Origin: Candidatus Latescibacterota bacterium
GTDB taxonomy: Bacteria; Latescibacterota; UBA2968; UBA8231
Assembly: GCA_965204725.1 (NCBI GenBank)
Contig: OZ242005.1
Coordinates: 2,464,001-2,528,000, forward strand
Reading direction: 5' to 3'
DNA length: 64,000 nucleotides
How positions within the stretch are numbered: the first letter of the stretch is position 1; every line of letters starts with the position of its first letter. The position numbers were made by a program, and so were the translations under genes. A model generated the notes under the pieces. It saw only the letters and a program-made list of their open reading frames with translations. It searched no databases and was not told the origin of the DNA. Shown in pieces: positions 1 through 64,000 of this stretch.

Positions 1-1497
1 CTCTTGTCCCAGCAGGCGGCGGGCCTCATTGGCGTGCGCCGAGGTGGGAAACTCCTCGATCAGCCGCAGTAAATGGGGCCTAGCGCCCTCTTGGTCCTCG
101 CGCTTGTGCAATTCGATCCAAGCGAGGCTGTACACCGCGCGGGACAACTGGTCGCTGTCGGGGAAGCGGCGGATTACTTCCTTGTAATACGCGCGAGCCG
201 AATCGGCCTGACCGATGTCGTCGCGATAGAGCTCGCACGCGCTGAATAGATCGTCGAGCACCTCCAAACTCCGCGCCACGACCACCGTGTCGGCCGGGGG
301 CGCTGCTGCCAGCCACAACAGCGGCCCCTGCGTCGCGCCCAGCGAGTCGGCGTAGAGCGAATCAGCGCGGTGGATCTGGCGCTGGAACTGATGCAGCCGA
401 CGCAGATGCCCCAGCATCTCCTGCGCCAAGAGCACGCCCTGCGCCCCCGCGCTCTCGCGGCTGCTTTCTTCGAGATAATCGCGCCCCCGCTCGGTATCCC
501 CGTATTCCTGTAGATGCAGCAAGCCGATGCGATACAGGGCCATGGCCGCAGAGGGCGTCTGGGGAAAGTCGTTGCGGACCTGCTCGTACTCGGCTAGGGC
601 CTCGTCGAGCAAGCGGCGGGCCTGATACCACTCGCCGATTAGGATCCGGGTGCGGCCCTCAAAGCGGCGGAAGCGGCCCTCGTTGAGCAGGGCGAGGTAC
701 GTGGCTAGGGCCTCGTCCTCCGCGCCCGTGGCGTAGAGGGTGCGGCCCCTGTTGAGCAGGGCGCGGTACTTTTGGTCCGCGCTTGGACCGGCCTGCAATA
801 CCTCGTCGAAGGCCGCTAGGGCCTCGGCGAAGCGGGCCGGATCGGCTAAGGCCATCAACGCCTCGCCCAAGCGCAACCACAACTGGGCGCGCACCACGCT
901 CTTGGGAAAGGCCGTTAGCACCGCCTGATATTCTCGCACGGCCGCGCTGTAATCCTCGCGGTCGTGCGCCATCTCGGCCAAGTGCAGGCCCGCTTGGACG
1001 GCGATCTTTTCTTGGGCCTCGGCAAAAAGCACTCGATAGAGGGCCTGCGCTTGATCGTCCATCCGCTGCTCCTCTAGGCAGCGGGCGCGCCAGTAGCGGG
1101 CTTGATCGAAGTGCGGACTGGAGGGGAAAAAGGTCTCCAAGTCGCGGAAGGACTCTTGGGCGTTGAGGTATTCGCCGCGCCAGTAATAGGCTTGGCCAAT
1201 CAAAAACATGGCGTCGTCAACCAAGTCGCTCTCCTTGTACTCGTCGAGCACCTTGGACGCCTTGCGCACCACTTTGTCGTAGAGTTGGTCGGCTTGGTGT
1301 GAGCGCTGCCGCTGCAATTCCGGGCCAGCCCGGTCAAAGGCCCAGTCGGCGTAGGTCTCTTCGTGCTTATGCCGTTCCTTCTCGGCCTCGCGGAAGAATT
1401 TTTTGGCGTTGTAAAACGTATTGAAATAGACGCAGGCCGAAATCGCCAGACAACCCGCCAGCAACAGCCCCAAGGGCGCGATCCGCACGAGCCGCAC
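1..1497 (-). CDS. TPR-repeat lipoprotein, runs off the left edge (BamD or SprE/PorW-like)
   Basis: Not in the ORF track. Manual translation from GTG at 1497 (GGAGG 6 nt upstream): MRLVRIAPLGLLLAGCLAISACVYFNTFYNAKKFF...DDAMFLIGQAYYWRGEY..., a lipobox followed by TPR-type helices. Confidence 0.8.
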   Translation of the reverse strand, partial: MRLVRIAPLGLLLAGCLAISACVYFNTFYNAKKFFREAEKERHKHEETYADWAFDRAGPELQRQRSHQADQLYDKVVRKASKVLDEYKESDLVDDAMFLIGQAYYWRGEYLNAQESFRDLETFFPSSPHFDQARYWRARCLEEQRMDDQAQALYRVLFAEAQEKIAVQAGLHLAEMAHDREDYSAAVREYQAVLTAFPKSVVRAQLWLRLGEALMALADPARFAEALAAFDEVLQAGPSADQKYRALLNRGRTLYATGAEDEALATYLALLNEGRFRRFEGRTRILIGEWYQARRLLDEALAEYEQVRNDFPQTPSAAMALYRIGLLHLQEYGDTERGRDYLEESSRESAGAQGVLLAQEMLGHLRRLHQFQRQIHRADSLYADSLGATQGPLLWLAAAPPADTVVVARSLEVLDDLFSACELYRDDIGQADSARAYYKEVIRRFPDSDQLSRAVYSLAWIELHKREDQEGARPHLLRLIEEFPTSAHANEARRLLGQE

Positions 1498-1507
1498 GAG
1501 CCGCCTC

Positions 1508-4500
1508 CTAGCCCCGATGGTAATCCTGCAGGGCTCGCACCTCCAGTTCGGCGCGTTGCAGTGCTTCAATGCCCGCAGCCGCAGCGCGGGCCCCGGCCAT
1601 GGTCGTCGTATAGGGCACGCCGTTTACGACTGCGGCCCGACGCATCGCAAAGTCGTCGTAGTGCGAAGGCTCGCCGAGGGGGGTGTTGATAATCAGGTCG
1701 ATCTGGCGGCTGCGAATGGAGTCTTCAATGTGCGGGCGACCTTCGTGAATTTTGTGAATCCGCTCGGCGGCGATGTCGTGCTGGCCGAGAAAGTTGCACG
1801 TGCCCTCCGTAGCCACCAATTCAAACCCAGCCGCACGCAGCCGACGAGCCACCGGCAAGACCTCCTCTTTGTCGCAGTCGGCGACGCTGATAAAGACCCG
1901 ACCGCGCGACGGCAGCAGCGAACCCGCTCCCATCTGCGCCTTGAGGAAGGCCGTGCCAAAGTCGGGGCCAATGCCCATGACTTCGCCCGTGGATTTCATC
2001 TCCGGCCCGAGCAGGCTATCGGCCCCGGGGAATTTTATAAAGGGCAGCACGGCCTCTTTAACGGATATGTGCGCCGGCGCGACCTCCGCGGTGAAGCCCT
2101 GTTCGCGCAAGCTCATTCCCACCATGGCCCGGGCCGCGATCTTGGCCAGCGGCCGGCCAATGGCCTTGCTGACAAAAGGCACGGTGCGCGAGGCCCGGGG
2201 ATTCACTTCAATCGCATAGACCTCGCCTTGATAGACGGCGTATTGCACGTTCATCAGGCCGACCACGCCGAGGGCGCGCGCCAGCGCGTGGGTGTACTCG
2301 CGCATGGCCTCGATGTGCTCGGCCGGGGTGTCGTAGGGCGGCAAGGTACAGGCACTGTCGCCCGAATGCACGCCGGCATGCTCGATGTGCTGCATGATCC
2401 CGCCGACGACCACGTCCGTCCCGTCGGCCACGGCATCCACGTCAAATTCCTCCGCGCCTTGCAGGTAGCGGTCGATGAGCACGGGCCGCTCGGGCGCGAC
2501 CTCAATGGCCTCGTTCATGTAGGTTTCGAGTGCCCCAACATCGTAGGCGACGACCATGGCCCGCCCGCCGAGCACGTACGAGGGCCGCACCAAGACCGGG
2601 AAGCCGATCTGCTCGGCAATCGCCCCGGCCTCGGCACAACTGGCGGCCATGCCGTTGGCCGGCTGGCGGATGCCCAGCTCGTCGAGCAGTTGGCCGAAGC
2701 GCCGGCGGTCCTCGGCCAAGTCGATGCTGCGGGGCGAGGTGCCGATGATGGGTACGCCCTCGCGCGCTAGTTCGGCCGCCAAGTTCAGCGGAGTCTGTCC
2801 CCCAAACTGCACGATGACGCCGTCTGGGGCTTCGCGCTCGACGATGTGCAGCACATCTTCGATCGTCAGCGGCTCAAAGTAGAGCTTGTCGGCCGTGTCG
2901 TAATCTGTGCTGACCGTCTCGGGATTGGAGTTGACCATAATGGTTTCATAGCCGATTTCGCGCAGCGCGAAGCACGCGTGTACGCAACAGTAATCGAACT
3001 CAATTCCTTGGCCGATGCGGTTTGGCCCCCCGCCGAGGATGGCGATTTTCTTGCGCGTTGAGCGCGCTACCTCGTCCTCGCGGTCGTACGTCGAGTAGTG
3101 ATAAGGCGTGTAGGCTTCAAACTCTGCGGCGCAGGTATCGACCGTTTTGTACACCGGGCGCAGGTCCAACTCGCGGCGACGCCGCCGGACGCTCGCCTCG
3201 TCGCAGCCGTTGAGATGCGCGAGTTGGCGGTCGCTAAATCCCCACTCCTTGGCGCGGCGCAACAAGGCGGCATCGGCGAGTCCGTCTGCTTGCGCGAGCT
3301 GCTGTTCGAGTTCAAAAAGTTGGTAGAGCTGGTCGAGGAACCACGGATCAATGCCCGTGAGGCCATAGATCGCATCGTGGGTATAGCCTTTGGCAATGGC
3401 CAGCTTGAGGTACGACACGCGCTGGGAGTTGGGACGCATCAATTTTTCGCGCAGTTCCTTGTCGCTTACCTTGGCCGCACTGAGGTCCTTGCCATCGGCA
3501 CCAAACCCCGCGCGGCCGACCTCCAGCGAGCGCAGGCCCTTTTGCAGGGACTCCTTAAAGGTCCGGCCAATGGCCATGGTTTCGCCCACCGAGCGCATCT
3601 GGGTGTCGAGGGCGTCGGGCGTACTGGGAAATTTTTCAAAGGTAAAGCGCGGAATTTTGGTCACCACGTAGTCAATGGTCGGCTCAAAGGAGGCCGGGGT
3701 CTCGCGGGTGATGTCGTTGCGGATTTCGTCCAGCCCGTACCCGACAGCTAGTTTGGCGGCAATTTTGGCGATGGGAAAGCCCGTTGCTTTGGACGCCAGC
3801 GCCGAGGAGCGCGACACCCGGGGGTTCATCTCAATAACGACCATGCGGCCGTCTGTGGGGTTGACCGCGAACTGGATATTGGACCCGCCGGTATCTACGC
3901 CGATCTCGCGCATGATGCGGATGGCCGCGTCGCGCATCGGCTGATATTCCTTGTCGGACAAGGTCTGCGCCGGCGCGACCGTGATGCTGTCGCCGGTGTG
4001 AATGCCCATGGGGTCGAAGTTTTCAATGGAGCAGATAATGACCACGTTGTCGCGGTGGTCGCGCATGACCTCCAGCTCGAACTCCTTCCACCCGAGCACT
4101 GATTCCTCGATCAGCACCTCGTCAATCGGGCTTAGGTCGAGGCCGTGGCGGACGATCCGCTCAAATTCCTCGGCGTTGTACGCCACGCCGCCGCCAGAGC
4201 CTCCCAGCGTGAAGGCGGGGCGGATGATCGTCGGGTAGCCCAAGTCGGCTTGGTGCTTTTGGGCCTCTTCGAGGCTGTGGACGAAAGCTCCCCGGGGCAT
4301 GTCCAACCCGGCCCGGTCCATGGCGGCTTTGAAGAGCGCGCGGTCTTCGGCCATCTTGATGGCGTCGAGTGGCGCGCCGATCATCTCGACGCCGTGCTCG
4401 GCGAGCGCGCCGCTTTCGGCCAAGGCCACCGCCGTATTGAGCGCGGTCTGGCCTCCGAGCGTCGGCAAGAGGGCCTGCGGCTTTTCCGCGGCCATGATCC

Positions 4501-4726
4501 GCGCACAAATCTCCGGCGTGATCGGCTCGATATAGGTCCGGTCGGCCACTTCGGGATCGGTCATAATCGTGGCCGGATTGCTATTGACCAAGACGATGTC
4601 GTAGCCTTCTTCGGCCAGTGCCTTACAGGCTTGCGTTCCCGAATAGTCGAACTCGCAGGCTTGGCCAATGACGATGGGGCCGGAGCCGATGAGCATTATT
4701 TTTTGAATGTCTGTGCGTTTGGGCAT
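1508..4726 (-). CDS. carB: Carbamoyl-phosphate synthase large subunit
   Basis: [30 protein letters not shown] start, two ATP-grasp halves, C-terminal MGS domain, 1072 aa. Confidence 0.99.
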
Positions 4727-4816
4727 GGAGTTTTAGCGAGGATGAAGGGCTATGCAGCTTTGCTCGGATGCCGTATCTGCACAGTCCAGACCCCAGAAAG
4801 CTGAGAATCTCAAGAT

Positions 4817-7741
4817 TTACATCCTTCGTAGCGCAGCTTGGTTTGACCCATGCACCGACGGCTCGCTGCACCACAGCCGCCGCAAGTCTTCGAGTGCCTT
4901 CATGGTGCTGCACGGCAAGCCCAGCAGTCGGACAACGGCCTCGTCGATGGCGATTCGCGCTGCATCGACATGCGCTTGGCAAGCCGGCAGCAGATCGGTT
5001 TTGGACAGCGAATCAAAGTCAGCTACCCCTTGATTCAGTGCCGCGTCGTCTAGGTCGTCTAGGCGCGGGCAGGGCATCTTCTTCAACGCCCCAATCTGCG
5101 TAGTAGAACGACCTGCGTGTGTGCGCTGTCCTTTTGTCCAATGCATCACCATGCCAAATGTCGAGTTCGCCCACAACGCAAACGCCTTGAGGATTCGTGC
5201 ATCTTCATGGCCAAGCGTTGTCCAAGCGCGACCACCCAGTGCCGATCTCTTGGTCGTCGCCGCAAGGAGTGCTTGTGACGTCCACCGCATGTTACGTGCG
5301 TAGAATAGAGTGCTCTGACACGCTCGCATGGCCTGCCGGTCACGCTCCGAGCCGACGTTAGCTGGGGCACTTCCTTTGTGTGTAGGCAATACCACGAGCC
5401 TTCGCTGCTTCTCACCGTTCGCTTCCCACAGTGCCCGGTCCTTGCCAATGGCATCCGTGGAGCTTATCACCGGGTGGAACTCGAAAGCACCTATCTCATC
5501 GCCGCCATGCAAATGGCCAATCAGATGATGCGTAGGCCCGACTTCAAACACTTCCCCGATGGTGGACATGTCCACGCCAAGGGGTATGAGTGCATCCCCA
5601 AGGTGGGTAAGTCTCCCCGTCGTCAGTCCGTCCGCAGCAAAGGCAAGCCCCGCATGCTTAACCCCAAGCGGACTCCACGGCGCACCATTCCCACCAGCAT
5701 TGAACACCGCCACCTGCCCCAATTCGTCTTCACCAACCCTGATGGGCCGGCTTGTGCCTGCTCCGCCAATACCTTTGAGGGCTGCCTCAATAGCACGGGC
5801 AATTTCTCCGGCCTCCCCGATCCTGATAGGCGGGCTATGGAGCGTCACGCAGTGAATGGGGGCCGCGTTGCCCTCATCTTTCATCGGACGCCGTGTTGCC
5901 ACCAGCAACATTTCTTCCATATCAGTGTCCGCGGACAGTGCTTCTTGTCCCAATGCTTGGCCAGCGGCCACCGCGATAGCGGTAATATCTGTGAATTCTC
6001 GTTCGATCATCTGCCGCGTAACCGCCCACGAATCGGCGAATGCGGCCGTCAGCGGCAGCACAAACCCGATGCGCCCGTTGCGCCTAACTTTCCTTCTTGC
6101 CAGTGCCAGAAACGATGCTGCCATGCCGGCCTTATTATTGACAGGCTCGTCCTTCACCAAGCGGCCCCACCTCTTCTGACATGCCTTGCGTTCACTTTCG
6201 GTCAACCCGGCAATGTCGAAAGCACTTTGCCCTCCTCTAGTCCGAGAATACGGCGGATTCATTAGAATCCAGTCAACGCTCGCCGCACCTATGACGACAG
6301 AAAGCTCGCCGCTTCCACCGCCAGTAGATCGACCGGCAACATCTTCAAATAAGTCTCTCACCTCGTCGGTATGAAAATACTCGAGTGCCCCGGTCAAGCC
6401 GACGCCCCCCACAGCTACCCACCCAATCTGCGTGTCGCCATAAGGTTCGCCCGAACCGAGGGCCGCCAAGGAAGATGAAGTCAAGTGTGCGGCAATAGGA
6501 CTGACATCCGTTCCAATCAGACCCGACTCCATAGCGGTACGATGCAGTTGACGGATGGTCTCCTCCGTGCCGCCGGCTTCTTCATGTAATTCGCTAATAC
6601 GCCGATATCCGGCCCGCAATAACGTCCCGGTTCCACACGCTAAATCCGCTAGCCTACAGCGTTCAAATAATCGACCCGATCTCCATTGGTTGTGCCGTAA
6701 CGAATCAGCCCGGATCGTCAAAGCAGCAAGCAATTCCGCGGTAGCGGGTTGCGTGTAGAAAGCGGCAGCCCGCTTTCTATCTTCACTTAGCTTAGGAAAC
6801 AACTCCGCCCCGACGTTGATATATAGCCCGAGGCGGGCCAGTTCGATTTTTTCTACCGCACGGATGAGTTGCTTGAGTGCTTGTCCGGTCGCACTGGGAT
6901 GGATGTTCCCCAACTTGCTAAGGACGCGAATAGCCGGATCGAAAATCGAACGCCAGTTCTCTCCAAGAACGGCCTGCCACACCTCCACTTGCTTGGAAGG
7001 AACAGGCAACGGAGAGGCACTAAAATCTAAGGGTGGTATCTCCTCCACTCCCTGCATGGAAAGCCGCTGTTGGGTAAGTAGCGCGTTGAGCCACAGCACC
7101 ATCGTGGTCCGCAGACCCTTCAACGGCGTCCGCTGCTGCACGAGGGCCGCAACCTGTTGAAGTTGCTTTGGCGGCAACGCCGTTTCGAGCAGGTCAGCCG
7201 ACTGATTCACCCGCTCGGCGATATCTGACGCAACCTGTTCCACAGACTCTCTCGGCAATGCCGCTGCGGACACGAGCCGCGCTATGTCATGGACGGTGCC
7301 TCTTATGAATCCCTTCGTAGGCCAGCGACGAAATTCCTCATTGTCGATCCGTTGGTGGAGCGCATACTGCATCTTCTTGCCGCTAACCAACGCCTCCTTG
7401 ATTTCTGGCAGCGCAAGGGTTCGGTACTTCGGGTCAATATACAGTGCCAGCGTGGTGTCAACTTGGAGGCCGCGGTCCGCGGTCCGTGCTCCTAGGCGTG
7501 CCTTGGCATCCTTATCCGCATCGGCCTTGCCAAACGATGTCTCTATGATCACCGGCGGCGACAGGGCATCGACGATCAAAATGTCGGGCCGCTTGGCCTT
7601 GTTGCCCGCACCCGCCAGCGTCTGCGTTTGCTCCACTTGGACGATACTGGACTTCGCCCGCCAACGTGCAGTTGTCGCAGCAAGAGCCGCCCCTAATGCT
7701 TGATTGAACGTTCCTTCAACGCTTTTGCCAGTCTTTGCCAT
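4817..7741 (-). CDS. Type IIG-like fused restriction endonuclease / amino-methyltransferase
   Basis: N-terminal RPDILI...VIIETSF (PD-(D/E)xK-like), FYT motif X, DLACGTG motif I, NPPY motif IV (gamma order), long C-terminal putative TRD; visibly lower GC than the flanks. Confidence 0.85.
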   Translation of the reverse strand: MAKTGKSVEGTFNQALGAALAATTARWRAKSSIVQVEQTQTLAGAGNKAKRPDILIVDALSPPVIIETSFGKADADKDAKARLGARTADRGLQVDTTLALYIDPKYRTLALPEIKEALVSGKKMQYALHQRIDNEEFRRWPTKGFIRGTVHDIARLVSAAALPRESVEQVASDIAERVNQSADLLETALPPKQLQQVAALVQQRTPLKGLRTTMVLWLNALLTQQRLSMQGVEEIPPLDFSASPLPVPSKQVEVWQAVLGENWRSIFDPAIRVLSKLGNIHPSATGQALKQLIRAVEKIELARLGLYINVGAELFPKLSEDRKRAAAFYTQPATAELLAALTIRADSLRHNQWRSGRLFERCRLADLACGTGTLLRAGYRRISELHEEAGGTEETIRQLHRTAMESGLIGTDVSPIAAHLTSSSLAALGSGEPYGDTQIGWVAVGGVGLTGALEYFHTDEVRDLFEDVAGRSTGGGSGELSVVIGAASVDWILMNPPYSRTRGGQSAFDIAGLTESERKACQKRWGRLVKDEPVNNKAGMAASFLALARRKVRRNGRIGFVLPLTAAFADSWAVTRQMIEREFTDITAIAVAAGQALGQEALSADTDMEEMLLVATRRPMKDEGNAAPIHCVTLHSPPIRIGEAGEIARAIEAALKGIGGAGTSRPIRVGEDELGQVAVFNAGGNGAPWSPLGVKHAGLAFAADGLTTGRLTHLGDALIPLGVDMSTIGEVFEVGPTHHLIGHLHGGDEIGAFEFHPVISSTDAIGKDRALWEANGEKQRRLVVLPTHKGSAPANVGSERDRQAMRACQSTLFYARNMRWTSQALLAATTKRSALGGRAWTTLGHEDARILKAFALWANSTFGMVMHWTKGQRTHAGRSTTQIGALKKMPCPRLDDLDDAALNQGVADFDSLSKTDLLPACQAHVDAARIAIDEAVVRLLGLPCSTMKALEDLRRLWCSEPSVHGSNQAALRRM

Positions 7742-7790
7742 GATGTCTTTTTGATGGATGAGTTCATGCCGCGCAAGGCCAGCAAGTTGT

Positions 7791-8084
7791 CTATTCGGCG
7801 AGGTCGGACCAAAGGAGTTCTTCCTGATTGGTTAGCTGAATGCCCCGCTCGCTCCCGTGAGTGCTCAGATGTAGGATTGGAGGCTTGCGGAATTCGTCTA
7901 TCGCCTCGTCAACCTCATCGGTCATTGCGATGTGGAACTGATCCAAGTCAACGGCGAGGCTATACGAGTATGGAATTCCGGCGACGGCGAGAACCGAGCA
8001 AAGCGCTTGGCCCTCGGTACGGAGCTCGCGCAGATCGGCTGGCGACGGCGATTCGACGATGTGGACGTAGAAATCGGCGGACAT
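7791..8084 (-). pseudogene. Truncated CHAT/caspase-like domain gene
   Basis: ATG at 8084 with AGGAG RBS. PILHLSTHGSERGIQL resembles the caspase-family His-Gly strand, but the ORF stops at 97 aa, before any catalytic Cys strand. Confidence 0.5.
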
Positions 8085-8159
8085 TTCAATCTCTCCTTGA
8101 CATAATACCGCGACGGATTCACTAAAACCCATCCCTGCTTGGCGGCCCAATGCAAGCGG

Positions 8160-8651
8160 TTAAAGCCTTAGATAAACGAGGAGCACGAGGAGCATGAGCA
8201 CAGCGGTGATGCCGACCTGGAGCACGAGATAGCCGCAGCGTTCCCAATCGAGGCTCTGACGGACCTTGCGCTTGTGGCGCGCCACTTCCTTGAAATCGAC
8301 CTGAAAGCGCTGCTCGTTGATGAGGCGGACGAGGTGGGGGTCGTAGTCGGCAATGGCCTTTAGGACCATGCGCTTGCGGCGCGCCGCTTTTTCAGCGCAA
8401 GCCCGCTGGGCGTCCCTAGCCGCGACCTTGCCCAGCGGGATGGCGAGGTCGGCGTTGCGAGTATTGGTCTTCTCGCGCGCCAAATTCTCGGCCAAGCGGC
8501 TGAGCGCTTCGCGGCTTTTTACGTTGTCTTCAATAACGGTATAGCAAGTGTCGATAAAGCGGCTGAAATCCGCGAGGATCTCTTCTTCTGAAAGCCCCAG
8601 CAAGTAGGACTCTTCGATCATTTCTTCAATGGCGTCTTTGACGTCGGCCAT
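8160..8651 (-). CDS. Hypothetical protein with C-terminal transmembrane helix
   Basis: Likely start MADVKDAIEEM at 8651 (the upstream part of the tracked ORF overlaps nnr); helical protein with hydrophobic C-terminus. Confidence 0.65.
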   Translation of the reverse strand: MADVKDAIEEMIEESYLLGLSEEEILADFSRFIDTCYTVIEDNVKSREALSRLAENLAREKTNTRNADLAIPLGKVAARDAQRACAEKAARRKRMVLKAIADYDPHLVRLINEQRFQVDFKEVARHKRKVRQSLDWERCGYLVLQVGITAVLMLLVLLVYLRL

Positions 8652-8752
8652 AGCGCAAGCCCTGTAAATTAAATGTGCAAAAGCCAAGCAACACCCATCC
8701 CGGCACCCCGTTTCCTCTTCCGTTTTCACAGTACAGCATCGCTGCAAGCGTG

Positions 8753-10315
8753 TCAAGCAGACCGCGCCGCATCCACCAAGGCCAAGGCGGTTTCGTCGGC
8801 TATATCGCCCGCCCGCATCCCCCATTCCCCCAGCCGCTCGGCCGCCCGGTCGCCGGCCCGGCCATGGACATAGACTCCGAGACAAGCCGCCTCGCCCGCG
8901 CCGAGCCCTTGGGCCATCAGCCCGGCGATGATCCCGGTCAGCACGTCGCCCGATCCGGCCGTAGCCATGCCCGCATTGCCCGTGGAGTTGACGGCCACGC
9001 GCCCATCGGCCAAGGCCACGACGGTCGGCGCGCCCTTCAACACGAGCGTCGCCCCCAATTCGCCGGCAAAGTCGCGGGCCACCGCCATGGGCGCGTCGGC
9101 AAGCTGGCGTTTGTCCAAGCCGCTCAAGCGGGCGAACTCGCCGGCGTGGGGCGTGAGGACCAGCGGGGCCGAGCGGGCCTTTAGCGCGTCGGCGCGTCCG
9201 GCGAAAGCACTCAGCCCGTCCGCGTCCAACACGAGGGGCTGCTCGGTTTGCAACACCAGCCGTCTCACCAGCTCTGCGGTCTCTCGATAACGCCCCAAAC
9301 CCGGGCCCAAGGCCAAGACGTCGGCCCGCGTCAACATCGCACGCACTTCGCCCAAGGCCCGCAGCGACAAACAACGCCGCTTGCGCACTTCGGGCAACGG
9401 CCGGGTCATCACCTCAGAGAGCTTGACCTCGACGATGTCGTTGAGACTTGCCGGCACCCCTAAATGGACGCGACCCGCCCCGCTTCTGAGTGCAGCATCC
9501 GCCGTCAGCGCGGCCGCCCCGGTCATGCCCACCGACCCCGCTATCGCGACCACCGTTCCACAGCTTCCCTTGTGCTCGTCGCCGCGGCGGCGCGGTACGA
9601 GCGACCCCACCCCCTCGGCCGAAAGCAGCAGAGCCTCGGCGGCCGCAGCGCGCAGGATGGGCTCGGGAAAGCCGATATTGACCAAGTGCAACGCACCGCA
9701 ATGCGACCGGCCGGGATAGAATAGGTGCCCGACTTTGACCAATCCAAAGGTCACCGTCAGCAGGGCTTGGACGACCGCGCCGTGAACCCTTCCGGTGTCG
9801 GCTTCGACCCCCGAGGGCATATCCACGGCCACCACCGGCCGCGCACAATCGGCAAGGCACTCAATGACACGGGCCATGGCGGGACGGGGTGCTCCGCGCA
9901 ATCCGGTTCCCAACAGCGCGTCAATCACCAAGTCGGCTTCGCGGAGGGCCGCGTCGAGCGGGGCCAAGTCTGCGCCGAGTGCTTCGACCGCACAACCGGC
10001 CTGTTCGCAACGCCGCAAGTGCTCGGCCGCCGCCCCTTGCACGGCCGCGCGGTCGGCCGCGAGGAAGACACGCGCCGAGCCACCGCCAACTCCTAAGAGC
10101 CGGGCCGCGGCAAATCCATCGCCGCCATTGTTGCCCTTGCCGCACAGGACTACGGCCCGCAAACCGGCCAAGCCATCCCAGCGCGCCGCAATGGCCGCAA
10201 CCACCTCTGCGCCCGCCCGCTCTATGAGTTCGGCGCTGGAGATGCCCGCCTCAGCGATGGTGCGCCGATCGATCTCCGCCATTTCGCGGCCCGTTATCAG
10301 TTTGGGCAAGTCCAA
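8753..10315 (-). CDS. nnr: Bifunctional NAD(P)H-hydrate epimerase/dehydratase (YjeF)
   Basis: CGKGNNGGDG, DALLGTG, DMPSG, TPHAGEF, LKGAPT, MATAGSGDVLTG motifs. Confidence 0.97.
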   Translation of the reverse strand: MDLPKLITGREMAEIDRRTIAEAGISSAELIERAGAEVVAAIAARWDGLAGLRAVVLCGKGNNGGDGFAAARLLGVGGGSARVFLAADRAAVQGAAAEHLRRCEQAGCAVEALGADLAPLDAALREADLVIDALLGTGLRGAPRPAMARVIECLADCARPVVAVDMPSGVEADTGRVHGAVVQALLTVTFGLVKVGHLFYPGRSHCGALHLVNIGFPEPILRAAAAEALLLSAEGVGSLVPRRRGDEHKGSCGTVVAIAGSVGMTGAAALTADAALRSGAGRVHLGVPASLNDIVEVKLSEVMTRPLPEVRKRRCLSLRALGEVRAMLTRADVLALGPGLGRYRETAELVRRLVLQTEQPLVLDADGLSAFAGRADALKARSAPLVLTPHAGEFARLSGLDKRQLADAPMAVARDFAGELGATLVLKGAPTVVALADGRVAVNSTGNAGMATAGSGDVLTGIIAGLMAQGLGAGEAACLGVYVHGRAGDRAAERLGEWGMRAGDIADETALALVDAARSA

Positions 10316-10318
10316 TGC

Positions 10319-11059
10319 TCAAGCCTCCCAAGGGCGGATCAGTTCGCGCAGCCGACGCGGGGCTTCGCTGGGTAGCGGTTGGCCCGTGTACTTGGGCAAG
10401 AGCGCGCGAAAGCCGACGCTGATCCACAAGGCCCACGCCGACAAACCGCCGCAGAACAAGCCCAAGCCCGAAGCCACGCCAAGGCCCAAGGCCAAGACGG
10501 CGGTCAGCAGAAAAACCAACGACAGCTTTACGTTATCAACCGACAGGAGAAAGCTGTGGCGCACCGTGGCCCACACCGACCCCTCTTGGGTGACCAGCAC
10601 CGGAAAGACGTACATCGCAACCATGCCCACCAGCAGCAGGAACCAAACCATCAGCCCGCCCAAAAACACCCCCAGCCAGCCGCCGAGCCGCTGATAAAAG
10701 ACCGCGTTGACCAGCACCAGCGCGACCGCGGCGACCATGAGCAAGCCCAGCGCGACGGCGCGCCAAAAAAGCGCACGGCCAGCCGCCCAGAAGGCCCGCA
10801 GGCCAAAGTCCCGGCCCCGCGCCCAAGCCGCCCCAGCCGCGAAGAGCACGGCCGTGGCCGGTGCGCCCAATAGCAAGGCACCGGCTAAGACGGCGGCCCC
10901 CACCAAGCCCAAGCCACCCACCCCAAACCCCAGTTGCAAAAGCACGTAGGCCCCGCCAATCCAAGGCAGGCTCAACGCGCCCCACAGCAGGTTGTACCCC
11001 ACCAGCCCGCCCAAGCGGTCGTACGCCGTCCACAAGAAGCGTTGTAGGTTTTCGCTCAA
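10319..11059 (-). CDS. Integral membrane protein (YesL/DUF624-like)
   Basis: Multiple hydrophobic helices; NLLW...PATA and YVFPVLV patterns. Confidence 0.65.
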   Translation of the reverse strand: MSENLQRFLWTAYDRLGGLVGYNLLWGALSLPWIGGAYVLLQLGFGVGGLGLVGAAVLAGALLLGAPATAVLFAAGAAWARGRDFGLRAFWAAGRALFWRAVALGLLMVAAVALVLVNAVFYQRLGGWLGVFLGGLMVWFLLLVGMVAMYVFPVLVTQEGSVWATVRHSFLLSVDNVKLSLVFLLTAVLALGLGVASGLGLFCGGLSAWALWISVGFRALLPKYTGQPLPSEAPRRLRELIRPWEA

Positions 11060-12339
11060 GGGGCCTCCAAGCCGCGCAGCATAAACTCGGCGTACGTGCG
11101 GGCCGTCAACACCAAGTCGCGCACGCGCACGCGCTCATCCACTCCGTGAATGCGCTCGCCCTTTACGCCATAGCCAATGCCGGGCAGGCCGCCGGCAACC
11201 GCAAAGTAATGCAGGTCCGTAAAGCCCGCGCTGAGCCGGTAGCTGGCGGCGCGGCGGCGCACGGCTTGCACGGCCCGGGCAAAGGCTTGGGGCAGGGCGT
11301 GATCGGCATCGACGACGCACGGCTCAATCCGCAAGGGCGCGGCCACCCGGCAGGGCAGCGCGGCGGCCTGCGCCACGGCGCGTCTCAGCGTGCGCTCAAC
11401 TGTAGCGAGTTGTTCGCCCGGGACTAAGCGGCGGTCCAGCGCAAAGCGGGCGCGGGCGGGCACGGTGTTGATCTTGTCGCCCTCCCCGCCCGAGAAGGTG
11501 CCGCCGATATTGAGCGTTGGGTTGCGCACCTCGCCATCGCAGTCCACATAGCGGTGCTCGGCCGCGTTGAGGCGCGCCTTGTAGGCTTGCAGCTTTTGCA
11601 CCACATCCACCATGGCTTCAAAGGCATTGACCCCTTGCTCGGGTCTCGAAGCGTGTGCGGCCTTGCCCGTCAGCTCGACCTCTAACCAGAGCACGCCGTT
11701 GTGGCCGCACCCGACCTGCGTCCCGGCCGCTCCCTCACAGACGACTGCGAAATCGGCGTTTACCAGCCCCTTGTTTACGATCCATCCCGCGCCCAATTGG
11801 CCGCCGGTCTCCTCGTCGGCCGTAAACGAACACTCAATGTTAAAAGCCGGTTGAATGTCCAGCACCTTGAGGGCCTCCACCGCCATGAGCAACGCGGCAA
11901 TCGAGCCTTTCATGTCGCCGGCTCCGCGTCCGTACAGCGCCCCGGCGACCAACCCCGGCTCAAAAGGGTCGCCGAACCGCCACGACCCCGCGCAGGGCAC
12001 CACATCGTAGTGGGCGTTGAAATGCACGGTCTGCGCCCGGCCGGCGTCCCAGCGAGCGAGCAGGTTGTAGCGCGGGAACTCGGCCGAGCCGAGCACGCGG
12101 CGCACCTCTGGGTCGGGGACGCGGTGGACTTGGGCCGACATCCCCAAGCCCTGACAGCGCACCAAGAGCGCGTCAGTCATCGCTTGGTAGTTATGCCCCG
12201 GCGGATTGACCGTGTTCACGCGCACTAGCGCCTGGGCACTGCCGAGCAACTGCTCTTGGTGCTTTTCGATGTATTGGTGTACCTCGGCCTTCACCCGTGA
12301 TTCGCTCAGAACGTGGTCTCCTTGGTCGTGAGGGGGCAC
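11056..12339 (-). CDS. M20 family metallopeptidase (ArgE/DapE-like); true start probably near 12294-12309
   Basis: HYDVVP, GRGAGDMKG, DEETGG, GKAAHAS, IHGVDE motifs. Confidence 0.92.
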   Translation of the reverse strand: MPPHDQGDHVLSESRVKAEVHQYIEKHQEQLLGSAQALVRVNTVNPPGHNYQAMTDALLVRCQGLGMSAQVHRVPDPEVRRVLGSAEFPRYNLLARWDAGRAQTVHFNAHYDVVPCAGSWRFGDPFEPGLVAGALYGRGAGDMKGSIAALLMAVEALKVLDIQPAFNIECSFTADEETGGQLGAGWIVNKGLVNADFAVVCEGAAGTQVGCGHNGVLWLEVELTGKAAHASRPEQGVNAFEAMVDVVQKLQAYKARLNAAEHRYVDCDGEVRNPTLNIGGTFSGGEGDKINTVPARARFALDRRLVPGEQLATVERTLRRAVAQAAALPCRVAAPLRIEPCVVDADHALPQAFARAVQAVRRRAASYRLSAGFTDLHYFAVAGGLPGIGYGVKGERIHGVDERVRVRDLVLTARTYAEFMLRGLEAP

Positions 12340-13787
12340 CAGCGCGCCGCGGTCAGATGATGCAGCAAGACGCCTTGGGCTTGGGGCGTACCAATCTGTT
12401 GCAGGGCGGCCGTGCTGTGCCCTTGGACGTAGCGATTCTCGTCGCTGAGGGCCGCAGCCAGCGCGTCCGTAGCCGGGGCGGCCGCCGGGCCGAAGTGGGC
12501 CAGTGCGTACGCGGCATTGAAGCGCACTTGCTCGTCCTCGTCCGCCAGCAGGGCCGCCAACGCCGGCACGGCTCCTTCGGGATGCAGCTCAATGGTTCCG
12601 AGGGCCTCGGCCACGTTGCGCCGCACCCATGGGTCTGGATCATCGCGCAGCGCACACAGGGAGACCGCGGCCTCAGCACCCGCCCGCGCCCCCATGTCGC
12701 CCAGCGCGTACGCGGCAAACCCCCGCACGTGGGCGCGCTCGTCGCTGAGGGCCGCCAGCAAGGCCGCCACCGCCTCTTCCCCCACTACACCCAGCGAATA
12801 CGCCGCGTGTTCGCGCACGTATTCGCGCTCGTCGTCGAGGGCCGCCAGCAACGGGCCTACGGCGACCGCACCCACTGCACCCAGCGCGTACGCGGCGTTG
12901 AGGCGCACCGGTTCGGCCTCGTCGCCCAGCGCCTTGAGCAGCGCGTCGAGGGCCGGGGCGGCCTTTTCCCCCAACGCGCCGAGGGCGTCGGTCGCTGCCA
13001 AGCGTTGTTCCAACGTCCCATCGAGGGGTGCGCTCGGTTGCTCGATTGGCCCGTTGGCCTCGGCGCGGCTTGGAGCACTCGCGTGCCAGTCCCATATCCG
13101 CGACCACACGACTCGATGCTTGGTGGAAGGCGCAGAGCCGTTGGCCGGCCACCCCGGGGCTTGGATGTTCCAACTGGGCCGGCTCGGCTCGCTGAGGCGG
13201 GTAAACTGAAACTTCATCATGTAGCGGTTGGCGGCCGAGTGGTTGGGCATGGCCCGGTGCCACAAGTCAAAGTGTACTAGGGTGCAAGTGCCGGCTTGGC
13301 CGCAGACGGGCAAATGGCACTCGTCCTTCTCGTCGGCTGCGCGGTCGTTGTAGTAATGCGTGCCGGGCATGACTGCGGTGGGGCCGTTTTCCATGGTGAC
13401 GTCTTGGGGGTAGTAGAAGATCATCACCCAGCGATTGCGGTGGTAACGCATCTTGTGGTAGCCCCAATAGCTGTCCTTGTGCCAGCCGCCGCCCTCGCTG
13501 CCGGGCGGATTGATGTGGCAGTGGCGATGGGCATGCATGATGTAATCCGGCCCGACCACCGACGCGAGGGCCCCTCGTATGACGGGATCGTCAAAGACTT
13601 GTTGCAACGCCGGGATGCGGGGCAGGACGTTGTTGCCGGGATTGCCCTCCTTGGCAAAGACCTCTTCGGTGCGCTGGTAGATGGCTTGGTGGAGGGAGGC
13701 GGGCAGCGAGGATTTGAGCGTGAGACAGCCCTCGGCAATGAACTGCTGCATCTCCTCGTCGCCGAGGAGGTACTGAGGGTCTAACAT
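12306..13787 (-). CDS. Phytanoyl-CoA dioxygenase (PhyH) family protein fused to HEAT/PBS-lyase repeats
   Basis: WHKD, GPTAVMPGTH, LWHRAMPN 2OG-Fe(II) motifs; C-terminal VRxxAAYALG repeats. Confidence 0.9.
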   Translation of the reverse strand: MLDPQYLLGDEEMQQFIAEGCLTLKSSLPASLHQAIYQRTEEVFAKEGNPGNNVLPRIPALQQVFDDPVIRGALASVVGPDYIMHAHRHCHINPPGSEGGGWHKDSYWGYHKMRYHRNRWVMIFYYPQDVTMENGPTAVMPGTHYYNDRAADEKDECHLPVCGQAGTCTLVHFDLWHRAMPNHSAANRYMMKFQFTRLSEPSRPSWNIQAPGWPANGSAPSTKHRVVWSRIWDWHASAPSRAEANGPIEQPSAPLDGTLEQRLAATDALGALGEKAAPALDALLKALGDEAEPVRLNAAYALGAVGAVAVGPLLAALDDEREYVREHAAYSLGVVGEEAVAALLAALSDERAHVRGFAAYALGDMGARAGAEAAVSLCALRDDPDPWVRRNVAEALGTIELHPEGAVPALAALLADEDEQVRFNAAYALAHFGPAAAPATDALAAALSDENRYVQGHSTAALQQIGTPQAQGVLLHHLTAARWCPLTTKETTF

Positions 13788-13925
13788 GAGCGGTCTCCTG
13801 AGATGATGGGAACAGGGGCGAGTTCGGCCAAAAAAGTATCGTTGGCGGCCGGATAGGGCAATCCTAGGCTAAGGGCCGCGGCCCTAAGACTTGGTGGCTT
13901 TCTGGCTTGCCGTCAGTGGTGAAAG

Positions 13926-16610
13926 TCAATACACCACCCCAACTAGGCGGGCAGCCGAGTTGGCATCCCTCGCGTCGTCGTCTATTTCAACACGGGCGAG
14001 GTAAAGGCCCGGGGATACTAACGTTCCCCCTTCGTCCCGTCCGTCCCAGACGAGGCGATACAGCCCGTTAGCCATATCGCGCTTCTCAGAAAGGCGCCTC
14101 ACTTTCCGGCCCGCCAAGTCGTAGAAGTCCACCGCTACTTGCCGGGCTACATTGACTTTGAGCACGGCAAACGAAAAGACGACCGCGTCGTTAATGCCGT
14201 CGCCATTTGGGGTAAAGGTGGCGGGGTTTACCTCGATCATCCCGATCTGCCCGCGGCGGTCGGTCGTCAATACTGTCAACCCCTCACCCGCGGCCAATTC
14301 GTCTCCGACGGGGTCTGCCGAATCGACCCGCTGCCAGTTGTCCGCTTGCGTCGAACGCCCGACCTCGGCGGCAAAAGTGGCACCGCTCAGGAAGACACGC
14401 GACGAAAAAGAGATCCGCACAATGTCCGCACTGCCTCGCCGCAGTATCCTAGGCAACTCGAATTGCAGCGTGTCGCTTGCCACCTTGGTCAACTCTAGTT
14501 CCTCCCCCGCCTCATTCTCAAAACGACCTTTTGCCACTTCGGCAAATGTTTCCTCGTTTCCGGCGGCAAATCCGCGTTCGTCTCCTAGACTCACTTGGCG
14601 CAGTTTGATATTCGCTCGCGCCGGAGCGATGAGACGGATGCGGTCGAATCCCGGATCTCGAACAGCGAAGGAGGGGCGGATGAATAGATCAAAAGCGGTG
14701 AGTTCTCCTATGGGGACATTCCGCTTGGGCTCTATTTCCCCGGCGATGCGCTCTGCCAGCGGTGCTGTGAAGTGGACTTGGATGGACTGTAGGCTGGGGG
14801 CCGCGGCCGCCTCTTTACTGAGCAGTCTCGTCTGGATCATCATATATTGCCGAGGACTGGGGGAACGCATGACTTCGCCCGGTTCGATGTAGGCTTGACT
14901 CCAGTTGCTCCAGCCCGGTCCCGGCAGGAACTCAGTAAGAATCTCTCCCCGGTAGAACGACGGCTGAGCCTCGTATTCTTCTTTGTTAGCTACCTCCGTG
15001 CCGTCTTTTTTGAAATAGCGGTTTACTTCGCGCAGATCGTTTCCCGTCCGGGTGCGGATTTCCACCGCTGTGCCCAAGGGGGTACTAGCTTCCCATTCGA
15101 TGGTAGTCAGCGTCTTAGAACTCGCCAGATCAATGAGACCGGAAGTCATCTCAATCATGGGCAGGTAGCCGTTGGCAAAGACTTGGATTTCGGTCACCGT
15201 GCTCAGTATCCGGTGCCCCTCATGGGCCCTAGTGCGGCGAGCAATGTCTAGGTTGCGGAATTCTAGAAAGCGCATCGGGCGCGGCGCAAAGCGATCCTCA
15301 AACAGCCGCGTATTCTGGTTCAGCCGCCGCGTCTCACGACTCAATTCCTCCCAGATCAAACTGCCATCGGGTGCCAGCGAGCCGTCCGAACCGCGCAACA
15401 GATAACCAATCAGGTTTCTTCCGCCGACGCGGGTAATGATGCGCACGGCATGGACTAGGAAGTGGGTGCCCAGATCTACGTTCAACAGACCCCATTCAGC
15501 GGTCTCCCCAGTGGGAAAGTAAACCATGCCCTGCCACTCGGTACGCACGTTGCCGTCAACGGCAAGTTCGGGCGAAGAATTGGGATTGACGTCGCGTAAG
15601 CTACCGCCGCGCTCTACGATTCCCAAGGCAATGTTCTCACCCACACTCCAGACCTCCACCTCGGCGAGTTGCGGCCGTTCGCGGCGGTAATAGCGCACCC
15701 CGCCCTGCTGGTCAACCGGCAACTGGTCGTAGTCATCAACCGCTACTAGACGCTCTTCGCCAGCGATTTTCCAGACGTATTCCACAGCGCCTTGGTCCTC
15801 TGCTGCCAGTGCCTGATAATCCTCGGCCGAGATCTGTTGCGCCCGCTCGCCCCTGGTGGCCGTGGCCGCGATGCGCAGGTACTGCATAAGGCGGCCGGTC
15901 CACTCCTCTGTATGAGTGCCCAGCGGTGCGAGGTCAAACTCAAAGACCCGTTGGGTGCGATTGGGCTGGGTGGTACTGCCGACCAAGGTGTAGTCCAAAG
16001 CACCGCTGCGGTCGGCCGTGCCGAAGGGGTTTTGCCCCCCGGCCGAATGCACTCTGAATTGCAGGAACGGATCCCCTGCTTCGGCAAAGCGCAAAACAAC
16101 CTTGGTGGCCGACACCAGACGGCCGAGATCAATCTCTAACACCCAGTCTTGCAGGGGATCGGCCGGGGCCGGCTCCCAAGCTGTAGCCGGATTTGCGTCA
16201 ATCGCCCGCTCCGCTAGCTGCGGATTTGAACCAGCCCTTTTGATGCCGCCGCGTGCCAGCAGGGCGTTGGTTTCGTCCTTGAACGAATTGGCGTACTGAT
16301 CCCGCAAGCTGCCATCAATGGGATAGCTAAAGTCGGCCGCATCCACTAGGGCGTTGTGCGGTACTTGTACCAATCTGGACTGCACCGAGCCAGACGGCGT
16401 TATCGTCACCATATCCCGCGGAAAATCCCAAGCCTGCCAGTGCGCCTCGGTTCGCACCTCCACCTGACCCTCGCCCAGACTGTACCCGCTCGACTGGGCC
16501 CATACCCCGTTTAGAGCCGTAGAGAAGAAAACAGCTCCACAACAAAGAACCGTGGGCAAAAGACCGGATCGCCTCGTGGTCGTCGCCGAAATCATCGAGC
16601 GGTGTCCCAT
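13926..16610 (-). CDS. Secreted protein with discoidin-like domains and C-terminal FlgD-Ig/T9SS-type domain
   Basis: Signal-like N-terminus; AID...W and IDLG...EVEV beta-sandwich patterns; FTPNGDGIND...WDGRDEGGTLVSPGLY tail. Confidence 0.8.
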   Translation of the reverse strand: MGHRSMISATTTRRSGLLPTVLCCGAVFFSTALNGVWAQSSGYSLGEGQVEVRTEAHWQAWDFPRDMVTITPSGSVQSRLVQVPHNALVDAADFSYPIDGSLRDQYANSFKDETNALLARGGIKRAGSNPQLAERAIDANPATAWEPAPADPLQDWVLEIDLGRLVSATKVVLRFAEAGDPFLQFRVHSAGGQNPFGTADRSGALDYTLVGSTTQPNRTQRVFEFDLAPLGTHTEEWTGRLMQYLRIAATATRGERAQQISAEDYQALAAEDQGAVEYVWKIAGEERLVAVDDYDQLPVDQQGGVRYYRRERPQLAEVEVWSVGENIALGIVERGGSLRDVNPNSSPELAVDGNVRTEWQGMVYFPTGETAEWGLLNVDLGTHFLVHAVRIITRVGGRNLIGYLLRGSDGSLAPDGSLIWEELSRETRRLNQNTRLFEDRFAPRPMRFLEFRNLDIARRTRAHEGHRILSTVTEIQVFANGYLPMIEMTSGLIDLASSKTLTTIEWEASTPLGTAVEIRTRTGNDLREVNRYFKKDGTEVANKEEYEAQPSFYRGEILTEFLPGPGWSNWSQAYIEPGEVMRSPSPRQYMMIQTRLLSKEAAAAPSLQSIQVHFTAPLAERIAGEIEPKRNVPIGELTAFDLFIRPSFAVRDPGFDRIRLIAPARANIKLRQVSLGDERGFAAGNEETFAEVAKGRFENEAGEELELTKVASDTLQFELPRILRRGSADIVRISFSSRVFLSGATFAAEVGRSTQADNWQRVDSADPVGDELAAGEGLTVLTTDRRGQIGMIEVNPATFTPNGDGINDAVVFSFAVLKVNVARQVAVDFYDLAGRKVRRLSEKRDMANGLYRLVWDGRDEGGTLVSPGLYLARVEIDDDARDANSAARLVGVVY

Positions 16611-16631
16611 AGCTTATGGTCCCGGTTATCG

Positions 16632-18371
16632 CTACCCATCGCTCTTGGGCGGGGCTTTCCAAGCATGGCGCTGCAAGAAGGTATCGGGCAGGGCCGCCTC
16701 CAACGCCCTAGCAGATACAGCGATCCGCTCTTTGTATTTGTCCAGCAGGTCATCAACCAAGTCTTCAAAAAGTTGCTCTCGCTTCTGGCCGCGTACTAAG
16801 GCCCGCGCCTTTTTCTCGACTTGAAAAAAGGAGGATAACTCTCCGCCCTCGCGGTTGAGAACTTTGAAAATGCTGTATCCATCTTTAAGGTGTACCGGGC
16901 CGGTTATTTTGTCGAGGCTGGCCGCCTGTACTGCTTTGAAGAGCTGCGGCTGGGTCAAGCGCTCGTACTCGCCCAGATGCATCAAGCCATCTTTCTTTTT
17001 CATATCTCGGCGAATGGTGTGCTCTTGGGCGAGCGTTCCGAGGGTCGCACCCTGTTCGATAGCGCGCAGCAAACCGGCGGCTTCCACCTCGGTCTCGACC
17101 AGCACTTCAACGACGATGTATTGGGCCGGCTCCCGGAACAACTCCTTATTGTTCTCGTAAAAGTCCCTCGCTTCCTCCCGGCTCGCCTCGGATTGGTCGA
17201 TGATCTCTTCCGCACGCAGTTGTTTGATCATGAATTCTGTGCGTATTTCCTCCAACCGCTGTTGTCCATCCGCCATCTCCTCCAACCCAGCCCGCTGCGC
17301 CGCCGCTGCCAGTAAAGCCGGTATCAGAACCAGTTCCCTCGCGGTATCAACCACCTCGGCGCTGTCCCGCATGCCCCAGCCGGACAAGGCCCGCATATCC
17401 GTCCACAGGGCATTGAGGTACTCTCTCAGCGAGACCTGTCCCCCCTTATAGGTAAAGAGGGGCTGGGCCGCTTCCTCGGCGGCCAGATGGGTGAGTCGCA
17501 CCCGGGTGTGGAGTGCCGCTTTATCCAACAGGAGCTCCACGCCCGCTGGGACTAGCTGCACGTCCAGCTTACGGACGAGGGCCGCGATTTCCACTTCCTC
17601 CTGCTCTAGGCGCTTGCGTTCGTAGAGTATATCGCGAATCTGCTGTCGTTTCTCCGCTAGCGGGACGGGCTGGTCCTGGAGGAAGCGCACGATCTGGTAG
17701 CGCGTGCCCATGGGCAGAATGGAAGACGGCTGTCCACTCGGCAGGTTGCGGAACACCTCGTCTGGAATCTGCAACCTGCGGGCCTGCTCCAGATCGATAA
17801 ACCCCAGCACTCCTCCTTGGGCAGCCGACCGTTCGTCTATGGTGTACTCGGCGGCCAGCCGGGCAAAATCCCCGCCCGCTTTGAGTTGCTCATAGACTTG
17901 CTTTGCGGTGCTGTCCTTTTCGACCAAAATGCCCGCCATCTGGCGCTTGCGGTCCAAGCCGCTGCGAGCGAAATAGGCGCGTACCTCCTCCGCGGAAACC
18001 TGCACGTTGGGTGCCAATACGAGCCGGCGATAGGTGTTGACCAAGTACTGACGCCAGTAGGGCATCACCTTGGCCTGTACCACCTCGGCGGTATCCAATC
18101 CCCGCTCTTTGGCCTCCAGTACGAGCAGGTGCTTGGCCAGCAGACTGCGCAGGTAGCGCTCCCTCACTCGGTTTCCCTGCCCAGAGAGGCGCAAGGACTG
18201 GGGCATCTCGAAGACGAAATCGCGCATCTCGGCCGCCGAGATGGAAGTAGAATCAACGCGCGCCACCACCCCGGGTTCGAGGGCAACCTCCGCATCCGGC
18301 GAACACGCCGCGAGGCTCCAGATAAGGGCCAACTCGCATCCTTGCCGAGCCCGGGGTTTTCTGTTTCTCAT
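16632..18371 (-). CDS. Parvulin/PpiC-type peptidyl-prolyl isomerase lipoprotein (two domains)
   Basis: LAAC lipobox; GGDFARLAAEYTID..SAAQGGVLG; second rotamase-like domain ending GYSIFKV. Confidence 0.85.
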   Translation of the reverse strand: MRNRKPRARQGCELALIWSLAACSPDAEVALEPGVVARVDSTSISAAEMRDFVFEMPQSLRLSGQGNRVRERYLRSLLAKHLLVLEAKERGLDTAEVVQAKVMPYWRQYLVNTYRRLVLAPNVQVSAEEVRAYFARSGLDRKRQMAGILVEKDSTAKQVYEQLKAGGDFARLAAEYTIDERSAAQGGVLGFIDLEQARRLQIPDEVFRNLPSGQPSSILPMGTRYQIVRFLQDQPVPLAEKRQQIRDILYERKRLEQEEVEIAALVRKLDVQLVPAGVELLLDKAALHTRVRLTHLAAEEAAQPLFTYKGGQVSLREYLNALWTDMRALSGWGMRDSAEVVDTARELVLIPALLAAAAQRAGLEEMADGQQRLEEIRTEFMIKQLRAEEIIDQSEASREEARDFYENNKELFREPAQYIVVEVLVETEVEAAGLLRAIEQGATLGTLAQEHTIRRDMKKKDGLMHLGEYERLTQPQLFKAVQAASLDKITGPVHLKDGYSIFKVLNREGGELSSFFQVEKKARALVRGQKREQLFEDLVDDLLDKYKERIAVSARALEAALPDTFLQRHAWKAPPKSDG

Positions 18372-18379
18372 GTCTTCTA

Positions 18380-20230
18380 TCAGTACACCACAGCGATAGG
18401 CCCCAGTCGCTCCGCCCGACCGCTGCCTGCTTCTACCGCGACGCGGTAAATGTATAGTCCTGGAGCTACCAATTCGCCTTGGTCATCTCGCCCGTCCCAA
18501 GCAGTTTGATAAAGCGCACTTCCCCCCTCTCCACGGACCAAGGCGCGCACTCGCCTTCCAGCCAGCGTGTAGATTTCCGTCTCAAGGGGCACGCCATCGG
18601 TCAGACTCAGTAAAGTATAGGAGAACTGCACTTGGTCGTTGACGCCGTCTCCATTGGGTGAAAATGGGTTGGGAACCGCCTGCACGGCACTGAGCAGACA
18701 GCCCTTGAGCGGTGTGCGGACGTCCAAGGCGTCGCTCAACAACTCGCTCATAGCATCTCCGGGCATAACGCTCTGGGGGACTGAATCGCTGTCCGCATCC
18801 GACACCGCGCCGCTGAAGGTGGTTCCATAATTGAATACTCGGGCGTCGAAATCCACTTCGAGGAGCGTCTGGTCTCGGTCGATGCGGGCAAATTGGACCG
18901 CGAACTGGTGGGGATCCGCCGGATCGAAATTCGGGGTAAAATCGACTGCTTCGCGGTCAATGCGCACCTCGTGGACGGCCTCCAGACGAGCGGGCGTCCG
19001 CACCGCTAGAACATTGAAACCCGATTGCTCCGCCTCGAGCCGAGTCCGCACCGCATAAGTGAACCGAACCGGGTCGGAGGACTCGACAAAAGGAGGGAAA
19101 ATCTCACCAATCGCCGCGGTGGCGATAGGAGGTTGAGAAAATTCAAAGAACAGCGAGTCGATCTGGCCTCCCGCCAAGCTGGCGGAAAAAAAAGCGATGC
19201 GTACTTGCACGTACTGCCGGGGGCTGGGAGAGAGCATCGGGATGCCGGCGAGTCCGTCCGCATACTCATAGGTGTGCCACACGCTCCAATTTTCCAGATC
19301 TTGGGTAATGCGCCCCTGCACATTCTGGGGCATGGCCCTATAGGCTTGGCGGCTCATGGGCCGACCGTTGGCCCCGAATGGGACTTCCTCTCCCCCCACT
19401 CCGGTCTTGCGCCAGTAGATCTCGGGCTGGTCGTCGCGGCCGCTGCGGCTCTGGATGACTACTTTCGCTCCCATATCGAGCTGACCGCTCCACCAGATGC
19501 GTCCCAAACTGGATGCTCGTCCCAGATCGATCGGGTCGGACAGAAACGAGGCTTGGGGAACAAACCCCTGACCGTACACCTCGAATTCGGCCACTTCCCA
19601 CGTCTCCCCCACTTCTAGGGGATGGAGATAGACGTGGCGTACTATCTGGGGTGGTATATCCAGTTCGACCTCTGGGCTTAGGTTGTCTTTCTCATCGCGC
19701 ACCAAGGTCCAGATGAGATTCCCCTTTTCGTTTTTGCTCTCTTCCCTGCCGTCGTTGACGTAAAGCCTGAACTGGCGAATCTTGTGCCCTACATGATCGG
19801 CGCGGGTTGCAAAGCGGACCCTTTCAATGGGGAATGGCGCCCCCAAATCGAAGAACATCGGCGTAGTATAGAAGAATCCGGGGCCGCGAAAGAAATTGAT
19901 GCGCGGCGGATGCACAAAAGCCGTAGTCGAATCGCCATCTACTACCAGTACGCGGTCGTCGAGCCAGTTCGCTGGCAGAGTGTAAATGCTCACCAAGCTG
20001 GTAATATCGCCATTCCGCTCGCCCATTGAGGCGATTAGGTTCTCGCCGCTTTCGGCGCTGAGCGGGCGGATGGCGTCCGGCACTTTTTCCACATCGATAA
20101 AGCTCAGGGCACCGCTTTCACTCCAAGGGTTTCCGGCACGGCCCCCCAGTTGGTAAAATTGGCGCGCCTCGGCCCGATAGCCCGGTCCCGTCCCCAACAC
20201 TGTCAGGACTATAATCAGGACCTGTCTCAC
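18380..20230 (-). CDS. Secreted FlgD-Ig/T9SS-type domain protein (paralog of 13926 and 24106)
   Basis: Start reassigned to GTG 20230 (AAGGAGG RBS); EFEVYGQGF, RSGRD, PSPRQYVQ; PNPFSPNGDGVND...WDGRDDQGELVAPGLY. Confidence 0.8.
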   Translation of the reverse strand: MRQVLIIVLTVLGTGPGYRAEARQFYQLGGRAGNPWSESGALSFIDVEKVPDAIRPLSAESGENLIASMGERNGDITSLVSIYTLPANWLDDRVLVVDGDSTTAFVHPPRINFFRGPGFFYTTPMFFDLGAPFPIERVRFATRADHVGHKIRQFRLYVNDGREESKNEKGNLIWTLVRDEKDNLSPEVELDIPPQIVRHVYLHPLEVGETWEVAEFEVYGQGFVPQASFLSDPIDLGRASSLGRIWWSGQLDMGAKVVIQSRSGRDDQPEIYWRKTGVGGEEVPFGANGRPMSRQAYRAMPQNVQGRITQDLENWSVWHTYEYADGLAGIPMLSPSPRQYVQVRIAFFSASLAGGQIDSLFFEFSQPPIATAAIGEIFPPFVESSDPVRFTYAVRTRLEAEQSGFNVLAVRTPARLEAVHEVRIDREAVDFTPNFDPADPHQFAVQFARIDRDQTLLEVDFDARVFNYGTTFSGAVSDADSDSVPQSVMPGDAMSELLSDALDVRTPLKGCLLSAVQAVPNPFSPNGDGVNDQVQFSYTLLSLTDGVPLETEIYTLAGRRVRALVRGEGGSALYQTAWDGRDDQGELVAPGLYIYRVAVEAGSGRAERLGPIAVVY

Positions 20231-20342
20231 CCAGTGCCTCCTTTGCTCGATTGTCACCAAGAAAACGGCGGGGTTCACAGTCGCCTGCAAACCCCGCCTG
20301 AAAATGCCTTCAACGTCTGTGGTGCAGGCAGTCGAGTCGGCC

Positions 20343-21218
20343 TTATTGGAAGGTAGCCTTGATCTGGCCCCAAGTGTTGGCCTCGACCGAGGTAGGTCCG
20401 GCGTCGGGCAATCCCTCTTCAATGGGGGCCAGCAGATAGTCGCCGAACTGGTCGGCATCCCTAGAAGCACCTATGCCGCCAAAACCGGACCAGTAGGCAT
20501 CGTCGTAGGAGCCGGGATCGGCATCCTTGTCGCCCCAGTTGACCTCTAGGCCGACGACCGTGCCTTCCACCCAATTGTGCCTGATACTTTGCTCGGGGCC
20601 GTCAGGGTGGATGTCGTCAAAGGGCACGATAGAGTATTCGCCGAACATTTCGGCTGGCTCTTGGGTATCGACATTGCCGCGGAGAAACCGGCCGGCCCAC
20701 TCCACGTACGGGGACTGGCCCGCCCACGCTTTGGAGCCATCGATAATCCGGGTATAATAACCAGAAGAACTGAAAATCGGGCCGGCCAGATCGTAGCGCT
20801 GGGCTTGGGCGCTGGCCCAGCGGGTCTCGAAGTCATCCCCTTGGTCGAAACCGCGAAAGATGCCGCCCGTGTGATCCCAATCCGTGGTCGTCGACCACTT
20901 CTCGGTGTTGTTGATAAAATCGTCGGCGATCCAAGCTCCAAAATAAGCCTTGCCATCGTTGATGTTGTAGCCCCAGACGAGCCACGCATTGAAATCGCTC
21001 AAATCCATGGGGGCTCCGAACTGGTTGAACATGGTTTCGGCTTTGATCTTGTACACATCGCTGACAATGTCCCAGTCCGACATATCGCCATCCAACACCG
21101 GAGTCAGATGATCCGGGAACTGGAACATGAACTTCATCTCGCCTTGGTGGCCAAAAGCCGCGCCGACCACGAAGGCCGAGACCAGTAAAGCAACTGATAC
21201 CTCGTAGATCCTCTTCAT
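20343..21218 (-). CDS. Secreted CBM9/DOMON-like protein with TWGQIK C-terminal tail
   Basis: Start MKRIYE at 21218 (AGAGG RBS); signal peptide; PVLDGDMSDW motif; ends PTSVEANTWGQIKATFQ. Confidence 0.7.
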   Translation of the reverse strand: MKRIYEVSVALLVSAFVVGAAFGHQGEMKFMFQFPDHLTPVLDGDMSDWDIVSDVYKIKAETMFNQFGAPMDLSDFNAWLVWGYNINDGKAYFGAWIADDFINNTEKWSTTTDWDHTGGIFRGFDQGDDFETRWASAQAQRYDLAGPIFSSSGYYTRIIDGSKAWAGQSPYVEWAGRFLRGNVDTQEPAEMFGEYSIVPFDDIHPDGPEQSIRHNWVEGTVVGLEVNWGDKDADPGSYDDAYWSGFGGIGASRDADQFGDYLLAPIEEGLPDAGPTSVEANTWGQIKATFQ

Positions 21219-21402
21219 TGCAATACCTCTTTTTTTGGTTGGTGTGAGGACATTGCGCCCCTTGCTGCCCAAGCGGGCCGCCTGAAACGACGACTGTATC
21301 TTTCTCCTCCTTTCTGCTGCCAACAGATCGTCTCGTCTATTAGAGCAATATAGCTTCAATATCAATTTTAACCTAACTCAACTTTGAAGCCGGTCAAATC
21401 CA

Positions 21403-24069
21403 CTAGCGTTCGAGCCCTGCATAGGCCGTCATGAATATCTTGCTGGTCGTGCTAGGAGACAGATTTTCAAACGTCAGCTTCTGTAGACGAAATCCCGTTT
21501 GCAGATGGAGCCTGTAGCCGAGGTAATCCGAGGCGTTATTAAATTGCACCGCGACGATGCGGCTGAAGGAATCCGGATCCAAGTCGCGATGAACCGGCAC
21601 CCCCTCGGCGTCGCGGAACTGCTCAAAGTGGGACAGTTCTAGTCCTAACTCGATGAGCGTATGGGAGAGCAGGGGAATGCGAGCAATAAGAAAAAGCGTC
21701 TCGGTCAACTCACGGCGCTCTGGATCGCGCTGGCGAACGGGGCGCGTGCGCAAAAATTCGCTCTTGAAACGCGGTTCAAATTCGATGGTTCCCACCGAGA
21801 AGGTGTAATCAACCTTGTTGATGAGACCGACAAAGCTGGCCGTGCGGCGCAGATCGCGCTGATCCCGGCGCTGGTTGTAGATTTCAGTCTTGAACTTGTT
21901 GATTACATTCAGGTTCCCTAGGCGCGTAAAATCGAACTGCATATAAGAAGCGTTGACCCAAGTGTCGCGAGCCGGGAACGGATCGAAAATGCGCTGTTGA
22001 GTACCGCGGGAATTAGATGGCTGCACCCACTGAAAGAGGTTGTCGGGAATATTGTCCTCGACCAGCTTGAAATTGTCGAACACTCGCAAACGGCCCAGCC
22101 CGGCAAAATCCCGGTCGTAGGTGAAGAGCAGGTACGTGGATTTGTTTGTGCGATCCCCCGCTAGCAGTTCTTCGCGCAGATGCCCGACGGTCAGCCGAGC
22201 CTCGGCCCCGATGTGGGTTCCCGCGTACATATTGTAGCCGCGGTGGTCCCGTCCGTAGGGATAGTCGGGCTCCTCGTCGTTTTCAAAGCGGTCGACCCAG
22301 CCGTTGTTGTTCATGTCGATGCCAAAGAGGTATTCGGGTCTATCGGCGTGATAGCGCAGGAAGGGCTCTTCGTAGTCGGGAACGAAGTTTTGGCGATCCT
22401 CCGTATCGTTCTGGTTGAAATCCGAGATGAAATCGTTGTTCTCGTCAAAGCCCGGAAATACCGCATTGTCCGACAACATACCAAAGCGGTTCCAGTCCGG
22501 CCGGCGGTCCTGGTCGTCGTTGTCCTCGACGAACTCGTAGATATAGGATATTTCGTCTTCGTAATCGATTTCGTCCTGGCCGCGCGTGCCGGCCAAGAAG
22601 GTGCGGGTCGAATAGTCGTCGTCCATGCTATAGCCTTCGAGAAAGACGAAATAGGGATAGGACGCCTTGGACAGGTTGAACATCCATGCCTCGGCGTCGT
22701 TGACCGCTTTGCGGTGATCCTTCCGATTGAGGTTGGGATATTGGCGGTATTGCTTGTTGAAATCGTACTCCCCGTAAAAGTCAAAACCCCAGATCTTGTT
22801 GGCCGCCAAGGTAACGCCGAGGATGGTATTGGCCGTCGGCAGACCGTAATCGAATTGCAACAGGTGCTGGTTGGAGTTGTCGCGGATGTTGTTTTGCGCC
22901 CGTTCGATCAGCAAGAAGACGGGCTGCGAGTCCCGGTTGGTCTGGCGGTCCGACGTGATTTCCACCTTGTAGTCGTTGGAGATCACCAATTCAAAGGATA
23001 TTCTCTCAATAACTGTAGGATCGGGTCCTAGATACAAAGGGTCGGTAAAATCGTAGGTGAGGGTAATGCGCTCGTCCCCATCCGCGGCCAAAAATCCCAC
23101 CCGTTGGAAACCCCCTTCGCGTATGGGCTCGAATCCTATGGCACTGCCTCTGAAAACGTTGCCATCTACATCCTCGATGATGATTTCGTCGTCGAATAGG
23201 GCCGCCCCACCCACCCCGTCTGCGGGCGAGTCGTCCGACAGCCGGATGATGATGCGGGATATGGGCAGCGCATTCTGGTCGGTGGTCAGAGCCCCGCCGG
23301 TGAAAGGGTTGCCGGTGAAATCGTCGAATAGCGTCTGGCCTTGGAAGGCGGTCACATAGGTCGCTCCGACCTCGACGAAGTCGCCAACTTGGACGGTGCC
23401 CCGCCCGCCCAGTAAATTGGTAACACTCGTTTTCTGATCGGGAATATCGAGAGAAGTGGCCACTGCCGGCCGACTAGGCCGGGCCAGCAGGAGAGTGCCT
23501 TGGTACTTGTCGGCCGCAAAGTCCCACTGAATGCCGTTGAAGGTGGGTTTAGAAAAAGTCATCGGCGTCAGAGTCGTGCGGATCTCATCCCCAATCGTGA
23601 TGCTATAGTAGTATTGTCCCTTGTGGTCCGAGGATACGACCACTCGGTTGAACCACTGGTTGAACCTGTTGGTCTTGAGGATGCTGCTGCCGAACTGCTG
23701 GGGACGGTCTTGCTGCCAATCGTAGATCAACCAGCCCCGGGTGACTAGATTGCCGAAGAAGTCGTAGAAGTAATCGCCCTCCAACGCGGTATCTACATAG
23801 CGCTGATAGGGGTCGCGGGCGTAGTTGGAGTACTCCCATTGTCTCCACTGATACTCCTCGTACAGTTCTTGGGGCACGTACCACTTGTGTACTGTCGGAT
23901 TCAGCGCACCGAATAATACCCCTGGTCCTTGGGGAGAAAAACTCACCGTTCCATCCTGCTTCACTCTACCGAGGCGCGAGCCGTACTCTTGAGCACCGGC
24001 CCCAAGCGGCGCACCCCAACCTAGCGCGTAGAGAACGGTGCCTATCGCAATCAGATATCGCTTGCTCAA
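21403..24069 (-). CDS. Large secreted / putative outer-membrane beta-barrel protein
   Basis: TTG start at 24069 after GGAGG; signal peptide; amphipathic strands toward the C-terminus; acidic DNDDQD, DENND, DMNNNG loops. Confidence 0.65.
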   Translation of the reverse strand: MSKRYLIAIGTVLYALGWGAPLGAGAQEYGSRLGRVKQDGTVSFSPQGPGVLFGALNPTVHKWYVPQELYEEYQWRQWEYSNYARDPYQRYVDTALEGDYFYDFFGNLVTRGWLIYDWQQDRPQQFGSSILKTNRFNQWFNRVVVSSDHKGQYYYSITIGDEIRTTLTPMTFSKPTFNGIQWDFAADKYQGTLLLARPSRPAVATSLDIPDQKTSVTNLLGGRGTVQVGDFVEVGATYVTAFQGQTLFDDFTGNPFTGGALTTDQNALPISRIIIRLSDDSPADGVGGAALFDDEIIIEDVDGNVFRGSAIGFEPIREGGFQRVGFLAADGDERITLTYDFTDPLYLGPDPTVIERISFELVISNDYKVEITSDRQTNRDSQPVFLLIERAQNNIRDNSNQHLLQFDYGLPTANTILGVTLAANKIWGFDFYGEYDFNKQYRQYPNLNRKDHRKAVNDAEAWMFNLSKASYPYFVFLEGYSMDDDYSTRTFLAGTRGQDEIDYEDEISYIYEFVEDNDDQDRRPDWNRFGMLSDNAVFPGFDENNDFISDFNQNDTEDRQNFVPDYEEPFLRYHADRPEYLFGIDMNNNGWVDRFENDEEPDYPYGRDHRGYNMYAGTHIGAEARLTVGHLREELLAGDRTNKSTYLLFTYDRDFAGLGRLRVFDNFKLVEDNIPDNLFQWVQPSNSRGTQQRIFDPFPARDTWVNASYMQFDFTRLGNLNVINKFKTEIYNQRRDQRDLRRTASFVGLINKVDYTFSVGTIEFEPRFKSEFLRTRPVRQRDPERRELTETLFLIARIPLLSHTLIELGLELSHFEQFRDAEGVPVHRDLDPDSFSRIVAVQFNNASDYLGYRLHLQTGFRLQKLTFENLSPSTTSKIFMTAYAGLER

Positions 24070-24105
24070 AATCCTCCCTCCTCCCTTGGCTGGCACCTAC
24101 TACTG

Positions 24106-26091
24106 TTAATATACCACGGACACACTGCTCGAACGCCGCTCGGTCTCCCGGTCCGAGCGGATTTCCACTACCACTATGTAGATGCCCGGCGGCACTAGGC
24201 GACCGTCGCCGCCGCGACCATCCCACTGGAGCTCGATGCGGCCGTTTGGGACCTCAACCGAGTTGAGCCGCCGCACGTGGCCACCGGCCAAATCGCGGAT
24301 ATTTACCTCCGTCAGCGCGGGTTCGAGTAGGTGCAGAACCGCATAGCTTATTTGCGCCTCGTCATTGGCCCCATCTCCATTGGGGGTGAAGATCCGCGGC
24401 TGGATTGCCAGCGGACCAGCCACCTGCGAGCCTACGGTAATCCTCACCAGCAACTCGTCGGTATCCAGTTCGGCTGAAGCATCCCCGCCTGCGGTCTGTA
24501 GCGGCACTTGCACACTCGCATCGGCAAAGGCTCGCCCTTGGAAACGCGTACCATAGCGGAACACGGCCGCATCAAAGACAATTTTCAAAAGGGTGCCATC
24601 GGCGCTGATCAGGGGTAATTTTAGGGCAAAGTGGTCGTCCTCCACGGCCTCAATGGCGAACGATCCGACGCGCAGGGGCAAAGACACATCGGCTAGATCG
24701 CCGCTGAACTCGGCTCCATCTAGGCGATTGCCCGCCTCATCTTGGATCTCCACCGAATGGATGGCCGCGATGCGAGCCGGGGTTTCGATTGCAAAGCGCG
24801 TAAATCCCGGCCGACCCGTAGTATTGGCGATGTGGGCGAAGTACGTAAAAGTCGTCTGTTTGCCGACCTCGGTTCGCGGTGGTCCCACCTCGGCGATGAT
24901 GCGATCAACCGGGGGCCGTGCGAACTCAAAGCCCAAGTCGGCAACAGCGCGGCTAGCATCTAGGCTCAGATTGGTGAAGTCAATGCGAAACTGGAAGTAC
25001 GACCGTGGTGCCGGCACAGTCAGCGGGACCCCATTGTCGACCACTTGCCACTGGACCCAGCCGTTGTCGGTATCGGATTTGATGGGGCCTCGCTGATTTT
25101 TCGCCAGTTTCTCAAAGGTTTCCGCGGTCAGCGTATTGCCTTCGCTGTCGGTGGACACGTATTCGGGTTGCCGCCCCCCCACGTTGGCATTGCGGAAAAA
25201 GATATCTGGTGTCGTATCCCGCCCGCTGCGTACGCGAACTTCCATCTTGGAATCCGCGCTATTGCCCGCGGCTATTTCGCTCCAAGCAATTCGGCCCCAG
25301 ACCACCTCCTCGCCCAGATCCAGCACATTGGACACATAGCTAGCCGTCGGTACGAACCCCCTGCCGTACACCTCTATCTCGTCAATTTCAAATCCGAGGG
25401 TGGAAATCGACTTGAGTTGCAAAAAGCGGACAAATTGGGGATTGATTTGGGCTTCTACTCTGGCCTCGCGGTTGTCTGGATCGCGCCGCACCGGCGAGGT
25501 AAAAATGGGCTGCCCACTGGCAAAGAGGTTTTGCGGCAAGCCATCGTTGAGGAACAACTCATATCCCCGCATGAATTCGTTCCCAAAGGGAAATGCCGCC
25601 GTCATCCGCGGATAGAATACGATTTGGTCCACTCCAAAGCGCGCACCCAAGTCAATGCGAATGGTGACGCCGTTGTTGCGCACGATGCGACCGGCCACGA
25701 ACTTGCGGTCAAAAGCCACGCGGTGGTCGCCATTGAGCATACCCGCCAATTGCTCTGGGTCTTTCTGGCTGGCATCCAGCCCCGGAATATCTATAGTCCC
25801 TCCTCGCTCGAGAATACCGAGCGAAATGTTGAAGTCGGAGCGCAAGCGCAGCGGCATGATCCAGTTCCGCAGAGAATCCAAGCCATCGGCGAACACTTTT
25901 TCGCCGTTGGCGTCCTCGATAGTCCCCAGTTGCTCGACAAAATCGATTACGCCCCCGGGTGTTGTGCCAGAATTGCGCCAAGGACGTGCGTCGCCCCCGA
26001 CCGTAAAAACATCCTGTGCGCTGGTTGGGCACACGGACAGCAGGAGGAGAAGAAAAATTGGCGCAGGAGGGACTAAAAAACGAGCGTTCAT
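24106..26091 (-). CDS. Secreted FlgD-Ig/T9SS-type domain protein (third paralog)
   Basis: Signal peptide; IDLG, EIEVYGRGF, RSGRD, PAPRSYFQ; FTPNGDGAND...WDGRGGDGRLVPPGIY. Confidence 0.8.
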   Translation of the reverse strand: MNARFLVPPAPIFLLLLLSVCPTSAQDVFTVGGDARPWRNSGTTPGGVIDFVEQLGTIEDANGEKVFADGLDSLRNWIMPLRLRSDFNISLGILERGGTIDIPGLDASQKDPEQLAGMLNGDHRVAFDRKFVAGRIVRNNGVTIRIDLGARFGVDQIVFYPRMTAAFPFGNEFMRGYELFLNDGLPQNLFASGQPIFTSPVRRDPDNREARVEAQINPQFVRFLQLKSISTLGFEIDEIEVYGRGFVPTASYVSNVLDLGEEVVWGRIAWSEIAAGNSADSKMEVRVRSGRDTTPDIFFRNANVGGRQPEYVSTDSEGNTLTAETFEKLAKNQRGPIKSDTDNGWVQWQVVDNGVPLTVPAPRSYFQFRIDFTNLSLDASRAVADLGFEFARPPVDRIIAEVGPPRTEVGKQTTFTYFAHIANTTGRPGFTRFAIETPARIAAIHSVEIQDEAGNRLDGAEFSGDLADVSLPLRVGSFAIEAVEDDHFALKLPLISADGTLLKIVFDAAVFRYGTRFQGRAFADASVQVPLQTAGGDASAELDTDELLVRITVGSQVAGPLAIQPRIFTPNGDGANDEAQISYAVLHLLEPALTEVNIRDLAGGHVRRLNSVEVPNGRIELQWDGRGGDGRLVPPGIYIVVVEIRSDRETERRSSSVSVVY

Positions 26092-26240
26092 CTGAACGAT
26101 TGCAGCAGCTTGAAAAGGGGACCGATGGGACGATATGCCATAGTGAAGTTAGTTACAGGTTGTGGTGAGCTTCAATATATGATAAATCAAGAAAGCAAAA
26201 AAACTACGTATCTTATAGAATAGAGAAGCCGCGGACGCAC

Positions 26241-26369
26241 GGAACGATTGGAGACCAGCGCACCGGGCCGGAAATCGAAACGCTGATGGTCGAAGCCGGC
26301 TTCAGCGAGACGGAGTGCCGCCCCCTCGACCACGAACAGGGGATCGCAATCGGCTGGAAGCGCGTATAG
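26241..26369 (+). pseudogene. C-terminal remnant of a class I SAM (O-)methyltransferase
   Basis: Manual translation GTIGDQRTGPEIETLMVEAGFSETECRPLDHEQGIAIGWKRV*, matching the GxxRT..E...L..AGF terminus of Methyltransf_2 proteins; no N-terminal part. Confidence 0.5.
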
Positions 26370-26669
26370 TCAATCGTCGAGCGGTGTCAACCAAACCACG
26401 GTCGCCCCCCAACCGCCGCCGCCATCCCCAGCTAAGCGGAATGACTCCACTGCGGGCAAGCGGCCCAAGATGGCATGGACCGAGCGCCGCAACTGGCCCG
26501 TGCCCTTGCCGTGGATGACGCGCACTTGCAAAATGCCCGCTTGGCGACAGGCATCCAAATAGTCGGGTAACAACCCCTTGAGGTCGCGCGGATGGAAGGT
26601 GTGCAGATCCAGCGTACCGTCAATGGGAACTTCCACCGCTTCCGGCTCTTCCCATTCTTCTGCGGACAT
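26370..26669 (-). CDS. Small Smr/MutS2-domain protein
   Basis: Start MSAEEW at 26669; [18 protein letters not shown] motifs. Confidence 0.92.
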
Positions 26670-26672
26670 CGT

Positions 26673-26791
26673 CCTACCCCTCGCTTTTGTGCTTTCTGTG
26701 CCTCTTGTGGCCCTGTCCCGCCTACCCCTCGTACGCGGAGTGCCATTGTGTTTTTTGTGCTTCTTGTGCCTTTTGTGGCCCTGTCCCGCCT
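26673..26791. repeat. Intergenic duplicated TTGTG-rich repeat
   Basis: 39-bp copies at 26685-26723 and 26753-26791 (3 mismatches), plus CCTACCCCTCG at 26673 and 26721. Confidence 0.8.
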
Positions 26792-27972
26792 CAACCCCGC
26801 GCACGGAGTTCCGTAGAGCTAATATCCATCCTGAAAGGCACCGGCGCGAAGAGGTCCGCGTACTGTGCAGGTACATCTATATCTGCTAAGGTGTGGTACG
26901 CATTTCCATCCGCCCGCCCGGCCACCCAAAAGCGACACCCCTCAGCGGCAAACTCCGCCAAGGCCGCGGCCAAGCCCCGCTCCCCATCGTCGTAATACTG
27001 GCCTTGTAAGAGCCGCACAGCCGTATCGTAGCCCAGCGCGAAATGGCAACCGCCAAAAAGCCGGGCTTTCTGCAAAAAGGTCGGCGACCGCGTCACCACC
27101 ACTGGGAAGCGACCGCGCATTTGCGCCAAACGGCTTTCCACGGCGCTCCTTTGCAGCGGGGGCTTATCGACATTTTCGATGGACAGTTCCAAGCTCGGCT
27201 GGCGACCGCTTAGTTGTCCCGCGGCGGCCGCCAGCCGCTCGTGTCCCTCGTGCAGCGGATTGAAAGACCCGGACAAGAGCAGGCGCTGACCGCGCTCGAC
27301 CTCGGGCGCGAACCCCCCGTCGGAGCGCGTTTCGACGACGTCCAACTCGCCCGCAAACAGCAAGCTCAGCGGATCGTCCAACGCCAGCACGCGCCGCGTA
27401 AGATGCGCGTATTCGGGCCGCGATTCACCGGCGACCGGGCCGCCGCCAGCTTCCACTAGAGCCTCCAAGGCCAAGCGGCTCAAGACCTCCTCTTGCGCCA
27501 AGCGGTCGGCCGCACCCTTTTCAAAGCGCAGCGTGTACAAGCGGTAGGAATCCTCCAAGCGCAGCGCGAGACAGCCCCGGTCCGGCCCGCGCCGCGGCCT
27601 GTTCGTCGCCAAGGCCGCACTACAGCCCACGCCGATGCAGCATTGCCCGCGCTCGGCCAAGGAAGCGGCCCGCACAAAGGCCCGGCCCGCCAGATCGCGC
27701 GCCGTTTGCTCGCTCGCCCGATGCGGCCCCGGCGCAGCCAAATACGCCGCAAGCGCTCGCTCGCTATAGGGCACTTGGGCTTCGACGATAGCGTGCGAGG
27801 CCCCGGGATGATTCAAGAGCCAGCTAATGAGTTCGCTGCCGCCGCCAGTGGTTGCGAGCGCCAGCTTAGTGCCGCTGTGCAATACGGCTTCGACCTGCGT
27901 CCAGATGTCGCGGGAGACGCGCAAGCCCTCGCTAAGCGCGGGATAAGGCCGCACCTCACTCATGGAAACCAT
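26791..27972 (-). CDS. CinA/PncC-like domain fused to cytidylyltransferase-family (NMNAT-like) domain
   Basis: TGGGS...PGAS...VPYS N-terminal domain; [11 protein letters not shown] (HxGH), GYDT and DISST motifs. Confidence 0.8.
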
Positions 27973-27975
27973 TCC

Positions 27976-28156
27976 TATAGCAATCCTACATCCTTCATAA
28001 GGGATGTTCTGCGTGGCGTTTTGGGTATGAGATACTTCGCTACGCTCAGTATGACAAGGGCTGGGGTACGAAGCCCCCGTCTCGGTGTCATGCTGAGCGC
28101 AGCGCAGCGCAGTCGAAGCATCTCTACATGCTTACAAGTCATTTAGGACGGCTATA
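27976..28156. mobile_element. MITE-like element with an internal REP-like palindrome
   Basis: Left end TATAGCAATCCTACATCCTTCATAAG; reverse complement of right end TATAGCCGTCCTAAATGACTTGTAAG. Internal inverted repeat 28029-28056 / 28086-28124. Confidence 0.7.
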
Positions 28157-28196
28157 TTTGCCGGTGGAGCGCCCATAATATCGCGCCTCCTCCTGC

Positions 28197-28225
28197 TTGT
28201 CAAACACCCGCAGCGCGACCATATT
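28197..28225 (+). promoter_or_regulatory. Putative sigma70 promoter for galU
   Basis: TTGTCA-N17-CATATT upstream of ATG 28243. Confidence 0.45.
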
Positions 28226-28242
28226 TTTGCCAGAGCCATCCA

Positions 28243-29100
28243 ATGAACATCGCCAAAGCCATTGTGCCGGTAGCCGGTCTAGGCACCCGACTCCTGCCCA
28301 CGACCAAAGCCTTGCCCAAGGAAATGCTGCCCGTGGGTCGCCTGCCGGTCGTCCACCGCGTCGTCGAAGAGCTAGCGGCTGCCGGCATCCGCCAAATCCT
28401 CTTCGTCACCGGGCGCGGCAAGCGCGCGATTGAGGATCACTTCGACGACAGCGGCGCGGCGGGCCACCCCTTGGGCTACCGCGAGCGCGGCATCGAGTTT
28501 TTCTCCGTGCGCCAACCTCAGCCCCCCGGGACCGGCACGGCGGTCGCGGCCGGGGAAACCTTCGCGGCCGGCGAGCCTTTTGTCGTGGCCTTTGGCGACA
28601 GCATCGTGCGCACCCACAGCGGCCGCCCCCTGTTGCAGCGCATGATCCACTCGCACCTGCGCCATCGCGCCGCCTGCACCATCGGCGCACACGAAGTGCC
28701 CCCAGAGCGGATGCACCACTACGGCATCTTGGTCCCCCAAGGGGCCTCGGCTGAAAATTCCAAGCTGACCGCGATCCTCGAAAAACCAACGCCCGAGCAA
28801 ACCGCTAGCCGCTTAGCCGTTAGTGCGCGCTACGTGTTTTCTCCGGCCATTTTTTCCCACCTCCGCGCCACTACACCCGCTGCGAGCGGGGAGATATACC
28901 TCACCGACGCGATTGCCGCCCTCATCGCCGCTGGGGGCCTAGTCCGCGCCGTGCGCTTGGGCAGCGACGAGCAGCGCTGCGACATTGGCAACCACCTCTC
29001 TTATTTGTTGAGCTTTGTCGATTACGCGCTCGACGACCCAGAATGGGGGGCGCAAATCCGCGCCTATCTGCGGGAAAAACTAGCCGACGACCCGTCTTGA
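28243..29100 (+). CDS. galU: UTP-glucose-1-phosphate uridylyltransferase
   Basis: KAIVPVAGLGTRLLPTTKALPKEMLP, KRAIEDHFD, EKP, GEIYLTDAI. Confidence 0.9.
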   Translation: MNIAKAIVPVAGLGTRLLPTTKALPKEMLPVGRLPVVHRVVEELAAAGIRQILFVTGRGKRAIEDHFDDSGAAGHPLGYRERGIEFFSVRQPQPPGTGTAVAAGETFAAGEPFVVAFGDSIVRTHSGRPLLQRMIHSHLRHRAACTIGAHEVPPERMHHYGILVPQGASAENSKLTAILEKPTPEQTASRLAVSARYVFSPAIFSHLRATTPAASGEIYLTDAIAALIAAGGLVRAVRLGSDEQRCDIGNHLSYLLSFVDYALDDPEWGAQIRAYLREKLADDPS

Positions 29101-29124
29101 CAGCCCTTGGCAAATCCATAATGT
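29097..29124 (+). promoter_or_regulatory. Putative sigma70 promoter for the sulfite reductase operon
   Basis: TTGACA-N16-TAATGT. Confidence 0.45.
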
Positions 29125-29166
29125 TAGTAAGGTTCAATTAGACGCTAACCGCATAGGGGTTTACGC

Positions 29167-31410
<2,244 letters not shown>

Positions 31411-31416
31411 GGCTGC

Positions 31417-31995
31417 ATGGAAGCCCTACAGCGCATCAACGTCAAATTCTATCTCGAAGACCCCGAGTCCCTGTCGGCCCAAGCGGCCTTTCGCATCTTC
31501 AATAGTTGGATCCCGACGACTCCCGACGAAGTGCTCATCGACGTGGCCGACTACAGCCACCTCGCTGAGGGACCGCTGACCTTGCTCGTCGGCCACGAAG
31601 CCAACTACAGCCTCGACAACCACCGCGCCGAGTTGGGCTTGCTCTACTCGCGCAAACAACCCACCGCTGGCAGCCTGACCGAGCGGCTTGCCAGCGCGTT
31701 CAAAGCGGCCCTCACAGCCTGCCGCCGCCTCGAAGAAGAGCCCAGCCTAGCCGGCGCAGTAAAATTTCGCCGCGGCGATGTGCTCCTCGTAGCCAACGAC
31801 CGCCTCAACGCCACCAACGACCCAGCCGGCGAAAGCGCCCTGCGGGCCGCGCTCGGCCCGGTCCTCGCCCGGCTCTTTGCCGGGGCCGAGTACGCCGTGG
31901 AGCGCGACCCAGCCCCTCAGGCGCGCCTCAACCTGCGAATCCGCTGCCAGACCGATGCCGACGCGGCCACCCTGCTGGGCAATCTCGCCGCTTGA
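31417..31995 (+). CDS. Hypothetical protein, co-operonic with the sulfite reductase
   Basis: Host-like codon usage, 6 nt after the upstream stop; LIDVADYSH motif. Confidence 0.75.
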   Translation: MEALQRINVKFYLEDPESLSAQAAFRIFNSWIPTTPDEVLIDVADYSHLAEGPLTLLVGHEANYSLDNHRAELGLLYSRKQPTAGSLTERLASAFKAALTACRRLEEEPSLAGAVKFRRGDVLLVANDRLNATNDPAGESALRAALGPVLARLFAGAEYAVERDPAPQARLNLRIRCQTDADAATLLGNLAA

Positions 31996-32019
31996 CAGAG
32001 GCAAACAGGCCCGTATTTT
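31992..32019 (+). promoter_or_regulatory. Putative sigma70 promoter for ferredoxin
   Basis: TTGACA-N16-TATTTT. Confidence 0.4.
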
Positions 32020-32051
32020 TGCGATAAATAGCACCCTATTGGGAGGAACCC

Positions 32052-32366
32052 ATGGCTTACTACATCACCGAAACCTGCATCGACGTCAAAGACAAGGCCT
32101 GCGTCGAGGTTTGCCCGGTCGATTGCATCCATCCAATCGACGGCGAAGGCGAGCCCATGCTCTACATCGACCCGGACGAATGCATCGATTGCGGCGCCTG
32201 CGAGCCGGAGTGCCCGGTCGAGGCGATCTTCGCCGAAGAGGATGTGCCCGAGGACCAAGACCGCTTCGTCGAGATCAATACCAAGTACTTTGAGCTGCGC
32301 AACGACGCCGAAGAGTGGAACCAATGGAAGCAGGAACACGCCGCCGAATTTGAAAAAACCAGCTAG
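32052..32366 (+). CDS. Dicluster (7Fe-type) ferredoxin
   Basis: CIDVKDKACVEVCPVDC and CIDCGACEPECP; GGAGG RBS. Confidence 0.96.
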   Translation: MAYYITETCIDVKDKACVEVCPVDCIHPIDGEGEPMLYIDPDECIDCGACEPECPVEAIFAEEDVPEDQDRFVEINTKYFELRNDAEEWNQWKQEHAAEFEKTS

Positions 32367-32380
32367 GCCGCTCGCTCTTT

Positions 32381-32427
32381 GCGCGAAAAAGCCGGGACGC
32401 CCCACGGGTTTCCCGGCTTTTTCGCGC
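32381..32427. terminator. Bidirectional intrinsic terminator-like hairpin
   Basis: Perfect 17-bp stem GCGCGAAAAAGCCGGGA / TCCCGGCTTTTTCGCGC. Confidence 0.85.
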
Positions 32428-32491
32428 TTGACGCTATCGCACCCACCCCGCTTATTTTTTCCCCCAACGAGCATTGCCGGAGATCGACTAC

Positions 32492-33502
32492 ATGGCCAAG
32501 ACAACTGCCCGCAAAAAACCGAAAGCCAAGAAAACCAAGCTCCGGGCCGCGCCCGACAAGCTGTGGTTTATGTACCGCAAGATGTCCGAGATCCGCCTCT
32601 TTGAAGAACACGTCTGGGATGTCTATACCCGTGGCCTGATGCCCGGCCTAGCCCACCTCTACATCGGCGAGGAGGGCGTGGCTGTCGGCACGTGCGCGGC
32701 CCTCCGCGACTCCGACTACATCACCAGCACGCACCGCGGGCACGGGCATTGTCTAGCCAAGGGCGGCCAACTCGACCGCATGATGGCCGAGATCATGGGC
32801 AAGGAGGCCGGCTATTGCCGCGGCAAGGGCGGCTCCATGCACATCGCCGATATGTCCGTGGGCATCCTCGGCGCCAACGGCATTGTCGGCGGCGGCTTCG
32901 GCATCTGCACCGGCGCGGGCCTCTCGGCCAAGCTGCGGGGGACCGATCAGGTGGGCGTCTGCTTCTTCGGCGACGGCGCGGCCAACCAAGGCATCATGCT
33001 CGAAACGATCAACATGGCCGTAATCTGGAACCTGCCGGTCATCTACGTTTGCGAGAACAACCAATACGGCGAGCACACGCCCTACGAGCACGTCACCGGC
33101 GTCACCGACATCGCCGACCGCGCCAAAGGTCTCGGCCTCGAAGGGGTTATCGCCGACGGCGCGGATGTGCTGGAGATGTACGAAAAAGTAACCGCGGCCG
33201 TGGCCAAAGCGCGCCAAGGCGACGGCCCGAGCCTGATCGAAGCCAAAACCTACCGCTACCACGGCCATCACGTCGGCGACGCCCAGACCTACCGCACCCG
33301 CGACGAGGTCGGCTGGTGGTCTGAGAACAAGGACCCCATTCGCCTGTTGGGCCAATACATGGTCGCCAACAGGGTGGCTAAGCAGGCCGAGCTCGACGCC
33401 CTGTACGAGCAAGTAGAGCGCGAGGTCCTCGACGCCATCGAGTTCGGCAAAGAAGCCTCCTTTCCTCCGCCAGAACAAGCTTTTGAGGATATATATGCCT
33501 GA
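32492..33502 (+). CDS. TPP-dependent dehydrogenase E1 alpha (pyruvate/acetoin type)
   Basis: HLYIGEE, STHRGHGH, GKGGSMH, GDGAAN, ENNQY, TYRYHGH; start reassigned to ATG 32492. Confidence 0.95.
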   Translation: MAKTTARKKPKAKKTKLRAAPDKLWFMYRKMSEIRLFEEHVWDVYTRGLMPGLAHLYIGEEGVAVGTCAALRDSDYITSTHRGHGHCLAKGGQLDRMMAEIMGKEAGYCRGKGGSMHIADMSVGILGANGIVGGGFGICTGAGLSAKLRGTDQVGVCFFGDGAANQGIMLETINMAVIWNLPVIYVCENNQYGEHTPYEHVTGVTDIADRAKGLGLEGVIADGADVLEMYEKVTAAVAKARQGDGPSLIEAKTYRYHGHHVGDAQTYRTRDEVGWWSENKDPIRLLGQYMVANRVAKQAELDALYEQVEREVLDAIEFGKEASFPPPEQAFEDIYA

Positions 33503-34478
33503 TCGGGACATGCTGTTTAGAGAAGCGATTGGCCTCGCCACGGCCGAGGAGATGCGACGCGACGCGACCGTCTTTGTCATGGGCGAGGACGTGGGGGCCT
33601 CGGGCGGCATCTTCAAATGCTGCGAGGGCCTCTTCGAGGAGTTCGGCGCGGAGCGCGTCATCGACACCCCCATTGCCGAGGCGGGCTATATCGGCCTCGG
33701 CGTCGGGGCCGCCATGACCGGCATGCGCCCGCTGTGCGAGCTGATGTTCGGCGACTTTTCCCTGTTGACCATGGACCAGATCGTCAATCAGGCCGCCAAA
33801 ATTCGCTACATGTCGGGCGGCCAGTGCAAGGTGCCGCTGACGATCCGGCTGTCGATGGGGGCCGGGCGCTCTTCGGCCGCGCAGCACTCGCAGAGCTTGC
33901 ACGCGCTTTTTGCCCACATTCCCGGGCTCAAAGTCGCCATCCCCGCGACGCCACGCGACGCCAAGGGCCTGCTCAAGACCGCGATCCGCGACGACAACCC
34001 CGTGCTTTTCTTTGAAGACAAGATGATGTACAACGACTCCGGCCCCGTGCCCGAAGACGACGATTTCCTCATCCCTTTTGGCGCGGCCGAGATCAAACGC
34101 GCCGGCACCGACCTGACCCTCGTCGCCACCTCTAGCATGGTCGGCGTCGCCTTGGCCGCGGCCGAAGCGCTCGCCGCCCAAGGGCTAGAAGCCGAGGTCG
34201 TCGATCCGCGCACCCTAGTACCGCTCGACAAAACAACCCTGCTCGCCTCGGTGCGCAAAACCGGCTATGCGGTCGTAATAGACGAAGGCGTTGAGCGCTA
34301 CGGCACCACGGCCGAGCTCGCTTCCATCCTCAACGCCGAGGCATTCGACTGGCTCGACGCGCCCGTCTTGCGCATCGGCGCGGCCGACGTGCCCATCCCC
34401 TTCAGCCCAGCCCTCGAGATGCCGACCATTCCCAGCCAAGAGCGCATCGTCGAGACCGTCCTGTCCCAGCGAGGGTAG
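33495..34478 (+). CDS. TPP-dependent dehydrogenase E1 beta
   Basis: GEDV, DTPIAE, DQIVNQAAK, AQHSQS, DPRTLVPLD. Confidence 0.95.
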   Translation: MPDRDMLFREAIGLATAEEMRRDATVFVMGEDVGASGGIFKCCEGLFEEFGAERVIDTPIAEAGYIGLGVGAAMTGMRPLCELMFGDFSLLTMDQIVNQAAKIRYMSGGQCKVPLTIRLSMGAGRSSAAQHSQSLHALFAHIPGLKVAIPATPRDAKGLLKTAIRDDNPVLFFEDKMMYNDSGPVPEDDDFLIPFGAAEIKRAGTDLTLVATSSMVGVALAAAEALAAQGLEAEVVDPRTLVPLDKTTLLASVRKTGYAVVIDEGVERYGTTAELASILNAEAFDWLDAPVLRIGAADVPIPFSPALEMPTIPSQERIVETVLSQRG

Positions 34479-34481
34479 GCT

Positions 34482-35387
34482 TTGTCGCGCCCGGCGTGCT
34501 TGGTCACGGGCTCTTCGAGCGGGATTGGCGCGGCCATCGTCCGCCAATTCGCGGCTCAAGGCTACGACGTGGTGGTCCACTACAACGCCGGAGAGGAACG
34601 CGCCGCGCAAATTGCCGCGGCCATTCGCGCCGAGTACGCCGTTGAGTCCTTGGTCCTCGGGGCCGATCTCTCGCAGCCAGCGGCCCCTTTCGACTTGGTC
34701 GACCGCACCTTCGCGCACTTTGGCCGCCTCGACGTAGCGGTTAGCAACAGCGGCGTGGCCAACTACGTGGCCGACGAACAGGGCCAGCTTGCGCGCTACC
34801 GCTTCAGCGACACCCCGGTCGAGCACCTCGACAAGGAGATGGCTCGCGTCCTCAGCCTCAACCTCATGGGGGCCTACCGGCTGACTCAACGCGCCCTCAA
34901 GCTCATGGCGACTCAAGCCGCGCAAGAAGCCGATCCCCTTCACCGCAGCATCCTCTTGATTACCTCCATCTCGGATACGGCCCCGGAGAGCACCCGCATT
35001 CCCTACGGCGTCAGCAAAGCCGGCCTCAATCACGTGGTCGCGGGGGCGGCCTTCGACGGCGGGCCTCATAATATCACGGTCAACGCCCTGCGCCCCGGCG
35101 TCGTCGATACGCCGATGACGAGCCGCCCTTCGGGCGTGGAGGATCCGCAATCGGGCCGCGAATTCAGCGTGGCCGAGATCTACGGTTTGATGGCCGCCGG
35201 GGGTTCCCAACCCATTCGCCGCATCGGACGCCCCGAGGACATCGCCTTCGCCGCCTACGCCTTCACCCAGATCCCCTACATGACCGGCCAACTCATCGCC
35301 GTTGACGGCGGCTTTACCCTGCCCGGCAATTTTCCCAACCGCGAAGTCTTTCTCCAAGAGGGTCTGCGCAAGCGACGATCTGGTTAG
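34482..35387 (+). CDS. SDR family oxidoreductase
   Basis: TGSSSGIG, YGVSK, YMTGQLIAVDGG. Confidence 0.93.
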   Translation: MSRPACLVTGSSSGIGAAIVRQFAAQGYDVVVHYNAGEERAAQIAAAIRAEYAVESLVLGADLSQPAAPFDLVDRTFAHFGRLDVAVSNSGVANYVADEQGQLARYRFSDTPVEHLDKEMARVLSLNLMGAYRLTQRALKLMATQAAQEADPLHRSILLITSISDTAPESTRIPYGVSKAGLNHVVAGAAFDGGPHNITVNALRPGVVDTPMTSRPSGVEDPQSGREFSVAEIYGLMAAGGSQPIRRIGRPEDIAFAAYAFTQIPYMTGQLIAVDGGFTLPGNFPNREVFLQEGLRKRRSG

Positions 35388-35444
35388 CAGCATTCGGCAG
35401 CCATGCTCGGCGCGCCGTTTACCCCATCCCCACGGAGGATCGCC

Positions 35445-36716
35445 ATGATTCGCTTCGTCCTTTTTGTCCTCGTCCTCGCCTTCGTCGCCTGCTCCGACCC
35501 GGCCCCGGTAGCCCCGCACTCTGCGGGCAAAGCCAACTGCGCCTTGTGTGGGTTTTTGGGCGACGACCGCTACACCGCTACCGACCTGCTTTTCGCCGAC
35601 GCCAATCTGGATCGGGCGGTGCGACAGGCGTTGGGCCGCCCGCAAGGACGCCTTACCTCAGAGGACCTCGCTTCTCTGACCGCGCTTTCGGCTAGCAGTA
35701 AAGATATTCGTAGCTTGGGGGGCCTTAGACAACTTACGGGCCTACAAACGCTCACTCTGAGCGACAACCAGATAGCCGATATAACCCCATTGACCCAACT
35801 GACCAACCTGAAACGGCTAGACCTGAAGAACAACCAAATAGCCGATATAACCCCACTCGCCGACCTGACGAACCTGCTTTTACTAGACCTGAGCAATAAC
35901 CAGATCGTCGATATAACTCCACTGACCCAACTGACCGAGCTGTCAAAGCTGTATCTGAACGGCAATCGGATCGCCGATATAATCCCGCTAGCCCAAATGA
36001 CCAATCTGTCAGATCTACATCTGAACTGGAACCAGATTGTCGATCTAACCCCGCTGGCTCAAATGACTGAGCTAAAAGATCTGAAACTAAGGGGCAACCA
36101 GATCGCCGACCTGACCCCGTTGACCACCTTAGACCCGAACTGGCTAGACCTAAGTTTCAACCAGATTGTCGATCTAACCCCACTGAGCGTCTTAGACCTC
36201 TTAACCCTACAGCTAAGAGGCAACCAAATTGCCGACCTAACCCCGCTGACCACCTTGAAAAGCCTGTATTGGCTCGATCTGGGCAATAACCAGATCGCCG
36301 ACCTGACCCCGCTGGCCGCCTTGAAACATCTACACACACTATTTCTGGATAACAATCAGCTATCCGATCTAACCCCGCTGGCCCAAATGATCCGCCTAGG
36401 TTGGCTGTATCTGGAACATAACCAGATAGTTGACCTAACCCCGCTGGCCTCACTGACCCAACTGACAGGACTGCTTCTGAACGACAATCAGATCGTCGAT
36501 CTAACCCCACTGACCCAACTGACCAACCTGAATAGGCTGCATCTGCACAACAATCGAATTGCAGACTTGGCCCCCTTAGTCGCCAATCCCGGCATAGATG
36601 AAGGCGTTCCGGGGTGGGTGGATTGGGTAGTTTTGCGAGGAAACCCTCTCAACAGCCAAGCTCTTACCCAACAGATTCCCGCCTTGAGAGCAAGGGGCGT
36701 CAACGTCGAATACTAG
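35445..36716 (+). CDS. Internalin-like LRR lipoprotein 1
   Basis: ATG 35445 after GGAGG; FVAC lipobox, CALC motif, FADANL cap, ~13 LRRs of mostly 22 aa, IPALRARGV end. Confidence 0.92.
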   Translation: MIRFVLFVLVLAFVACSDPAPVAPHSAGKANCALCGFLGDDRYTATDLLFADANLDRAVRQALGRPQGRLTSEDLASLTALSASSKDIRSLGGLRQLTGLQTLTLSDNQIADITPLTQLTNLKRLDLKNNQIADITPLADLTNLLLLDLSNNQIVDITPLTQLTELSKLYLNGNRIADIIPLAQMTNLSDLHLNWNQIVDLTPLAQMTELKDLKLRGNQIADLTPLTTLDPNWLDLSFNQIVDLTPLSVLDLLTLQLRGNQIADLTPLTTLKSLYWLDLGNNQIADLTPLAALKHLHTLFLDNNQLSDLTPLAQMIRLGWLYLEHNQIVDLTPLASLTQLTGLLLNDNQIVDLTPLTQLTNLNRLHLHNNRIADLAPLVANPGIDEGVPGWVDWVVLRGNPLNSQALTQQIPALRARGVNVEY

Positions 36717-36816
36717 CCCCTCCTCAGCGAAAGGTCCTACCGTGAAAGCCCAACGTCCGCTGGGTCTGGCCCTGCCGATCTAGCCCCATTTTATCCCATC
36801 CCCAAGGAGCATCGCC

Positions 36817-37923
36817 ATGATTCGCTTCCTTTTTGTCTTCGTCCTTACCCTCGTCGCCTGCTCCGACCCGGCCCCGGTAGCCCCTCCTCCCGCCGGCAAA
36901 GCCAACTGTGCTTTGTGCGGTTTCTTGGGTGACGACAAGTACACCATTGCCGAAGGGCAAGGGGGCCATGAAAGCCCCGACAGCTCGGCCGAAGCCGATA
37001 GTACACAAGCAGACGCCGAAACCGATACCGATACCGATACCGATACCGATACCGATAGCACACAAACCGACACCTCTTCGTCCTCGGCCTCCGATCTAGA
37101 AAGTTTTTTGGGGGACGACCGCTATACCGCTACCGACCAGTCTTTCGCCGACGCCGGTCTGGAGCGGGTGGTGCGACAGGCGTTGGACCGACCGCAAGGA
37201 CGCCTTACACCAGAGGACTTTGCTTCCCTGACTCGGCTCAACGCTAAACATAAGAACATTCAAAGTTTGGTCGGCCTCCAACACCTTACGGCCCTGCAAT
37301 GGTTGAACTTGCATGACAACTACATTACCGATGTGGGGCCGCTGGCCAGCCTGACCCACCTAGATACGCTATGGCTGTGGGACAACTACATTACCGATGT
37401 GGGGCCGCTAGCCAGCCTAACCAATCTGAAAGTACTGAGTCTGGATGAAAACCAAGTTGCCAATGTGGGGCCGCTGGCCAATATGACCAACCTGAAAGAA
37501 CTGTGGCTGAGTGACAACCGGGTTGCGGATGTGGGGCCGCTGGCCGGATTGACCAATCTACAATGGCTGGTCTTGTCGTCTAACCAAGTTGCGGATGTGG
37601 GGCCGCTGGCCAGTATGACCAACCTGCAATGGCTGGATTTGCAGGGCAATAGGGAAATTGCCGATATAAGTCCACTGGCCACCCTGACTAACCTGCAAGT
37701 GCTGTGGATAACCTATAGCCGGGTTTCGGATATAGAGCCGCTCGCCAATTTGACCAGCCTACAATGGTTGGATCTGGCTGGCAACCAGATTGCGGATGTG
37801 GAGCCATTGATGGGGCTGACCAACTTAGAGGCCCTTCATTTTCAAGACAATCCCCTCAGCGACCAAGCCATCAACGAACACATCCCCGCCCTGAAAGCAA
37901 GGGGCATATCCGTCCATTACTAA
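36817..37923 (+). CDS. Internalin-like LRR lipoprotein 2 with Asp/Thr/Ser linker
   Basis: Same N-terminus as LRR1, (DT)n linker, ~9 LRRs. Confidence 0.92.
   Translation: MIRFLFVFVLTLVACSDPAPVAPPPAGKANCALCGFLGDDKYTIAEGQGGHESPDSSAEADSTQADAETDTDTDTDTDTDSTQTDTSSSSASDLESFLGDDRYTATDQSFADAGLERVVRQALDRPQGRLTPEDFASLTRLNAKHKNIQSLVGLQHLTALQWLNLHDNYITDVGPLASLTHLDTLWLWDNYITDVGPLASLTNLKVLSLDENQVANVGPLANMTNLKELWLSDNRVADVGPLAGLTNLQWLVLSSNQVADVGPLASMTNLQWLDLQGNREIADISPLATLTNLQVLWITYSRVSDIEPLANLTSLQWLDLAGNQIADVEPLMGLTNLEALHFQDNPLSDQAINEHIPALKARGISVHY
37021..37056 (+). repeat. (ACCGAT)6 in-frame microsatellite
   Basis: Six perfect hexamers encoding TDTDTD. Confidence 0.95.
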
Positions 37924-37974
37924 ACCCGCCGCCATAGATTGACGATCCTATCGTGGTCGATTATCGTTCAAGGC

Positions 37975-38705
37975 ATGGTCGATTTGCAGAAGATAAAACC
38001 TCGCTTACAACGTCCGATATTGGCCCAAGTCCTGACCCAATACCCCGTTGTCGTCGTGCATGGGGCGCGTCAGACCAGCAAGACCACCTTGGCTCAAGGG
38101 TCGCCTATAGGCCAAGGGCGCGCCTTCCTTTCCTGTGCGCGGTCCATAATGGCCGTTTGCTCAACATAGCGTCCCTCGCCACAGACGCGGGCCTCGCCGC
38201 GGCCACAGCCCGGCGCTATATCAATCTATTGGAACTTTCTTTTCAGTTGACCCGAGTACCCGCCTACGCCGTCAACCGCGGCAAACGCTTGATCAAAGCA
38301 CCTAAACTGCTGTGGACCGATACTGGACTGGCGGCTCATTTGGCCGGCATCGCCGACGCGAACAACTTGGTGAGAGGACGGGAATGGGGCTTTTGGCTAG
38401 AAAACTGGGTGGGCAACCACCTGCTGGTTTGGGCGGGGCTACACGTGCCGAGGCTCCATATAACGCACTGGCGCACGGCCGATGGCCGCGAAGTAGATTT
38501 TGTCGTTGAAACCGGCCATCGGCTTATGCCCGTGGAAGTGAAGGCTACGCCGAGGCCATCGAGCAAGGATTTGGTCGGATTGAATGCTTTTCTCGATACC
38601 TATGAGGCCGCATCCTTCGGTGTGGTCGCCTGTCCGTGCCCGGCCCCCAAGGTTTTGTCGTCCCGCGTCATTGCCCTGCCGCTGAACCAGTTGTTGCTCT
38701 GCTGA
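37975..38705 (+). pseudogene. AAA ATPase-DUF4143 gene with internal deletion and frameshift
   Basis: N-terminal VVVHGARQTSKTT (degenerate Walker A) in one frame; after ~38130 another frame gives KRLIKAPKLLWTDTGL...EVDFV...PVEVK; the central part is missing. Confidence 0.8.
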
Positions 38706-38733
38706 GACAGGATTAATTGAAAGGAAGCTCCCC

Positions 38734-40161
38734 ATGCCGACGACGATCCTTCGATTAGGAATGCTCCTAATCTTAGCGGCCCTTGGCGTTCCAGCGGCAG
38801 CACAGACCGAATTATTCTTTGCCGCGGGCGTCGATAGCACCGGCTGGGCGCAGGCGCAAAGCAATGCCGACGGTCACGTGCTGATTGAATCGCCGCAGTA
38901 TCCGCGCGGCCTGTGGCTGCACTTGGTCGATGACGCGGGGGACGCGCTCGCTGGCCTGCAAGTGGAATACCAAGAGCAACCCGACCGCTTGGTGGCAATT
39001 CGTTGCGTCGATCCGGTTGGCGCGATGCGGGAGACGCTGGTTTGGACGCGGCCCGAAGGGGACGCCCTCCGCTTGACGCTCAAGCCGAAAGAAGCGGGCG
39101 ACCTGCCAGCGGGGCTAGCGTCCATAGACTGGCAAATCAACCCGAGCGTTGTATCGCTGCTCGATCCCGTGGAGGACATCTGGCCGGTCGGCTGGGAAGC
39201 GGTGGCGGCGTTTTTGCGAGCGCGGTGGCAGGATCAAGCCGGACGAGTCGCCATCCAACTTGATGCCAGTGCTTCCTTCGCCGTTGAGCTAGATCGCCCA
39301 GAGGCCATAGAGACGCTGGTGGCGCACCTGCAACAGGTACTGCAGTCAGCCGAGGCCGCACTCGGAGCAATCAATCCCTTGAAAATGCAAATGCAGGTAT
39401 TTGCGGGGAATCTGGGGCTGCAAGAAGGCGTGATCCTCCGCGTCTCTTGGTTCGACGACCCGAATCTGGAGCATGAGGTGGAGGCGGCACTAGGCCGACC
39501 ACAAGGCCCCTTTACACCAGAAGACTTTGCTACGCTGACCGAGCTTTCGGCTAACTCGAAAGACATTCGTAGTTTGGCGGGTATCGAGTACTTTGCGGCC
39601 CTGCGAAAGCTGGAGTTATACCTCAACCACATTGCTGATCTGACCCCACTAAGCCAACTAAAAAACCTAAATAGGCTAAACCTGAGATCCAATCAGATTG
39701 TTGATCTGACCCCGATAAGCCAACTAAACAGCCTACACGGGCTATATCTTGACGACAACCAGATTGTTGATCTGACCCCACTAAGCCAACTAAAAAACCT
39801 GAGGTGGCTATCTTTTGACGACAACCAGATTACTGATCTGACCCCGATAAGCCAACTAAACAGCCTAGAGTCGCTACGTCTGGGCGACAACCAGATTGTT
39901 GATCTGACCCCGATAAGCCAACTAAAAAACCTGAGGTGGCTATCTCTGGGCGGCAACCAGATTGACGATCTGACCCCGATAAGCCAACTAAACAGCCTAG
40001 AGTGGCTATATCTGGGCGGCAATCAGATTGTTGATCTGACCCCGATAAGCCAACTAAAAAACCTGAATAGGCTATATCTGTTCGGCAACCCCCTCAGCGA
40101 CCAAGCCCTCACTGAGCATATCCCCGCCCTGCAAGCACGAGGCGTCGAAGTCTACTACTAA
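38734..40161 (+). CDS. Secreted LRR protein 3 (unknown N-terminal domain plus ~8 LRRs)
   Basis: Signal peptide, ~230-aa domain shared with LRR4/5, FDDPNLE cap, 22-aa repeats. Confidence 0.92.
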   Translation: MPTTILRLGMLLILAALGVPAAAQTELFFAAGVDSTGWAQAQSNADGHVLIESPQYPRGLWLHLVDDAGDALAGLQVEYQEQPDRLVAIRCVDPVGAMRETLVWTRPEGDALRLTLKPKEAGDLPAGLASIDWQINPSVVSLLDPVEDIWPVGWEAVAAFLRARWQDQAGRVAIQLDASASFAVELDRPEAIETLVAHLQQVLQSAEAALGAINPLKMQMQVFAGNLGLQEGVILRVSWFDDPNLEHEVEAALGRPQGPFTPEDFATLTELSANSKDIRSLAGIEYFAALRKLELYLNHIADLTPLSQLKNLNRLNLRSNQIVDLTPISQLNSLHGLYLDDNQIVDLTPLSQLKNLRWLSFDDNQITDLTPISQLNSLESLRLGDNQIVDLTPISQLKNLRWLSLGGNQIDDLTPISQLNSLEWLYLGGNQIVDLTPISQLKNLNRLYLFGNPLSDQALTEHIPALQARGVEVYY

Positions 40162-40234
40162 ACCCACCCCCACCCGTCCCTCCGCTGCGAAAGGCCGCGC
40201 CGATTTTGGTATCCCTATCGCATTTATCGTATTA

Positions 40235-40335
40235 TCCCAATAGACCAAACGCGCTCGGCCGGCGTCATAATAGATCGAAGGGCGCGTCTCCACGTTAAAC
40301 GTCACAGGCTGGGAAACCGAGTAGGGAACCTTGTC
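40235..40335 (+). repeat. 101-bp leader repeat, copy 1
   Basis: Matches 42028-42128 with one mismatch; ends at the LRR4 ATG. Confidence 0.92.
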
Positions 40336-42036
40336 ATGTACCTGTCCATCCTTCGATTAGGAATGCTCCTAACACTGGCGGCAGGCGTTCCAGCCGTAGC
40401 ACAGCCCGAATTATTCTTTGCCGCGGGCGTCGATAGCACCGGCTGGGCACAGGCGCGAAGCAATGCCGATGGCCACGTGCTGATTGAATCGCCGCAGTAT
40501 CAACGGGGTCTGTGGCTGCACTTGGTCGATGACGCGGGGGACGCGCTCGCCGGCCTGCAAGTGGAATACCAAGAGCAACCCGACAGCTTGATTGCCATTC
40601 GCTGCGTCGATCCGGTTGGCGCGATGCGGGAGACGCTAATTTGGACTCGGCCCGAAGCAGACGCCCTCCGCTTGACGCTCAAGCCGAAAGAAGCGGGCGA
40701 CCTGCCGGCGGGGCTCAGCCGCATGGACTGGCGCATTGATCCAACTGCTGAAGCACTGTTGGAGCCGGTGGCGGAAATCCGGCGGATTGGATGGGAAGCG
40801 GTGGCGGCGTTTTTGCGAGCGCATTGGCAGAATCAAGCCGGACGAGTGGCAGTGCAGTTCAATGCCCGCACCTTGGCGATTGAAGTGGATCACCCAGAGG
40901 ACGTCGAGACGCTGGTGACGCACCTGCAACAGACACCGCAGCCAGCCGATGCCGCGCTCGGAACAATCAATCTCTTGGCAATGCAGGTATTTGCGGGGAA
41001 TCTGGGGCTACAAGAAGGCGCGATCCTTCTCCGCATCCCTTTGTTCGACGACCCGAATCTGGAGAGCGTGGTGAGGAAGGCACTAGGCCGACCACAAGGC
41101 CCCTTTACACCAGAGGATTTTGCTTCTCTGACCGAACTTTCGGCCATCAGGAAATCCATTCTTAGTTTGGCGGGTATCGAGTACTTTGCGGCCCTGCGAA
41201 AGCTAGTGTTATACGGCAACCTGATTACTGATCTGACCCCAATAGGTCAATTAAAAAGCCTAGATACGCTAGGGCTGGGCGAGAACCGGATCGTTGACCT
41301 GAACCCAATTAGCCAACTAAACAGCCTGAAACTGCTATCTCTTGCCTACAACCAGATCATCGACTTGACCCCACTAAACGAACTAAAAAGCCTGAATGCG
41401 CTATATCTTGGCGAGAACCGGATCGTTGACCTGACCCCAATTAGCCAATTAAAAAACCTGCGATTCCTAGAGCTGTCCCATAACGAGACTGACGACCTGA
41501 CCCTAATTAGCCAACTAAATAGCCTAGAGTGGCTCGGCCTGTCCGGCAACCAGATTGACGATCTAACCCCAATTAGCCAGTTAAAAAACCTGAATAGGCT
41601 ATGGCTGTCCCATAACGAGATTGACGACCTGAACCCAATTAGCCAATTAAAAAACCTGCAATACCTATTCCTGAGCAGAAACCGGATCGTTGACCTGAAC
41701 CCATTAAACCAACTAAAAAGCCTGCAACACCTACGTCTGGACGAGAACCGGATCGTTGACCTGAACCCAATTAGCCAACTAAAAAACCTGCAATACCTAT
41801 TTCTGAACAGAAACCGGATCGTTGACCTGAACCCAATTAGCCAACTAGACAGCCTGAAGCACCTAAGACTGTCCCGCAACCCGATTACCGACCTAAGCCC
41901 TCTAGTCGCTCATTCCGGGCTAGGAGACGGTGATGAGGTGTATTTGGAAAGCATTATCCTCAGCGACCAAGCCCTTACCGAACATATCCCCGCTCTGAAA
42001 GCGCGAGGCGTCACTGTTTACTATACTTCCCAATAG
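40336..42036 (+). CDS. Secreted LRR protein 4 (~11 LRRs)
   Basis: Paralog of LRR3/5; its stop codon lies inside leader repeat copy 2. Confidence 0.92.
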   Translation: MYLSILRLGMLLTLAAGVPAVAQPELFFAAGVDSTGWAQARSNADGHVLIESPQYQRGLWLHLVDDAGDALAGLQVEYQEQPDSLIAIRCVDPVGAMRETLIWTRPEADALRLTLKPKEAGDLPAGLSRMDWRIDPTAEALLEPVAEIRRIGWEAVAAFLRAHWQNQAGRVAVQFNARTLAIEVDHPEDVETLVTHLQQTPQPADAALGTINLLAMQVFAGNLGLQEGAILLRIPLFDDPNLESVVRKALGRPQGPFTPEDFASLTELSAIRKSILSLAGIEYFAALRKLVLYGNLITDLTPIGQLKSLDTLGLGENRIVDLNPISQLNSLKLLSLAYNQIIDLTPLNELKSLNALYLGENRIVDLTPISQLKNLRFLELSHNETDDLTLISQLNSLEWLGLSGNQIDDLTPISQLKNLNRLWLSHNEIDDLNPISQLKNLQYLFLSRNRIVDLNPLNQLKSLQHLRLDENRIVDLNPISQLKNLQYLFLNRNRIVDLNPISQLDSLKHLRLSRNPITDLSPLVAHSGLGDGDEVYLESIILSDQALTEHIPALKARGVTVYYTSQ

Positions 42037-42128
42037 ACCAAACGCGCTCGGCCGGCGTCATAATGGATCGAAGGGCGCGTCTCCACGTTAAACGTCACAG
42101 GCTGGGAAACCGAGTAGGGAACCTTGTC
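42028..42128 (+). repeat. 101-bp leader repeat, copy 2
   Basis: Matches 40235-40335; ends at the LRR5 ATG. Confidence 0.92.
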
Positions 42129-43685
42129 ATGTACCTGTCCATCCTTCGATTAGGGATGCTCCTAACACTAGCGGCGCTTGGCGTCCCAGCGGCAGCGCAG
42201 CCCGAATTATTCTTTGCCGCGGGCGTCGATAGCACCGGCTGGGCGCAGGCGCAAAGCAATGCCGACGGCCATGTGCTGATTGAATCGCCGCAGTACCAAC
42301 GGGGTCTGTGGCTGCACTTGGTCGATGACGCGGGAGACGCGCTCGTCGGCCTTCAGGTCGAATACCAAGAGCGTCCCGACCGCTTGGTGGCGATTCGCTG
42401 CGTCGATCCGGCCAGAAAGGTGCGGGAGACGCTAATTTGGACTCGACCCGAAGGCGATGCCCTCCGCTTGACGCTCAAGCCGAAAGAAGGCGGCGACCTG
42501 CCAGCGGGGCTAGCGTCCATAGACTGGCAAATCGACCCGAGTGTTGAATCGCTGCTCGATCCAGTGGAAGAGACCCGGCTGATCGGCTGGGAAGCGGTGG
42601 GGGCATTTCTGCGGGAACGCTGGCAGAATCAAGCCGGACGAGTGGCGGTGCAGTTCAATGCCCGTACCTTGGCGATTGAGGTGGATCACCCGGAGAGCGC
42701 AGAGACGCTGGTGGCACACCTGCAACAGGCACAGCAGCCAGCCGAGGCCGCGCTCGGAGCAATCAGCCCCTTGAAAATGCAAATGCAGATATTTGCGGGG
42801 AATCTTGGTCTGCAAGAAGGCGTCATCCTCGACGTCTCTTTATTCGATGACCCGAATCTGGAGCGTATGGTGAGAGCAGCACTAGGCCGACCGCAAGGCC
42901 CTTTTACACCAGAGGATTTTGCTACGCTGACCGAGCTTGGACCTGGCGGGCAAGATATTCGTAGTTTGGCGGGTATCGAGTACTTTGCGGCCCTGCTAAC
43001 GCTGGATTTACACCGCAACCAGATTACTGACCTGACCCCACTAAACCAACTAAAAAACCTGATGCGGCTATGGCTGGGCCGAAACCAGATTGACGACCTG
43101 ACCCCACTAAACCAATTGAAAAACCTGAATGCGCTAAATCTGTGGGGCAATCAGATCGTTGATCTGACTCCAATTAGCCAATTAAAAAACCTGCAAGACC
43201 TAGATCTAGACGACAACCAGATTGTTGACCTGACCCCAATCAGCCAATTGAAAAACCTAGATACGCTAGCCCTGGGCCGAAACCAGATTGTTGACCTGAC
43301 CCCACTAAACCAACTAAAAAACCTGAATGCGCTATGGCTGTACAGCAATCAGATCGTTGATCTGACTCCAATTAGCCAATTAAAAAACCTGAATACGCTA
43401 GTCCTGAGCCGAAACCAGATTGTTGACCTGACCCCACTAAACCAATTAAAAAACCTGAATAGGCTATTCCTGAGCTACAACCAGATTGTTGACCTGACCC
43501 CACTAAACCAATTAAAAAACCTGCAATACCTAGGTCTAGAAGACAACCAGATTGTTGACCTGACCCCGATAAGCCAACTAAAAAACCTGAATAGGCTATA
43601 TCTGTACGACAACCCCCTCAGCGACCAAGCCCTAACCGAACAGATCCCCGCCCTAGAGGCAAGGGGCGTCACCGTCTCCTACTAA
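42129..43685 (+). CDS. Secreted LRR protein 5 (~10 LRRs)
   Basis: Start reassigned to ATG 42129 (MYLSIL) by alignment with LRR4. Confidence 0.92.
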   Translation: MYLSILRLGMLLTLAALGVPAAAQPELFFAAGVDSTGWAQAQSNADGHVLIESPQYQRGLWLHLVDDAGDALVGLQVEYQERPDRLVAIRCVDPARKVRETLIWTRPEGDALRLTLKPKEGGDLPAGLASIDWQIDPSVESLLDPVEETRLIGWEAVGAFLRERWQNQAGRVAVQFNARTLAIEVDHPESAETLVAHLQQAQQPAEAALGAISPLKMQMQIFAGNLGLQEGVILDVSLFDDPNLERMVRAALGRPQGPFTPEDFATLTELGPGGQDIRSLAGIEYFAALLTLDLHRNQITDLTPLNQLKNLMRLWLGRNQIDDLTPLNQLKNLNALNLWGNQIVDLTPISQLKNLQDLDLDDNQIVDLTPISQLKNLDTLALGRNQIVDLTPLNQLKNLNALWLYSNQIVDLTPISQLKNLNTLVLSRNQIVDLTPLNQLKNLNRLFLSYNQIVDLTPLNQLKNLQYLGLEDNQIVDLTPISQLKNLNRLYLYDNPLSDQALTEQIPALEARGVTVSY

Positions 43686-43722
43686 CCCCCCATCCGTCCC
43701 CCTTCACCGAAAGGCCCCCACC

Positions 43723-46029
43723 ATGAAAGCCCAACTCACCCTCCTCCTCGCCCTACTGGCCCCCCTCCCCGCCCTCAGCATCGGCTACGTGTACACCGGC
43801 GTGGGCGACGACGGCCGCCAGAACCTCGAACTGACCTCGGTCACCGTCGAGGTGCAGATCGACGAGCGCATCGCCCGCACGCGCACCGACCAGATCTTCA
43901 CCAATCACGCCGAATGGGAGGTGGAAGGCATCTACGAATTCACCTTGCCCGAAGGGGCCATCATCACCGATCTGGTGCTGTGGATCGACGACAAGCGGAT
44001 ACAGGGGCTCATCCTCGAAAAGGAAGAGGCGCGTCAGACGTATGACGCCATCGTGGCCCAGCGCATCGACCCGGCCCTAATTGAGCAGTTGGCCCCCAAC
44101 CAATTTCGCCTGAGCATCTTCCCCTTTCCGGCCAACGGCAGCCGCCGCGTCGAATTCGAGTACATGCAGCTCCTCGAAGCCCGCAGCGGCCGCCTCAACT
44201 ACACCTTCCCGCTCGCCCCCGAGACCGACCAACCCCTGCAAATGGAGCTATTCGTGCTGCGCGCCCAAGTGCGTAGCCAGCACGCCTTTGAGGCGACGAC
44301 CTCGGGCCTGCCGCGGCTCACCGAGATAAACCGGCCCGACGCGCACCACGCCAACATCTTCTTCGGCGACGAGCAGATCAGGCCCCGCGAGGACTTCACC
44401 CTGACCATCCGCCAGACGGACGACGAGCCCAAGCCCACCGTGCTCAGCTTCGCGCCGCAAGGCAACGACTCCTTGGGCTACTACGCCCTGTGGCTGCCGC
44501 CCCTGCCCGAGTTGACCCAAGGCGACCCCTTGCCGCAAAGCCTGACCTTTGTCATCGACATCTCGTCGAGCATGCAGCAGGGCAAGCTCCAAGCCGTCAA
44601 AGGCGCACTCGCCGCGGCCATTGACGAGCTAGACGCAACGGATTTGTTCAACATCGTCGTCTTCTCCCACCGGGCCGACTCCTTTGCCGCGGCCCCGGTG
44701 CCCGCCGATCCGGCCAACAAGAAGGCGGCCACGGCCTTCATCAACCAGCAAGACGCGCTCGGCGTGAGCAATTTTGAGGCGGGCTTGGGCCGCGCCATGC
44801 AGCAAGCCTTCCCCGCCAGCCGGGTCAATCACGTCATCTTCCTCACCGACGGCCTGCCCACCCTCGGCGAAGTTGAGTTGGAACCCTTGAGTGAGCTGGT
44901 GGGCCAGTGGGCCGCCGACCGAGCGCGCCTTTTCACCATCGGCGTGGGGCGGGACGTGGACCGAGGTTTTTTGACCGGCTTGGCCGAGGAGCAGCGCGGC
45001 GAGGCGTACTTCCTCTCGGAAGAAGGCGATATTGAAGCCGCGCTCCAAGAACTGTTTGAGTCCTTGGTCTTTCCCGTCTTGCTGCTCGACGAGCTGCGCT
45101 TCGACCCAGTGGAAATCCACGACGTCCACCCGCGCGGGGTGGAGGCCCTAGCGGCCGGCCGCGAGTTGTTCCAAGTGGGCCGCTATCGGGGCGGCGGGGC
45201 CCTTACGTTGAACTTGACCGGCCACGTGGGCGACGAGACGGTGAGCTTGGACTTCCCGCTGGAGTTCACCCAGACCGATGTCTCAGGCACCTTGATTCCC
45301 CGGCTGTGGGCCTACCAGAAGGTGCAGGCCCTCGAAGGGCAGATCGCCCGCTTTGGCGAGCAACAGGAACTGCTCGACGACATCCTAACGCTGGGCCTAG
45401 ACTATCGGTTGGTGACGCGGCGCACCTCCCTGTTTGCCCCGGACGACGGCGTCGAGGTCAATCCCGAACCACGCGAGGGAGAGTTGGCTTTTGATCCCGG
45501 CGACCTTTTTGGATCGACCGACATCAACGACGCCCGCCCGACGACCCATTGGTTGGGCCGCGACTTTATGCTGCAAGACGAAGTGTGGATTGACCTAGCG
45601 TATCAGCCGAGCATGCCCAAGGAGCTATACGAAGGCCGCGCCTATCAGCCGGCCGAGCTAGCCAACTTTGCCCGGTTGGGCGAAGCCATGCTGGTGGTCG
45701 TGGAAGAGCGGGCCTACGAGATCCGCCCGAATGCCCAAGGCAGCCGGCCGGTGCTCCTCCAGAACGCCCCCAACCCCTTCAACGCCTCCACGGCGATCTC
45801 CTTCCTGATACCGTTCCGCCTAGCGGACGAGGCGATCCACCTGAGCATCTACAACTTGGCCGGCCAAGTCGTGCGCGTACTACAGCCCGATACGCAGCAG
45901 GCCGGCGAGCATCGCCTGAGTTGGGATGGCCGCGACGAGCAAGGCCGCGAAGTGGCTAGCGGGGTGTATATCTATCGGCTGAATGTGGGAGGGTGGGCCG
46001 TGCATCGGCGCATGGTGCTGCTGCGCTGA
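43723..46029 (+). CDS. Secreted VIT + vWA + FlgD-Ig domain protein
   Basis: FTN...EGIYEFTLPEGA...DPALIE (VIT); DISSSM and LTDG (MIDAS); QNAPNPFN...WDGRDEQGREVASGVY. Confidence 0.9.
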   Translation: MKAQLTLLLALLAPLPALSIGYVYTGVGDDGRQNLELTSVTVEVQIDERIARTRTDQIFTNHAEWEVEGIYEFTLPEGAIITDLVLWIDDKRIQGLILEKEEARQTYDAIVAQRIDPALIEQLAPNQFRLSIFPFPANGSRRVEFEYMQLLEARSGRLNYTFPLAPETDQPLQMELFVLRAQVRSQHAFEATTSGLPRLTEINRPDAHHANIFFGDEQIRPREDFTLTIRQTDDEPKPTVLSFAPQGNDSLGYYALWLPPLPELTQGDPLPQSLTFVIDISSSMQQGKLQAVKGALAAAIDELDATDLFNIVVFSHRADSFAAAPVPADPANKKAATAFINQQDALGVSNFEAGLGRAMQQAFPASRVNHVIFLTDGLPTLGEVELEPLSELVGQWAADRARLFTIGVGRDVDRGFLTGLAEEQRGEAYFLSEEGDIEAALQELFESLVFPVLLLDELRFDPVEIHDVHPRGVEALAAGRELFQVGRYRGGGALTLNLTGHVGDETVSLDFPLEFTQTDVSGTLIPRLWAYQKVQALEGQIARFGEQQELLDDILTLGLDYRLVTRRTSLFAPDDGVEVNPEPREGELAFDPGDLFGSTDINDARPTTHWLGRDFMLQDEVWIDLAYQPSMPKELYEGRAYQPAELANFARLGEAMLVVVEERAYEIRPNAQGSRPVLLQNAPNPFNASTAISFLIPFRLADEAIHLSIYNLAGQVVRVLQPDTQQAGEHRLSWDGRDEQGREVASGVYIYRLNVGGWAVHRRMVLLR

Positions 46030-46065
46030 GGGGGTGTGCTTGGCGGCAAGCTGGCGGCTGGCCTC

Positions 46066-47121
46066 TTAGTCCACCACGGGGTTTTCCAAATAAGCCAAGA
46101 GCAACCGCGCCGTGTTGACGATGCCGTCCCACGCGCAGATTTCGTATCCGTGCGTGTTGTCGCCGGGATAGCCAATCAGCGCAGCGCGCGCAATGGCACC
46201 GGACGTTTTGGCAATGGACGAGTCGCTGGAGTACGACGTGAGGACGGCCGTTTGGATGCCGAACCCGGCGGCCGCGGCTAGGGCGTCAAAGCGGTCGATG
46301 ATGCGGGCGTCGTACAGGCCGCGGCTGTCGCAGACGCCGATGATGGGGTCGCGGCTGTTGGCCGTGCCATACTCAGCCGCGACCGGCGCAATGTCGATGG
46401 CAACAGCCGCGTCAACCGGCAGCCGCCCGAGCGCGTAGAGCGCGCCGTGCCCGCCGATTTCCTCGCTGGAACTGGCCACGAGATATACGTCTTGGGCCGG
46501 TCGGTTCGCCCGCAAGTGTAGGCCCGCTTCGAGCATGGCCGCCAAGCCGGCGCGGCAATCGAGGTTGTAGCCGCAGACGCAATCGCCCAGCCGCCAGAGA
46601 GCCTTGTGCCTACCGGCGATGACCACCCGAGTGCCGGCGCGGATCCCGCGCTGGGCCAACTCCTCGGCCGAGAGCCTCGTTTCAACCCACATCTGTTCCC
46701 ATTTGAGGGGATGGCTGTCTTTGAGCCGCCCGGCCGGGCTCTCGGTGGAGACGTGCTTGGCGCCGGTGGAGAGTACGCCCGGGCAGAGACCGTCTCGCGC
46801 CATGATCTCGACCGGGCTTTCTCCGAGTGCCCAAGGGTGCAAGCCGCCCAAGGGCTGCACTCGGATTTTGCCGTCGGATTCAACGCGCTTGACGATGAGG
46901 GCGATCTCGTCCTTGTGGGCGACGGCGGCCACGGGCTGATCGTGGCGTTGGCCCTTGACGTGGATGATGATGTTGTCGGCCGCGTCCTGCCAGACGGCGT
47001 CGCCGATGGGGGCGGCGAGCTCGGTGACGAGGGCATCCATAGCGGCTTCCGCACCCGAAGGCGCGTGCGCGGCAATCAGTTGCTCGACAAAGCCGTAGAG
47101 GCGTTGGGCATCAATGGTCAT
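46066..47121 (-). CDS. M42 family metallopeptidase
   Basis: APSGAE, AHKDEI, LDCR, EEIG, NTHGYE. Confidence 0.9.
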   Translation of the reverse strand: MTIDAQRLYGFVEQLIAAHAPSGAEAAMDALVTELAAPIGDAVWQDAADNIIIHVKGQRHDQPVAAVAHKDEIALIVKRVESDGKIRVQPLGGLHPWALGESPVEIMARDGLCPGVLSTGAKHVSTESPAGRLKDSHPLKWEQMWVETRLSAEELAQRGIRAGTRVVIAGRHKALWRLGDCVCGYNLDCRAGLAAMLEAGLHLRANRPAQDVYLVASSSEEIGGHGALYALGRLPVDAAVAIDIAPVAAEYGTANSRDPIIGVCDSRGLYDARIIDRFDALAAAAGFGIQTAVLTSYSSDSSIAKTSGAIARAALIGYPGDNTHGYEICAWDGIVNTARLLLAYLENPVVD

Positions 47122-47125
47122 CGGG

Positions 47126-47935
47126 TCATTCTGCTTCCAGAACGTCCGGATCTAGCTGATACCAAAACACCGTGCCGGATTCAATGAGGTCCTGTATCCG
47201 ATCATCGCAGCGCAGACCGGCGACGGCGGGGTATGCCCGCCTATCTGTGAACTGGGTCAGTAACTTGGCGTTGCGCATGGCTCGATGGGTATCCCGTCCA
47301 TTGGCGGTGAAGGAGATTTCTACGGCAATGTAACAAAGGTCGCCATCGGAGTCGGTGGCCTCCATAATCAGGTCGGCCCGGCGGTAGCTCTTCAACTCGT
47401 TTGCGGGAATGGTCGACGTGTTGGCATGGTCGGTCAGCGTCCACAGATCATCTTGCGTGAGGTTTTTCGTCCGCCGCAGGCCCATTTCCCTAGCGATGGT
47501 AGTGGCTTCTCTGAGCGCGGCGGTGCGGGCGTGACCGCCTTTGAGTATGCCGACATCATTTTGGATAGACCTCACTTGGGTTTTGAGGGTGCTGACGTCT
47601 TCTTTCAGGGTGCTAACGTCTTCTTTGAGGGTGCTAACGTCTTTTTTCAGCGTACTGACATCTTTTTTCAGCGTACTGACGTCTTCTTGGATAACCTCTA
47701 CTTTGGTTTCAAGGGCATCGAGACGTCGGTTCGTGGCCTCGACGAAGCTGTGTATCTCGGCGACGAAGTTGTGCATCTCAGCGACGAAGCTGTGCATCTC
47801 GGCGACGAACTGAGTGAACTTTTTGGGCAGTTCGATCAATTCGCGCGACAGCAGCCGAGTGTTCAGGGCCTCAACCCAATCGGGGTTTTCGTCCAGTACG
47901 CGAAGCAAGTCTTCCATGGTATGGATCGTGGTCAT
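47126..47935 (-). CDS. Coiled-coil heptad-repeat protein with PD-(D/E)xK-like C-terminal domain
   Basis: FVAEMHS and EDVSTLK heptads; ADLIM...AVEIS...RA..NA C-terminal domain. Confidence 0.7.
   Translation of the reverse strand: MTTIHTMEDLLRVLDENPDWVEALNTRLLSRELIELPKKFTQFVAEMHSFVAEMHNFVAEIHSFVEATNRRLDALETKVEVIQEDVSTLKKDVSTLKKDVSTLKEDVSTLKEDVSTLKTQVRSIQNDVGILKGGHARTAALREATTIAREMGLRRTKNLTQDDLWTLTDHANTSTIPANELKSYRRADLIMEATDSDGDLCYIAVEISFTANGRDTHRAMRNAKLLTQFTDRRAYPAVAGLRCDDRIQDLIESGTVFWYQLDPDVLEAE
47582..47803 (-). repeat. Two in-frame 21-bp tandem repeat tracts
   Basis: 5 units at 47582-47686 and 3 units at 47741-47803. Confidence 0.9.
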
Positions 47936-48129
47936 AGCTTTTCCCTAGGTCTTTTAATTTTTGTCCGCATCAGAAATTCGCGGACCTATAAACGCTGCCT
48001 TTTGAGACATAGCCATTTTATTTGGCGTTTTGGAGCCAACGAATTGGTCAACTTAATCTATTATATAGGCAGGAAAGGCCCCGTCAAGCGCAAGACTCGG
48101 GCGCTCTCTTGGGCAGCGCAGAAAAGCGA

Positions 48130-48738
48130 TCAGGCCGAAGCGGCGAGCGACCCAATAACCTCTTCGGCCAGCCCGCGCAAGGTCTTTTGCAGCCGCAGGC
48201 GGCCCCGGTTGACGCGCGATTTGACCGTGCCTACGGGGCAATTAATGATCTTGGCGATTTCCTCGTACGAGAGCCCGTTCATATCGCGGAGGAGCACGGC
48301 GGCGCGAAATTCTGTGGGCAACCCCTCAATGGCATGGACGACGAGGGACTTGACGCGGTTGCCATCGGTCTGTTCGCCGGGCAGGGGGTCTTTGGCCACC
48401 GGTTCGTAAAAAGCGGCGGTCTGTTCGTCGTCACTGGGGCTGATCGGAATCCAATGCCAGCGCTTGCGGCGGCGCAGCTCGGTCTTGGCCAAGTTGCCGG
48501 CAATGGTGTAGAGCCAAGTGGAAACCTGTTCGATGGCTGGGTACTGGTGGCTGTGGCGCAGGCAGCGGAGAAAAGTCTCTTGGACGATATCCTCGGCCGT
48601 TTCCCTATCGCCGACAAAGCGATAGACGAAGTTGTACAGGGGTGTGCGGTAGCGTTTGACCAGTACGCCGAGGTGGCCTTGGTCCTCGGCGGCCCGCAGC
48701 AAAACTTCCCTATCTGTGAGCTCCTTCATTGCTTCCAT
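48130..48738 (-). CDS. ECF sigma-70 family RNA polymerase sigma factor
   Basis: AEDIVQETF, STWLYTIA, LSYEEIA, GTVKSRVNRGR; start ATG 48738 after AAGGAG. Confidence 0.95.
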   Translation of the reverse strand: MEAMKELTDREVLLRAAEDQGHLGVLVKRYRTPLYNFVYRFVGDRETAEDIVQETFLRCLRHSHQYPAIEQVSTWLYTIAGNLAKTELRRRKRWHWIPISPSDDEQTAAFYEPVAKDPLPGEQTDGNRVKSLVVHAIEGLPTEFRAAVLLRDMNGLSYEEIAKIINCPVGTVKSRVNRGRLRLQKTLRGLAEEVIGSLAASA

Positions 48739-48834
48739 GGTGCGCTCCTTTTCAGTGAAGTGCGCCGCTTGCTGAGGGCAAGACGACACAACTCAAGCGA
48801 TTATCGTCATGGCTATACGTCGTATTAAAACATT

Positions 48835-48850
48835 AGCAAAAACCGTGCCA
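48835..48850 (-). promoter_or_regulatory. Sigma54 -24/-12 promoter
   Basis: Minus strand TGGCACGGTTTTTGCT matches the TGGCACG-N4-TTGCW consensus. Confidence 0.8.
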
Positions 48851-48925
48851 TTACTTTTTAGGTGAAAAAGTGCCTTTTGTCGCCCGTTTTTAGGGGGTAT
48901 TGGCAACAAAAAGCCGAATGCAGCA

Positions 48926-48958
48926 CTCAGAAATTTGAGGGTCCTCAGAAATCTGAGG
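48926..48958. promoter_or_regulatory. Tandem palindromic sites (candidate enhancer-binding protein sites)
   Basis: CTCAGAAATTTGAG and CCTCAGAAATCTGAGG, 18-bp period, ~75-110 bp upstream of the sigma54 box. Confidence 0.6.
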
Positions 48959-49039
48959 CGCGTCTTTTGACAGATACCGGGGCAAACAGTAGATTTCGCG
49001 CCGGTAAATTCGCGTAATTGCTCAAAACGGAGTGCGCTC

Positions 49040-49651
49040 GTGCAAGAGTTGGCCACGCGCTTGGAGGCATTGTGCCAAGCCAAGGGGGCCGAGAAGTTCT
49101 CGGCCGAAGAAATAGTCGAGCTGTTGGCAGACGGCGAAGAGGTAGCTTGGATCGTCGATCAAGTGCTGCCGGCAGCGGCTGAGGCCGATCGCCGCGAAAT
49201 GGGCCAAGTGCTGGCCGAGATCGCCGAGGCCGTGGCACCGGCTCCCGCCGCAGGCGAAGAGGAACCGGCTGCTGTGGAGGAGTTGGACTTGGCCCAGCTT
49301 CAGCAAGCTCTGCCGGCCGGGGTTGACGTGCAGCAGGTCGAGGACATGCTGCGCTCGCCGCAAGGGGCCTTGTTGGCCGATTTTAGTGCTTTTTGCCAAG
49401 AGCGCGGGTTCGAGGGCGAGCAAAGCGAAGCGGAGACGAACGACGCCATAAGGGAACTGCACGAAGAATGGCTACAGACGCCGCGCCCCGCGCTAGAAGG
49501 CAAAAAACCGGCCGCCGTGCTAGAGGGCGGTCGGCTCTTTCCCGGCAAGGTAGAGACCTTCCGCCGCCAAACCCCCAAGGTCGGTCGCAACGACCCATGC
49601 CCCTGCGGCAGCGGCAAGAAATTCAAAAGATGCTGCGGCAAGGCCGCTTGA
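49040..49651 (+). CDS. SEC-C motif domain protein
   Basis: [21 protein letters not shown]-terminus. Confidence 0.9.
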
Positions 49652-49652
49652 A

Positions 49653-50192
49653 ATGACCCAACTCTGCCCCTCTACGGCCATTGAAGGCGTTTATGTCGCC
49701 GCGCTACAATCGCACGGCGACGAGCGGGGCCGCTTTACCGAGGTGTATCGCCAAGAGTGGTTTCCCCAGCACTGGGACGCCTTGCAGTGGAACCGTTCGG
49801 ACTCGCAACAGGGCGTGTTGCGCGGCCTGCACTATCACCACCACCAAATTGACTACTGGCACTGCGGCATGGGCGCGTTGCGCGTCGGGCTGCTCGATCT
49901 GCGCCGCAGCTCGCCGACCCGCGGTCGGGGGCAGGTCCTCGAATTAGGTCAAGAGCTATTGCAGGGCGTCTTTATCCCGGCGGGGGTCGCGCACGGCTTT
50001 TACGCCGTTACCAACGCAATGCTTTTTTATTTAGTCGATGCTTACTACGACGGCACGGACGAGTGGGGAGTGGCTTGGGACGATCCCGATGGGGGATTGG
50101 ACTGGGGCATTGAGGGGACGCCGATCCTCTCGCCGCGAGATCGGGCGAATCCGCGACTGCGAGACATTCCCGCCGAGGATCTGCCGAGCTAG
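49653..50192 (+). CDS. rfbC: dTDP-4-dehydrorhamnose 3,5-epimerase
   Basis: DERGRF, GVLRGLHY, DLRRSSPT, GVAHGF, WDDP, LSPRD. Confidence 0.92.
   Translation: MTQLCPSTAIEGVYVAALQSHGDERGRFTEVYRQEWFPQHWDALQWNRSDSQQGVLRGLHYHHHQIDYWHCGMGALRVGLLDLRRSSPTRGRGQVLELGQELLQGVFIPAGVAHGFYAVTNAMLFYLVDAYYDGTDEWGVAWDDPDGGLDWGIEGTPILSPRDRANPRLRDIPAEDLPS
50111..50192 (+). repeat. Left boundary repeat of island (rfbC 3' end)
   Basis: 55 of the first 60 nt are identical to 55204-55263. Confidence 0.92.
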
Positions 50193-50419
50193 GATACGTT
50201 GTTCGACCGCCGAGTACTGATCCCTTATTGAAGTTCAAACCGCTCAATCTAACATAGATGATATGGTGGTATGGGAGTGGACGGAAATCTCCCATGTACC
50301 CTATTATTGAATAGATAATCTAAAGCGAATGAATCCGTTAGTTCGTGGGTGAAATTAGCCTGAATTGGCTGCCCGTGCTCATGCCGATGTGAGTACAAGG
50401 TTACAAAGGAGGTCCCCGA

Positions 50420-51289
50420 ATGATTGCAGAGACGAGCACCGTAGTCTATCGAGCCATCAGCTTGGGTGCAGGAGCCCAGAGTTCAGTCCTAGCACTTCTC
50501 TTGTCGCGGTCTGACCCTCGCTTGGTCGAACTTGGGTACCCCAAGCCGGACGTCGCTATATTCGCCGACACCGGATGGGAGCCGGACTATGTGTACCGTC
50601 ACTTGGACTGGCTTGAGGAGCAACTTGAGTATCCATTGCTTCGAGTGTCAGATGGCGACCTGAAGACCAACTTAAAAAAAGGACGCACGGTATCGAACCA
50701 TCGCTTTATCGATGTCCCTTTGTTTATGGTCAATCAGGATGGCAAGAAGGGCATGCTGCGACGACAATGCACCAACCACTACAAGATCAGACCTATCTAT
50801 CGTCGGATCAGGGAAGAGGCAGGTGGCCGGCGTGGCCGGCCATTCCCAAAGGGTGAACACGCCGAAATGTGGCTTGGGATTTCACTAGACGAGGTAGGCC
50901 GCATGAAGCCGAGTAGGGAATCTTGGGTTGAGCATCGCTGGCCGCTTGTGGATCTCGGCATGTCGCGCCGCGATTGCGTTGCGTGGTTCTCCGCTGAGTA
51001 TCCAGGCCGCCACTTGCCTCGATCGGCCTGTGTAATATGCCCGTACCGATCCGACGAACATTGGCTCGAACTAAAGAGGTCAGAACCAGCCAGTTACGAC
51101 GAAGCCGTAGAGTTCGACCGTTGGCTACGACGAAGCAAAAAGACGCCTGTACGCAAGCTGCTGAATGGCCGCCCATACCTTCACGCCGCACGGCGGCCTC
51201 TTAGCAGTATCATAGAAGAACGGGAGACGGAAGGCGCGAACGAGATCAACAACTTCAATAACGAGTGCGAGGGCCTCTGCGGTGTCTGA
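50420..51289 (+). CDS. PAPS-reductase-like / adenine nucleotide alpha-hydrolase (PP-loop) protein
   Basis: SLGAGAQSS, ADTGWEP, RQCTNHYKIRPI, GISLDE, SACVICPY, terminal ECEGLCGV; AGGAGG RBS. Confidence 0.8.
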   Translation: MIAETSTVVYRAISLGAGAQSSVLALLLSRSDPRLVELGYPKPDVAIFADTGWEPDYVYRHLDWLEEQLEYPLLRVSDGDLKTNLKKGRTVSNHRFIDVPLFMVNQDGKKGMLRRQCTNHYKIRPIYRRIREEAGGRRGRPFPKGEHAEMWLGISLDEVGRMKPSRESWVEHRWPLVDLGMSRRDCVAWFSAEYPGRHLPRSACVICPYRSDEHWLELKRSEPASYDEAVEFDRWLRRSKKTPVRKLLNGRPYLHAARRPLSSIIEERETEGANEINNFNNECEGLCGV

Positions 51290-52529
51290 AACAGGGCTGA
51301 TAACGGTCAGTCCTAAGTTTCCGCTATATTCCTATCAGCGGCAGGTGCTGGCTGACATCGTCCGTGCCCTATCATCTCCTGAGCGTCGAGCTGTCGCTCA
51401 TCTTCCCACCGGTGCCGGAAAGACCAGAATCGCAGCCCATACAGCCTGTCACTTGCTGAACGAGAAAGATACCAATGATTCCCTTGTCATCTGGTTGGCG
51501 GCTACAGAGGAACTTTGCGAACAGGCGGCAGCCCAACTCTCAGAGGCTTGGACTCATCTGGGACGGCGAGATGCCTGCATTCATCGACACTGGGGAAATC
51601 GGTCGCTTGATCTAAGGCGTCTGCCATCTGGGTTCTTAGTGACAGGTCTTGCCAAACTGCGTTCTGCTGCATTCCAAGACAACACCCTTCTTGCCCACCT
51701 TGCACACTGTGCCGCGGCCATCATCTTTGACGAAGCTCATCAGGCCGTTGCGAAAACCTACTCCTTTATAACTGAGCAGCTATGCAGTGTAAGGCCGCCG
51801 CTTCTCGGCCTTACGGCCACGCCGGGACGCTCAGCGCATCTGACTGAGGACGACTATCGACTTGCCAGCATGTTCAATCACAACAAAGTTTCGATAGATC
51901 CACGAGGACACGACAATCCCGTCACCTATCTCATCCAAAACCGCTATTTGGCCGACCCGCGCTTTGTGCCAGTCAGCTTCGAGTCTGATGCTACCATCGC
52001 AGACCCGCAGCCCGGCATGGATTACAGTACAGATGATCTCGACCGCCTAGGCCGCAACCATGAACGCACACTCAAGATCGCCGAACTCGCAAAGGCCGCG
52101 GCGGCACGTCACCCTCGTACCATTGTGTTCTGTCCGTCGGTAGAAAGTGCCTTGGAATGCAACAAACTCCTTCGAGAAAAAGAGATCGTAACTAACGTCA
52201 TTACCGCCAATACTCCTAGTGAAGACCGTCGGGCTATCATCGACTTTTTTAGAAGCGACAGCAGGGAGCATGTCGTGTTATTCAACTATGGCGTACTCAC
52301 CGCCGGCTTCGATGCGCCCCGGACGCGATGCGTCATCATCGCTCGCCCCACCACATCACTGGTACTCTACTCGCAAATGGCGGGACGAGCAATGCGCGGT
52401 CCTAGAGCGGGTGGAAATTCAAAAGCTGAGATACTCACCGTTGCCGACACGAATCTCCCGGGATTCGGGTCTGTGACTGATGCCTTCACAAATTGGGAGG
52501 AACTATGGTCGACCAACTCGCCGAACTAA
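51282..52529 (+). CDS. SF2 DEAD/DEAH-box helicase (ResIII-like)
   Basis: LPTGAGKT, DEAH, LTAT, GFDAP, QMAGRAMRG. Confidence 0.93.
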   Translation: MSETGLITVSPKFPLYSYQRQVLADIVRALSSPERRAVAHLPTGAGKTRIAAHTACHLLNEKDTNDSLVIWLAATEELCEQAAAQLSEAWTHLGRRDACIHRHWGNRSLDLRRLPSGFLVTGLAKLRSAAFQDNTLLAHLAHCAAAIIFDEAHQAVAKTYSFITEQLCSVRPPLLGLTATPGRSAHLTEDDYRLASMFNHNKVSIDPRGHDNPVTYLIQNRYLADPRFVPVSFESDATIADPQPGMDYSTDDLDRLGRNHERTLKIAELAKAAAARHPRTIVFCPSVESALECNKLLREKEIVTNVITANTPSEDRRAIIDFFRSDSREHVVLFNYGVLTAGFDAPRTRCVIIARPTTSLVLYSQMAGRAMRGPRAGGNSKAEILTVADTNLPGFGSVTDAFTNWEELWSTNSPN

Positions 52530-54358
52530 AAGATGCAGATCGCAGCCTCTTTCCGAGCGATTTAACCATACGTGCTCTACGAGATAGTCGGTATCACAAC
52601 ACCGCCTATGCCATTGCCGAACTCATCGACAACTCGGTAGAGGCGAATGCTGGACAGATTGACCTCCTCTGCATGGAAGCACCTCAGAGAGTAGGGGTAC
52701 GGACTCAGCGACGAGTTTCCGAAGTGGCAGTCCTTGACAACGGCGATGGGATGGACGTAAAGACCCTCCTTGACGCCCTCAAATTTGGCGGGGGAACCCG
52801 TCATAATTCGGATAGAGGAGTAGGGAAATACGGCATGGGCCTCCCCACCTCGTCAATGTCGCAATGCAAAAGGGTGGATGTATGGACGTGGCAGGATGGC
52901 CTAGATTCAGTATGGCACTCCAGCATCGACGCTGACGACATTGAGCAAGGGAACCACAAGGTTCCCATTCCTGATCAAGAGACACCTATACCTGAGGTCT
53001 GGAGGGAGGCCGGCAGCGACGAAATATATGAACATCGCTCGGGTACGCTTGTCGTTTGGACCAAACTGGACAAAATTCAGTGGAGAACCGGCAGCACGAT
53101 CCTCAGACACACAGCCCGAGAGGTCGGTCGGATCCATCGGCACTGGATTGATGCGGAGATGACAAAAATACGAGTCGGCTTTTTTCTTAATAACCGCCCT
53201 ACCGAAATTAAGAGCGAGGACTGTATTGTCGCAAACGATCCTCTCTACCTGATGAATCCTTCCTCTACTCCTGTGCCTTGGAGTAACGAACCGATGTTTA
53301 AAGAATGGGCCAAGAAAGAATATACGCCTACCGTGGAGGGCAAAGAGGTCACTATTGAAGTGAAGTATTCAATCGTTAAGCCTGAAGCCTTGCAGACGAA
53401 CAGAGTTACGCAGAATCCCGGTGCTGAAAAGCATGGTACTCACGCCAGACACAACATCGGCGTATCGGTTGTTCGGGAAGACAGGGAGATTGTGCTCGAA
53501 GACGCCTTTCTTAGAGAAGGTGGGAGTGCTGAGAATCCACAGAACCGCTGGTGGGGCTGTGAGGTGCATTTCCCTCGCAGTTGCGATGAGTTGTTTGGCG
53601 TAGATCACAACAAGCAGATGGCTGCAAATTTCACACATGCAGCGAAGACCCTCGCTCGTGACGACCGCCCCAATCAGGTAATACTAGACGAGATGGGAAT
53701 CGACGACGACATCATCTATACCATAGTAGGGGATATTCGAGACGAAACGCGCACCATGATGAGTCAAATAAGGCAGATGTTTGATCAGAGACGGAACCTA
53801 CAGAATGGGGGCGGCGGAAGAAGCCCCGAAAAGAAAGCCGCAAAGACCGCTACTGACGCAGACCGAGAGGCTATAGAGGCTGGTGAAGAAACACCGACTA
53901 AGACAGATAAAGACCGCGAGCAAATTCCATCCCAAGAGCGGGAGGCTCGTCTCACGCAACAGTTCATTGAATCTGGTCAAGCTGCTCAAGACGCCCAACA
54001 ACTCGCGAAGCAATTGGTACAGGAAGACCTGTCATACCAGTTCAACTCGGATCAGCTTGACGGATTCCAGATTTTTAACGTGCGCTCGAACCAAGGAGTT
54101 CTGCACATCAATCTCAACACCGATCACCCGATCTATGACCTCCTCAAGCACATTGAAAACGGCCTTCCAGAAGATATCGACGAGAGCAGCCCTGCATTCC
54201 AAGCCAGCGTTGCGATCAGATTATTGTTGTCGTCGTGGGCTCGAATGGAAGACCAGACCGAATCACGTGAAGAGCGAATACGCATTCAGGACGTTGCCAT
54301 GAATTGGGGCCGTCAGGTAGATAAGGCCATCAATCAACTGCGCGATAGAGAGGGGTAG
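52505..54358 (+). CDS. GHKL / MORC-family ATPase
   Basis: AIAELIDNS, DNGDGM, GKYGMGL, GTLVVW; S5-like region with GVSVVREDREI and FGVDHNKQ; start ATG 52505 after GGGAGG. Confidence 0.9.
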   Translation: MVDQLAELKDADRSLFPSDLTIRALRDSRYHNTAYAIAELIDNSVEANAGQIDLLCMEAPQRVGVRTQRRVSEVAVLDNGDGMDVKTLLDALKFGGGTRHNSDRGVGKYGMGLPTSSMSQCKRVDVWTWQDGLDSVWHSSIDADDIEQGNHKVPIPDQETPIPEVWREAGSDEIYEHRSGTLVVWTKLDKIQWRTGSTILRHTAREVGRIHRHWIDAEMTKIRVGFFLNNRPTEIKSEDCIVANDPLYLMNPSSTPVPWSNEPMFKEWAKKEYTPTVEGKEVTIEVKYSIVKPEALQTNRVTQNPGAEKHGTHARHNIGVSVVREDREIVLEDAFLREGGSAENPQNRWWGCEVHFPRSCDELFGVDHNKQMAANFTHAAKTLARDDRPNQVILDEMGIDDDIIYTIVGDIRDETRTMMSQIRQMFDQRRNLQNGGGGRSPEKKAAKTATDADREAIEAGEETPTKTDKDREQIPSQEREARLTQQFIESGQAAQDAQQLAKQLVQEDLSYQFNSDQLDGFQIFNVRSNQGVLHINLNTDHPIYDLLKHIENGLPEDIDESSPAFQASVAIRLLLSSWARMEDQTESREERIRIQDVAMNWGRQVDKAINQLRDREG

Positions 54359-54360
54359 GA

Positions 54361-55206
54361 ATGTACGGGCGGCCCGGAGACATGTTGAGCAGTGTTTGTT
54401 CAGGTGCCCAACATCTCATCATCGCGGCACCGTACATCAAGGCTGATGCTCTTACTAAAGTTCTGGCCGACGTTAGTCCGGCAGCATCTCTTATATGTAT
54501 CACGAGGTGGAGTCCGCACGACCTCGCTGTGGGTGCTTCCGACACCGAATGCCGCACTATTGTCTCTGAGCGTGGAGGCTCATTCAGGCTCCACCCGTCA
54601 CTTCACGCCAAATACTATCGAGTGGATAACGTGGTCCTCATCGGGTCTGCTAATCTGACCTCTTCCGCATTGGGCTGGTCGCGCCAGCCTAATCTAGAAA
54701 TCCTCTGTCTTCCGGGAGACGACTTCGACGCGGACACCTTTCAGCAATTTCTGTTTGAGGGAGCAAGAGAAATCGGTGACGAGGAATTCGCACATTGGGA
54801 ATCCATAGCTAAGATCGGTGCTCAAGAGACGGGAAAGGCAACTGGCGGCCAACCCCGGCTTGACACTTGGCGACCGGCAACTCGCGACTTTAGGAACTTA
54901 GAACTCGCCTATCAGGGCAGAGAAGACGAGATCGCTTCATTCGACGAGCAGCGAGCGGCACAGCGCGACATCCGAGCTCTCCTAATCCCGCCTAGCTCAA
55001 CCGATGAACAGGTCCGAATGTGGGCATCGGCTTGTCTGCTTGCTGCCCCTTTCACCAACGCCGTGATACGGCTGCATGGTATAGAGGAACCAAATGCATC
55101 CCGCTCGCTGGCCGAGACCTATAATCTCGGAAGAGCTGAGGCTCGCAGGGATATGGAAACTGTCCAGAACTGGCTCACATTCCTCATGCCAGAACTACTG
55201 AACTGA
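54361..55206 (+). CDS. Phospholipase D-family (single HKD) nuclease-like protein
   Basis: IAAPYI, LHAKYYRVDNVVLIGSANLT, NLE. Confidence 0.88.
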   Translation: MYGRPGDMLSSVCSGAQHLIIAAPYIKADALTKVLADVSPAASLICITRWSPHDLAVGASDTECRTIVSERGGSFRLHPSLHAKYYRVDNVVLIGSANLTSSALGWSRQPNLEILCLPGDDFDADTFQQFLFEGAREIGDEEFAHWESIAKIGAQETGKATGGQPRLDTWRPATRDFRNLELAYQGREDEIASFDEQRAAQRDIRALLIPPSSTDEQVRMWASACLLAAPFTNAVIRLHGIEEPNASRSLAETYNLGRAEARRDMETVQNWLTFLMPELLN

Positions 55207-55286
55207 GAGGACGCCGATCCTTTCGCCGCGAGATCGGGCGAACCCGCGACTGCGGGATATTCCACAGAGAGGAACTGCTGACCTAA
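55204..55286 (+). repeat. Right boundary repeat: displaced rfbC 3' end
   Basis: Encodes RTPILSPRDRANPRLRDIP, then a 1-nt indel; its TAA overlaps the ATG of the next gene. Confidence 0.92.
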
Positions 55287-56149
55287 TGACATTTGATTTG
55301 ATGAAAGCACTCTTGGATACTGAGGCCCTGCGTCTCGCCCCACCGGGCGAGGTGTTTTGGTACACCTCGGGCACGGTAGGCCCTTACTACCTCAACGCAC
55401 ACTATCTCTACGGCGGCCCGGCCGCAGCCACGGAATTGCTATCCTTCATCGATGCGGCCAAGGAGCAGGAGGACTTCCCCCAGCGCTTGCGGGAGCGCGT
55501 CTTGAAGCAGTGCGCCGAGGACGCCGTCTATCGCCAAGTCATTGACTCCTTAGTCGCTCAAGCACAGGCCAGCGGGGCGCGGTTTGACGCGGTGTCGGGT
55601 GGCGAGCGCCGCGACTGGTTTTTTTCGCTGGCCGTGGCCGAGCGGTTGGGCAAGCCCTCATTGCTGATCTACAAGGATCGGCGCACCGCGTTACTGGAGG
55701 GAGAAACGCTGCGCCCAGCAGCGGCCAACTCAGTAGAAACGCTGCACGTGGCCGATATGGTGACCGAAGCGTCGAGTTACCTCCGCGCTTGGATCCCGGC
55801 AGTCGCAGCCGGCGGCGGGCGGATCGCCTATGCGGCCAATGTGGTCGATCGCGGGCAAGGCGGCTTGGAGGTGCTCAAAGCCGAGGGCATTGCGGCCGGA
55901 GCACTTATGCGCGTGGATGAGGCGTTCTTTGGCCGCATAGGCGAGTTGGGGCAGGTAGATGAGGCACAACGGGCAAGGCTCATTGAGTACTACCGCGACC
56001 CACACGGGGCGATGCGGGCCTTCTTGGAAGCGCATCCCGAGTTTTTGCGGCGCGCACTCCACGGCCGCGATGCACAGGCGGCGCAGCGCGCCCGCTTGCT
56101 CATCGCCGAAAACCCCTACGCGCTCGACGAGGCCCTCTGGCAAGGCTGA
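55286..56149 (+). CDS. Orotate phosphoribosyltransferase-like protein
   Basis: FWYTSGTVGPYYLN, SGGERRDWFFS, PRPP-loop-like LHVADMVTEASS, VVDRGQGG. Confidence 0.75.
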   Translation: MTFDLMKALLDTEALRLAPPGEVFWYTSGTVGPYYLNAHYLYGGPAAATELLSFIDAAKEQEDFPQRLRERVLKQCAEDAVYRQVIDSLVAQAQASGARFDAVSGGERRDWFFSLAVAERLGKPSLLIYKDRRTALLEGETLRPAAANSVETLHVADMVTEASSYLRAWIPAVAAGGGRIAYAANVVDRGQGGLEVLKAEGIAAGALMRVDEAFFGRIGELGQVDEAQRARLIEYYRDPHGAMRAFLEAHPEFLRRALHGRDAQAAQRARLLIAENPYALDEALWQG

Positions 56150-56150
56150 T

Positions 56151-59100
56151 CTAGCCGGCCGCCGCTTCCAATTCTTCGCCCTCAACCCGCACCGAAACGA
56201 GCTGGGAAACCCCTTCCTCCGGCATGGTGACGCCGTGCAGCGCGTCGGCGGCCGCCATGGTGATCTTGTTGTGCGTCACCACGACGAATTGCGTTTCTCG
56301 GGCAAACTCCTTGAGCACGCGCACGAAGCGATTGATGTTCGCGTCGTCGAGCGGGGCATCGACCTCGTCGAGGATGCAGAACGGGCTGGGCTTGACTTGG
56401 TAGATGGCAAAGAGCAATGCGATCGCCGTCAGCGCCCGCTCGCCGCCCGACAGCAGGGCAATGTTTTGCAGGCGCTTGCCGCGGGGGCGGGCGATGATGT
56501 CGATGCGGGCCTCTAGGGCATCGACGTTTTCCTCGAGGCGGAGGTCGGCCTCGCCCCCGGGGAAGAAGCGGACAAAGGTCCCCTTAAACTTCGCGCGGAT
56601 CTGCTCGAAAGACTTGAGAAACATCCGCCGCGCCGTGCGGTCAATCAGGCTGAGGGTCTTCTTCAGGTCCTCGGCCGCGATCACTAGATCGTCGCGCTGG
56701 TGGCGGAGAAAGTCGTAGCGCTCCTTTTGCTCCCGGTGTTCTTCCAATACGCCCAAGTGTACCGAACCCAAGCGGTGTAGGGACTGCCGCAGTTGGTCAA
56801 TGCGCTGTTGGGCGGCTTCCTCGTCGAGGGCTTCGTCGAGGGGACCCATGGCCGCAACATCGCAGTGCTGCTCCTCCTGCAAGCGCGAGCGAATGTGCTG
56901 GGTCTGTAGCTGCAACTCGGAGACGCGCACTTCGAGGCTCGCACGCCGCTCGCGCTGGTCGTTGAGCTGCCGCTGCAGGTGGCTGATGGTTTCCTGCAAC
57001 TCGCGGTTTTGGGCATTGGCCGCGGCCCAGCGCTGACGGCGTTGGTCTTGCTCTGCGGCCAAGCCCTCGCGGTCTTGGTGCAATCCCTTGAGCTCGTCTG
57101 TCAAGGCGGCACTGCGCTCACTGCATTCGGCCTGCTGGCGCTCGGCCTCGGTCCCTTCAGCCGCTAGGCGCTCAATGTTATTGTGCAGGTTGGCGTCGAT
57201 GTTTTTTAGGCGGGTGGCGTCGCGCTCTAGCCCTTGGATTATTTCGGTGGTGCGGGCGTGTTCCACCTGTAGCGCGCCGAGTGCTTCGCGCCGCTGGTGC
57301 CGCTGGGTTTCGCTCTGTTTGAGCTCCTCTTCCAAGGTGCTACTTTCCTCGCTGAGGCGGGTGCTTGCGGCCTCGTGGTGGCGCAGGTGTTCGGCTCGCT
57401 CGGCGATGCTTTGGTCGAGGGCTTGGCGGCGCTGGGCCAAGCGGGCGCTTTCGCTGTGGAGTTGCTTTAGGCGGGCGGCGAGCCGCTCGGCGTCCGCGCG
57501 GGCGCGCTGGTGTTGGTGGACCTGCTCGCGCTCGTTGGCTCGCCAAGTTTCGCTCTCGGCGGCTAGGGCCTCTAGGCGTTGCGCGAGCGCGTCGAGTTGC
57601 TCGGTGAGCGCGTCGATCCGGGGGACTAAGGCGGCATACCGTGCGTTTTGGTGGGCGACGAGCGAGCGCAAGGTGCGAATCTCCCGCCCGCGACCGAGGA
57701 CGCCCGAATCCTCGGCTTGGCTCTGGCCGCCCGACGCGAGGCCAAAGAGATCGATGGCTTCTCCGTCGATTGTGACACAGCGCAGGTAGGCGGTCGGGTA
57801 GCGGCGCGTCAGGGCCAGCGCAGTTTGCAGGTCGTCAACCAGAAAAGTGTTGTGCAAGAGGCAGGCGATCAGCGGGGCGATGGCGGCTTCGGGCCGCACG
57901 TAATCGAGCAATGGGCCGCGGAGCCTGGGCATGGGATCGGGGACCAAAACCGGGCCGAGGGGGCGAGGGGGGGCCTCTAGCGAGAGAATGCCGACGAGGC
58001 CAGAACGCGCCCGGAGATGGGCAATGCCTTTGAGCAAGCCGCTGTCCGAATGGGCGATCAACGCCTGAAGGGCCTCGCCGAGAGCGACCTCGACCACACG
58101 GGCGCGTTCTGGATCGACTTCGACTAGGTCGCCGAGGACGCCGTGGAACAGGGCCGCGTGTGGCGATTCGAGCATCAAGGTACGCACCCCGCTCTGATAG
58201 CCTTCGTAGCCGGCGCGCACTTTTTCGAGGGCTTGGACCCGCGCTTGGTTGGCCTCAGCAGCGCGCCGGGCCGCATCGCGTTGGACGCCGAGTTCGCGGA
58301 GGTCCTGCTCGATTTGCTCGCGCTCGGCGCGGGCGGCCGTGCGCTGTTGCTCGCAGGTGGATAGCTGCTGCCGAGTGGCGGTGAGGGCGGCTTCGGCCGC
58401 GGCCGCCGCTTGCAGGGCTTGGTCGCGTTCGGCCGCGACAGGGGACTCTTCGGCGCGCATGGCACCGGCGCGTTCGTCGAGCGCGTCGCGCTCGGCCTGC
58501 TGGCGCTCGAGTGCCCGGCTTATTTCGCCTCCTTGGCGCAGGTGCTCCATGCGCCCGCGCTGGCGTTGGGCCAACTCGGCTCGGTGGCTGTTGTATGCCT
58601 CTTCGGCCTGCGTGGCGCGCTGTTGGTGAGCCTGCAAGTCGCGCTCTATACGCACAAAGTCGGCGCGCACTTGGTCGCGGTGCGCGGTATTGTCGCGGTG
58701 CTGCTGCTGCACGGCTTCGAGTTGGCGGCTGTAATCGGCGTGTTCGCGGGCCGTGCGGGCGCGGATTTGTTCGGCCGCCTCGCGCCGCTCGCGCACGGCT
58801 ACGAGGAGCTGTTCGCGCTCGTGAATGGCCTCGATGCGGCGATTGAGCTCAAGGCCCGCTTGCTGCATGGCCTTCTCGGCTTCGGTCAGCGCGAGGCGCA
58901 CCTTTTCGAGCTCGGCCTCGCGGGTGGTAAAGCGGGTGTAGCCTTCTTCGGTCGCCTTGCTGAGGGCGGCAAATTCGTCTTGCAACGGGGAGATTTGGGC
59001 ACTGAGGGCGAAGAAACGCTGGCGTCCCAAGCGCACGTCGAGTTGGTCTAGCTCCTCTTTGAGTTCGCGGTAGCGACGCGCCCGGCCCACTTGGCGGCCG

Positions 59101-59714
59101 AGATGGTCAACTTGGCGTTTGACCTCGACGATGATGTCTTCAATCCGCTGTAGATCGGCTTGGGCGGCTTCGATCCGATTCCACGTGGAGCGCCGCTGAA
59201 CCTTGTATTTGGTGATACCGGCGGCCTCTTCGAGGATGCGGCGGCGGTTGTCGGTCTTGTCGCTGATGATTTCATCGACCATGCCCTGCTCCATTACGGC
59301 ATAAGCACCTTGGCCGAGGCCGGTGTCCATGAGCAGGTTGGTGATGTCTAAGAGGCGGCAGGGAATTTTGTTGAGGAGATAATCGCTCTCGCCGGAGCGG
59401 AAAAGACGTCGGGTGAGCACGACTTCGGCAAATTCGACGGGCAGCGCGTTATCGCGGTTTTCAATTTTCAGCGCGACTTCGGCCATCCCGAGGGCCTTGC
59501 GCTGGCGGGTGCCAGCAAATATCACGTCCTCCATGCGTTGGCTGCGGAACGTGCCAGCGCGCTGTTCGCCTAAGACCCAGCGGATGGCCTCCACCACATT
59601 GGACTTGCCGCAGCCGTTGGGGCCGACGATGGCCGTAATGCCCGGCTCAAAGGGAATGACAATTTTTTGCGCAAAGGACTTAAAACCAAAAATCTCGAGT
59701 TGATTGAGGCGCAC
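56151..59714 (-). CDS. smc: Chromosome segregation protein SMC
   Basis: GFKSF, GPNGCGKSN, hinge, LSGGE, LDEVDAPLD, VTH. Confidence 0.98.
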   Translation of the reverse strand: MRLNQLEIFGFKSFAQKIVIPFEPGITAIVGPNGCGKSNVVEAIRWVLGEQRAGTFRSQRMEDVIFAGTRQRKALGMAEVALKIENRDNALPVEFAEVVLTRRLFRSGESDYLLNKIPCRLLDITNLLMDTGLGQGAYAVMEQGMVDEIISDKTDNRRRILEEAAGITKYKVQRRSTWNRIEAAQADLQRIEDIIVEVKRQVDHLGRQVGRARRYRELKEELDQLDVRLGRQRFFALSAQISPLQDEFAALSKATEEGYTRFTTREAELEKVRLALTEAEKAMQQAGLELNRRIEAIHEREQLLVAVRERREAAEQIRARTAREHADYSRQLEAVQQQHRDNTAHRDQVRADFVRIERDLQAHQQRATQAEEAYNSHRAELAQRQRGRMEHLRQGGEISRALERQQAERDALDERAGAMRAEESPVAAERDQALQAAAAAEAALTATRQQLSTCEQQRTAARAEREQIEQDLRELGVQRDAARRAAEANQARVQALEKVRAGYEGYQSGVRTLMLESPHAALFHGVLGDLVEVDPERARVVEVALGEALQALIAHSDSGLLKGIAHLRARSGLVGILSLEAPPRPLGPVLVPDPMPRLRGPLLDYVRPEAAIAPLIACLLHNTFLVDDLQTALALTRRYPTAYLRCVTIDGEAIDLFGLASGGQSQAEDSGVLGRGREIRTLRSLVAHQNARYAALVPRIDALTEQLDALAQRLEALAAESETWRANEREQVHQHQRARADAERLAARLKQLHSESARLAQRRQALDQSIAERAEHLRHHEAASTRLSEESSTLEEELKQSETQRHQRREALGALQVEHARTTEIIQGLERDATRLKNIDANLHNNIERLAAEGTEAERQQAECSERSAALTDELKGLHQDREGLAAEQDQRRQRWAAANAQNRELQETISHLQRQLNDQRERRASLEVRVSELQLQTQHIRSRLQEEQHCDVAAMGPLDEALDEEAAQQRIDQLRQSLHRLGSVHLGVLEEHREQKERYDFLRHQRDDLVIAAEDLKKTLSLIDRTARRMFLKSFEQIRAKFKGTFVRFFPGGEADLRLEENVDALEARIDIIARPRGKRLQNIALLSGGERALTAIALLFAIYQVKPSPFCILDEVDAPLDDANINRFVRVLKEFARETQFVVVTHNKITMAAADALHGVTMPEEGVSQLVSVRVEGEELEAAAG

Positions 59715-59862
59715 GGTCTAGCTCCTGCCGGGCGCTGGGGAGGGAGCGCTCCGCTGGGGAGAGGGTGAGGGGCGGGCAATGCTAGGGGAGTGAGAAATGG
59801 CTTGGGGGGAGCCGTTTTTAAGTACTCAAAATTGAGAACCGCTGTCAAGGCAACGGCCACGA

Positions 59863-60351
59863 TCAGAAGTCCAAGGCCGAGTCGTCCACTGCGGCCGGGT
59901 CGTCTTCCTTGCCCATGGCGATGACGTGCTCGGCGGTGATCGCTTGGCGGCCGGCGTATCCAGCGTCGAGTTCGTGCCAATAGGCCACTCGGGGTTCGCC
60001 GCGCTGCCAGCACAACAGCACCCAGCGGCCTTGGTACGTAGTGGGGAAATCGAGGAGGCCGAGTTCGAGGCCGCCGACCGGGAAGCGGATGCCCGCGGCG
60101 ATAATTTCCGCGGCTACGATGCGCTTGATGTCCGTGATTAGCTCGTCGATGGACTGGCGGTGCTGGTAGAACGCGGCGTGATCGGGATTGGTGCTGTGGG
60201 AAATCGCTGGGCCCCAAAGCGCGTCGAGAATTTGCACCTGTTGGTCGTGGTAGCGGACGGCACTCTTTTTGACCTCTAGGCGCTGGAGCACATCCTCTAG
60301 CTGAGGCAGTTGGGCGTTGGCCTCTTCAATGGTAAATGCCTTGCGCGTCAT
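59863..60351 (-). CDS. DUF2203 domain protein
   Basis: FTIEEAN..LP, GLLDFP, LCWQRGE..V.YWH...GYAGR. Confidence 0.88.
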   Translation of the reverse strand: MTRKAFTIEEANAQLPQLEDVLQRLEVKKSAVRYHDQQVQILDALWGPAISHSTNPDHAAFYQHRQSIDELITDIKRIVAAEIIAAGIRFPVGGLELGLLDFPTTYQGRWVLLCWQRGEPRVAYWHELDAGYAGRQAITAEHVIAMGKEDDPAAVDDSALDF

Positions 60352-60533
60352 GGCTTTGTGGGGTGAGAGTCTTTCTATATTTATGGGCCGTGCGGCAAAG
60401 TATAGGCATTGCTGGGGGCCCCTACAAGCCCTTGCGCGGCTTTTGGCGATACGTGATATTTAACCCTGTTTTACGAGGCGGAAGGGGTCGGCGCAGCCAG
60501 CCCCGTCTTTTTTTATTTGCTACCAAAGTTCAC

Positions 60534-60821
60534 ATGGCGGTTACTACACAAGACGTCCACCGGGTTGCCGAGTTGGCGCGGTTGCGCTTTTCGCCCGCAG
60601 AGGAGGAAAGGCTGGCCGAGGAACTCAACCGCATCTTGCAGTACATGGACAAGCTCAACGAGCTAGACACCACGGGCGTAGAGCCTACGTCCCACGTGCT
60701 GCCCCTCGCCAACGCGTTTCGCCGCGACGAGGCAATGTCCTTTCCCGCAGCGGGCGAAATCGTCGCCGCGGCCCCGCAGCGCCAAGGGGATTACTTCAAG
60801 GTTCCGCGAATCATCGATTGA
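60534..60821 (+). CDS. gatC: Asp/Glu-tRNA amidotransferase subunit C
   Basis: VAELARL, LNELDTTGVEPTSH, YFKVPRII; start ATG 60534. Confidence 0.95.
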   Translation: MAVTTQDVHRVAELARLRFSPAEEERLAEELNRILQYMDKLNELDTTGVEPTSHVLPLANAFRRDEAMSFPAAGEIVAAAPQRQGDYFKVPRIID

Positions 60822-60858
60822 CGCTCGAGCAGCGGGCAGTTCAAAGGAGCGCGCCAAC

Positions 60859-62646
60859 GTGGCCAAAGAATACAAAGGCCCCAAATACGTCGTCGTGACC
60901 GGCGGCGTAATAAGCGGTGTGGGCAAGGGCTTGACCACCGCTTCCATCGGCAAGATCCTGCAGCAATACGGCTACAGCACCACCGCCGTCAAGATCGATC
61001 CATACATCAACTACGACGCCGGCACCATGCGGCCCACCGAGCACGGCGAGGTGTGGGTGACGGACGACGGCGGCGAAATAGATCAAGATTTGGGCAATTA
61101 CGAGCGCTTCTTGGGGTTGGATCTGCCGCGTTCCAACAACCTGACCACCGGGCAGATTTACCTCACGGTCATTGAGCGCGAGCGGCGCGGCGAGTACCTC
61201 GGCGAGACCGTGCAGCCGATCCCCCACATTACCGACGAGATCACCCGCCGCTTGCAGGCCGCGGGCGCGGGCTACGACATCGTGCTGGTCGAGATCGGCG
61301 GGATCGTCGGCGACTACGAAAACGAGCCGTTCCTCTTCGCGGTCAAGACCTTAGAGCGCGACTTGGGCAAGGAGCACTTTGCCCACGCGCTGATTACCTA
61401 TCTCCCCATTCCGCCGCACGTCGGCGAGATGAAGACCAAGCCCACGCAGCAGGCCATTCGCATGCTCAGCGAGCACGGCATTTTTCCCGATTTCATCGTC
61501 TGTCGCGCCGAGACCGCCACCGACGAGGTCCGCAAGAAAAAGATCCAGATCGGCGCCAACGTGCCCAACGACCACATCATTTCGGCTCCAGACTCGGAGA
61601 CGATCTACAACATCCCGCTGGTTTTGGAAAAAGAAGGGCTCGGCGAAAAAATTCTCAGCAGGCTCGGCTGCACGCCCAAGCAGACGCCCGACTGGCGGCC
61701 TTGGCGCGAATTGGTCAAGCGCAGCCGGCAGCCGCGCCAGCGCGTCCGCGTGGCCATGGTCGGCAAATACGTGGGCACGGGCGATTTTCAGCTCACGGAT
61801 TCGTACATTTCGGTCAATCAATCGCTGCTGCACGTCGGCGTGGCGTCGGACGCCCAGGTCGATATCACTTGGATTGACGGCCACGAGTTTGAGCGCGGCG
61901 ACGTGGAGCTAACCCAGCTTAGTGCCTTCGACGGCATTATCGTCCCCGGGGCCTTTGGCGCCGGAGGGGCCGAGGGCGTGATTGCGGCCATTCGCTACGC
62001 CCGCGAGCACGACATCCCCTATTTGGGCCTGTGCTACGGCTTGCAGCTCGCCGTGATCGAATACGCCCGCCATGTTGCCGGAATCACCGAAGCCACTTCC
62101 GAAGAGTTCGCCGCCAACTCCGAGTGGAAGGTCATCTGCGTCCAAGAAGCGCAGAAGATCGCCCTAGAGCAAAACCGCTACGGCGGCAGCATGCGCTTGG
62201 GCGCATACGCGGCGGTGCTTAAAAACGACAGCCGCGTCCTCCAGCTCTACGAGGCATCGGGCCGCCTCGACGAAGACGCCCGTCGCATCGAGCAACTGCT
62301 GGCCAATCCCGAGCAAGCGTTCCGCGTTGGCTTGGTCATGCTGGAGCGCGACAAAGTGGCCTTAGAGCGCCACCGCCATCGCTACGAGGTCTCGCCCCGC
62401 TTCATCGAGCTACTCGAGGAGGAGGGGCTGGTCTTTTCGGGGTATCACCGCCGCGTAGATGGCACCCGCTTGATGGAATTTATCGAGTTGCCAGCACACC
62501 GCTTCTTCATCGCCACCCAAGCCCATCCCGAGTTCAAGTCGCGGATGGACAATCCCTCGCCCTTGTTTGCCGGGTTTGTCGAGGCCGCGTTGGCCTACCA
62601 ACGCGAAGGGGCCAGCCATGAGGAGGGGCAGGCGGCGGCCTCCTAG
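60859..62646 (+). CDS. pyrG: CTP synthase
   Basis: TGGVISGVGKG, KIDPYIN, KTKPTQ, GLCYGLQ, ERHRHRYE, HPEF. Confidence 0.97.
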   Translation: MAKEYKGPKYVVVTGGVISGVGKGLTTASIGKILQQYGYSTTAVKIDPYINYDAGTMRPTEHGEVWVTDDGGEIDQDLGNYERFLGLDLPRSNNLTTGQIYLTVIERERRGEYLGETVQPIPHITDEITRRLQAAGAGYDIVLVEIGGIVGDYENEPFLFAVKTLERDLGKEHFAHALITYLPIPPHVGEMKTKPTQQAIRMLSEHGIFPDFIVCRAETATDEVRKKKIQIGANVPNDHIISAPDSETIYNIPLVLEKEGLGEKILSRLGCTPKQTPDWRPWRELVKRSRQPRQRVRVAMVGKYVGTGDFQLTDSYISVNQSLLHVGVASDAQVDITWIDGHEFERGDVELTQLSAFDGIIVPGAFGAGGAEGVIAAIRYAREHDIPYLGLCYGLQLAVIEYARHVAGITEATSEEFAANSEWKVICVQEAQKIALEQNRYGGSMRLGAYAAVLKNDSRVLQLYEASGRLDEDARRIEQLLANPEQAFRVGLVMLERDKVALERHRHRYEVSPRFIELLEEEGLVFSGYHRRVDGTRLMEFIELPAHRFFIATQAHPEFKSRMDNPSPLFAGFVEAALAYQREGASHEEGQAAAS

Positions 62647-62650
62647 TGGG

Positions 62651-64000
62651 ATGGGCGGTACAATCGCTTCAGAGGGCCGCGCTTTCCCGGGGGGAGCGCG
62701 GCTTTTTCGCGTTTGCGGCGCGGCCATGCTCTGGGCCTGCGGCGCGGGAGAAGCCCCGGAAGAGCCACTGCAGATCCCCGCAGTCGATGGGGAAGCATGG
62801 GACGCGCACATCGAGATGGGACGACCCGGCCACCGCATCCAGATCCGCGCCGCTTATTGGCGCGAGTTTTCCAAGGCCCAGCGAGTCATCGCCACCGGCG
62901 GCGTAGAGGTTGCATTTCGCGGGGGGGAAGCCGCTTCCATGCTGCGGGCCGAGCGCTTGGTGCTCGAACACAAGCGAGACCGCTTTGGTTTGGCCGGCAA
63001 CGTGGTGTTGCGCGCCGGCGATAGCCTAGCGATCCACGCCGACACCCTGCTGTGGGAAGGCGCGCACGAGCAGTTGCGCATTCCGGGCGCATTGCGCGTA
63101 GAGCTCGACGAGGGGCGGGAGTGGGGGCGCAATCTCACGAGCAATTTCGCCGTGGATGCGTGGTCCTTAGAAGCGGTTGAGGGCCTTTGGCGCGGCCGGG
63201 ACGGCGCGGTCGTGGAGGTGCGCGCCCAGCGCGAAGAAAGCCGTCTCGTCGCGGGGGTGCGAGAAATAGCCTACGACAGCGTCGAGGTGCGCTACGACGG
63301 AATGCAACTGACCGGGCCGCATGCCGCGTTCCTCCCCCAGAGCCGCCGATTCAATATCAGCGGGGGAGTTGAGGGCACCGACTCGCTGGCGCGATTTGCG
63401 GCCGACGAAGTCGCAGTGGATGCCCAAAAGCAGCGGCTGGTGGCGCGGGGCGCGGTGTGCTACCGCGAGGAGGAGGCCGAGTTGCGGGCCGACGAGGTCG
63501 AGGAGGACCGCAGCGCAGGGCGCTGGCAGGCTCGCGGGGCGCCGGCGACCTTTGTGCAGGGCGAGCGGCAGATCGAGGCCCGCCAGTTGACGTATTCGCG
63601 CCCCGAGCGCACGCTCACAGCGCAGGGCGGGGTGGTCTTGCGTGCGGGGGCGCGGACGCTGACGGCCCAAACCCTCCGCTATCAGCGCGACGGCCAAGTC
63701 GAGGCCGAGGGCGCGATTGATCTAAGAGCACCCGAATTGGATGGCGCGCTCGCCGGCGATTCGCTCTTTCTCGACTTGGAGCAGGAGGCCGGGTGGGTGC
63801 GGGGAGGCCCCTCGCTGCGGCGGCGCGATGTCGCACTCTCCGCCCCTGAGTTGCGCTTCGATCTCGCGCAGGGTCGGTTGGCCGGAACCGGCGGTTTTGC
63901 CCTGCACACCGCAGGGCTGGAGATCGCGGCCGAGCGCGGTACATACCAAGCGGATTCCATCTGGGTAGCCGAGGGCGTGGTGTTGGAAGAGCGCGACGAC
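62651..64000 (+). CDS. LptC/OstA-like beta-jellyroll LPS transport protein, runs off the right edge
   Basis: Not in the ORF track. Open frame from ATG 62651 (or 62618) with LWAC lipobox, GGVEVAF, AGNVV, ADTLLWE and repeated jellyroll-type strands; lies after pyrG. Confidence 0.7.
   Translation, partial: MGGTIASEGRAFPGGARLFRVCGAAMLWACGAGEAPEEPLQIPAVDGEAWDAHIEMGRPGHRIQIRAAYWREFSKAQRVIATGGVEVAFRGGEAASMLRAERLVLEHKRDRFGLAGNVVLRAGDSLAIHADTLLWEGAHEQLRIPGALRVELDEGREWGRNLTSNFAVDAWSLEAVEGLWRGRDGAVVEVRAQREESRLVAGVREIAYDSVEVRYDGMQLTGPHAAFLPQSRRFNISGGVEGTDSLARFAADEVAVDAQKQRLVARGAVCYREEEAELRADEVEEDRSAGRWQARGAPATFVQGERQIEARQLTYSRPERTLTAQGGVVLRAGARTLTAQTLRYQRDGQVEAEGAIDLRAPELDGALAGDSLFLDLEQEAGWVRGGPSLRRRDVALSAPELRFDLAQGRLAGTGGFALHTAGLEIAAERGTYQADSIWVAEGVVLEERDD

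What the first reader, a model, noticed from the sequence alone, without database searches (positions are those of the whole stretch)
50420..55206. Candidate undescribed defence system: PAPS-reductase-like enzyme + SF2 helicase + MORC ATPase + PLD nuclease, with no methyltransferase
Seen: four tightly coupled genes (overlaps or a 2-nt gap) make up the whole cargo of a lower-GC island. Established: MORC ATPases, SF2 helicases and HKD nucleases are typical restriction-side components, and PAPS-reductase-fold enzymes (DndC, SspD) act in phosphorothioation. Seen: there is no DndB/D/E, SspB/C/E, cysteine desulfurase or DNA methylase in the island, and the enzyme is a short 289-aa, six-Cys protein (SLGAGAQSS...CVIC...ECEGLC) unlike canonical DndC. 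Inference: it occupies the modifier position of an R-M-like operon, marking self DNA by adenylation or sulfur chemistry, or making a nucleotide signal, while the other three genes restrict. I do not recognise this combination as a named system.
Basis: partly seen in the sequence, partly recalled or inferred. Interest (0 to 1): 0.9.

Follow-up and report, generated by a model that had tools for sequence, protein, structure and literature searches.

The report
Compact phosphorothioation-type restriction–modification cassette
A mobile four-gene cassette joins a single DNA-sulfur-modification-type enzyme, of a kind otherwise carried alone by phages and plasmids, to a helicase, MORC ATPase and nuclease trio that elsewhere sits beside full Ssp phosphorothioation gene sets, so it is probably a stripped-down variant of a known type of bacterial defence.

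Summary
In detail: four coupled ORFs (50420-55206) encode a PAPS-reductase/PP-loop enzyme, an SF2 helicase, a MORC-like GHKL ATPase and an HKD nuclease. They lie in a low-GC insert bounded by a 60-nt direct repeat.

All four genes are kept in order in 27 of 31 related loci from several phyla. Within the genus the insert is present, absent or decayed.

It is not a wholly undescribed system. Orthologues of the helicase–GHKL–PLD trio lie next to sspB/C/D phosphorothioation genes in 10 of 11 loci fetched from the same phylum and in 6 of 8 plasmid loci inspected.

Gene 1 is homologous to SspD (hhalign 98.8%) and shares three cysteines with it. It belongs, however, to a separate large clade found alone in phages, beside ArdC on conjugative plasmids, and fused to DNA methylases.

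The cassette is not a degraded Ssp remnant. At least four genomes that carry it returned no SspD or DndC hit.

Best reading (about 0.55): a compact phosphorothioation-type R-M system with a single-protein writer, parallel to the published Tdp system. The modification chemistry is untested.

Verdict: a new variant of a known kind, of moderately high interest.

The parts
50111..50170 (.). Left copy of the direct repeat, inside the 3' end of the dTDP-sugar epimerase gene (49653-50192).
   Evidence: the repeat finder family D1: 60 nt, 92% identical to 55204-55263. Empty-site genomes G146 and G143 hold one copy, followed directly by the PRTase start.
50193..50419 (+). AT-rich non-coding leader of the insert, with one promoter-like site at 50278-50307.
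   Evidence: Absent from the empty sites. The promoter scan found 1 site against 3.7 expected from shuffles, so this is not evidence of function. This leader is not shared with the G140 copy, whose DNA match starts at 50406.
50420..51289 (+). Gene 1 (P0001, 289 aa): SspD/DndC-related PP-loop (PAPS-reductase-fold) enzyme; the proposed single-protein DNA modifier.
   Evidence: PADLOC SspD 1.3e-12 and phrog_424 5.5e-39. AF2 pLDDT 93.5. Foldseek hits CysH 5.9e-5, LarE and [4Fe-4S] NcsA. hhalign to a triad-linked SspD gives 98.8%, E 1.1e-16, with C117, C204 and C207 aligned to SspD cysteines. Invariant in the 80-sequence alignment: G16 G18 Q20 D50 R115 C117 E158 R161 C204 C207 C287.
51282..52529 (+). 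Gene 2 (P0002, 415 aa): SF2 DEAH helicase/translocase core.
   Evidence: ResIII, Helicase_C and DEAD. NCBIfam RadD 3.1e-31. PDB RadD 7.9e-20 and SauUSI 1.6e-6. 40-43% identical to helicases next to sspBCD, which carry about 120 extra N-terminal residues.
52493..54358 (+). Gene 3 (P0003, 621 aa): MORC-like GHKL ATPase with a long C-terminal region.
   Evidence: HATPase_c_3 2.4e-21. MzaB 9.9e-18, far below cut-off. PDB MORC2 1.5e-4. 34-39% identical over the full length to the 'ATP-binding protein' next to sspBCD.
54361..55206 (+). Gene 4 (P0004, 281 aa): single-HKD PLD-family nuclease with a helical C-terminal domain that has no structural match.
   Evidence: Invariant H82 K84 S96 N98 T100 N111 E113 in the 30-sequence alignment. 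AF2 pLDDT 92.9. Foldseek: SauUSI 4.8e-5, NgoAVII R-protein 2.2e-4, NucT 6.7e-4, Zucchini.
55204..55263 (.). Right copy of the direct repeat. It starts at the stop codon of gene 4 and precedes the PRTase-like gene (55286-56149).

Best explanation
The cassette is a compact, horizontally mobile restriction-modification system of the DNA-phosphorothioation (PT) kind.

Gene 1 is an SspD/DndC-related PP-loop ATP pyrophosphatase. It has a three-cysteine site (C117, C204, C207) that probably holds a [4Fe-4S] cluster, and a clade-specific C-terminal CxxxC tail. It is inferred to mark the host's own DNA by itself. The proposed route is adenylation of the target followed by sulfur substitution, with sulfur supplied by a housekeeping cysteine desulfurase.

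Genes 2-4 are inferred to form the restriction arm: an SF2 translocase, a MORC-type GHKL clamp ATPase and an HKD nuclease. This arm would scan DNA and cut or nick DNA that lacks the mark.

Shown here:
- The domain identities and folds.
- The conserved four-gene order across phyla.
- The trio's regular linkage to sspB/C/D elsewhere.
- Homology of gene 1 to SspD, but membership of a separate, mostly solitary phage and plasmid clade.
- Insertion, loss and decay patterns.

Inferred, not shown:
- That gene 1 modifies DNA at all.
- That the mark is PT.
- That the mark blocks the trio rather than activating it.
- That the three restriction proteins form one complex.
For: 1. Synteny. All four genes, in order, are present in 27 of 31 loci found with gene 1. 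These come from Latescibacterota, Chloroflexota/Dehalococcoidia, Rhodothermaceae, Binatia, Spirochaetia and Alphaproteobacteria MAGs, at 66-96% identity for gene 1. Two of the four exceptions are cut by contig ends (L010, L031). Flanking genes differ between loci and no fifth gene is conserved.

2. Displacement in place. Orthologues of the trio (35-43%, 34-39% and 27-36% identity) lie beside annotated PAPS-reductase genes in 6 of 8 plasmid loci inspected, chosen from 13 records that cover at least 80% of P0003. DUF4007, a large ATPase, DndB and cysteine desulfurase genes are annotated in subsets of those six. In the window's phylum, 10 of 11 fetched loci with a distant-type trio have SspD and SspC homologues within about 8 kb.

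3. Gene 1 is an SspD homologue with the same three cysteines. It is only 23% identical to the trio-linked SspDs, against 38-44% to solitary phage and plasmid genes. In a quick tree the 24 cassette copies form one clade (SH-aLRT 99) inside the solitary family, apart from the SspD clade.

4. The wider gene 1 family behaves like a stand-alone DNA-protecting enzyme of mobile elements. It has 4123 50%-identity clusters. Members overlap ArdC in conjugative plasmids, are fused to a cytosine methylase or a winged helix, and stand alone in phage replication modules. None of 80 metagenome loci carrying the family has a GHKL or PLD neighbour.

5. No other writer is needed. G140, G133, G084 and G082 (95-99% complete) carry the cassette but gave no SspD or DndC hit. 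The window's own genome gave no SspB or SspC hit and has 10 Aminotran_5 matches as possible sulfur donors.

6. Decay runs in the R-M direction. L015 and L021 keep a full gene 1 with truncated or missing restriction genes. One G084 copy has a stop codon in the MORC gene.

7. Precedents in print. [quoted passage not shown] A phage PAPS-domain-Dam fusion confers anti-Dnd activity (bioRxiv 10.1101/2021.05.05.442762, passages). MORC plus SFII helicase plus nuclease operons have been read as R-M systems (PMC2292703, section 4).
Against: No modification was measured and no defence assay exists for this cassette.

Gene 1 lacks the partners every characterised Ssp or Dnd writer uses: the SspB nickase, the SspC or DndD ATPase, and DndE. 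Its PP-loop is degenerate (SLGAGAQS, not SGGxDS). Its Pfam PAPS_reduct score is below the curated cut-off.

I could not compare gene 1 with TdpC because no sequence was available. The family profile finds no Tdp-named chain in the PDB.

The anti-Dnd phage protein of Piel et al. was not among the 50 phage records matched by gene 1. That experiment may therefore concern another PAPS clade.

The window's genome also carries a separate DndA-DndC-DUF262-SNF2 cluster. In this genome, PT could have another source.

One Ssp-type trio (L081, in G134) stands with no writer within about 7 kb. The trio may therefore tolerate being uncoupled, although G134 has gene 1 and two SspD homologues elsewhere.

The compact helicase lacks the roughly 120-residue N-terminal extension of the Ssp-linked helicases. 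Its meaning is unknown.
Confidence: 0.55

Rival explanations
1. Same R-M logic, but gene 1 writes a mark other than a backbone phosphorothioate. Candidates are a thiolated or otherwise adenylate-activated base modification, or a stable adenylyl or other adduct. On this reading the trio was re-tuned to read that mark.
For: Gene 1 belongs to a clade separated from SspD by long, well-supported branches. It has a clade-specific C-terminal CxxxC tail with C283 and C287 conserved. It lacks the nickase and ATPase partners. Its nearest solved folds include enzymes that thiolate other substrates, LarE and NcsA. The compact helicase has lost the N-terminal extension of the Ssp-linked forms.
Against: The trio's only other known partner set is an Ssp PT module. 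The three cysteines are shared with SspD. A single-gene PT writer is already documented for Tdp.
Confidence: 0.2
2. The trio is a self-sufficient defence module that needs no self-mark. It would sense invader DNA structures, or be activated rather than blocked by a mark. Gene 1 would then have an accessory role: regulator, sensor, counter-counter-defence, or protection of the cassette during transfer.
For: The paper PMC10853773 argues that PT modification and restriction modules are often functionally decoupled (abstract and passages). SspE is PT-activated, not PT-blocked (PMC8092258, passages). One trio stands alone in L081. The gene 1 family is mostly solitary on mobile elements.
Against: Gene 1 overlaps gene 2 by 8 nt and stays linked to the trio in 27 of 31 loci across phyla. 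In decayed copies gene 1 is the survivor. A writer-type gene sits beside the trio in 16 of the 19 further loci inspected.
Confidence: 0.15
3. The cassette is a decaying remnant of an SspABCD-plus-trio locus that has lost sspA/B/C and is no longer functional.
For: Full Ssp-plus-trio loci are common in the same phylum. Some compact copies are visibly decaying: L015, L021, the stop codon in a G084 copy, and the 266-nt remnant in G131.
Against: Gene 1 is not the SspD of those loci: 23% identity and a separate clade. All four ORFs are intact here. The four-gene unit is conserved at 66-96% identity for gene 1 across at least five phyla. It occupies different genomic sites, for example in G140.
Confidence: 0.03

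Closest known systems
SspABCD-based PT defence (SspABCD with SspE or SspFGH)
   Same: Gene 1 is an SspD homologue with the same three cysteines. The helicase-GHKL-PLD trio is orthologous to a trio that lies next to sspB/C/D, with sspA or dndB in some loci, in plasmids and genomes.
   Different: There is no SspB, SspC or SspA in the cassette, and no SspB or SspC hit in the genome. Gene 1 belongs to another clade. The restriction arm is neither SspE nor SspFGH. In the passages I read, SspF has a Walker A motif and SspH an FtsK-like C-terminus (PMC8092258). PADLOC gave no SspE, SspF, SspG or SspH hit on genes 2-4.
TdpABC (An et al. 2025, Nat Chem Biol; paper not held, known here only from citing passages in PMC12914056 and PMC13223576)
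   Same: The logic is the same: one PP-loop-type gene suffices for PT synthesis and is coupled to an ATP-driven restriction arm.
   Different: Tdp has three genes, not four. From recall only, TdpA is a hexameric translocase and TdpB a nuclease; no MORC, SF2 helicase or PLD is known to me there. Orthology of gene 1 with TdpC could not be tested.
Prokaryotic MORC R-M operons (Iyer, Abhiman & Aravind 2008, PMC2292703)
   Same: The combination of a GHKL/MORC ATPase, an SFII helicase and a nuclease, with HKD nucleases mentioned, is read there as R-M (section 4).
   Different: Those operons carry DNA methylases as the modifier. No PP-loop or PAPS-reductase partner is mentioned: 'phosphoadenosine', 'PP-loop' and 'Dnd' each occur 0 times.
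PbeABCD and SauUSI-type HKD plus SF2 helicase nucleases
   Same: An HKD nuclease works with an SF2 motor. Gene 2 hits PADLOC PbeA at 6.7e-19 over the helicase part. Gene 4's best structural match is SauUSI, and gene 2 also matches SauUSI. Pbe accompanies PT modification (PMC10853773, passages).
   Different: Here the nuclease and motor are separate proteins with a MORC ATPase between them. No PbeB, PbeC or PbeD (CxC ABC ATPase, DndE-like) is present.
Solitary phage and plasmid 'PAPS reductase' genes (phrog_424)
   Same: Gene 1 is a member: 5.5e-39, and 38-44% identical to Pelagibacter and Geobacillus phage genes and ArdC-adjacent plasmid genes.
   Different: Those genes stand alone or are fused to methylases or DNA-binding domains. 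None of 80 sampled loci has the trio. Their function is also untested, apart from the anti-Dnd PAPS-Dam fusion, whose clade I could not place.

Membership tests
PP-loop ATP pyrophosphatase / PAPS-reductase fold | Rossmann-like fold with an N-terminal PP-loop (SGGxDS-like). | tested here: met
   AF2 model pLDDT 93.5. Foldseek hits CysH 6vpu E 5.9e-5 (TM 0.40-0.52), LarE and NcsA. The loop is degenerate (S14 L15 G16 x G18 x Q20 S21, invariant or nearly so). Pfam PF01507 scores 17.9 bits, below the 22.5 cut-off.
SspD / DndC (PT-writing PP-loop enzymes) | Homology to SspD or DndC, including the cysteines thought to hold the Fe-S cluster. | tested here: met
   PADLOC SspD 1.3e-12. hhalign 98.8%, E 1.1e-16, with C117, C204 and C207 aligned to SspD cysteines. 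That these cysteines bind an Fe-S cluster is inference.
SspD / DndC (PT-writing PP-loop enzymes) | Orthology: same clade as the SspD of ssp loci. | tested here: not met
   23% identity to trio-linked SspD against 38-44% to solitary phage and plasmid genes. The clades are separate, with SH-aLRT 96 and 99, in a quick tree.
SspABCD modification module | SspB (DUF4007) and SspC ATPase encoded with SspD. | tested here: not met
   None in the insert. The own genome (94% complete) gave no match to plasmid SspC or SspB queries. This means 'not found with these queries', not proven absent.
SspABCD modification module | Cysteine desulfurase as sulfur donor. | tested here: inconclusive
   None in the insert. 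There are 10 Aminotran_5 matches elsewhere in the genome. Which one, if any, serves gene 1 is unknown.
SspE / SspFGH restriction partners | DUF262-type SspE, or SspF (Walker A), SspG and SspH (FtsK-like). | tested here: not met
   PADLOC gave no SspE, SspF, SspG or SspH hit for genes 2-4. The description of SspFGH in PMC8092258 differs from this trio.
TdpABC | A single gene (tdpC) sufficient for PT synthesis. | not testable with these tools
   The architecture is analogous: four genomes with the cassette gave no other SspD or DndC hit. No activity data exist.
TdpABC | Sequence orthology to TdpA, TdpB or TdpC. | not testable with these tools
   The paper is not held. No Tdp-named chain appeared in PDB searches with P0001, the A1 profile, P0002, P0003 or P0004. 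NCBIfam gave no hit for gene 1.
Prokaryotic MORC / GHKL R-M ATPase | GHKL motifs I-III, and linkage to an SFII helicase and a nuclease. | tested here: met
   HATPase_c_3 2.4e-21. MORC2 is the best PDB sequence hit. The helicase and PLD genes are adjacent. The S5-domain GhXhhpXXRhl motif was not checked.
PLD-superfamily (HKD) nuclease | HxK...GSxN motif and the PLD fold. | tested here: met
   H82 K84 S96 N98 are invariant in 30 sequences. Foldseek hits SauUSI, NgoAVII R-protein, NucT and Zucchini. Pfam PLDc_2 scores 24.1 bits, below the cut-off of 27.
BREX type 4 | BrxP together with BrxC, PglZ and BrxL. | tested here: not met
   No PADLOC BrxP, BrxC, PglZ or BrxL hit on the four proteins.
PbeABCD | PbeA (HKD fused to SF2 helicase) together with PbeB, PbeC and PbeD. 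| tested here: not met
   Only the helicase part of PbeA matches gene 2 (profile positions 249-418 of 672). There is no fusion and no PbeB, PbeC or PbeD.

The most novel reading that the evidence does not exclude
Gene 1 represents a very large family (4123 50%-identity clusters). On this reading its members are self-sufficient, single-protein DNA sulfur or backbone modifiers that need no nickase, ABC ATPase or dedicated desulfurase. Phages and conjugative plasmids would use them as portable anti-restriction marks. Here a MORC-helicase-PLD restriction machine has captured one, making a counter-defence gene into the 'self' arm of a defence system. Its chemistry, with a three-Cys cluster and a C-terminal CxxxC relay, and the way a MORC clamp reads the mark, would both be new.
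Probability: 0.25. Interest if true: 0.8.

Novelty: new variant of a known kind. Interest (0 to 1): 0.62.

Why it matters
If gene 1 alone writes a DNA mark, it would be a minimal, portable DNA modifier of 289 residues. That would explain thousands of unexplained 'PAPS reductase' genes in phages and plasmids.

It would also give a tractable four-gene model for two questions: how a prokaryotic MORC ATPase cooperates with a helicase and a nuclease, and how that machinery tells marked DNA from unmarked DNA.

The helicase-GHKL-PLD trio is a regular partner of sspBCD. I did not find it named in any search or paper passage I read. It may account for part of the reported 83.9% of sspBCD loci that have no known restriction partner (PMC8092258, passage).

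The cassette's spread at 66-96% identity across phyla, in MAGs and in runs labelled sponge metagenome, points to recent exchange within one habitat.

Tried and rejected
- Trio = SspFGH. Rejected after reading passages of PMC8092258: SspF has a Walker A motif and SspH is FtsK-like.
- Membership of a catalogued PADLOC system. No strong hit was found; the best were SspD 1.3e-12, PbeA 6.7e-19 (helicase part only), MzaB 3e-13 and DrmC 4.1e-6.
- Degraded Ssp remnant. Rejected.
- Complex prediction of gene 1 with gene 2. Verdict 'no answer'; not used either way.
- The look-up of sequencing runs. No RNA holder was listed, so nothing can be said on expression.
- First metagenome scan with the DUF6339 fusion P0130. 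It found nothing. The second scan, with alignment A2, returned 80 loci that match only the PAPS part, so the context of the DUF6339 fusions remains unseen.
- tblastn of gene 1 against phages at E <= 1e-3. It gave 50 records, 3 of them Vibrio phages, none being the phage of Piel et al.. The link to that experiment is therefore by domain family only.
- PDB sequence searches with P0001 and P0004. Nothing useful.
- Promoter and terminator scan. At or below chance.
- The careful tree did not finish; the quick tree is reported.

Literature. Ten searches were run. None turned up a paper that describes a PAPS-reductase + helicase + MORC/GHKL + PLD system, or that names the trio beside sspBCD. 'DUF6339' occurs in 0 papers. 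Subscription papers (An et al. 2025; the 2024 Annual Review on PT systems) and all supplements were not visible. The supplements include Table S2 of PMC8092258 and the datasets of PMC10853773, PMC12914056 and PMC12839542. They may list this neighbourhood.

Full report
**1. What is there**

Four same-strand ORFs fill 50420-55206. Gene 2 starts 8 nt before gene 1 ends. Gene 3 overlaps gene 2. Gene 4 follows gene 3 after 2 nt.

Family scans give the following.
- Gene 1: a PAPS-reductase-like protein. Pfam E 3.4e-3, below cut-off; PADLOC SspD 1.3e-12; phrog_424 5.5e-39.
- Gene 2: an SF2 helicase core. ResIII, Helicase_C; RadD-like 3.1e-31.
- Gene 3: a GHKL ATPase. HATPase_c_3 2.4e-21; its best solved relative by sequence is human MORC2.
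- Gene 4: a single-HKD PLD protein.

Structure models are confident: pLDDT 93.5 for gene 1 and 92.9 for gene 4. Gene 1 matches CysH, LarE and the [4Fe-4S] thiolase NcsA. Gene 4 matches the nuclease parts of SauUSI, NgoAVII R-protein, NucT and Zucchini; its helical C-terminal half matches nothing.

**2. It is a discrete, mobile insert**

GC drops to 0.51-0.55 in the insert, against 0.60-0.69 around it. The flanks are housekeeping genes: a SEC-C protein and a dTDP-sugar epimerase upstream, a PRTase-like gene and SMC downstream.

A 60-nt direct repeat of 92% identity brackets the insert, at 50111-50170 and 55204-55263. It duplicates the 3' end of the epimerase gene. The right copy begins at the stop codon of gene 4.

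I compared 31 genomes of the same genus, including the window's own.
- The whole cassette is at this site in four: G000, G145, G134 and G133.
- G140 has it at another site, where only 50406-55193 is shared.
- G146 and G143, which I aligned, show an empty site with one repeat copy followed directly by the PRTase start. Many others show the same flank pattern.
- G131 keeps a 266-nt scar matching 52305-52569.

No integrase or transposase lies in or beside the insert. How it moves is unexplained.

**3. The four genes travel together**

A scan of one genome per species with gene 1 returned 31 loci. They come from MAGs labelled Latescibacterota, Chloroflexota/Dehalococcoidia/Caldilineaceae/Tepidiformaceae, Rhodothermaceae, Binatia, Spirochaetia and Alphaproteobacteria. 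Gene 1 identity is 66-96%.

All four genes are found in order in 27 of the 31. The other four are:
- L010 and L031, cut by contig ends.
- L015 and L021, which keep a full gene 1 but have truncated or missing restriction genes.

ORF clustering of the loci found no fifth conserved gene and varied, housekeeping flanks. The PRTase-like gene downstream is shared only by close relatives, 3 of 31, so it is not part of the unit.

The gene 1 tree does not follow the labelled taxonomy. For example, Binatia and Alphaproteobacteria copies sit among Latescibacterota copies. This fits recent horizontal spread.

**4. The trio has a known kind of partner elsewhere**

This is the finding that changes the reading. 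tblastn of the MORC-like protein against plasmids gave 51 records, 13 of them covering at least 80% of the query. I opened eight.

Six show helicase, 'ATP-binding protein' and PLD genes next to an annotated PAPS-reductase-family gene. They are from Hymenobacter, Trichormus, Pannonibacter, Geminocystis, Roseobacter and Mesorhizobium.
- DUF4007 (the SspB family) and a ~1000-1100-residue ATPase are annotated in Pannonibacter, Roseobacter and Mesorhizobium.
- DndB is annotated in Trichormus and Geminocystis.
- A cysteine desulfurase is annotated in Trichormus, Geminocystis and Mesorhizobium.

The seventh locus (Cyanobacterium HL-69) has too sparse an annotation to judge, and the eighth (Agrobacterium) is a divergent form with no annotated PLD or PAPS-reductase gene.

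In the window's own phylum, 24 of 168 genomes have a relative of the MORC-like protein. The matches split into a close type (76-100% identity, the compact cassette) and a distant type (33-38%). I fetched 11 distant-type loci. Ten have SspD and SspC homologues within about 8 kb of the trio. Nine of those also have SspB and five a cysteine desulfurase. The eleventh (L081, in G134) has the trio alone, between housekeeping genes and an IS3-type transposase.

So the helicase-GHKL-PLD trio is a regular neighbour of the Ssp phosphorothioation module. It is not SspFGH as published, and PADLOC has no model for it.

**5. Gene 1 is an SspD homologue from a different lineage**

A profile of 80 family members aligns to the Pannonibacter SspD at 98.8% probability, E 1.1e-16. 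The PP-loop, the FADTG-type motif, the RQCT..YK motif and the C..C motif are in register, so C117, C204 and C207 correspond to SspD cysteines.

Gene 1 is nevertheless only 23% identical to the trio-linked SspDs. It is 38-44% identical to solitary genes of a Pelagibacter phage, a Geobacillus phage and ArdC-adjacent plasmid genes, and to the PAPS part of a methylase fusion.

I built a quick maximum-likelihood tree of 89 rows.
- Rows used: 24 cassette copies; 45 representatives of unknown context; 5 DUF6339 fusions trimmed to the PAPS part; 5 phage or plasmid genes; 9 SspD; 1 DndC.
- Rows left out: one SspD row dropped for an internal stop; cassette loci L008, L010, L011, L015, L021, L028, L030 and L031; representatives beyond the first 45 of 255-320 residues.
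- Result: the cassette copies form one clade (SH-aLRT 99) inside the solitary family. The SspD clade (96) is across long branches.
- The root is midpoint, for drawing only, and the careful search did not finish.

**6. What the wider family looks like**

The family is very large: 4123 clusters at 50% identity with E <= 1e-3.
- In conjugative Agrobacterium and Ancylobacter plasmids the gene directly follows, and overlaps, an ArdC anti-restriction gene near a ParB-domain gene.
- In a Mesorhizobium phage-plasmid it is the C-terminal part of a protein annotated as a DNA cytosine methyltransferase.
- Some representatives carry an N-terminal DUF6339 or a winged helix.
- In phages it stands alone among replication genes.
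- In 80 metagenome loci carrying the family, none has a GHKL or PLD relative, one has a distant helicase, and one has a DGQHR gene.

This is the pattern expected of an orphan DNA-modifying enzyme that mobile elements use for self-protection. That reading is an inference from context, not a measured activity.

**7. Is another writer available?**

The window's genome is 5.43 Mb in 2 contigs, 94% complete and about 10% contaminated. It gave no match to plasmid SspC or SspB queries.

It does hold, 1.3 Mb away, a DndA/SspA-type desulfurase, a 400-residue DndC (PADLOC 1.1e-115), a DUF262-type protein and an SNF2 helicase. PT in this particular genome could therefore have a second source.

I queried ten other genomes with the compact cassette using an SspD. 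Four have one (G134, G085, G088, G089) and six do not. I also queried five of the ten with DndC; only G145 matched. G140, G133, G084 and G082 therefore carry the cassette with no other SspD or DndC hit. This is 'not found with these queries' in genomes 95-99% complete.

**8. Mechanism proposed**

Shown: the domains, the homologies, the linkage, and the direction of decay.

Inferred: gene 1 adenylates its DNA target with ATP and replaces the adenylate with sulfur. The sulfur would be held on the free iron of a three-Cys [4Fe-4S] cluster or passed through the C-terminal CxxxC. It would be delivered by a housekeeping desulfurase; the genome has 10 Aminotran_5 matches.

The basis for this inference is threefold:
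- The SspD/DndC homology.
- The fold matches to Fe-S-dependent thiolases.
- The adenylated-intermediate route named in the title of the Tdp paper, which I saw only as a citation.

The trio resembles a split SauUSI or PbeA-type HKD-helicase nuclease with a MORC clamp added, as in the MORC R-M operons of Iyer et al..

Whether the mark blocks the trio (as in DndFGH, SspFGH and, from recall, TdpAB) or licenses it (as in SspE) is open. Gene 1 survives in decayed copies, which fits blocking, but this is weak evidence.

**9. Compared with the known, and verdict**

The cassette fails the membership tests for Ssp (no SspB or SspC; gene 1 is not an SspD orthologue), SspE/FGH, Pbe, BREX-4 and Dnd. Membership of Tdp could not be tested.

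It works like a PT-based R-M system. It is best called a new variant: an Ssp-associated restriction trio whose three-to-four-gene writer has been replaced by one enzyme from the phage and plasmid pool.

My ten literature searches found no description of this combination, nor of the trio beside sspBCD. Subscription papers and supplements were not visible, so the claim of no prior description is limited to those searches.

Confidence in the R-M reading as a whole, best explanation plus rival 1, is about 0.75. Confidence that the mark is specifically PT is about 0.4-0.45.

Noticed in passing
own genome G000:C1:3826000-3845000 (L048; outside the window): A second PT-type cluster: a DndA/SspA-like cysteine desulfurase (PADLOC 5.6e-158), a 400-aa DndC (1.1e-115), a DUF262-type 'Orf5/HEC-06' protein (3.5e-69) and an SNF2/DpdE/ZorD-like helicase (about 1e-58). 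No DndD or DndE was detected among the ORFs scanned.
   Followed up: partly
L081 (G134:C1:3812000-3831999): An Ssp-type helicase-GHKL-PLD trio stands alone between housekeeping genes and an IS3-family transposase, with no writer within about 7 kb. The same genome also has the compact cassette and two SspD homologues elsewhere.
   Followed up: partly
L168 (G131:C1:1664000-1668000): The empty site keeps a 266-nt scar, 87% identical to window 52305-52569 (the gene 2/gene 3 junction), between the epimerase and PRTase flanks.
   Followed up: yes
L171 (G140:C2:2242000-2252000): The cassette sits at a different chromosomal site. Only window 50406-55193 is shared (87% identity). The usual site in that genome is empty (L172).
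   Followed up: partly
PDB entry 21fy, chain C ('PptA', 270 aa): This is the only solved chain matched by the gene 1 family profile (E 6.9e-4). The match covers the C-terminal half, including the CxxC motif. I do not know what PptA is. It did not appear among the Foldseek PDB matches listed for the gene 1 model.
   Followed up: partly
proteins P0129, P0130, P0132, P0227 (representatives; context unknown): Close relatives of gene 1 (41-49% identity) carry a ~270-residue N-terminal DUF6339 domain. 'DUF6339' occurs in no held paper.
   Followed up: partly
L020:11731-13954: In a Spirochaetia MAG about 2.2 kb is inserted between the MORC-like and PLD genes of the cassette.
   Followed up: no
window 38734-43685: Three tandem paralogous genes (475, 566 and 540 aa) share an N-terminal region and carry long runs of 22-residue leucine-rich repeats. 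This stretch also has low GC.
   Followed up: no
window 47126-47935 (- strand): A 269-aa protein with a run of near-identical heptad repeats (DVSTLKK/E), scoring only as coiled coil in Pfam, lies in another low-GC stretch.
   Followed up: no
window 50200-55300: Public runs labelled sponge metagenome, from two coded studies, hold 52-65% of the sampled words of the cassette. No RNA run was listed and nothing was laid.
   Followed up: no
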